Assembly (NCBI GenBank): GCA_028694875.1
Contig: JAQVKB010000001.1
Span: 1 to 25,279 of the forward strand
DNA length: 25,279 bases
Reading direction: 5' to 3'
DNA from: Candidatus Izemoplasmatales bacterium
GTDB lineage: Bacteria > Bacillota_I > Bacilli_A > Izemoplasmatales > Hujiaoplasmataceae
Shown: positions 1 through 25,279 of the stretch, piece by piece
How the letters are laid out: each line of letters begins with the position of its first letter
Numbering within the stretch: position 1 is the first letter of the stretch
Translations under genes and position numbers: made by a program
Notes under the pieces: generated by a model
What the model was told of the DNA's origin: nothing
Databases searched by the model: none
What the model saw: the letters and a program-made list of their open reading frames with translations, nothing else

Positions 1-213
1 CTGTGCTGGCATAATCAGCGTTCCATCGACAAGGACTTCGAGGAAAGCATCGACGACAGTCATTGATTTTCCAATGACCCATCCTAAGGATGAATGGGAA
101 GAGTGTAGGAGAACGTTGTCTCTAGAGTCGATGCCTCCGCGCATCAAATCATAGATGATTCTTTCCTTGGTAATGGGTTCGACTGTAGTCTCAATGACGG
201 ATTGTTCAGACAT
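1..213 (-). CDS. AAC(3)/YokD-family (Antibiotic_NAT) N-acetyltransferase, 5' part only (runs off the window)
   Basis: Not in the ORF track. Hand translation from ATG at 213 gives MSEQSVIETTVEPITKERIIYDLMRGGIDSRDNVLLHSSHSSLGWVIGKSMTVVDAFLEVLVDGTLIMPAQ. The LLHSSxSSLGWV and GTLIMP motifs fit the family. RBS AGAAAGGAAG lies upstream. Confidence 0.85.
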   Translation of the reverse strand, partial: MSEQSVIETTVEPITKERIIYDLMRGGIDSRDNVLLHSSHSSLGWVIGKSMTVVDAFLEVLVDGTLIMPAQ

Positions 214-249
214 GGTTTTCTTCCTTTCTTGTGATGGAAATCGAATCAA

Positions 250-278
250 ATTGTAGCACAATTGTGCTCCTTTTTCAA
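250..278 (-). promoter_or_regulatory. sigma-A promoter of the AAC(3)-like gene
   Basis: Minus strand TTGAAA-17 bp-TACAAT with an extended -10 (TGn). The spacer overlaps the 14-bp palindrome at 255-268. Confidence 0.65.
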
Positions 279-315
279 GACTTGCGATGAAAGGGCTTTG
301 CGCTTTCGCGAAGGA

Positions 316-344
316 TTCACAGAGTGGGCAACGTATGATATAAT
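316..344 (+). promoter_or_regulatory. sigma-A promoter of tkt-tatD
   Basis: TTCACA(316-321)-17 bp-TATAAT(339-344) with an extended -10 TG at 336-337. Confidence 0.7.
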
Positions 345-431
345 AGAGTCATATCCGTATTTCACCCATCAATATCACAAAATGGCACGCATGCCATCAA
401 ATTCATCCAACATGGGATAGGAGAATATCAT

Positions 432-2375
432 ATGCAAAAAACCATCGACGCCATTCGTTTCTTAGGAATGGACATGATTAACGAAGCCAACAGCGGACAT
501 CCAGGGATCGTTCTTGGCGCAGCACCGGTCGTATGCTCACTGTATCAATACCATTTGAATGCCAATCCGCTCGTGCCAGATTGGTTTAACCGAGACCGCT
601 TTATCCTTGCGGCTGGACACGGAAGTGCCTTGCTTTACGCGACGCTTCATTTGGCGGGTTACGAGATTCCCATGGAGGAGATCAAACGATTCCGTCAAAT
701 CGGTTCCTTAACCCCTGGACATCCAGAATATCGTCATACTCCCGGTGTCGACGCGACAACGGGTCCTTTAGGACAAGGTGTTGCGATGGCCGTAGGTGTG
801 GCGCTCGCCGAATCCAATTTGGCAGCACGCTTTAACAAACCCGATTACGAAGTCGTCAACCACTATACCTATGCCTTATGTGGAGATGGTGACTTGCAAG
901 AAGGCGTCACCTTGGAAGCGATGTCTCTCGCGGGACATTGGAAACTCCATAAGTTGATTGTCTTGTTTGACTCGAATGATATTCAACTCGATGGGCCAAC
1001 CAAAAATGCGGTTTCTGACAACATCCAAGAAAAAGTAGAATCGATGGGATTTTCCTATTTCAAAGTCGATGACGCCAACAATGTACTGGAAGTTTCCATT
1101 GCCATTGAAAGCGCCAAACGAAGCGATAAACCATCGTTTATTGAAATCAAATCCGTGATTGGATTTGGTTCCAGCAAAGCAGGAACGAGCGCGACCCACG
1201 GTGCCCCTTTAGGCAAAGAAGAAGCCCTCAAAATGAAGCAAGACGCGGGATATTTGGAAGCTCCTTTTGCGGTTGATCCCCATGCCTATTCTGATTTCAA
1301 AAATCGTTTTGCGGCGCGTGGTCAACGCGTCTATGATGCATGGCTCTTCTACATGGAGGGCTATGCCAAGATGTATCCTGAACTTGCCAAACAACTTCAA
1401 GCCATTATCGATGAATCGGTTGATATCGATTTTGAACAAGTGATTCCACAAGTCGCCATTGGCACCACCGAAGCGACGCGGAATTCGATAGGAACCGTCT
1501 TGGCAAAACTTTCCGCTGTCATGCCTTCGATGATTGGTGGATCCGCGGACTTGTCTGGATCAACCAAAGTGAAAGGCGTTGATGGAAATTACTCTTTTGA
1601 AACACCTCAAGGGCGAAACCTCAACTTCGGTGTACGAGAGCATGCGATGGCTGCAATTACGAATGGTCTTTGCCTCCATCACATGAAAGCTTTTTCCGGA
1701 GGATTCTTTATTTTCTCCGATTACATGAAACCTTCGATGCGTCTCGCGGCCCTGATGAAACTACCTTCGATGTTTTTGTTTACCCACGACAGTGTCGCTG
1801 TCGGCGAAGACGGACCGACGCATGAACCGATTGAACAATTAGCGATGTTCCGCTCTACCCCTGGGATTGTGACACTTCGTCCTGCGCATGCCAATGAAGT
1901 TCGTCATGCGATACGTTATGCCTTAGAACATTCACGTCGTCCGAGTGTCGTCGCGTTGACAAGACAAAACACGACAGTGTTAAGTGAAGTGAGTTACCAA
2001 CAATTCTGCCAAGGCGCTTATGTGGTTACATCCTCCGTGGATGATCAAGGAATCTTGATTGCGACCGGTTCTGAAGTGGAACTCGCGTTACAAGCCGCGA
2101 AGCTTCTCGAGGATTTGGGCAAACCGGTTCGTGTTGTCAGTATGCCCTCCATGGAACTGTTCCTTGAACAAGAAAAGTCTCTTCAAGACGAAGTCCTTCC
2201 GCCAACATTAACCAACCGTCTTGCGATCGAAATGGGCGCAACGGGATTATGGTATCGTTTTGCATCCAAAGTCAAGGGCATCGATACGTTTGGTGAATCA
2301 GCGAAAGAAGCCGATGTGCTTCAACATTTCGGTTTCACCCCAAACGAAATCGTTCGCCTGTTTCTTGCGGACTAA
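432..2375 (+). CDS. tkt: Transketolase
   Basis: 647 aa. ANSGHPG, DRFILAAGHGS, TPGHPE, TPP-binding GDGDLQEG, THDSVAVGEDGPTHEP. AGGAG RBS. Confidence 0.98.
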   Translation: MQKTIDAIRFLGMDMINEANSGHPGIVLGAAPVVCSLYQYHLNANPLVPDWFNRDRFILAAGHGSALLYATLHLAGYEIPMEEIKRFRQIGSLTPGHPEYRHTPGVDATTGPLGQGVAMAVGVALAESNLAARFNKPDYEVVNHYTYALCGDGDLQEGVTLEAMSLAGHWKLHKLIVLFDSNDIQLDGPTKNAVSDNIQEKVESMGFSYFKVDDANNVLEVSIAIESAKRSDKPSFIEIKSVIGFGSSKAGTSATHGAPLGKEEALKMKQDAGYLEAPFAVDPHAYSDFKNRFAARGQRVYDAWLFYMEGYAKMYPELAKQLQAIIDESVDIDFEQVIPQVAIGTTEATRNSIGTVLAKLSAVMPSMIGGSADLSGSTKVKGVDGNYSFETPQGRNLNFGVREHAMAAITNGLCLHHMKAFSGGFFIFSDYMKPSMRLAALMKLPSMFLFTHDSVAVGEDGPTHEPIEQLAMFRSTPGIVTLRPAHANEVRHAIRYALEHSRRPSVVALTRQNTTVLSEVSYQQFCQGAYVVTSSVDDQGILIATGSEVELALQAAKLLEDLGKPVRVVSMPSMELFLEQEKSLQDEVLPPTLTNRLAIEMGATGLWYRFASKVKGIDTFGESAKEADVLQHFGFTPNEIVRLFLAD

Positions 2376-2376
2376 C

Positions 2377-3144
2377 ATGTTATTTGATACGCATTGTCAT
2401 TTGAATGACGATACGCTCTTTGCTGATTTGGATTCCGTGATAGAACGAGCCAAAGAAGCAGGAGTTGGAAACATTCTTTGTGTTGGATACGACAAAGCGT
2501 CTAGCGAAAGGGCGCTGCAAATCGCCGAACAATATGATTTTGTCTTTGCGGCGATTGGAATTCATCCCACCAATTCGAAAGAAGCGACCGAAGAAGACTT
2601 TGTGTGGTTGGAATCTCATCTACGTGATCCAAAAGTCGTCGCCGTCGGAGAAATCGGTCTTGACTATTATTGGGACGCGACCTACAAAGAGCACCAGCAA
2701 GTTGTCTTTCGTCGTCAAATTCATCTTGCAAAACAATATCAATTGCCAATCTCGATTCATATGCGTGACGCCACCCAAGATACCCTTGAAATCCTTCAAA
2801 GTGAACAGTCCCCTGATTTGAAAGGGATTATGCATTGTTACGGTGGAAGTGCCGAAATGGCACCACGATTTATTGAAGCTGGGATGATGATTTCACTAGG
2901 TGGACCGGTGACATTTAAAAACGCCAAAGTTCCAAAGGAAGTTGCCAAAACAGTTCCGCTAGAATCACTGTTAATCGAAACGGATGCCCCTTATCTAGCC
3001 CCCCACCCATATCGAGGAAAAACCAATGAACCTTCATTGGTTCGATTGGTGGCTGATGAAATCGCGTTGTTAAGAGGGTTGTCCACTCTAGAAATCGAAA
3101 AGATTACTTGGCAAAACGCGCTCCGATTATTTCAAATTCATTGA
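2377..3144 (+). CDS. tatD: TatD-family metal-dependent DNase/hydrolase
   Basis: True start is ATG 2377 (MLFDTHCHL), 1 nt after the tkt stop. GIHP, AVGEIGLDY, HMRDA, MHCY and IETDAPY motifs. Confidence 0.95.
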   Translation: MLFDTHCHLNDDTLFADLDSVIERAKEAGVGNILCVGYDKASSERALQIAEQYDFVFAAIGIHPTNSKEATEEDFVWLESHLRDPKVVAVGEIGLDYYWDATYKEHQQVVFRRQIHLAKQYQLPISIHMRDATQDTLEILQSEQSPDLKGIMHCYGGSAEMAPRFIEAGMMISLGGPVTFKNAKVPKEVAKTVPLESLLIETDAPYLAPHPYRGKTNEPSLVRLVADEIALLRGLSTLEIEKITWQNALRLFQIH

Positions 3145-3176
3145 AAAAAAACACACTCCTCGTGAGTGTGTTTTTT
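3145..3176. terminator. Bidirectional intrinsic terminator after tatD
   Basis: AAAAAA-ACACACTC-CTCGT-GAGTGTGT-TTTTT: 8-bp stem flanked by A and T tracts, between convergent genes. Confidence 0.85.
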
Positions 3177-3183
3177 GAAAAAG

Positions 3184-3210
3184 AAAAGCAGACATTGATA
3201 GTCTGCTTTT
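3184..3210. terminator. Second intrinsic terminator hairpin, probably for the minus-strand hyd/wHTH transcript
   Basis: AAAAGCAGAC-ATTGATA-GTCTGCTTTT, perfect 10-bp stem directly after the wHTH stop on the minus strand. Confidence 0.8.
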
Positions 3211-3215
3211 CGAGA

Positions 3216-3392
3216 TTATTTTGGTTGCCATTTACAACGAACTGGTGAAATGATGAGTTCTTCCTTTTTCAAAGCATTCATCGCTTTGTCGATCTCTTTT
3301 CGATCCAGACCGGTCAAGTCTTCCAAATCGCCACCAGATACTGGTTTCCCAGCTTTTTTCATGGCATCGAGTACGAGTTCTTTGTTATCCAA
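3216..3392 (-). CDS. Small (58 aa) winged-helix/HTH protein of anaerobes, usually auto-annotated as MarR-family
   Basis: Likely TTG start at 3392 after GGGAGGG. MDNKELVLDAMKKAGKPVSGGDLEDLTGLDRKEIDKAMNALKKEELIISPVRCKWQPK has an HTH pattern and a C-terminal SPxRCxW wing. It has its own consensus promoter. Confidence 0.8.
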   Translation of the reverse strand: MDNKELVLDAMKKAGKPVSGGDLEDLTGLDRKEIDKAMNALKKEELIISPVRCKWQPK

Positions 3393-3414
3393 GACAATCC
3401 CTCCCTTTGCATTG

Positions 3415-3443
3415 ATTATATGCTCAAGATGAAATGATGTCAA
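3415..3443 (-). promoter_or_regulatory. Perfect sigma-A promoter of the small wHTH gene
   Basis: Minus strand TTGACA(3443-3438)-17 bp-TATAAT(3420-3415), in the gap after hydA. Confidence 0.85.
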
Positions 3444-3464
3444 GGACAGTGAATGGGCAAACGA

Positions 3465-5219
3465 TTAATAGGTTGCCATCACGTTTTTGTGTTTTGGTTT
3501 TTGTTTCTTGCGTTGATGATAATGCGTATGGAGGTATTCGTGAGACAAGTGTCCGAGCGGTTCGATCAAATACTCTTCGTATAGTTTTGTAATCGCTGGG
3601 TTTTCATGGGATTTGCGAATCACCATTTTTCCATCGACTTTGTAGATGGCTTCAAGACGTTTTTGACGAACTTCGGTCGTGGTTCCATAAGGTTGTCCAC
3701 CGCCGCCAATGCATCCACCAGGGCAAGTCATGACTTCGATGAAAGCATAAGGAGATGTACCGGCTTTGATTTGTTCGGCAATGACACGCGCATTGGCCAA
3801 CGTGTGAACCACGGCGACTTTGACATCGGCTCCGCCCAAATTGACGGTCGTTTCTTTGAAGCCTTTGAGTCCACGAACATCCGTGAAATCGAGCTTTTCA
3901 AGCGGCTTTTTGTTCACGACTTCATAGACTGTACGAAGAGCCGCTTCCATCACACCACCCGTCGTACCGAAAATCGCGGCGGCGCCAGTGGTAATTCCGA
4001 ATGGGTTGTCGAATTCACTGTCGGGAAGACTTTCAAAATCAATACCCATTTGACGAATCAATTTGCCGAGTTCGCGAACGGTAAGGGCGACATCCACATC
4101 AGGATGTTTTCCATCATGACGCATCTCAGGACGTTGGGCCTCATATTTCTTGGCCGTACAAGGCATGATCGATACGACAAACAGATTTTCGGGATCCCAA
4201 CCGATTTTCTCCGCATAATAACCTTTGGCCAATGCGCCGAACATTTGTTGCGGTGATTTGCAGGTCGAGAGATTCGGTAGGATTTCTGGATAGTACGTTT
4301 CCGCGAATGAAATCCATCCAGGGCAGCAGGATGTGAGCATCGGGAGCGTGCCACCTTCGGTGACGCGCTTGATGAGTTCATTGCCTTCTTCGATGATCGT
4401 GAGGTCGGCGGTAAAGTCGGTGTCAAACACATCGTCGAATCCAAGCAAACGCAACGCGGTCGCGATTTTTCCAGTGACGATGGAACCGGCTTTCAAACCG
4501 AGTTCTTCACCCAAGGAAACGCGAACAGCAGGAGCGACTTGAACGATCGTCCGTTTACGTTCGTCATGAAGCGCATCCCATACTTTATCCGTTTCATCTT
4601 TTTCAAGAATGGCGCCAACAGGGCAAACCGAAGCGCATTGTCCACAGAACGTACAAGACTCATCAGAGAGGTACTTGCCATAGGCGGGCGTAATCTTCAT
4701 CGATTGACCGCGGCCCATGATTTCCAAAATATTCGTGGTTTGAATGTTTTTGCAGACGTCGATGCAACGACCGCATTTGATGCATCGGTTCGGGTTTCGA
4801 ACCAAAGCGGGGTTATGATCATCGATCGGTTCCATCTTCAATACCGAAGGGAATCTCGCTTGGTCGATACCAAGAATGTTCGAAAGGTTTTGCAGCTCGC
4901 AGTTCATGTTTTTTGCACAAGCATTGCAGTTCGAATCATGGTTCGTGAGAATCAATTCGGTGATGGTCTTTCTCGCATTGATGACGCGAGGGGAGTTCGT
5001 GATAATCTTCATGCCTTCCCGGACTTGGGTCGAACAAGAAGTCACCAACCCTTTTCTTCCTTCAATTTCGACGACGCAAACGCGACATTCGCTATTGATG
5101 TGAAGATCGGGATAATTGCAGAGCGTTGGAATTTTAATGTTGTTTTGTTTGGCAGCGTTGAGAATTGTGGTGCCTTCTTTGACGCTCACTGGAATGTTAT
5201 TGATCTTTAAGTTAATCAT
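3465..5219 (-). CDS. hydA: [FeFe]-hydrogenase group A catalytic subunit HydA (trimeric type)
   Basis: N-terminal [2Fe-2S] domain, His-ligated cluster (HDSNCNAC...C), two [4Fe-4S] motifs (CIKCGRCIDVC, CTFCGQCASVCP). H-cluster motifs TSCCPGW, MPCTAKKYE, EVMTCPGGCIGGGGQP. AGGAGG RBS. Confidence 0.97.
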   Translation of the reverse strand: MINLKINNIPVSVKEGTTILNAAKQNNIKIPTLCNYPDLHINSECRVCVVEIEGRKGLVTSCSTQVREGMKIITNSPRVINARKTITELILTNHDSNCNACAKNMNCELQNLSNILGIDQARFPSVLKMEPIDDHNPALVRNPNRCIKCGRCIDVCKNIQTTNILEIMGRGQSMKITPAYGKYLSDESCTFCGQCASVCPVGAILEKDETDKVWDALHDERKRTIVQVAPAVRVSLGEELGLKAGSIVTGKIATALRLLGFDDVFDTDFTADLTIIEEGNELIKRVTEGGTLPMLTSCCPGWISFAETYYPEILPNLSTCKSPQQMFGALAKGYYAEKIGWDPENLFVVSIMPCTAKKYEAQRPEMRHDGKHPDVDVALTVRELGKLIRQMGIDFESLPDSEFDNPFGITTGAAAIFGTTGGVMEAALRTVYEVVNKKPLEKLDFTDVRGLKGFKETTVNLGGADVKVAVVHTLANARVIAEQIKAGTSPYAFIEVMTCPGGCIGGGGQPYGTTTEVRQKRLEAIYKVDGKMVIRKSHENPAITKLYEEYLIEPLGHLSHEYLHTHYHQRKKQKPKHKNVMATY

Positions 5220-5232
5220 AAGTCAAGCCTCC

Positions 5233-6492
5233 TTACAGATTCGACGGATGGTCGATCCGGTCGATGTACTCGTCGCGGAAGAAGCGTAGCGACGCGATAA
5301 TCGAGGTCGGAGAGGTTTGACCGAGTCCGCACAAAGATGTCTGATGCATCACTCTGGCGAGTGATTCGAGAGAATCCAAATCTTTCGTTGTGGCTTCTTT
5401 TTTGTTGAATTTACGGATGAGTAATTCGAGTTGTGTATGACCTTCACGACATGGAACGCATTTTCCGCAAGATTCATGTTCGAAGAAATGGACGGTCTTC
5501 AATAAGATGTCGAACAAATCGAAACGGTCATCGATGACGATAATCGCACCGGAACCTGTTTTCGATTCGAATTCTTCGAAACGTTCGTAGTCAATCATCA
5601 TGTCGAGCATGTATTCCGGGATGACTGGTCCGCAAGCGCCACCGAGTTGTACCATCTTGATCTTGCGATCGTTTTTCACGCCGCCGCCAAGATCGAAGAT
5701 GACATCACGAATCGAGACACCAAATTCGATTTCATAGACGCCAGGTTTCTTCACATTCCCGGAAAGCGAAAGAAGTTTTGTTCCAGTTGACGTTGGCGTT
5801 CCCATCTTCGCATATTCTTTTCCGCCGACATTGATAATGACGGGAAGGTTCGCGAAAGTTTCCACGTTGTTGATGACGGTCGGTTTGTCAAAGACGCCTT
5901 TTTCGGTTGGGAACGGCGGTTTGACTCTGGTACGACCGGGCTTTCCTTCGATACTTTCGATGAGCGCGAATTCTTCACCGCACACATACGACCCAGCGCC
6001 ACTACGAATTTGAATGTCGAAATCAAATTTCGTATTACGGATGCCTTTCCCTAAATAGCCTTCTTCACGGGCTTTTTTAAGGCATTCATGCATGATGGAC
6101 ATCGCTTCTTGGTATTCGCCACGAATGTAGATGAACCCATGGGTCGCGCCGGTGGCATAAGCCATAATCGTCATACCTTCGATGACCGCAAACGGATCCT
6201 TTTCCAACAAGGCTTTGTCTTTGAAGTTTCCTGGTTCGCCTTCATCGGCGTTACAGATGATATATTTTGGCAGGTTGGTTTCTTTGGCGAGTCCCATCAT
6301 TTTGATGTGAGTCGGGAAACCGGCGCCGCCGCGCCCACGCAGATACGAGGCTTCAACTTCTTCGATAATGGAAATACGTTCCATTTTCAACGCTTTTGTT
6401 AAGCCAGTGTATCCTTCGGTTTTCAAATAGTCGTCCAACGAAACGGGATTGATCCGGTCAAAACGCCGGGAGATAATCTTGGTCTCTTTCAT
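5233..6492 (-). CDS. hydB: Hydrogenase diaphorase subunit HydB (NuoF-like, FMN/NADH-binding), short form
   Basis: LRGRGGAGFP, CNADEGEPG, GAGSYVCGEE and the [4Fe-4S] motif HESCGKCVPCREG...CGLG. ATG overlaps the hydC stop (TGATG); the in-frame GTG at 6495 is an alternative start. Confidence 0.93.
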   Translation of the reverse strand: MKETKIISRRFDRINPVSLDDYLKTEGYTGLTKALKMERISIIEEVEASYLRGRGGAGFPTHIKMMGLAKETNLPKYIICNADEGEPGNFKDKALLEKDPFAVIEGMTIMAYATGATHGFIYIRGEYQEAMSIMHECLKKAREEGYLGKGIRNTKFDFDIQIRSGAGSYVCGEEFALIESIEGKPGRTRVKPPFPTEKGVFDKPTVINNVETFANLPVIINVGGKEYAKMGTPTSTGTKLLSLSGNVKKPGVYEIEFGVSIRDVIFDLGGGVKNDRKIKMVQLGGACGPVIPEYMLDMMIDYERFEEFESKTGSGAIIVIDDRFDLFDILLKTVHFFEHESCGKCVPCREGHTQLELLIRKFNKKEATTKDLDSLESLARVMHQTSLCGLGQTSPTSIIASLRFFRDEYIDRIDHPSNL

Positions 6493-6950
6493 CACATGTA
6501 CACCCTGTATTCCGCGAGAATCGCTTTGATTTTGTTTGGCGTTAGTTTGGTGTAAACTTTGTCATCGATGCGCATGGCAGGTGCCTCATCGCAAAGTCCG
6601 ATGCAAGAAGTGTACTCCAGGGTGAATTGTTGGTTTTCCGTGGTTTCGTTGACTTTGATACCGAGTTCTTTTTCCAGCGTCTTCGCGACGTTGAAGTCGC
6701 TTTCGACATGGCAGGGGACGCCGCCGCAAACCTGGATGACGTGCTTGCCTTTGTTCTCCGTGCGAAAAAAAGTATAGAACGATAAGACGCTGCATACTTT
6801 GGCTTCGGAGATGTGGAGATACGATGCGATTTGACGAACTTCGTCTTCCGAGATAAAATGGTTGATTTTCGCATCTTGGAACGCAAGAAGAATTTCGAGT
6901 AGACTATCTTCTTGCTGAGGATACTTTTCCAGTATCTTGTCCAGTAACAT
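6492..6950 (-). CDS. hydC: Hydrogenase subunit HydC (NuoE-like, thioredoxin-like [2Fe-2S])
   Basis: CGGVPC and CIGLC cysteine pairs, SFYTFF and APAMRID. RBS AAGGAGG 8 nt upstream. Confidence 0.93.
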   Translation of the reverse strand: MLLDKILEKYPQQEDSLLEILLAFQDAKINHFISEDEVRQIASYLHISEAKVCSVLSFYTFFRTENKGKHVIQVCGGVPCHVESDFNVAKTLEKELGIKVNETTENQQFTLEYTSCIGLCDEAPAMRIDDKVYTKLTPNKIKAILAEYRVYM

Positions 6951-7166
6951 GTGTTGCTCCTCCTTAGTAGTTTTTATGCAGTCTAAGGAGACAACCCAAG
7001 TTGTCCATCATGATGTTTTTTGTGTTGGCAAGTCGTGTTGTTTTCAAAGGGCGCCCCTTGACTTGCGGGGTAGTACTTGGAAAGCTAAGACCGTATTGAA
7101 AGTGTTTTTGTTTCCTAGCTTTTTTGTTCGAAAAACCTGAAACCTCCTTCATATTCAAAATACTCT
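6951..7166 (-). ncRNA. Candidate structured cis-regulatory 5' leader (riboswitch-like) of hydCBA
   Basis: ~215 nt between the promoter and the hydC start. It holds several stems and an anti-SD (CUCCUUAG, 6990-6983) that can pair with either the hydC SD or an upstream AAGGAGGU (7149-7142). G-U pairs work only on the minus strand. The 5' end is estimated from the -10 box. Confidence 0.5.
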
Positions 7167-7172
7167 ATTTCC

Positions 7173-7201
7173 ATTATACGAACCAGACCCTCTTCTGTCA
7201 A
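7173..7201 (-). promoter_or_regulatory. Perfect sigma-A promoter of the hydCBA operon
   Basis: Minus strand TTGACA(7201-7196)-17 bp-TATAAT(7178-7173). Confidence 0.85.
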
Positions 7202-7230
7202 CATCGCGCGCGGGAAAAACCTTTGTTTTC

Positions 7231-7259
7231 TTGTAAAGAAACACCAAATTTGTTACAAT
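7231..7259 (+). promoter_or_regulatory. sigma-A promoter of the ychF operon
   Basis: TTGTAA(7231-7236)-17 bp-TACAAT(7254-7259) with extended -10 TG at 7251-7252. Confidence 0.65.
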
Positions 7260-7284
7260 ATAAGACAGGTTAGGAGAGTAGAAT

Positions 7285-8388
7285 ATGGGACTAACAGCTG
7301 GAATCGTCGGATTACCGAATGTCGGGAAATCCACCTTATTTAATGCCATCACCAAATCCAAGGCACTGGCCGCCAACTATCCGTTCGCGACGATTGACCC
7401 GAACGTCGGTGTTGTCGAGGTGCCCGATACACGCGTCGATCAATTAACCGCGATGTATCAACCCAAGAAAACCATCTATACCACGTTTGAATTTACCGAT
7501 GTGGCAGGATTGGTGAAAGGTGCCTCTCAAGGAGAAGGATTGGGCAACCAATTTTTATCTCACATTCGTTCTTGTGATGCGATTTGTCAAGTCGTTCGTT
7601 GTTTCGAAGATGACAATGTCATCCATGTAGAAGGAAGTGTGGATCCGCTACGAGATATTGAAACGATCAAGATTGAATTGATCCTTGCGGATGTTGCAGT
7701 GATTGAGAATCGCATCCCGAAAATCAAGAAAAAAGCGGAAATGAAAACGGACAAAGAAGCAGCCCAAGAATATGAGATTTTGTTGCGTCTTCAAGAAGCG
7801 CTGTTGGCGGAAACGCCGATTCGGGCTTTAGGTCTTACTCCGGAAGAACTGAAGTCGATTAAACACTTTAGTTTCTTGACGGCAAAACCGATGCTTTACG
7901 TGTGTAACGTCTCCGATGAAGAGATTTCCGATCATTCTGAAAATCCGTTTGTGAAAGCGGTCGTGGACCTCGCCAAAACGGAAGGCGCGCGCGCATGTGT
8001 GATTAGCGCGAAAATCGAACAAGAACTTTCCGAACTCGAAGAAGAGGAACGAACGATGTTCTTGGAAGAGATGGGAGTCCATCAATCTGGATTGATTGAC
8101 TTGATCAATCAAAGCTATGATATGTTGGGATTACAGACCTTCTTTACCGCTGGCGAAAAGGAAGTCCGCGCATGGACCTTCAAAAAAGGGTCAAAAGCAC
8201 CGGAGTGCGCGGGGATTATTCATTCCGACTTTGAAAAGGGATTTATTCGCGCGGAAACCATTCATTTCAATGATTTGATGTCTGCGGGTAGTGAAGCCAA
8301 AGCCAAAGAACAAGGGAAATTCCGTTTAGAAGGCAAAGAATATGTTGCTCAAGATGGAGACATCTTCCATTTCCGATTCAATCTCTAG
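7285..8388 (+). CDS. ychF: Ribosome-binding ATPase YchF (Obg family)
   Basis: GIVGLPNVGKSTLFN, ANYPFATIDPN, GEGLGNQFL, C-terminal TGS domain (AGIIHSDFEKGFIRAE...EGKEYVAQDGD). Confidence 0.98.
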   Translation: MGLTAGIVGLPNVGKSTLFNAITKSKALAANYPFATIDPNVGVVEVPDTRVDQLTAMYQPKKTIYTTFEFTDVAGLVKGASQGEGLGNQFLSHIRSCDAICQVVRCFEDDNVIHVEGSVDPLRDIETIKIELILADVAVIENRIPKIKKKAEMKTDKEAAQEYEILLRLQEALLAETPIRALGLTPEELKSIKHFSFLTAKPMLYVCNVSDEEISDHSENPFVKAVVDLAKTEGARACVISAKIEQELSELEEEERTMFLEEMGVHQSGLIDLINQSYDMLGLQTFFTAGEKEVRAWTFKKGSKAPECAGIIHSDFEKGFIRAETIHFNDLMSAGSEAKAKEQGKFRLEGKEYVAQDGDIFHFRFNL

Positions 8389-8400
8389 GAGGGTTTTCTT

Positions 8401-9117
8401 GTGAAAGAAGACAAGACATGGTTTGAAGAGCGAGTCGAACTTTATCCGGCGTCCAAAGACGCCGTTTTTGCTCTTCTGCAAGAGAAAATCAAAGCGTTCC
8501 GATTTGTCGAAAACGACGTTGATGACGCAGAAGGTGTTTGCTCAATCTGGTATCGTAGTGATGAAATCCATCATTTTCGTCATGTTCAAGAAGGGATTCG
8601 ATCCCTGTTTCAAGACATCATGATCACACATCCCAATCAAACCTTTGTGGGAGAACTGGTCCGGTTGATGATTCACAAAAAATGGAAGATTGCCTTTGCG
8701 GAATCGTTGACGGCGGGATATGCCTCTTCATTGATTGCGAATATTCCAGACGCTTCGAAAGTTCTCGAACAATCCTTCGTTGTTTATTCCGAAAAAGCCA
8801 AAGAGACGATTCTTGGTTTGGATCCAACTCTGATGAATTCAGAAGGGGTCGTCAACGAATTGGTGGCTTCCGCCATGGCGAAAGGACTTTTTGAACGTAC
8901 CAACGCCGAAGTTTGTATTTCCCTCACGGGAATTGCGGGTCCTTCGACCGATGCGTTCCAAACACCCGTAGGTACAGTGTGGATTGGAATCGCAATCGAA
9001 GGGAAAGTCACAACCAAAGAATTTCATTTTCATGGCAATCGCAATCGCATTCGTCGTCAAGCGGCCCATACTGCCATCAATGAGACACTCCAAATGTTGC
9101 TGGAGGAGAAGTTATGA
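8401..9117 (+). CDS. CinA C-terminal domain/PncC nicotinamide-nucleotide amidohydrolase with a short N-terminal extension
   Basis: GTG start after GGAGG. AESLTAG, VVYSEKAK, GVVNELVASAMAKG, SLTGIAGP, PVGTVWIG and GNRNRIR motifs. Too short to carry the MocF domain of full CinA. Confidence 0.88.
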   Translation: MKEDKTWFEERVELYPASKDAVFALLQEKIKAFRFVENDVDDAEGVCSIWYRSDEIHHFRHVQEGIRSLFQDIMITHPNQTFVGELVRLMIHKKWKIAFAESLTAGYASSLIANIPDASKVLEQSFVVYSEKAKETILGLDPTLMNSEGVVNELVASAMAKGLFERTNAEVCISLTGIAGPSTDAFQTPVGTVWIGIAIEGKVTTKEFHFHGNRNRIRRQAAHTAINETLQMLLEEKL

Positions 9118-9995
9118 TCAAACTGAAAAACTGGCCCAAATCATGGGCGCTACTTTTTTTTGCGGTGGACTATCTGTTGGCCTTTCTCGTCGGTTGGCTT
9201 GTCATGAAATTGTCTGGAGTGCAGACAATTTGGATTCAAATCTTGATTTTTGATGTCGTCGCGACGGTCTTTGTTTGGGGAACTGGGCTTGTGATTCAAA
9301 ACGCGAGTATCTATGACCCCTATTGGAGCGTATTTCCCCCCGTCGCAATTGGGCTTGCGATGATGCTTTCGAATACACAATTGGTCTGGCAAAACGGATT
9401 GTTTCTTTTCGGAGTCTGTCTTTGGAGCTTACGTTTGACGTACAATTTTGTCATTCATTATGAAGGGTTCGAATATTTGGACTGGCGGTATCAAATGCTT
9501 CATGATCAAAACCCAAAAATCTGGTTTCTGACCAATCTTTTCGGCATCAATTTGATGCCTACGACGATTGTTTTCATACAACTTATCGCCATCTCTTCGC
9601 GACTAACGAATTCCGCCCAGTTCGGTGGATTGGTACTTGGGTTTTTGATCATGTCTGCTTCGGCGACCATCCAACTCGTTTCCGATACGCAAATGAGTCG
9701 CTTTCGCGAAGCCAATCAAGCGCGAAAGGCCGTCATGAAAGACGGCTTGTGGTCGATTTCGAGACATCCGAACTACTTTGGGGAGGTCTCGTTTTGGTGG
9801 GGAGTATGGGTGTCGACAGTCGCATTTGGCGCACCGTGGTTTCCAACCATTATCGCTCCAATCTTGATGACGATGTTATTCTTGTTCATTTCGATTCCAA
9901 TGATGGAGAAGAAAATCTTATCGACAAGACCTGAATACGAGGAAGTAAGGCAAAGCGTCAGCATGTTTCTTCCTTTCTTTCCAAAGAAAAAGTAA
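9114..9995 (+). CDS. DUF1295 (steroid 5-alpha-reductase-like) membrane protein
   Basis: NASIYDPYWS, WSLRLTYN, DWRY, GLWSISRHPNYFGE, SIPMME and multiple hydrophobic helices. ATGA overlap with the upstream gene. Confidence 0.9.
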   Translation: MIKLKNWPKSWALLFFAVDYLLAFLVGWLVMKLSGVQTIWIQILIFDVVATVFVWGTGLVIQNASIYDPYWSVFPPVAIGLAMMLSNTQLVWQNGLFLFGVCLWSLRLTYNFVIHYEGFEYLDWRYQMLHDQNPKIWFLTNLFGINLMPTTIVFIQLIAISSRLTNSAQFGGLVLGFLIMSASATIQLVSDTQMSRFREANQARKAVMKDGLWSISRHPNYFGEVSFWWGVWVSTVAFGAPWFPTIIAPILMTMLFLFISIPMMEKKILSTRPEYEEVRQSVSMFLPFFPKKK

Positions 9996-10008
9996 CGAGA
10001 GGTGCACG

Positions 10009-10422
10009 ATGAAACATTATTTATTCTTGGCATTCCTTTTTGTCATGAGTTTCAGTCTGATGGGCTGCTTTAGTTTCGCCGATGCCGAAACAGGATATCT
10101 TGAACAAGGATTTACGGAAACGGAAAACATTCCTTCCGGCTATGAGGATTTGTTTTCTTCCATCGATGAAGCTAGAATCTTATACGTAGTCCATAATTTC
10201 ACCACCGGAAATGCGACGGCACTCATCATCGAATTTCAAACCAAAAACGATTTGAATGACATGCTTCAGAACAACGAAGTTTTTCAAACCGCAATCTCAA
10301 GTTGGGATCAAACGGAGATTATTCAAGACACTTATGTTTTGATTCCGATTGCAGAGACTGCCAGCGTTGAAAACTGGTTGATTCGGATTTTCTTGGGTAC
10401 CACGGACGAACTGGAAGGATAA
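10009..10422 (+). CDS. Hypothetical lipoprotein
   Basis: Signal peptide MKHYLFLAFLFVMSFS with lipobox LMGC, acidic mature region, RBS GAGGTG. Confidence 0.75.
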   Translation: MKHYLFLAFLFVMSFSLMGCFSFADAETGYLEQGFTETENIPSGYEDLFSSIDEARILYVVHNFTTGNATALIIEFQTKNDLNDMLQNNEVFQTAISSWDQTEIIQDTYVLIPIAETASVENWLIRIFLGTTDELEG

Positions 10423-10448
10423 TCGATTCTTCCATCAGAAAGGGCAAC

Positions 10449-11681
10449 ATGACAAGACTTTGGAATAAAAACTTCAGTATCTTAACCATCGGTTCGTTTG
10501 TTTCAGCGTTAGGGAGCGCTGCGGCAGGCGTTGTTTTTGGCGTCAAAATCTACGAAGAGACGCACTCCACTTTGTACTTGGGTCTCTTCATTATCGCCAA
10601 CATCATTCCTCGTTTGATTGCCAATTTTGCGGTCGGTCCGTATGTCGATCGACACTCCCGCATCAAAACGATTTTTACCTTGGATTTCTTTAGTGCCGCC
10701 TCATTTTCCTTGATTGCGGCAGTGCTTGCGACAGGCTATTTCAATATCTGGGTATTTACCGTCGTTGGGGCATTTTTCGGGATTGTCGATACGCTCTATC
10801 AAACAGCGTTTATGTCACTTTTTCCCGAAGTTGTCCCGCAAGGAAAACACTCCCAAGCCTATTCGATTTCGTCGTTGATTTGGCCTTTGTCCGGTGCCAT
10901 CATGGCCCCGATTGCGATCTGGTTTAAAGGAGCTTTACCCGAAAGTGGTTTTGCGCTCATCATGCTGTTTAATGCGGTCACTTTCCTCATCGCGGCGTTT
11001 ATGGAAACCAAGATTCATGTCGAAGAAACCTTAAATACTTCCGTCGTGGAAGCCCATCGCTTTCGTACCGATTTGAAAGAGGGAATTGCGTATTATCGAA
11101 AAGAACGAGGCATCTTGGGAATCGGACTTCTGTTTATGGCATTTTCTTTTGTCTATGCAGTTTCCGATGTGTTGAAAATGCCATTCTTCTTCGATAGTCC
11201 GACTTTCACACTCAACCAATTCGCCTTACTCATTAGTTTTTCGTCCGTGGGTCGAATTGTCGGAGGCGTATTCCATTATCTGTACGTTTTCAAGAAAGAA
11301 CACAAATTCTTGATTGCCATCAGCGTCTATTTCACGGTCGAAATCTTGGATGCCATCATGCTCTTGACGCCGTTTTGGTTTATGGCATTGTCTTCATTCC
11401 TGGTGGGTGTTCTATCGGTGACAAGTTTCAATATCCGAATGGCCGCCACACAAACCTACATTCCTTCCGCGAAACGAGGAAGAGTCAATGCCGTTCAAAC
11501 CTTGCTTTGGAACATGGGCGCGATTGCAGGAACTTTGATTTTCTCGCTCCTCGGAGAATTCACCAATATTGGCTATCAATGGCTAATTCTCGCGGCGGCG
11601 GGCGTATCAATTTCGGCGATTTTTATCTTCCCGTTGCGGATGCGAAAAGACTTCCGAGACATCTACAATGTGGATGTTTGA
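10449..11681 (+). CDS. MFS transporter (MFS_3/DHA3 efflux-like)
   Basis: 410 aa, about 12 hydrophobic segments, motif-A-like GPYVDRHSR and PSAKRGRV. Confidence 0.9.
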   Translation: MTRLWNKNFSILTIGSFVSALGSAAAGVVFGVKIYEETHSTLYLGLFIIANIIPRLIANFAVGPYVDRHSRIKTIFTLDFFSAASFSLIAAVLATGYFNIWVFTVVGAFFGIVDTLYQTAFMSLFPEVVPQGKHSQAYSISSLIWPLSGAIMAPIAIWFKGALPESGFALIMLFNAVTFLIAAFMETKIHVEETLNTSVVEAHRFRTDLKEGIAYYRKERGILGIGLLFMAFSFVYAVSDVLKMPFFFDSPTFTLNQFALLISFSSVGRIVGGVFHYLYVFKKEHKFLIAISVYFTVEILDAIMLLTPFWFMALSSFLVGVLSVTSFNIRMAATQTYIPSAKRGRVNAVQTLLWNMGAIAGTLIFSLLGEFTNIGYQWLILAAAGVSISAIFIFPLRMRKDFRDIYNVDV

Positions 11682-11708
11682 TGCTTCCTATTTTGACGCC
11701 ACTTTTTG

Positions 11709-11737
11709 TGGACAAAATTAGGCCTTTGTGATATAAT
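11709..11737 (+). promoter_or_regulatory. sigma-A promoter of rpsF-ssb-rpsR
   Basis: TGGACA-17 bp-TATAAT with extended -10 TG. Confidence 0.75.
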
Positions 11738-11758
11738 AACCAAGCGTGAGAAATCTCA

Positions 11759-11797
11759 CCACCTTGCTGCGAAAGCAGCCATCAGACCAAAAGGAGG
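11759..11797 (+). ncRNA. S6:S18 ribosomal-protein leader (autogenous control element)
   Basis: CCACCUUGCUGC-GAAA-GCAGCCAUCAGACCAAAAGGAGG has the layout of the Firmicutes rpsF leader: CCUU/AAGG stem covering the SD, apical hairpin, and a CCR in the internal loop. Confidence 0.8.
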
Positions 11798-11803
11798 ACA
11801 AAC

Positions 11804-12094
11804 ATGAGAAAGTATGAAGTAATGTACATCATTCGTCCGACCGTCGACAAAGAAGCCAGAGATGTCTTGATTGCGGAATTAAACGCGATTTTGACCACTC
11901 GTGGCACCGAAAATGTCGAGGTTGCCGAATGGGGCACTCGTGATCTCGCCTATGAAATCAATGATTACAAAAAAGGCTATTACGTTGTGCTTACCGCGAT
12001 GGCTTCATCCGAAGCGACTGCGGAACTCGACCGCGTCATGAGGATCAAAGAAGACGTCATTCGCCATCTGATCATCTCGCTGGAAGACAAATAA
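11804..12094 (+). CDS. rpsF: 30S ribosomal protein S6
   Basis: MRKYEVMYIIRP, WGTRDLAYEI, GYY, VIRHLII. Confidence 0.98.
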   Translation: MRKYEVMYIIRPTVDKEARDVLIAELNAILTTRGTENVEVAEWGTRDLAYEINDYKKGYYVVLTAMASSEATAELDRVMRIKEDVIRHLIISLEDK

Positions 12095-12113
12095 TCCGGG
12101 AGGGGATGAAACT

Positions 12114-12584
12114 GTGTTAAACAAAGTCGTATTAATCGGTCGTCTCGTCCGTGATCCGGAATTGCGATACACGACCAACTCGAACATTCCCGTTGTGACC
12201 TTCACCATCGCGGTGAATCGTCCGTATTCATCTCAAAATGAATCGGGTGAACGTTCGAACAATAACGCGGACTTCATCAGCTGCACCGCATGGCGGAATC
12301 AAGCTGAGAATGTCAGCAAATATATGACCAAAGGTTCTATGGTCGCTGTCGACGGTAGATTGCAAACCCGCGATTATGTCGACAACAACAACGTTCGTCG
12401 CTATGTGACGGAAGTTGTATGCGATCAAGTCGTGTTCTTAGAAACACGTGCACAACGTGAAAACTATGGTGGCGGAAACAATGATAACTACGCCCCGAAA
12501 GAGAACAACGATCGAAACCAAAATCGTCGCGAAGAAGATGATCGCAAGAACATCAATATCATCGAAGACGATCTCCCATTCTAA
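12114..12584 (+). CDS. ssb: Single-stranded DNA-binding protein
   Basis: GTG start. NKVVLIGRLVRDPELRYT, ADFISCTAW, VDGRLQTR, acidic tip DDLPF. Confidence 0.98.
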   Translation: MLNKVVLIGRLVRDPELRYTTNSNIPVVTFTIAVNRPYSSQNESGERSNNNADFISCTAWRNQAENVSKYMTKGSMVAVDGRLQTRDYVDNNNVRRYVTEVVCDQVVFLETRAQRENYGGGNNDNYAPKENNDRNQNRREEDDRKNINIIEDDLPF

Positions 12585-12610
12585 AAAAATCATTCTAAGG
12601 AGGAACCATC

Positions 12611-12856
12611 GTGAGCTTTAACAAACAACAAGGTCGCGGAGGCCGCCGCAAAAGTCGCAAAAGATGTTATTTTACCGATAATAAAATTACCTATATCGAT
12701 TATAAAGATTTTGAAATGCTCAAGAGATTTATCTCTGAGCGCGGAAAAATCCTTCCGAGACGGGTAACTGGCACGAAAGCCTATTATCAAAAGCATCTCG
12801 CAGCGGCGATCAAGCGTGCAAGATTCATGGCGCTTCTGCCCTACGTCAAAGACTAG
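12611..12856 (+). CDS. rpsR: 30S ribosomal protein S18
   Basis: [33 protein letters not shown]. Confidence 0.98.
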
Positions 12857-12862
12857 TCCGAG

Positions 12863-12889
12863 AAAGACTCCACGATTGGAGTCTTTTTT
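12863..12889 (+). terminator. Intrinsic terminator after rpsR
   Basis: AAAGACTCCA-CGAT-TGGAGTCTTT followed by more T. Confidence 0.85.
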
Positions 12890-12926
12890 CTTCCAATTGT
12901 GACAAGTTCCAATTCATACGCCTTTG

Positions 12927-12935
12927 TGGTATAAT
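12927..12935 (+). promoter_or_regulatory. Extended -10 promoter of gdpP-rplI-dnaB
   Basis: TGgTATAAT about 30 nt before the ATG. The possible -35 (TTCCAA, 12907-12912) is weak. Confidence 0.6.
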
Positions 12936-12964
12936 GTTCTTGATTTCAATAAAGGGGTGTTCAG

Positions 12965-15406
12965 ATGAACGTACGTTCCCGTGTCGGAGTTGTCCTCGGC
13001 GCATCCGCATTCGCTTTGCTGGGAATCATTGGATCTTGGGTACTATTCCCAATCCTTTCCCAATTCTGGCATGCGGTATACGTCGCTTTTTTCACGGCAG
13101 TTCCGGTAATCGTGTTCCTCTCGATTCTTCTATCCAAAAAGCGCAGGTTCCGAATCAGCGCGTTGGAAGAGAAAATTCGAGATATGAACGCGCTCAACAA
13201 ACGACTTAAAAATTCCGAAGATATCGCGCTCAATTATTTGCCCGTGGGCATGGTGATCTATGATGACAATTTCACAATTTCTTGGGCGAACAATGCCGCC
13301 AAAGAGTATTTCTCGAATGTATTGACGGGAAGAAAACTCTCGGTCGTGCATGATGAACTTGCCAAGCTCGTTGAAAAACGAGAAGGCAAGTCGATTGTCT
13401 CGATTTACGACAAGGAATATGAAATGGTCCACTATCCGAAAAACAAATGTGTCTATTTGTTTGAGGTGACTGAACGCGAAGATGCGCGGAAGAAATTGCG
13501 CGATTCGATGGATGTCGTTGGCATTTTGTCCCTCGACAATTTCGCGGAAGCGACCCAAAACTTCGACTTCCAAGAAAAAACCACAATCCAGGGAAAATAC
13601 CTTTCTTCCCTCGACAATTGGTGTAAGAAAAACAATATCTATTTTGTGAATCTTCGTCCTGAAAAATCAGTCTTGTTGTTTCATCGCAGCAAGCTCGATG
13701 AATTGGTCAAAGAAGAGTTTTTAATCATGGACGAAATCGCCGCGATTTCGAATCAAAACGAAATTCGCGTGTCGTTATCCATGGGCATCGCCTCCGGTGA
13801 TTTGGCGAGTGATGAACTCGGAGATCGAGCGGAAGAAGCGTTAAAACTAGCGCTTGGTAGAGGTGGCGACCAGGTCGTCGTCAACATTCAAAACCAACCA
13901 TTGCGTTTCTTTGGCGGGAAATCCAATACGGCCGAGAAACGCACAAAGATTACCGCGAGAATCAATTCGCGTGCACTCTCCGAATTGCTTCAAAAACATT
14001 CTCAAGTGTTCATTATGCCACATAAAATGACGGACATTGACGCCTTGGGCGGCGCCGTTGGTCTGTTGCAAATGGCGCTTGCGGAAGGCTGCGACGCGAA
14101 GATCGTCCTCGACTTTGATTTTATTGATCAAACGACGCAAAAAGTTGTCGATATGCTCAATCGCGAGTACATCAAGTTGATCTCTTATTTCGTTGATCCT
14201 GATGACGCGCTCGACCAAGTCACTTCCGACTCGCTCGTGATTGTGATCGATCATCACAGTCCAGTGCAATCAAATGCGCCAAAACTTTTGGATCGAACCA
14301 AATATGTGGTCGTCATCGACCACCATCGCCGCATCGACAACCTGTTGTCCGATGTGATGCTCAACTATGTTGAACCCTATGCCTCGAGTTCTGTCGAACT
14401 GGTGATTGAACTGATTGATCTCTATCACAAAGAAGTTAATCTTGATCCGTTCGAAGTGACGATGATGCTCGCCGGCATGATGATTGACACCAACAATTTC
14501 ACGTATCGTACGGGTGTTCGTACGTTCGAAGCGGCGGCTTTACTCAAACAGTATGGTGCCGACCCCTTCAAGGCCCGTTTGATTTTACGGGAATCGCTGG
14601 ACGATATTCGTACCAAATCGAATCTGGTCAACCAAGCGAAAATTATCATGAATCATTTTGCCATTACTGCTTTAGATCCTGAAATCAAAACCGAACGCGT
14701 CCAACTCGCGAAGACCGCCGATGAACTCTTGGAAATCGACAATATTATTGCCAGTTTCGCCCTCGGCAACATTGGCAACGACACGATCGCCATTTCCGCG
14801 CGCAGTGTCGATAAATTCAATGTCAGCGTGATGATGGAACAATTCGGGGGTGGCGGTCATTTGAACAACGCCGCCGCACAAGTTCAAAACCAACCCATGG
14901 ATGTCTTAATCAAGAAGATTGAAGATATCCTCGCTCAAACTTATAAGGAGGAACAACAAATGAAAGTGATTCTTGTCAAAGATGTTCGTGGCAAAGGGAA
15001 AAAAGGAGACGTTGTCGATGTTGCAGGCGGGTACGCCAACTTCTTGCTTTCCTCCAAACAAGCGATTGAAGCCACTACCGCGAACTTGAAAGCCTTAGAA
15101 GACGAAAAAGCGAAGGTAATCAAAGAAGCACAACTCGAATTCGAACTTGCAAAGAAAACCAAGGTCGAAGTCGAAAACGCACCGATCAAACTCTACGTGA
15201 AAATCGGGGAATCCGGAAAATTGTTCGGAGGAATCACCTCAAAACAAATTGCGGAAGAACTCAAAATCCAGTATAATATTGAGATAGACAAACGCAAAAT
15301 TGCACTGGATGACAACATCCATTCGCTCGGTTCCTACAAAGTTCCCGTGAAACTTCACAAAGACGTTCTCGCACACATCAATTTGCAGGTGCTCGAAGAA
15401 AAGTAA
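12965..15406 (+). CDS. gdpP-rplI: GdpP-type c-di-AMP phosphodiesterase (2 TM, PAS-like, degenerate GGDEF, DHH/DHHA1) fused in frame to ribosomal protein L9
   Basis: N-terminal TM helices, [37 protein letters not shown]. Residues 666-813 are a complete bL9 with no intervening stop. Confidence 0.93.
14960..15406 (+). CDS. rplI: 50S ribosomal protein L9, probable internal in-frame start within the fusion ORF
   Basis: [30 protein letters not shown]...[21 protein letters not shown] at 14945-14951 lies 8 nt before ATG 14960. Confidence 0.85.
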
Positions 15407-15416
15407 TCTGGAGGGT

Positions 15417-16781
15417 ATGATGGAAAGAAAAGTTCCGCAAAATATCGAAGCCGAACAAGCCGTATTGGGCGCGGTCTTTTTTGAACAAGCCGTCATGAAG
15501 ACCATCCAAGACAAATTGAACGAAGATGATTTCTACTCACCCAATCATCAAATCATTTTTAAGGTGATGAAATCCTTGTTCAAGGATGGTATTTTTATCG
15601 ACTATACAACCTTAACGGATCGTTTGTCGAGCCAAAACAACCTCGTTAAAGCCGGTGGCATTGAATACATCACGGGTCTTGTGGACGCGGTTCCTTCGAT
15701 TGCGAACTTGCTCAACTACATCAATATCGTCAAAGACAAATCGATTGTGCGTAAAATCCAAGATACTTGTCGTCAAATCATTGAAGATTCTTACGAAACC
15801 GAAAATACTCCTGATTTCATCGATGACGTCGAACGCGACATCATCGCCATTACCAAAGAAAAACGGACGACCGACTTCAAAGGCGTGGGTGAAATCGCGG
15901 CGCTACAAGTCGAAAAAATCGCCGAACAAGCGCAAATTGGTGGCGATGTCACCGGTTTGGATACGAAATACCATGAACTGAACAAATTCACGTTGGGTCT
16001 ACAACCTTCCGACTTGTTGATTGTCGCGGCTCGTCCTTCGATGGGAAAAACGGCGTTTGCCTTGAACCTTGCCCTCAATGTCGCGAAGAACCCGGACAAG
16101 CCCCATATCGCGTTCTTTAGTTTGGAAATGGGCGTCGACCAATTGGTCATGAGACTCTTAGCCTGTCAAGCACAGGTTGATAACTTCCGGATGCGTCAAG
16201 GTTTGCTCAACTCGACCGAATGGGAAAAAATCCACTATGCCGTCGATACCCTCTCCGGATTGAATCTTTATTTTGATGACTCCGGTACCGTCAGTGTTTT
16301 GGACCTTCGTAGTAAATGCCGTAAACTTAAACAAGATGACAAACTTGATTTGATCGTCGTCGACTACCTGCAACTCTTGTCCGGTTCGAAACACAACCAA
16401 GCGAACCGCGTGCAAGAAGTTTCGGAAATCAGCCGTGTTCTCAAAGAAACCGCGCGTGAACTGAAAGTTCCTGTGATTGCCCTTTCGCAGCTTTCCCGCT
16501 CGATTGAGCAACGGAAAGAAAAACAACCGGTCATGGCCGACCTTCGTGAGTCCGGATCGATTGAACAAGATGCCGATATCATCATGTTCTTGTATCGTGA
16601 AGACTACTACGAAGAAAACACATTACGTAAAAATCATGTCGATATCTCGATTGCGAAAAACCGTTCGGGTACCATCGGCAAATTCGAACTGCTCTTTAAC
16701 AAAAACATGTCCACGTTCTCTAACGTCCATGCTTCTACGTCTGGCGACGCCTACGACAGAGAGTATGGCACCGACATTTAG
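15417..16781 (+). CDS. dnaB: Replicative DNA helicase (DnaB; DnaC in Bacillus nomenclature)
   Basis: PQNIEAEQAVLG, Walker A AARPSMGKT, FSLEM, VVDYLQL, LSQLSR, DLRESGSIEQDAD. Confidence 0.98.
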   Translation: MMERKVPQNIEAEQAVLGAVFFEQAVMKTIQDKLNEDDFYSPNHQIIFKVMKSLFKDGIFIDYTTLTDRLSSQNNLVKAGGIEYITGLVDAVPSIANLLNYINIVKDKSIVRKIQDTCRQIIEDSYETENTPDFIDDVERDIIAITKEKRTTDFKGVGEIAALQVEKIAEQAQIGGDVTGLDTKYHELNKFTLGLQPSDLLIVAARPSMGKTAFALNLALNVAKNPDKPHIAFFSLEMGVDQLVMRLLACQAQVDNFRMRQGLLNSTEWEKIHYAVDTLSGLNLYFDDSGTVSVLDLRSKCRKLKQDDKLDLIVVDYLQLLSGSKHNQANRVQEVSEISRVLKETARELKVPVIALSQLSRSIEQRKEKQPVMADLRESGSIEQDADIIMFLYREDYYEENTLRKNHVDISIAKNRSGTIGKFELLFNKNMSTFSNVHASTSGDAYDREYGTDI

Positions 16782-16801
16782 CGGTCGCGAGACTGCTTTT
16801 T
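16781..16801 (+). terminator. Intrinsic terminator after dnaB
   Basis: GCGGTC-GCGA-GACTGC-TTTTT: GNRA loop, one G-U pair, starts on the last base of the stop codon. Confidence 0.7.
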
Positions 16802-16839
16802 GTTTGAAATAGAGAAAGGAATCATCTAGGAGGTATGTC

Positions 16840-17910
16840 ATGCTGACAGAACGACTCGATCAAATCGAGAAACGATATCACGAAATTCAAAACTTGTTGA
16901 TGGACCCGAAAGTTTCGAGTGACATCAAGAAATTAACGGAACTCTCGAAAGAGTCCCGTTCTTTGGAAAAGACCGTGGAGATTTATCAAGAATACAAAAA
17001 AGCCCTCGAGGATCTCGAAGGCTTAAAAGAAATGGTCAAAGAAAGCGAAGGCGAGATTCGTGAAATGGCGGAACTCGAACTCGAAGAAGTGACTCTCAAG
17101 GTTCCAACCCTCGAAGAAGAACTTCATGTCTTGCTCATCCCGAAGGATCCCAATGACGAGAAAAACGTCATCGTCGAAATTCGTGGTGCGGCGGGAGGCG
17201 ATGAGGGCAACATCTTCGCTGGTGACCTCGCGCGGATGTATTTTAAATTCGCGGAAAGCAAAGGTTGGAAAGTGGAAGTCTTGTATGCCGATGTGGCGGA
17301 AGCCGGTGGTTATTCGCAAATCGAATTCCAAGTCAGCGGCGACGCCGTCTATTCCTACATGAAATATGAAAGTGGCGTTCACCGTGTCCAACGCGTCCCT
17401 GCGACCGAGTCGCAAGGACGGATTCACACGTCCACCGCCACCGTTCTAGTTGTACCTGAAGCCGAAGAACTCGATTTTGAAATCGATCTCGACGATGTTC
17501 GCGTTGATACGTTCTGTTCTTCTGGCCCTGGCGGACAATCCGTCAATACGACCAAGTCCGCAGTTCGTTTGACACATGAGCCTACAGGTACTGTGGTACA
17601 ATGCCAAGACGGGAAAAGCCAACACGAAAACAAAGCCAGTGCTTTGAAAATTTTGCGTAGCCGTTTGTATGACAAAATGCTTCAAGAAAAGCTCGACAAA
17701 GAAGGCGAAGAACGCAAATCCAAGATTGGCACCGGCGATCGCTCGGAGAAAATTCGGACGTACAACTATCCGCAAAATCGGATTACCGATCATCGCATCA
17801 ATTTCACCATCCAACAACTCGATCGTATCATCGATGGTCGCTTGGATCCAGTGATTGAAGCGCTCATCGCGGAGGAGCAAAAACGGAAGCTCCAGAAAGA
17901 AGAAGAGTAA
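16840..17910 (+). CDS. prfA: Peptide chain release factor 1
   Basis: GGQ motif (GPGGQSVNTT), RF1 PxT tripeptide (VQRVPATE), RTYNYPQNRITDHR. Confidence 0.98.
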   Translation: MLTERLDQIEKRYHEIQNLLMDPKVSSDIKKLTELSKESRSLEKTVEIYQEYKKALEDLEGLKEMVKESEGEIREMAELELEEVTLKVPTLEEELHVLLIPKDPNDEKNVIVEIRGAAGGDEGNIFAGDLARMYFKFAESKGWKVEVLYADVAEAGGYSQIEFQVSGDAVYSYMKYESGVHRVQRVPATESQGRIHTSTATVLVVPEAEELDFEIDLDDVRVDTFCSSGPGGQSVNTTKSAVRLTHEPTGTVVQCQDGKSQHENKASALKILRSRLYDKMLQEKLDKEGEERKSKIGTGDRSEKIRTYNYPQNRITDHRINFTIQQLDRIIDGRLDPVIEALIAEEQKRKLQKEEE

Positions 17911-18764
17911 TGCCAACATATCGCCAAGCCTTGCGCGAAGGCGAAAAGATGGCTCATGCGAATCACATGGAAAGTTCCGCGGCGAAAGTATTGTTATTGC
18001 ACCATTCTGAAATGGAAAATGCGGCGCTTTATTTGCATCTCGACGATGTCATGTCTGAAGCACAATACGCAGGTTTTCTTGAAGGATGCCATCGTCATTT
18101 TGAACGCAAAGAACCGGTTCAATATGTCGTTGGGTATACCTATTTCTATGGATACAAGTTCCATGTGGATGAACGCGTTTTGATTCCTCGTTTTGAAACC
18201 GAAGAACTCGTCGCCAATGTGCTCTTTCATTATGATGAAATGTTTGATGGGAAAGACGTTGCCCTTGTCGATGTCGGCACCGGATCGGGTTGCTTGGCCG
18301 TCGCTTTGGCGTTGGAAGAAAGTCACCTTCACGTCTCGGCGAGCGATATTAGCGAAGCAGCTTTGGCTGTCGCGAAGCAGAATGCCGCGTATTTGAATAG
18401 TCCCGTCACTTTCACGCAAGGAGACATGTTACAGCCTTTCGAAGGAAAGAAATTTGATATTCTGGTTTCGAATCCTCCGTACATTCCCGATGAAGAATTC
18501 GTCGAAGAAATCATCAAGAATCACGAACCCCATACGGCCTTGTTTGGCGGATCGGATGGACTCAAGTTCTATGAGATCATCCTATCAGGAGCCAAGGACA
18601 TTTTGAACGAAGAAAACTTCCTGGCGTTCGAACACGCGTATAATACCAAAGACGCACTGAAAGAACTTGCGCTTCGGTATTTTCCCGAAGCTGAAATCGT
18701 TCAATATCAAGATATGCAAGGCAAAGACCGAATGACCTTTGTCATCAACCGTCGGAAATCATAA
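17910..18764 (+). CDS. prmC: Release factor glutamine methyltransferase PrmC/HemK
   Basis: VLIPRFETEEL, SAM motif DVGTGSGC, SNPPY, GGSDGL. TAATG overlap with prfA. Confidence 0.97.
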   Translation: MPTYRQALREGEKMAHANHMESSAAKVLLLHHSEMENAALYLHLDDVMSEAQYAGFLEGCHRHFERKEPVQYVVGYTYFYGYKFHVDERVLIPRFETEELVANVLFHYDEMFDGKDVALVDVGTGSGCLAVALALEESHLHVSASDISEAALAVAKQNAAYLNSPVTFTQGDMLQPFEGKKFDILVSNPPYIPDEEFVEEIIKNHEPHTALFGGSDGLKFYEIILSGAKDILNEENFLAFEHAYNTKDALKELALRYFPEAEIVQYQDMQGKDRMTFVINRRKS

Positions 18765-18778
18765 ACCGGCGGTTTTTT
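18747..18778 (+). terminator. Intrinsic terminator overlapping the prmC 3' end
   Basis: AACCGTCGG-AAATCATAAA-CCGGCGGTT-TTTT. The stop codon lies in the loop. Confidence 0.65.
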
Positions 18779-18843
18779 ATTTCACCCTATGATATAATGG
18801 TTTCTAGACACCGTAGATGCCCTATTTCGAAGGAGGTGACGTC

Positions 18844-20625
18844 ATGAAAGCAACCCCTATGTTTCCAGAAATTCCCGATTGGGCCAAACGCCAAATTGAA
18901 GCCATTCCTGCCAAAAGCGAAGACCCCGTCTATGCGAGTTTGTGCATTCTCCTGGAAAATTGGAATGTCTATGATGACGCCATCGATCGCACTGTCTGGT
19001 TGGCGCTCTTCCCGAAAGAACAAGATGAGAATGTCATTCTCCGATTCTCAGAAATTCTGGAAAGTGCCAAGAAATTGACCGAAGATCAACGCAATCAACT
19101 GGCAAAATCGACGCCGATGCTCAACAACCGACAATATGATATTGTCTATCAAGCAATTTTAAAACAAAGACAATTTTTAGGAGCTTCGGACCGAAAAGCC
19201 TACATTGGCGATTTTGTTCAAGCCATCCTCGATGAAATCCGTTCAGGAAGCATGCGTGAGGATAGTGAACATCTTCATAAAATCCTTCAAGATGACAACT
19301 TGCATTTGTTCAAAGCCTATTTGGAAGAAGGATCTTTCGAATTGGAAATGAAAACGTATCATGAGGATACGTTGTTTCACGCCGCCGCCAAAGCCAATGC
19401 CATCCGCATTTTGGGTTATTTGATTTCTGAAGTTCCAACCTGGATTGAAGAAGATAACCGATATCATGAAACCCCACTCTTTTCCGCCGCCATCGCGGGC
19501 TCCCAAGAGGCGTTTGATCTCTTGATGTCGAGAGGGGCCAACCCCAATCGCCTTTGTGAACGCAACGCAACGCCGCTTTCTGCCGTGGTTTATTCCGAAA
19601 ATATCCAGTTTCTCGATCATCTCCTGGATGACTATCACATCGAAGGCGAACGCTTGATTCATCCCGATCTATTGCTTGATGCCATGGAAGATGAAAGGAT
19701 CGAAGGAATCGTCCACTTGTTGCGAAAAGGTGTGTTCGAAATCACGAAACCCTATGACCATGGTAGAACCCTCTTCACGATGGCCTTAACCGCGAACAAT
19801 CCGATGTTTGCGACGAGACTATTGAATGAGTTTCATTATCCCAAAGATTTACCCGATGAGATTGGTTATTTCCCAATCCATGCGGCCATCGAGTTTGATC
19901 AAGTAGATTTGTTCCAACAATTATTGGGCGAAGGCTATGAAGACATGACGATGTATGGCGAGACGATGCTGGAAGTCTCGATCATTCATCATGCCAAAGC
20001 TTGTTTTCCTTTGCTTTATGCTAGAAATGGTCATCGTTTTGATGACCTTACACGTGCGACATGGTTTGCGTCCAAAACAGCTTTTGTGGAAGTGCTACGA
20101 GAACTCAAAAAACATGATGCTACCTTCACTTTGTTTGCGAACCAAACATCTCCGATTGTCGAGATGATGAGAAATGACCGATCCAGCATGGTTCTGGAGT
20201 TTCTCGACATGACTGATGTCGAAACTCACAATATGGAGAAGATTCCTTTGTTGATTGACCCTACCTTCCATCAAGATATGGAAGTGGTCTCAAAACTATT
20301 GGACATGGGGGCCGATCCCAATATCCCTGTAATCTATGGAAAAAAGTCTTTCTATCCATTGATGAATGCCATCTTCCATGACAATCTTCCGATGGTGAAA
20401 CTACTGACCAATCATGGTGCGGATGTGAATTTGAAAACAATCGACGGTTGGCGTGCTCTGGATGTCGCGATCACGGAACACGTAAGCGAAGTCCTGTTGG
20501 AATATCTTCGTGATTTAGGTGCCAAACGCTCTTTTTGGAAAATAGCAAAGATCAAACCGATTCTTGGATTGATCTTCGTCATTCTGTTAGGATTGATTTA
20601 TCTGTATCAATTATTCTTGGCATAA
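18844..20625 (+). CDS. Ankyrin-repeat protein with a C-terminal transmembrane tail
   Basis: Start ATG 18844 after GGAGGTG. Repeats include TLFHAAAKAN, ETPLFSAAIAG...GANPN, FPIHAAIE, GADPN...YPLMNAI, GADVN...WRALDVA. Ends KIKPILGLIFVILLGLIYLYQLFLA. Confidence 0.88.
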   Translation: MKATPMFPEIPDWAKRQIEAIPAKSEDPVYASLCILLENWNVYDDAIDRTVWLALFPKEQDENVILRFSEILESAKKLTEDQRNQLAKSTPMLNNRQYDIVYQAILKQRQFLGASDRKAYIGDFVQAILDEIRSGSMREDSEHLHKILQDDNLHLFKAYLEEGSFELEMKTYHEDTLFHAAAKANAIRILGYLISEVPTWIEEDNRYHETPLFSAAIAGSQEAFDLLMSRGANPNRLCERNATPLSAVVYSENIQFLDHLLDDYHIEGERLIHPDLLLDAMEDERIEGIVHLLRKGVFEITKPYDHGRTLFTMALTANNPMFATRLLNEFHYPKDLPDEIGYFPIHAAIEFDQVDLFQQLLGEGYEDMTMYGETMLEVSIIHHAKACFPLLYARNGHRFDDLTRATWFASKTAFVEVLRELKKHDATFTLFANQTSPIVEMMRNDRSSMVLEFLDMTDVETHNMEKIPLLIDPTFHQDMEVVSKLLDMGADPNIPVIYGKKSFYPLMNAIFHDNLPMVKLLTNHGADVNLKTIDGWRALDVAITEHVSEVLLEYLRDLGAKRSFWKIAKIKPILGLIFVILLGLIYLYQLFLA

Positions 20626-20636
20626 AAAATTTTTCG

Positions 20637-20662
20637 AAAGCCCCTTCTGGGGGCTTTTTTTT
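20637..20662 (+). terminator. Intrinsic terminator after the ankyrin gene
   Basis: AAAGCCCC-TTCTG-GGGGCTTT followed by a long T tract. Confidence 0.85.
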
Positions 20663-20701
20663 CTTTTATTTCCAAATGTGAAAAAAATCCCAAAAAAGAG
20701 A

Positions 20702-20748
20702 TTGACAATATATTTCCATATGTGGTAATATTACATCAGATGGGAATA
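20702..20748 (+). promoter_or_regulatory. Promoter with an overlapping inverted-repeat operator for the HTH-CPBP unit
   Basis: TTGACA(20702-20707)-18 bp-TAATAT(20726-20731) with TG extension. Imperfect inverted repeat 20711-20748 centred on the palindrome GTAATATTAC. Confidence 0.6.
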
Positions 20749-20770
20749 AACATCACAAGGGGGTATTGAA

Positions 20771-21310
20771 ATGAGTTCCAATCCAATGAGTACATTACTC
20801 AATCCGGTTCGCCTTCAAATCTTGAAAACATTGTTGGTAATCGAAAAGGCCACTCCCAAAGAAATGGGAGATCAATTAAAGGATGTTCCAACCACGACGC
20901 TTTATCGTCATTTGAATACGATGATTGAAGAAGGCGTACTGGAAATTGTTTCGGAAAAGCAGAAGCGCGGTACGATGGAAAGAACTTATCGGATTCGAAA
21001 GAATCCACTGCCATCGCTACGACTTCATGCGGATGAAATGAGCGCAAGCGAATTGTTAGAATTGTTCTATAGTTTTTCGATTTCACAAATGATGGATTTT
21101 TCCCAGATGTTAGGGAAAGAGAATCCCAAAGTGGAGTCCGATCACATCGGTTTCTCCACGTATCTTCTTCACTTGAATGACGAAGAACTGAAGAATTTCA
21201 AAAGCGATCTTGGGAATATTCTGAAGGTCTATGGGGTTAAGACGGAACATGAGGGATCGCGTATCCATAAGTTCTCGTTGACTTTCCTTCCGGAACAAGG
21301 ATCGAAATAA
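20771..21310 (+). CDS. ArsR/HTH_20-like winged-helix transcriptional regulator with a C-terminal domain
   Basis: LLNPVRLQIL...TPKEMGDQLKDVPTTTLYRHLNTMIEEGVLEIVSEKQKRGTMERTY. Confidence 0.85.
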   Translation: MSSNPMSTLLNPVRLQILKTLLVIEKATPKEMGDQLKDVPTTTLYRHLNTMIEEGVLEIVSEKQKRGTMERTYRIRKNPLPSLRLHADEMSASELLELFYSFSISQMMDFSQMLGKENPKVESDHIGFSTYLLHLNDEELKNFKSDLGNILKVYGVKTEHEGSRIHKFSLTFLPEQGSK

Positions 21311-21319
21311 GGGAGACTC

Positions 21320-22021
21320 ATGAAAACAAAAACATTGAATTGGCTTCAAGTTGTCTTTTACAGCTTGTTTCCGGGTGCCATGGTGGGGATGTTTTATTTT
21401 CTAACAGGGCCATTCTTTATTGAGAAAGGGTACCCAGCAATCTTTGTTCTATGTCTCGCTGTCATTTTCGTTCTTGTCCCTTTAGAAGTAGGCATTATGA
21501 TTTGGGTGAAAAAGCGTCAAGGGAAAGTGATCTTATTTGAAAAGTCCAACCTCGATTGGAAAAGAGGGATCCTTTGGGTGGTTGGTCTGGTGTGTTATAG
21601 TGGAATCATTTTTGCGACAATCGGAAAAATTGTCGTAACATGGTTGAAACAAACAGTATTTGCTTTCATGCCAAGTTGGTCGATAGAAAATGCGTTTGAG
21701 GGGGATCATACCGTGTTGGTTTGGACGTTTGTGTTGGTGATGATTTTTGCCAATGTCGTGGGGCCGTTGGTGGAAGAGTTCTATTTTCGTGGTTTCATTC
21801 TTTCAAGGATGCCGAAACGAGCTGTGACGAGTGTCGTCATGAGTGCACTCTTGTTTGCACTGTATCATTTCTGGTCTCCATGGGACTTTGTCGCAAGGAC
21901 GGTGATGGTGATTCCTTTTGGATATGCTGTTCAAAAAACTGGAAACATTTGGATTTCGATTGCAGCGCATATCAGTGTCAATATCATCTCTTCAATCTCG
22001 TTGATTACGTTGATTGCGTAA
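21320..22021 (+). CDS. CPBP/Abi (CAAX protease-like) intramembrane glutamic endopeptidase
   Basis: EEFYFRG, SALLFALYH and AAHISVN motifs with multiple TM helices. Confidence 0.9.
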   Translation: MKTKTLNWLQVVFYSLFPGAMVGMFYFLTGPFFIEKGYPAIFVLCLAVIFVLVPLEVGIMIWVKKRQGKVILFEKSNLDWKRGILWVVGLVCYSGIIFATIGKIVVTWLKQTVFAFMPSWSIENAFEGDHTVLVWTFVLVMIFANVVGPLVEEFYFRGFILSRMPKRAVTSVVMSALLFALYHFWSPWDFVARTVMVIPFGYAVQKTGNIWISIAAHISVNIISSISLITLIA

Positions 22022-22103
22022 CTCGATATCGTTTCATTCAGAATATCTCTCAAGACTTGTTATGCCAATAGGTTTGGTGTATGATGAAGCTGGAGGTGAT
22101 AGG

Positions 22104-22442
22104 ATGAAACTCGCAAGAACAATCGCGTCGATTTATCTCTATGCGATGGCTGGATTTTTTGTGCTCATGTCTTTGGATGTCTTTGCCATCGAAGGCTACT
22201 CGTTTTGGGAATTACTCGGCGGCTTTTTGATGAGCATTCTCCCTGGAATTTTATTGGCTTTGGTCGTATACTTCTTGCGCAAATATCCACTCTGGCTTGG
22301 TTTGATTGTATTGGCGGCGAATCTCTATTTCTTGTTTTTCTTTCACATGGCAAGCGATGTATTCTTGATGCTCATGATGTTTGTGCCTATGACAATGGCT
22401 TCCGCCATCTTTGTTGGTTCCCATTTTTCCGCGAAATCTTGA
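22104..22442 (+). CDS. Hypothetical membrane protein (about 4 TM, 112 aa)
   Basis: ATG 22104 after GGAGGTG. Almost entirely hydrophobic. Possible promoter TTGTTA-17-TATGAT at 22057-22085. Confidence 0.75.
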   Translation: MKLARTIASIYLYAMAGFFVLMSLDVFAIEGYSFWELLGGFLMSILPGILLALVVYFLRKYPLWLGLIVLAANLYFLFFFHMASDVFLMLMMFVPMTMASAIFVGSHFSAKS

Positions 22443-22467
22443 CATTTTTGGCAATCGTGAATATAAT
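22439..22467 (+). promoter_or_regulatory. Perfect sigma-A promoter of the 83-aa membrane protein gene
   Basis: TTGACA(22439-22444)-17 bp-TATAAT(22462-22467). The -35 contains the upstream gene's TGA stop. Confidence 0.85.
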
Positions 22468-22500
22468 AGACTCAAGACACATCATAGAGGGAGAGACACA

Positions 22501-22752
22501 ATGTTTCAAAAAGAACAAATGGGCGTTTTTGATTGGATTCTGTATTTCATTCTATTGGCAATTCCGGTTGTAGGTCTCATTATTTTTATCGTCGTATTAT
22601 TTTCTAGTGAAACCAACCAATCGCTTAAGAATTTCCAATGGGCACAAGTGGTCATGGTCATTTTCGTAGTAGTATTGATGCTGACAGTGTTTGCGCCATT
22701 ATTCAACGAACTCATCGACATGATCAACAACGGCAATTTCCCAATGCCATAA
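22501..22752 (+). CDS. Small hypothetical membrane protein (83 aa, 2 TM)
   Basis: ATG 22501 after GAGGGAG. MFQKEQMGVFDWILYFILLAIPVVGLIIFIVVLFS...; has its own promoter and terminator. Confidence 0.8.
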   Translation: MFQKEQMGVFDWILYFILLAIPVVGLIIFIVVLFSSETNQSLKNFQWAQVVMVIFVVVLMLTVFAPLFNELIDMINNGNFPMP

Positions 22753-22753
22753 G

Positions 22754-22780
22754 AAAGTGCGCTTCGGCGCACTTTTTTTT
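22754..22780 (+). terminator. Intrinsic terminator
   Basis: AAAGTGCGC-TTCG-GCGCACTTT plus T tract; C(UUCG)G tetraloop. Confidence 0.9.
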
Positions 22781-22839
22781 GCTTCAAACGTGACATTTTT
22801 GGGCGGATAGTGTATGCTTGGAAGAGGTTGGTGACGCGT

Positions 22840-23385
22840 ATGAATGCATGGAAACATCTTAAAACAATTTCAAAACATCGTCGATTGGTATTTCGACATT
22901 GCCGCAAAGCGGGATTGTTCTGGCAAGGACTCGTTCATGATCTTTCAAAGTTCAGTTGGGCGGAATTTTCTGTCGGTGTCCAATATTACCAAGAAAATCG
23001 ATCCCCGAATGAAAAAGAGCGCCGTGAGATTGGATATTCCACGGCTTGGCTTCATCATCAAGGAAGAAACAAACACCACTTTGAATATTGGTTGGATTAC
23101 AACCCTGTAAAAAAGGTGTTGTCTCCCATCGAAATGCCGCCACGATATTTGGTGGAAATGGTTTGTGATCGTATGGCCGCTTCGAAAGTGTATGAGGGGT
23201 CCAATTATACCAATGCTTCGCCTCTCGAGTATTTGCTTCGTTCGAAAGATCGCATCATGATGCATGAACAGACCAAAGAAGATTTGGAGCGTCTCCTGAC
23301 GTTATTGAAAGATGAAGGGGAAGAAGCGTTATTCGAGCAACTTCGACTTCTCGTGAAATCCGAAAAAAAACGACACATCCAATGA
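22840..23385 (+). CDS. DUF5662-like protein (HD-type metal-binding, function unknown)
   Basis: Likely ATG 22840. H..H, HDLSKF, AWLHHQGRNKHHFEYW and EMVCDRMAASK match the family as I recall it. Confidence 0.75.
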   Translation: MNAWKHLKTISKHRRLVFRHCRKAGLFWQGLVHDLSKFSWAEFSVGVQYYQENRSPNEKERREIGYSTAWLHHQGRNKHHFEYWLDYNPVKKVLSPIEMPPRYLVEMVCDRMAASKVYEGSNYTNASPLEYLLRSKDRIMMHEQTKEDLERLLTLLKDEGEEALFEQLRLLVKSEKKRHIQ

Positions 23386-23398
23386 ATGTGTCGTTTTT
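23366..23398. terminator. Bidirectional terminator between the DUF5662 gene and gnd
   Basis: AAAAACGACACAT-CCAATGA-ATGTGTCGTTTTT: 13-bp stem with the DUF5662 stop codon in the loop. Confidence 0.85.
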
Positions 23399-23400
23399 GT

Positions 23401-24849
23401 TTAGACGTTGTAGGTCGTGGATGAGGTATCTCCGCCTTCACCAGTCCAATTGGTATGGAAGAATTTCCCTCTAGGTTGATCGATCCGTTCGTAGGTATGC
23501 GCTCCAAAATAGTCGCGCATCGCTTGAAGTAAATTGGCCGGGAGTTGCTCTGTTGTCAAACCATCGAAATAGGATAAGCCAGAAGCAAGCGTTGGAATCG
23601 CGATTCCGCGGAGCACTGCGGTCGATACTACGTTTCTCCACGATTGAATTCTACTGGAAACCGCTTCTTGGAAATAAGGATCAAGTAAAAGGTTTTTGAG
23701 TTGGGGATCTTGATCGTAAGCATCCTTGATTTTTCCCAAAAATGCGCTTCGGATGATACAACCGCCTCGCCACATCAGCGCAATTTCACCAAAGTTGAGT
23801 TTCCATCCTTGAGAGAGTGCCGCTTGACGCATTAAGACAAACCCTTGGGCATATGAAATAATCTTCGCCGCATATAGAGCATCTTTGAGAGCGGAAAGCA
23901 GTTCTTGTTTCTGCGGATATTCTTTGAAGGTCGGTTTCAAATAGGCTTTCGATGCGAGGAGACGGTCTTCTTTGAGCGCACTTAACGCACGCGCATGTAC
24001 GCTCTCATCAATCAAGGGCAGAGGAACGCCTTCTTCCAGGGAAGCAATCACGGTCCATTTTCCAGTTCCCTTTTGTCCTGCGGTATCTAAAATCTTTTCC
24101 ACAAGAGGAGTATTGTCGGTATCTTTCTTTTTCAAAATATGCGATGTAATCTCAATCAAATAGGAGTCGAGTTCGGTTTGGTTCCACTCAGCAAAGACTT
24201 CCGCCATTTCATCGGAAGACATTCCCAAGACGTTTTTCATCATCGCATAGATTTCTGTAATGAGTTGGATATCACCATACTCAATGCCATTATGAACCAT
24301 TTTTACAAAATGACCGGCACCACCATCACCAACCCATTCGCAACAAACTTCGCCATCAGAAGTTTTGGCCGCGATGCTTTGAAGAATCGGGCGAACTTCC
24401 TCCCAGGCTTTCGCACTACCTCCTGGCATGATGGACGGTCCTTTCAACGCGCCTTCTTCCCCACCGGAAACACCAGCGCCAATGAAGTAGAGTTGATGTT
24501 CTTCGAGAAGTTTCATCCGTCGCTCGGTATCTGGAAAATGAGAATTTCCACCATCAATGATGATGTCTCCTGGCGCCAACAAGGGAATCAAACTTGAAAT
24601 CACTTGATCGACAGGATTTCCAGCACGAATCATCATCATCACTTTGCGTGGTGTTTCTAACTTGGCGACTAGGTCGGCCAAACTCTCCGCAAAGACGATA
24701 TTTTTCCCCTGAGCACGATTAGCTTTGAATTGATTCATTCTTTGTGAATCAATATCAAACGCGGCGACAGAAAAACCTTTGGATTCGATATTGAGAACTA
24801 GATTCTCGCCCATGACGGCGAGACCAATCATACCTATGTTTGCTTTCAT
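23401..24849 (-). CDS. gnd: 6-phosphogluconate dehydrogenase, decarboxylating (NADP-dependent, long form)
   Basis: True start ATG 24849 after AAGGAG. IGMIGLAVMGENL, IIIDGGNS, GVSGGEEGA, GHFVKMVHNGIEY, MWRGGCIIRS, QAMRDYFGAHTY. Confidence 0.97.
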   Translation of the reverse strand: MKANIGMIGLAVMGENLVLNIESKGFSVAAFDIDSQRMNQFKANRAQGKNIVFAESLADLVAKLETPRKVMMMIRAGNPVDQVISSLIPLLAPGDIIIDGGNSHFPDTERRMKLLEEHQLYFIGAGVSGGEEGALKGPSIMPGGSAKAWEEVRPILQSIAAKTSDGEVCCEWVGDGGAGHFVKMVHNGIEYGDIQLITEIYAMMKNVLGMSSDEMAEVFAEWNQTELDSYLIEITSHILKKKDTDNTPLVEKILDTAGQKGTGKWTVIASLEEGVPLPLIDESVHARALSALKEDRLLASKAYLKPTFKEYPQKQELLSALKDALYAAKIISYAQGFVLMRQAALSQGWKLNFGEIALMWRGGCIIRSAFLGKIKDAYDQDPQLKNLLLDPYFQEAVSSRIQSWRNVVSTAVLRGIAIPTLASGLSYFDGLTTEQLPANLLQAMRDYFGAHTYERIDQPRGKFFHTNWTGEGGDTSSTTYNV

Positions 24850-24884
24850 GGTATACTCCTTGAAAAAAATAATGGATTTTGAAC

Positions 24885-25196
24885 TTACGAAAAACGAACC
24901 CAAGTGTCGGCCCAGCCGGCGATGGACGCCATCACGGGAGCCAAAGAACGACCTTTATCGGTCAATTCGTACTCGATCTTGACCGGGGTTTCAGGATAGA
25001 CATTGCGTTGGATGACGCCTTCTTGTTCCAACTCTTTGAGTCGTTCGCTGAGCATTTTTCCACTGACATGGATTTCGCTTTCCAATTCGGAAAATCGTTT
25101 GGGACGATCAAGAAGTTGATTCACAATCAGGCCCACCCAACGTTTTCCTAACAATTGAGCCGCGTGTTCGAATTTAGGGCATATTGGATCAGACAT
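24885..25196 (-). CDS. HxlR/DUF24 (YodB-like) winged-helix redox-sensing regulator
   Basis: ATG 25196 after GAGGTG. MSDPICPKFEHAAQLLGKRWVGLIV...KRFSE...KMLSERLKELE...ETPVKIEYELTDKG, with the N-terminal CP cysteine typical of YodB/HypR. Confidence 0.92.
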   Translation of the reverse strand: MSDPICPKFEHAAQLLGKRWVGLIVNQLLDRPKRFSELESEIHVSGKMLSERLKELEQEGVIQRNVYPETPVKIEYELTDKGRSLAPVMASIAGWADTWVRFS

Positions 25197-25279
25197 GAGA
25201 ATCACCTCTGCCTCTATTATATTACAAAATATTAGAAAAGCATATTACTTTACTTTATGAACTTTCTATTATAAGATCG

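What the first reader, a model, noticed from the sequence alone, without database searches (positions are those of the whole stretch)
6951..7166. Candidate undescribed riboswitch-like RNA switch controlling translation of an [FeFe]-hydrogenase operon
Seen in sequence (minus strand): a perfect promoter (7201-7173) puts about 215 nt of leader ahead of hydC. An anti-SD, CUCCUUAG (6990-6983), pairs perfectly over 8 bp with CUAAGGAG (6967-6960), which contains the hydC SD; this would be the OFF state. The same anti-SD can instead pair with a decoy SD near the 5' end: AAGGAGGU (7149-7142) with GUCUCCUU (6992-6985), then a 2-nt bulge and UUCAGGUU (7141-7134) with AACUUGGG (7002-6995). That gives about 16 bp and would free the SD (ON state). 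No start codon follows the decoy at SD distance. The AACUUGGG segment has two more competing partners: CCAAGU (7080-7075) and a local GACAAC-UUGG-GUUGUC hairpin (7005-6990). Internal stems are AAAGCUAGGA/UCUUAGCUUU (7122-7113/7090-7081) and GCAAGUC/GACUUGC (7066-7060/7034-7028), joined by repeated A/C-rich linkers. The G-U pairs become A-C mismatches on the other strand, so the structure favours the transcribed strand. Established knowledge: anti-SD/anti-anti-SD exchange is the standard expression platform of translational riboswitches. I recognise no known aptamer consensus here and saw no Rex box. Inference: it may respond to a ligand or signal tied to redox or H2 metabolism, to temperature, or to an RNA-binding protein.
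Basis: partly seen in the sequence, partly recalled or inferred. Interest (0 to 1): 0.82.

Follow-up and report, generated by a model that had tools for sequence, protein, structure and literature searches.

The report
Conserved leader RNA before hydrogenase operon

Summary
There is a 12/12 sigma-70 promoter and a leader of about 216 nt before hydC-hydB-hydA, in an Izemoplasmatales MAG. The single sequence is not special: the fold is no more stable than shuffles, and occlusion of the ribosome-binding site ranks 74th of 297 genes.

Comparison of 86 hydC upstream regions changes this. In the window's own family:
- 31 of 40 keep a near-consensus promoter with a leader of 140 nt or more.
- 28 of 40 keep an orphan GGAGG 16-34 nt after the -10 (sister family: 2 of 46).
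Its stem sequence differs between genera.

Downstream, the closest relatives have SD-sequestering hairpins in different registers. Other genera have terminator-like hairpins with U-runs. Rfam 15 matches nothing.

It costs 9 kcal/mol, and the GGAGG box has no consistent predicted partner.

Verdict: an uncatalogued conserved cis-regulatory leader with unknown effector; the GGAGG box looks more like a STAB-SD-type 30S docking site. This sequence was not noted before, though the scan has flagged other hydrogenase-operon leaders.

The parts
7173..7201 (-). Sigma-70 promoter: TTGACA (7201-7196), 17-nt spacer, TATAAT (7178-7173). Predicted start at about 7166.
   Evidence: 12/12 match. Near-consensus promoters at the same relative place in 31/40 same-family hydC upstream regions.
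7142..7149 (-). Orphan SD-like box AAGGAGGU, about +18 to +25 of the transcript, with no start codon behind it.
   Evidence: A GGAGG-like box (GGAGG, GGGAG or GAGGAG) lies 16-34 nt after the -10 in 28/40 family members against 2/46 in the sister family. It is the only clear orphan among 25 GGAGG boxes behind consensus promoters in this genome. It is predicted mostly unpaired here (0.22) and has no consistent partner in relatives.
7081..7122 (-). Hairpin P1: 10-bp stem (7122-7113 with 7090-7081) and a 22-nt loop containing CUUUC (7102-7098) and ending in CGG (7093-7091).
   Evidence: A CGG-loop hairpin with a stem of 7 bp or more occurs in 24/40 family leaders (shuffles: mean 4.2, max 8); 10 bp or more in 16 against 0.4; the sister family is at the null level. 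Stem sequences differ between genera. RNAalifold on 11 leaders of two other genera predicts only this helix, and 5 of its 11 pairs show compensatory changes.
7028..7066 (-). Hairpin P2: GCAAGUC/GACUUGC enclosing a small GGGG-CG-CCCU hairpin.
   Evidence: In the MFE structure, pair probability 0.80. Close relatives have a hairpin of different sequence at the same place, for example GAAUUCG/CGAAUUC. These regions cannot be aligned well, so this is suggestive only.
6995..7015 (-). Conserved sequence block CAUCAUGAUGGACAACUUGGG (the UGGACAAC and CUUGGG boxes). ACUUGG can pair with CCAAGU 7080-7075.
   Evidence: Variants of ACAACUUGGG or UUGGACAAC recur in same-genus leaders and in two other genera. 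The long-range CCAAGU:ACUUGG helix is in the MFE but has negligible probability in the slightly longer construct.
6983..6995 (-). Anti-SD strand GUUGUCUCCUUAG.
   Evidence: It pairs with 6967-6953. The duplex is -17.5 kcal/mol and beats 99.3% of shuffles. Pair probability is 0.99 in the full leader. Pyrimidine-rich anti-SD segments of other sequence sit at the same place in L023, L025 and L115.
6953..6967 (-). SD strand CUAAGGAGGAGCAAC, containing the hydC Shine-Dalgarno sequence. The ATG is at 6950-6948.
   Evidence: A strain variant seen in a public metagenome run changes only positions outside the stems: 6982, 7007 and an insertion after 6979.
3465..6950 (-). The controlled operon: hydC (NuoE-like, 6950-6492), hydB (NuoF-like, 6495-5233), hydA ([FeFe]-hydrogenase, 5219-3465).
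   Evidence: Pfam matches: 2Fe-2S_thioredx 3e-47; Complex1_51K 1e-46; Fe_hyd_lg_C 1e-99.

Best explanation
This is one member of a conserved, structured 5' leader of the hydCBA operon found in one family of Izemoplasmatales. A very strong constitutive-type promoter makes a leader of about 216 nt. Control is then exerted after initiation.

Shown:
- The leader architecture is conserved across at least eight genera: an orphan GGAGG near the 5' end, and hairpin P1 with a U-rich loop ending in CGG.
- It is followed by a lineage-specific output module.
- In this genome that module is a hairpin that buries the hydC ribosome-binding site. In several other genera it is a terminator-like stem plus U-run.

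Inferred:
- The default state here is translationally OFF or low. An unknown effector acting on the conserved upstream part (P1 and the conserved single-stranded boxes) shifts the balance.
- The conserved features are mostly short single-stranded words on a variable scaffold, which makes a protein or the 30S subunit somewhat more likely as effector than a small molecule.
- The 5' GGAGG most likely works as a STAB-SD-like 30S docking site that protects the long leader from RNase J and/or keeps a ribosome on standby. It probably is not the conserved anti-anti-SD strand. In this genome it may also compete for the anti-SD during transcription.
For: - Promoter and leader.
- Family-wide conservation of promoter plus long leader (31/40), 5' GGAGG (28/40 against 2/46) and P1 (24/40 against 4.2 expected; 16 against 0.4 for stems of 10 bp or more).
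- P1 stems differ between genera and 5/11 pairs are compensatory in another clade.
- Anti-SD:SD duplexes are significant in 4 close relatives, in different registers.
- Terminator-like hairpins inside the leaders of four other genera.
- An orphan GGAGG is not a general feature of leaders in this genome.
- GGAGG is predicted unpaired here and has no consistent partner.
- RNase J is encoded (443 bits against a cut-off of 400).
- The STAB-SD precedent is described in PMC4113751.
- No Rfam family matches the window or 20 relatives' loci.
- Strain variants avoid the stems.
Against: - There is no transcript data (no RNA run was listed), so the start site and the leader itself are predicted only.
- The fold of this leader is not more stable than shuffles, and its SD occlusion is unremarkable genome-wide.
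- Only P1 has solid comparative support. The other helices could not be aligned across genera.
- 9 to 16 of the 40 family members lack one or another element.
- The closest relatives L022, L024 and L055 have only weak anti-SD pairing (p about 0.1), and L026 has none.
- No effector was identified. The candidates tested (small wHTH next to hydA, TM1266-like protein, CsrA) do not co-occur with the leader.
- Genera are related, so the counts overstate independence.
Confidence: 0.5

Rival explanations
1. This is a metabolite-sensing translational riboswitch. The 5' GGAGG decoy plus UUCAGGUU captures the anti-SD (6992-6985 and 7002-6995) to free the SD in the ON state, with ligand binding deciding between the two folds.
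For: - Both helices exist.
- The decoy:anti-SD duplex is -17.4 kcal/mol in this genome, better than 97% of shuffles.
- The decoy is transcribed first, so a kinetic trap is possible.
- The GGAGG is conserved in position.
- In L082/L083 the box is predicted to pair with the pyrimidine 3' arm of the terminator (probability 0.99).
- Output modules vary, as in riboswitch families.
Against: - The extended pairing is at chance in L023, L115, L022, L024 and L055 (p 0.54-0.91).
- The ON fold is 9.1 kcal/mol above the MFE and has ensemble probability 2e-5.
- The GGAGG has no consistent partner in 22 leaders.
- No multi-helix junction core with covariation was found, only one hairpin.
- No known aptamer matches.
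Confidence: 0.15
2. A non-switching leader. The GGAGG box (STAB-SD type) and the hairpins only stabilise a highly expressed mRNA and set a fixed translation rate. Nothing is sensed.
For: - A 5'-proximal orphan SD is the most conserved feature.
- RNase J is present.
- There is a STAB-SD precedent with a 129-nt leader.
- The promoter is of consensus, constitutive type.
- There is no excess folding energy.
- SD occlusion is not unusual.
Against: - A stabiliser does not need about 200 nt of leader.
- It does not need a hairpin with a conserved loop motif, nor internal terminator-like hairpins upstream of the first gene in other genera.
- An SD hairpin of -14 kcal/mol lowers expression, which fits poorly with a pure 'maximise output' role.
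Confidence: 0.22
3. The leader encodes a small protein, the 62-codon ORF from ATG 7152 to TAA 6964 whose stop overlaps the hydC SD. Alternatively, it works through translation of a leader peptide.
For: An open frame spans the whole leader and ends inside the hydC SD, which would allow translational coupling.
Against: - No SD precedes ATG 7152, and it lies only about 14 nt from the predicted start.
- There is no Pfam match.
- tblastn finds nothing in 87 other upstream regions.
- The longest ORFs in seven close relatives are 22-33 codons, at different places.
- No start codon sits at a consistent distance behind the 5' GGAGG.
Confidence: 0.03
4. Chance. An ordinary intergenic spacer whose pairings are what any 216-nt A/U-rich sequence with a GGAGG would give.
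For: z = -0.69 against shuffles, the opposite strand folds better, and the SD pairing rank is 74/297.
Against: Family-wide conservation of leader length, the GGAGG position and P1, with changing stem sequences, while the sister family sits at the null level.
Confidence: 0.05

Closest known systems
STAB-SD 5' mRNA stabiliser of Bacillus thuringiensis cry3A (Agaisse and Lereclus 1996, as summarised in PMC4113751)
   Same: - An SD-like GGAGG close to the 5' end of a long (129 nt there, about 216 nt here) untranslated leader, with no start codon behind it, in a Firmicutes-type organism.
- The 5'-3' exonuclease that STAB-SD blocks (RNase J) is encoded here.
   Different: - Here the box comes with a conserved hairpin and a regulated-looking output module.
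- Stabilisation is untested.
- The 16S 3' end of this MAG is not assembled, so complementarity could not be checked.
Translational riboswitch expression platforms (SD sequestered by an anti-SD, released by an alternative pairing)
   Same: - An anti-SD:SD hairpin directly upstream of the start codon, preceded by a conserved structured domain.
- Relatives use terminators instead, the usual pattern within a riboswitch class (own knowledge of the class).
   Different: - No aptamer core is defined and there is no ligand.
- Only one helix has covariation.
- The proposed anti-anti-SD is not conserved.
- No Rfam class matches.
Protein-dependent leader attenuators of Firmicutes (PyrR/pyr, TRAP/trp; own knowledge)
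   Same: - A strong promoter and a long leader.
- Conserved short single-stranded words and a conserved hairpin loop on a variable scaffold.
- A terminator or an SD as the output.
   Different: - No binding protein was identified.
- The three candidates tested are not co-distributed with the leader.
- There is no repeated triplet or PyrR-box-like motif.
Leaders and attenuators noted by this scan before other hydrogenase or hydrogenase-maturase operons (e1-891664, e1-872217, e1-5188453 and others; AI notes)
   Same: Hydrogenase operons in several anaerobe lineages carry long leaders with terminators or SD-occluding pairings and no catalogued RNA family.
   Different: - Those are in other phyla or clades.
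- No sequence similarity to this leader was found by the scan's index.
- The motifs described there (Rex boxes, uORF, TM1266 link) are not found here.

Membership tests
Known riboswitch or cis-regulatory RNA classes (Rfam 15) | A covariance-model match at or near the gathering score. | tested here: not met
   There were 0 matches at gathering score in the whole window. An E-value scan of 6850-7300 gave only noise: ToxI 16.8 bits against 50 and DapZ 15.5 against 56, neither a match to the transcribed leader (ToxI lies upstream of the promoter, DapZ on the + strand). In 20 relatives' loci the only match was a tRNA.
Riboswitch (generic definition) | A conserved aptamer domain with covarying helices. 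| tested here: inconclusive
   One hairpin (P1) is conserved, with changing stem sequences and a conserved loop motif. The other helices could not be aligned across genera. No junction core was defined.
Riboswitch (generic definition) | Mutually exclusive pairings linking the sensor to the SD or terminator, conserved across members. | tested here: not met
No other conserved alternative pairing was established.
Riboswitch (generic definition) | Direct binding of a small-molecule ligand. | not testable with these tools
   This needs in-line probing, SHAPE or ITC.
STAB-SD type 5' stabiliser | An SD-like sequence near the 5' end of the transcript that does not start translation. | tested here: met
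   AAGGAGG lies at about +18 to +25. No ATG, GTG or TTG lies 4-11 nt behind it. The position is conserved in 28/40 relatives. The transcript start is predicted, not mapped.
STAB-SD type 5' stabiliser | A 5'-3' exonuclease (RNase J) is present, and the box is complementary to the 16S 3' end. | tested here: inconclusive
   RNase J is present: TIGR00649, 443.5 bits against a cut-off of 400. The 16S 3' end is not in this 70%-complete MAG.
STAB-SD type 5' stabiliser | The box increases mRNA half-life. | not testable with these tools
   This needs rifampicin decay assays on wild-type and mutated leaders.
Intrinsic-terminator attenuator | A G+C-rich hairpin plus U-run between the promoter and the first gene. 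| tested here: not met
   There is none on the minus strand of 6950-7166 in this window. One is present in leaders of four other genera of the family. The family therefore includes attenuators, but this member is of the SD-hairpin type.
Leader-peptide (ribosome-mediated) attenuation | A conserved short ORF with its own RBS in the leader. | tested here: not met
   The 62-codon ORF is unique to this genome, and relatives have no ORF at a consistent place.
Rex-controlled hydrogenase promoter | A TTGTGAA-N4-TTCACAA operator at the promoter. | tested here: not met
   No match with 3 or fewer mismatches lies near 6950-7300. The 3 matches elsewhere in the window equal the chance expectation.
CsrA-controlled leader (two GGA sites, one at the SD) | CsrA is encoded in the genome. 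| tested here: not met
   PF02599 has no match above its cut-off in any of 61 genomes of the order, including this one; controls were positive.

The most novel reading that the evidence does not exclude
The conserved 5' domain (the GGAGG box, P1 with its UUUUCU...CGG loop, and the UGGACAAC/CUUGGG boxes) is the aptamer of a new riboswitch class. It would sense a metabolite tied to hydrogen or redox metabolism, such as the NADH/NAD+ ratio, an Fe-S or iron signal, or a nucleotide second messenger. It would drive [FeFe]-hydrogenase expression through either SD sequestration or termination, depending on the genus. Distant relatives may exist in a second order of the class.
Probability: 0.18. Interest if true: 0.85.

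Novelty: new member of a known kind. Interest (0 to 1): 0.55.

Why it matters
Regulation of [FeFe]-hydrogenases in fermenting bacteria is known mainly at the level of DNA-binding repressors such as Rex and of sensory hydrogenases. Here a whole family of uncultured, genome-reduced Izemoplasmatales pairs a consensus promoter with a conserved, uncatalogued leader RNA. This suggests that hydrogen production is tuned after transcription initiation. These organisms occur in oil-field, landfill and aquatic metagenomes.

If a ligand or protein partner is found, it would give a direct handle on what these cells sense before releasing reducing power as H2. It would also add a new family to the catalogue of cis-regulatory RNAs. 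Finally, the finding is an example where the same conserved 5' domain is joined to translational or transcriptional outputs in different genera.

Tried and rejected
1. blastn of the leader against 60 relatives found only the promoter region in two same-genus genomes. The leader is too diverged for DNA search.
2. A covariance model of P1 (R1) was built from the only rows that MAFFT kept in register. It was too specific to one genus and recovered few other members, so no genome-wide or class-wide model search was possible. MAFFT could not put the arms of P1 in register across genera.
3. A hand-written descriptor (GGAGG plus a CGG-loop hairpin) gave 21 hits in this genome against 4-15 in shuffles. 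It is not specific, and no convincing second copy was found.
4. k-mer motif discovery was swamped by low complexity.
5. A pseudoknot between GGAGG and the pyrimidine tract of the P1 loop was considered. Several loops (L022, L025) lack any C in the tract, so this was dropped.
6. Candidate trans-acting factors were all rejected:
   - The small wHTH gene at 3219-3392 is in only 4/61 genomes.
   - The TM1266-like ACT protein (own genome, contig C107:299-553) is in 10/70 family genomes and does not track the leader.
   - CsrA was not found.
7. The small-ORF reading was rejected.
8. No RNA-seq run was listed. Metagenome contigs of a related strain gave only 3 differences, all outside stems, which is weak support.
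9. Protein-guided scans of public genome and metagenome contigs gave few extra close relatives: L115/L116 and the partial L114.
10. The strand-asymmetry argument was rejected.

Full report
**Setting.** The window comes from a 70%-complete MAG whose nearest named relatives are Candidatus Izemoplasmatales. On the minus strand lie hydC (NuoE-like, 6950-6492), hydB (NuoF-like, 6495-5233) and hydA ([FeFe]-hydrogenase, 5219-3465). ychF is transcribed divergently from 7285. The organism is present in oil-facility, landfill and aquatic metagenomes.

**Observation.** The promoter TTGACA-17-TATAAT (7201-7173) matches 12 of 12 positions. The leader runs from about 7166 to 6951. The anti-SD:SD hairpin (6995-6983 with 6967-6953) is -14.2 kcal/mol on its own and has pair probability 0.99 in the full leader. 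No Rex box is present.

Taken alone, the sequence is not remarkable:
- The MFE is -48.1 kcal/mol against -45.1 +/- 4.3 for shuffles (z = -0.69).
- In a -75..+15 context, the SD pairing probability (0.82) ranks 74th of 297 genes with a GGAGG ribosome site in this genome.
- Rfam 15 gives nothing at gathering score, and only noise when matches are listed up to E = 10.

**Comparative evidence.** I collected the DNA upstream of hydC orthologues from 88 genomes of the order, plus metagenome contigs. blastn cannot align the leaders even within the genus, but their architecture is conserved in the window's own family (f1). Of 40 upstream regions:
- 31 have a near-consensus promoter followed by a leader of 140 nt or more.
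- 28 have a GGAGG-like box 16-34 nt after the -10, against 2 of 46 in the sister family f2.
- 24 have a hairpin whose loop ends in CGG next to the 3' arm, with a stem of 7 bp or more. Shuffled leaders give a mean of 4.2 and a maximum of 8. For stems of 10 bp or more the count is 16 against 0.4. Family f2 is at the null level.

Its stem sequence differs between genera (AAAGCUA, AGCUACA, UCUAUAAUAUA, AAUGCAU, GACGCA, GGCGA, UGAAUUAUGGUA, CCGGAG, GAAAUAG). The loop keeps a U-rich tract followed by CGG, often AUCGGUGA. RNAalifold on eleven leaders of two other genera predicts only this helix, and 5 of its 11 pairs show double changes. Twenty relatives' loci have no Rfam match apart from a tRNA. 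Genera are related, so these counts overstate independence. Even so, the contrast with the sister family and with shuffles is large.

**Output modules.**
- In the closest relatives, a pyrimidine-rich segment 25-35 nt upstream pairs with the SD in different registers. The duplexes beat 98.7% or more of shuffles in this genome, L023, L025 and L115. They are weak in L022, L024 and L055 (p about 0.1) and absent in L026.
- In four other genera the leader instead contains a hairpin followed by a U-run 29-58 nt before the start codon. In g2 a hairpin that overlaps that U-run, holding it in its loop, shows double (compensatory) changes in 5 of its 15 pairs.
- The same 5' domain joined to translational or transcriptional outputs is what regulated leader families look like.

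- The extended decoy:anti-SD helix (7149-7134 with 7002-6985) is -17.4 kcal/mol here (p about 0.03). The equivalent duplex is at chance in L023, L115, L022, L024 and L055 (p 0.54-0.91) and borderline in two others.
- Forcing it costs 9.1 kcal/mol relative to the MFE, and its ensemble probability is 2e-5.
- Across 22 leaders the GGAGG box has no consistent predicted partner. In this genome it is predicted mostly unpaired.
- It is also not a generic feature. Of 25 GGAGG boxes behind near-consensus promoters in this genome, 23 are real ribosome sites with a start codon, and only the hyd leader is a clear orphan.
- A conserved, 5'-proximal, unpaired, orphan SD is what the STAB-SD stabiliser of cry3A looks like (PMC4113751). 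RNase J is encoded here. The 16S 3' end is not assembled, so complementarity could not be checked.

**Other readings.**
- The 62-codon ORF across the leader (7152-6964) has no SD, no family match and no counterpart in relatives.
- Candidate trans-acting factors do not track the leader. The small wHTH gene after hydA is in 4 of 61 genomes. A TM1266-like ACT protein is in 10 of 70 family genomes. CsrA was not found in 61 genomes.
- No second copy of the motif was found in this incomplete genome, although the descriptor used is weak.
- No RNA run was listed. A related strain differs at 6982, at 7007 and by one insertion after 6979, all outside the stems.

**Reach.** The sister family f2 lacks the motif and has other promoter and leader features. 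Three leaders from a different order of the class (L118-L120) are about 250 nt long. They share a GGAGGAAC-like 5' box, UGGACA and GAAUUGU words, and a U-rich stretch before the SD. Homology is possible but not established.

**Verdict.** The specific decoy-SD riboswitch mechanism is not supported.
- The most likely picture is a post-initiation control leader. Its SD hairpin keeps hydC translation low, its conserved 5' domain is read by an unknown effector, and its 5' GGAGG docks a 30S subunit for stability or standby.
- The scan's earlier notes show that leaders and attenuators before hydrogenase and maturase operons recur in other lineages, but none resembles this sequence.

Noticed in passing
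L058, L059, L113, L073, L093, L095, L086, L104 (sister-family hydC upstream regions): A palindrome of the type TTTGTAATACAAA (core TGTAATACA) lies in or next to the hydC promoter in four genera of family f2. It is probably the operator of a DNA-binding regulator, used in place of the leader motif of family f1.
   Followed up: no
L039, L073, L079, L093, L095, L104 (family f2); compare window 7015-7006: f2 leaders share CAUCAUGAC ... GAUGUGGU followed by a U-run. This is a different terminator-type attenuator before hydC. The word CAUCAUGA also occurs in this window's leader and in two f1 genera.
   Followed up: partly
L118, L119, L120 (another order of the same class): hydC leaders of about 250 nt with a GGAGGAAC-like 5' box, UGGACA and GAAUUGU words and a U-rich tract before the SD. 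They may be distant relatives of the f1 leader.
   Followed up: partly
window 7231-7259 (+): The divergent ychF promoter (TTGTAA-17-TACAAT with an extended TG) is conserved in same-genus genomes. This explains the only blastn matches of the intergenic region.
   Followed up: partly
window 6964-7152 (-): A 62-codon ORF spans the leader and its stop overlaps the hydC SD. It is not conserved in relatives, so it probably arose by chance.
   Followed up: yes
own genome contig C107:299-553 (L124:299-553): A stand-alone 84-aa ACT-like protein weakly matches the TM1266 'iron-only hydrogenase system regulator' family (31 bits, below the cut-off). It has a patchy distribution in the family.
   Followed up: partly
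window 3219-3392 (-): A small winged-helix gene with its own consensus promoter lies directly after hydA. Homologues were found in only 4 of 61 related genomes and are not linked to the leader.
   Followed up: partly
window 6979-7007: A co-occurring strain in one metagenome run carries T>C at 6982, A>T at 7007 and an extra G after 6979 (+ strand). All three lie in loops or linkers of the predicted fold.
   Followed up: yes

Follow-up and report, generated by a model that had tools for sequence, protein, structure and literature searches.

In Firmicutes, c-di-AMP is degraded mainly by GdpP, an enzyme whose regulation is only partly understood. The gdpP gene adjoins rplI, the gene for ribosomal protein bL9, almost everywhere, and to our knowledge the reason for this adjacency has never been explained. 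Production of two proteins from one reading frame by internal initiation is well known for other bacterial genes, including infB (IF2 alpha/beta), clpB and cheA (long and short forms). The split form of the gdpP-rplI-dnaB operon has been described (PMC4568413). In Bacillus, Staphylococcus and most of the class, the order gdpP (yybT)-rplI-dnaB (dnaC) is the same as at the locus analyzed here, and the Shine-Dalgarno (SD) sequence of rplI lies within the 3' end of gdpP; however, the gdpP stop is located -23 to +15 nt from the rplI ATG, hence two separate proteins are encoded, whereas the gene described below is fused. The bL9 protein is non-essential and sits between helices H15 and H76 of the 23S rRNA via its N domain (PMC3335287).

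The GdpP-L9 fusion itself is not new but rather old and catalogued. RplI is marked "fusion" in Acholeplasma laidlawii (ACL_0196) and in three phytoplasmas (PAM012, PA0149 and ATP_00177) (Grosjean et al. 2014, PMC4014445, Table S3), and the NCBI model NF011110 (PRK14538), 'putative bifunctional signaling protein/50S ribosomal protein L9', has the same one-ORF TM-PAS-GGDEF-DHH-DHHA1-L9 layout as the gene examined here. This gene lies in a window of 25,279 nucleotides (the whole stretch of DNA that was analyzed) from a metagenome-assembled genome (MAG) of Candidatus Izemoplasmatales, that is, not from the Acholeplasma/phytoplasma group. The initial annotation had named PRK14538 as a model of the fusion, and the model indeed matches the window protein end to end (residues 40-813 on profile positions 56-836 of 838, E 5.2e-199); the gene also occupies the same position, between rpsR and dnaB. 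Because the score of 663.3 bits is under the curated equivalog cut-off of 707, the window gene is treated here as a divergent ortholog of the NF011110 fusion but not as an equivalog by the NCBI threshold.

Like infB, clpB and cheA, this gene contains an in-frame internal SD and start, such that the short product would be the C-terminal part of the long one. Unlike in those cases, the short product is an anciently distinct ribosomal protein, the long form was born by gene fusion, and the products of the window gene are predicted from sequence. Our search of the literature yielded no functional study of the GdpP-L9 fusion, including work on ACL_0196 and on c-di-AMP in Izemoplasma, in line with the initial annotation, and, for either product in any organism, no evidence from proteins, ribosome profiling or transcripts. 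The passages on bL9 in a review of its extraribosomal functions contain no GdpP fusion.

Results

Organization of the fused gene

The initial annotation described GdpP and L9 as a single ORF without a stop between the DHHA1 domain and bL9, and the reading frame bears this out, with 813 open codons on the plus strand. The locus comprises the following features.

11804-12856, plus strand: rpsF-ssb-rpsR, upstream of the fusion, in conserved gene order
12927-12935, plus strand: possible extended -10 promoter element TGGTATAAT upstream of gdpP, identified by eye, with no call in the promoter scan
12951-12959, plus strand: SD of the gdpP start, AAAGGGGTG, -8.0 kcal/mol, weaker than the internal SD (-11.1)
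12965-15406, plus strand: single gdpP::rplI ORF, 813 codons and a TAA stop; NF011110 match, E 5e-199
12986-13135, plus strand: two N-terminal hydrophobic (transmembrane) segments, residues ~8-57, read off the translation
13208-13468, plus strand: GdpP-type PAS domain, residues 82-168 (PF21370, 60.6 bits)
13529-13897, plus strand: degenerate GGDEF domain of GdpP, residues 189-311 (PF24898, 91.4 bits)
14003-14935, plus strand: DHH/DHHA1 catalytic phosphodiesterase domain, residues 347-657 (PF01368, PF02272; DHH and GGGH motifs)
14945-14951, plus strand: internal SD AAGGAGG, coding for Lys-Glu-Glu (AAG GAG GAA), kept in 48/50 fused orthologs
14960-14962, plus strand: putative internal bL9 start codon ATG, Met666 of the fusion; ATG, GTG or TTG in all single-copy fused orthologs
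14960-15403, plus strand: complete bL9 of 148 aa, with N domain, long helix and C domain (TIGR00158, 125.6 bits; PDB 1div; AF2 layout)
15417-16781, plus strand: neighboring gene dnaB, 10 nt 3' of the fusion ORF, with its own SD GGAGG at 15410-15414
16780-16797: terminator-like hairpin at the end of dnaB

The GdpP part contains the PAS, degenerate GGDEF, DHH (residues 347-505) and DHHA1 (573-657) domains, all above the cut-offs of the respective Pfam models, followed by L9_N (666-711) and L9_C (729-810). Both catalytic motifs, IDHHRR and GGGGH, are present in the ORF, and DHH and GGGH are invariant across 58 aligned sequences. The same MAG encodes a DAC-domain cyclase, the sole context for the predicted hydrolysis of c-di-AMP by the GdpP part. 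The bL9 part exceeds the TIGR00158 cut-off of 58.6 bits by a wide margin, and no other L9 match was found in the MAG (1.45 Mb, 277 contigs, 70% complete), so the L9 of the fusion presumably serves in the ribosome. The fused gene is followed by dnaB-prfA-prmC. The promoter scan revealed no internal promoter directly upstream of L9; the sole plus-strand site within gdpP is a weak 9-of-12 match at 13999-14028.

Structural comparisons support the two-part architecture. Residues 89-662 match GdpP in the PDB (9n0l, E 8e-69; also 5xsi, E ~1e-68), and residues 666-813 match bL9 (1div, E 5e-38). Both proteins are represented by solved structures (9n0l and 5xsi/5xsn/5xsp for GdpP; 1div and many ribosome entries for bL9), but no solved chain holds both parts. 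In the AF2 model of residues 321-813, the domains are confident (mean pLDDT 87.7), but pTM is 0.56. The final helix of DHHA1 extends to about residue 659, and strand 1 of L9 starts ~5 residues on, at Met666.

The internal Shine-Dalgarno sequence at the junction

The junction reads ACT TAT AAG GAG GAA CAA CAA ATG, with AAGGAGG at 14945-14951 and an 8-nt spacer to the L9 ATG at 14960, exactly where the initial annotation had placed them. With an anti-SD pairing energy of -11.1 kcal/mol, the L9 ATG is the strongest among the 200 in-frame internal ATGs of the window genes, for which the mean is -2.3 kcal/mol. The best true starts in the window reach -11.1 to -11.8 kcal/mol, a level that the internal site equals. 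The window contains 10 AGGAGG hexamers, at least 6 of which sit 6-8 nt upstream of recognizable gene starts.

An out-of-frame TAA at 14944-14946, directly before the GGAGG, had been proposed as the place of an ancestral gdpP stop. The triplet is present; the proposed role does not stand. The TAA exists because the Tyr is encoded by TAT, it is absent from relatives with TAC, TTC or ATC before the AAG, and the split relatives stop after the SD, in or next to the spacer between the SD and the ATG. The spacer codons themselves, GAA CAA CAA, are each one substitution away from TAA.

Distribution and origin of the fusion

Frames truncated by contig ends aside, the fusion is fixed in the genomes searched from the order of the window and from two further families. 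In Izemoplasmatales, L9 is found within an open frame of ~810-870 aa in 40/41 genomes (3 families, 21 genera), and the close homologs of the fusion carry the name Candidatus Izemoplasmatales. In two further families, the fused gene is present in 44/46 (f19) and 45/46 (f12) genomes, and the remaining three genomes have no L9 match. In most families of a 400-genome sample drawn across the class, L9 is a stand-alone protein of ~150 aa. A split gdpP/rplI form was not seen in any of the Izemoplasmatales, f19 or f12 genomes searched; the apparent exceptions, with open frames of 175 aa (G323), 329 aa (G024) and 576 aa (G363), are truncated by the end of a contig or locus. Among the named carriers are Izemoplasma/Izimaplasma, Liberiplasma polymorphum, Acholeplasmataceae, Mariniplasma and gut "Mollicutes" MAGs. 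A survey of relatives for the fusion and the internal SD, which the initial annotation had called for, thus finds both to be widespread (40/41 genomes in the order for the former, 48/50 orthologs for the latter). We also considered family f18 as a possible phytoplasma group and rejected it: its L9 is stand-alone and unfused, with an in-frame TGA, and f18 therefore uses genetic code 4.

Given that the source MAG is fragmented (277 contigs, 70% complete), a lost base or a chimeric join could have deleted the gdpP stop in this assembly. However, the identical frame and junction are found in more than 150 independent genomes, complete ones included, and are shared by hundreds of database proteins of 811-823 aa. 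An assembly or sequencing artefact appears very unlikely as the cause of the fused frame, to the point of being negligible.

The split relatives suggest how the fusion originated. As the initial annotation had stated, gdpP-rplI-dnaB is a conserved order that normally consists of separate genes, and the genes are split in most other genomes of the class. Among the split outgroups, gdpP is located directly upstream of rplI in 13/15, with its stop at -23 to +15 nt relative to the rplI ATG and with the SD of rplI inside the final gdpP codons. In 3 split outgroups, the gdpP stop is in frame with rplI, and therefore one point mutation would create the fusion. The fusion most likely arose by loss of the stop codon in this tightly packed junction.

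Selection on the internal SD and start codon

Among 50 fused orthologs, the median pairing energy of the junction SD is -11.1 kcal/mol, with values of -8 or below in 48/50 and of -10 or below in 43/50, whereas only 0.4% of the 680 other in-frame ATGs of the same ORFs reach -8 kcal/mol. The junction is the strongest SD site in 48/49 ORFs. The first L9 codon is ATG in 48 of the orthologs, GTG in one and TTG in one; a set of 80 named loci has ATG (74) or GTG (6) at this position, so that only start-capable codons are used. RNA structure is weaker around the junction than over the rest of the ORF (-5.4 vs -8.9 kcal/mol), and the junction falls into the least structured quartile in 32/48 loci. These relatives are non-independent, and the counts accordingly overstate the statistical weight.

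The codons that make up the SD are distinctive. The first is always of the form xAG (AAG, CAG, AGG or GAG, encoding K, Q, R or E), followed by GAG; in the fused genes overall, AAG accounts for only 26% of the Lys codons and GAG for only 20% of the Glu codons. When synonymous codons were resampled, the median p value was 0.027 per genome, with p < 0.05 in 33/50. Thus, the in-frame SD and start are properly spaced and conserved beyond the need of the peptide, and this pattern indicates that the internal SD is held by selection at the nucleotide level, through codon choice. The SD also encodes Lys/Gln-Glu-Glu, and part of its conservation could be due to selection on the peptide, but the codon-choice test and the genomes with a duplicated rplI, described next, argue against such a cause.

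Loss of the internal signals in genomes with a separate rplI

In 10 genomes of family f19, from two genera, the fused gene is followed 11-35 nt downstream by a stand-alone rplI with its own SD and ATG. The stand-alone copies are found on many independent contigs, and therefore this arrangement is no assembly accident. In 10/10 of these genomes, position 1 of L9 in the fused copy is occupied by a non-start codon (AAG in five, ATT in two, and GCG, ACT and TTA in one each), and in 10/10 the SD of the fused copy is gone (-2.9 to +0.6 kcal/mol). Several duplicate genomes keep the K-E-E-E residues, recoded as AAA GAA GAA GAA. Among start-type codons within 20 codons of the junction, none in the fused copies has an SD pairing better than -6.4 kcal/mol. 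The GdpP part in the duplicate genomes retains intact DHH and GGGH motifs. Single-copy genomes of the same genus retain the ATG, one (L077) with AAGGAGG (-11.1) and another (L076) with a weaker site (-6.4). The internal signal is thus dispensable once another gene supplies the short product, and the loss of the SD and the start beside a separate rplI is the outcome that would be expected if the internal signals serve to make free L9. The window and the duplicate genomes come from different families, and the extension of this result to the window is carried by homology.

These observations bear on two explanations that dispense with one of the products. The first holds that the fused polypeptide alone is made and is itself the ribosomal L9, so that L9-bearing ribosomes would be tethered to the membrane GdpP. 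A single frame and a single L9 copy agree with it, and solved ribosomes include L9 longer than 148 residues with extra N-terminal sequence (plastid bL9c). However, codon choice preserves the start codon and the SD, and both disappear where a genome has a separate rplI. The gdpP SD pairs less strongly than the internal one and is hence ill-suited to a protein needed once per ribosome, and the linker is just ~5 residues long. We regard this explanation as highly improbable.

The second explanation is recoding, whereby the internal SD would stimulate a frameshift, GdpP would end near the junction (e.g. at the +1 TGA in ATGA) and no fusion protein would be made. A precedent exists in prfB and dnaX, where an internal SD promotes frameshifting, and ATGA yields a TGA in the +1 frame at 14961-14963. 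Nevertheless, this TGA is a mere consequence of L9 starting with Met-Lys, there is neither a slippery heptamer nor an in-frame stop at a suitable distance, and the fused L9 is selected in the GdpP frame even in genomes without the SD. We reject recoding, which seems slightly less probable still than production of the fused polypeptide alone.

Evolution of the fused L9 domain after duplication

Where a separate rplI is present, the L9 domain of the fused gene is still open (144-159 aa), and its fold-defining residues are kept. AF2 models of these domains have the canonical L9 layout (pLDDT 83-91), the input alignment having included canonical sequences. Pooled over five closely related genomes, the fused L9 has a dN/dS of 0.24 (bootstrap 0.18-0.32); the corresponding values are 0.17 in the free copy and 0.14 in the catalytic part of GdpP. 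By these ratios, the fused L9 domain in the duplicate genomes is under purifying selection. Its rate of evolution exceeds that of the free copy (branch lengths in the tree mostly 0.45-2.7 vs mostly 0.2-0.9), the branches of both copies being shorter among the five closely related genomes. The L9 tree, built to count the duplications, does not fix their number: 12/29 inner branches are open and the fused duplicates are on long branches, so that one to three duplication events are possible.

The changes in the fused duplicates affect the surface of the protein. Canonically invariant surface residues of L9 are lost, namely K7 (to E), G24-Y25 (to E/D-Q), K81, G83, K87, F89-G90 and H133. The net charge of the N domain is -2.1 in the fused duplicates compared to +3.1 in the free copies and the split outgroups; the single-copy fused genomes of f19 are at +0.7 and the order of the window at +2.5. 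This pattern suggests a division of labor after duplication, in which the ribosomal role would favor a basic surface and the GdpP-linked role would not. The GdpP-linked role, therefore, probably does not require canonical rRNA binding.

The selection on the fused L9 is of particular importance with respect to the possibility that the fusion is a neutral read-through, that is, that the stop was lost by accident, free L9 alone is of consequence, and GdpP carries its L9 tail as a tolerated, functionless appendage. Such an origin is easy to envisage given that one point mutation suffices where the stop of the relatives is in frame with rplI; the AF2 model, moreover, does not dock L9 onto the enzyme in a fixed position (pTM 0.56), and no description of a function was found in the literature. 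The pTM of 0.56-0.58 makes the AF2 models uninformative on the placement of L9 relative to the enzyme. Against neutrality stands the lack of a single reversion among the genomes searched, from five families, even though the spacer codons are one substitution from TAA. Furthermore, the fused L9 remains open beside a free rplI, under purifying selection with an upper bound on dN/dS of 0.32, and shifts in a consistent direction, with no decay. A functionless appendage is, in our assessment, unlikely, yet it deserves more weight than the other alternatives.

Discussion

A model of two products from one frame

Taken together, these results favor a model in which the window gene is an ortholog of the known fusion that yields both free bL9 and full-length GdpP-L9, with the L9 module kept for a role of its own. 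We consider this model quite probable. Under this model, ribosomes initiating at the internal AAGGAGG-N8-ATG would produce free bL9 (~16 kDa), which would be the ribosomal L9 of the cell, given that no other copy was found in the MAG (70% complete). Initiation at the weaker gdpP SD, followed by read-through, would produce the full-length, membrane-anchored GdpP-L9 (~91 kDa), in which the L9 fold would be a C-terminal module of the c-di-AMP phosphodiesterase, ~5 residues past the last DHHA1 helix. The fused module would be kept by selection for its own role, probably without canonical binding to 23S rRNA. The comparisons establish the sequence features, their conservation, their loss beside a separate rplI and the purifying selection on the fused domain; from these we infer that both proteins are synthesized, and likewise their ratio and the role of the fused module.

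The central proposal of the initial annotation, namely free L9 plus a membrane-anchored GdpP-L9 from one ORF, agrees well with the conservation of the SD and the start, their loss where a separate rplI exists, and the purifying selection on the fused L9. The accompanying suggestion that the fusion tethers 50S subunits seems weakened, if anything, because the fused L9, when freed from ribosomal duty, loses invariant surface residues and turns acidic.

Implications

A branch of wall-less Bacilli thus joined GdpP and L9 and kept them joined, and the retention of an L9-shaped module on GdpP after a separate rplI was regained points to a real functional link between the two. A broader scenario, which we put forward tentatively and rate somewhat short of an even chance, is that the L9 fold was co-opted as a working C-terminal module of GdpP with no need of canonical ribosome binding. 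In single-copy genomes, one sequence would serve both the ribosome and GdpP, and some gut Acholeplasma-like lineages would have resolved this conflict by duplication of rplI, after which basicity would have increased in the free copy and the fused copy would have turned acidic, with loss of the invariant L9 surface residues. The duplicate genomes can be regarded as natural separation-of-function alleles.

These observations also have a consequence for annotation. NCBI names the fused orthologs '50S ribosomal protein L9', whereas such genes merit a bifunctional name with the internal L9 start indicated.

Start codons and duplication of the L9 part

The internal start of the L9 part is GTG or, once, TTG in some lineages of Acholeplasmataceae, Mariniplasma and gut bacteria (loci L033, L044, L149, L154, L156-L158 and L162), and these starts are preceded by a strong GGAGGAGG-type Shine-Dalgarno (SD) sequence. 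At such a codon, ribosomes reading through from gdpP would incorporate Val or Leu, and initiating ribosomes would incorporate fMet.

In ten genomes of family f19 (loci L066-L075; genomes G438, G169, G182, G418, G419, G424, G428, G433, G434 and G436), a separate rplI lies 11-35 nt downstream of the fused gdpP::L9 gene. The SD and the start codon of the L9 part are both gone from the fused copy, which evolves faster and shows an acidic shift; purifying selection still acts on it. Two of the MAGs appear at NCBI under the names 'Erysipelotrichaceae bacterium' (MBE6131040.1) and 'Bacilli bacterium' (MBP3504166.1).

In family f18, the stand-alone L9 genes at loci L080 (G083) and L081 (G055) contain an in-frame TGA, and the genomes measure 0.5-0.6 Mb. 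Use of genetic code 4, with TGA read as Trp, in this family of the class would be consistent with these observations.

Candidate promoter upstream of gdpP

12927-12935, +, extended -10-like element TGGTATAAT, ~30 nt upstream of the gdpP start

Given this element, gdpP::rplI-dnaB may have a promoter of its own, besides read-through from rpsF-ssb-rpsR. The accompanying -35 is weak, and a promoter scan of the window called no site at these positions.

Other genes in the window

~18764-18777, hairpin with T-run, after prmC
18793, TATAAT, upstream of the ankyrin-repeat ORF
18817-20625, +, ankyrin-repeat protein, ~600 aa, many repeats
18830, +, AAGGAGG within this ORF, with an in-frame ATG at 18844
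3465-6950, -, [FeFe] hydrogenase cluster, three genes

Because AAGGAGG precedes the in-frame ATG, the sequence suggests that the ankyrin-repeat gene truly starts nine codons into the longest ORF. A protein with so many ankyrin repeats is unusual in a free-living wall-less bacterium. The hydrogenase cluster is similar to the electron-bifurcating HydABC type. Its large subunit carries Fe-S domains at the N-terminus, and the other two genes encode a Nuo51-like flavoprotein and a thioredoxin-like 2Fe-2S protein.
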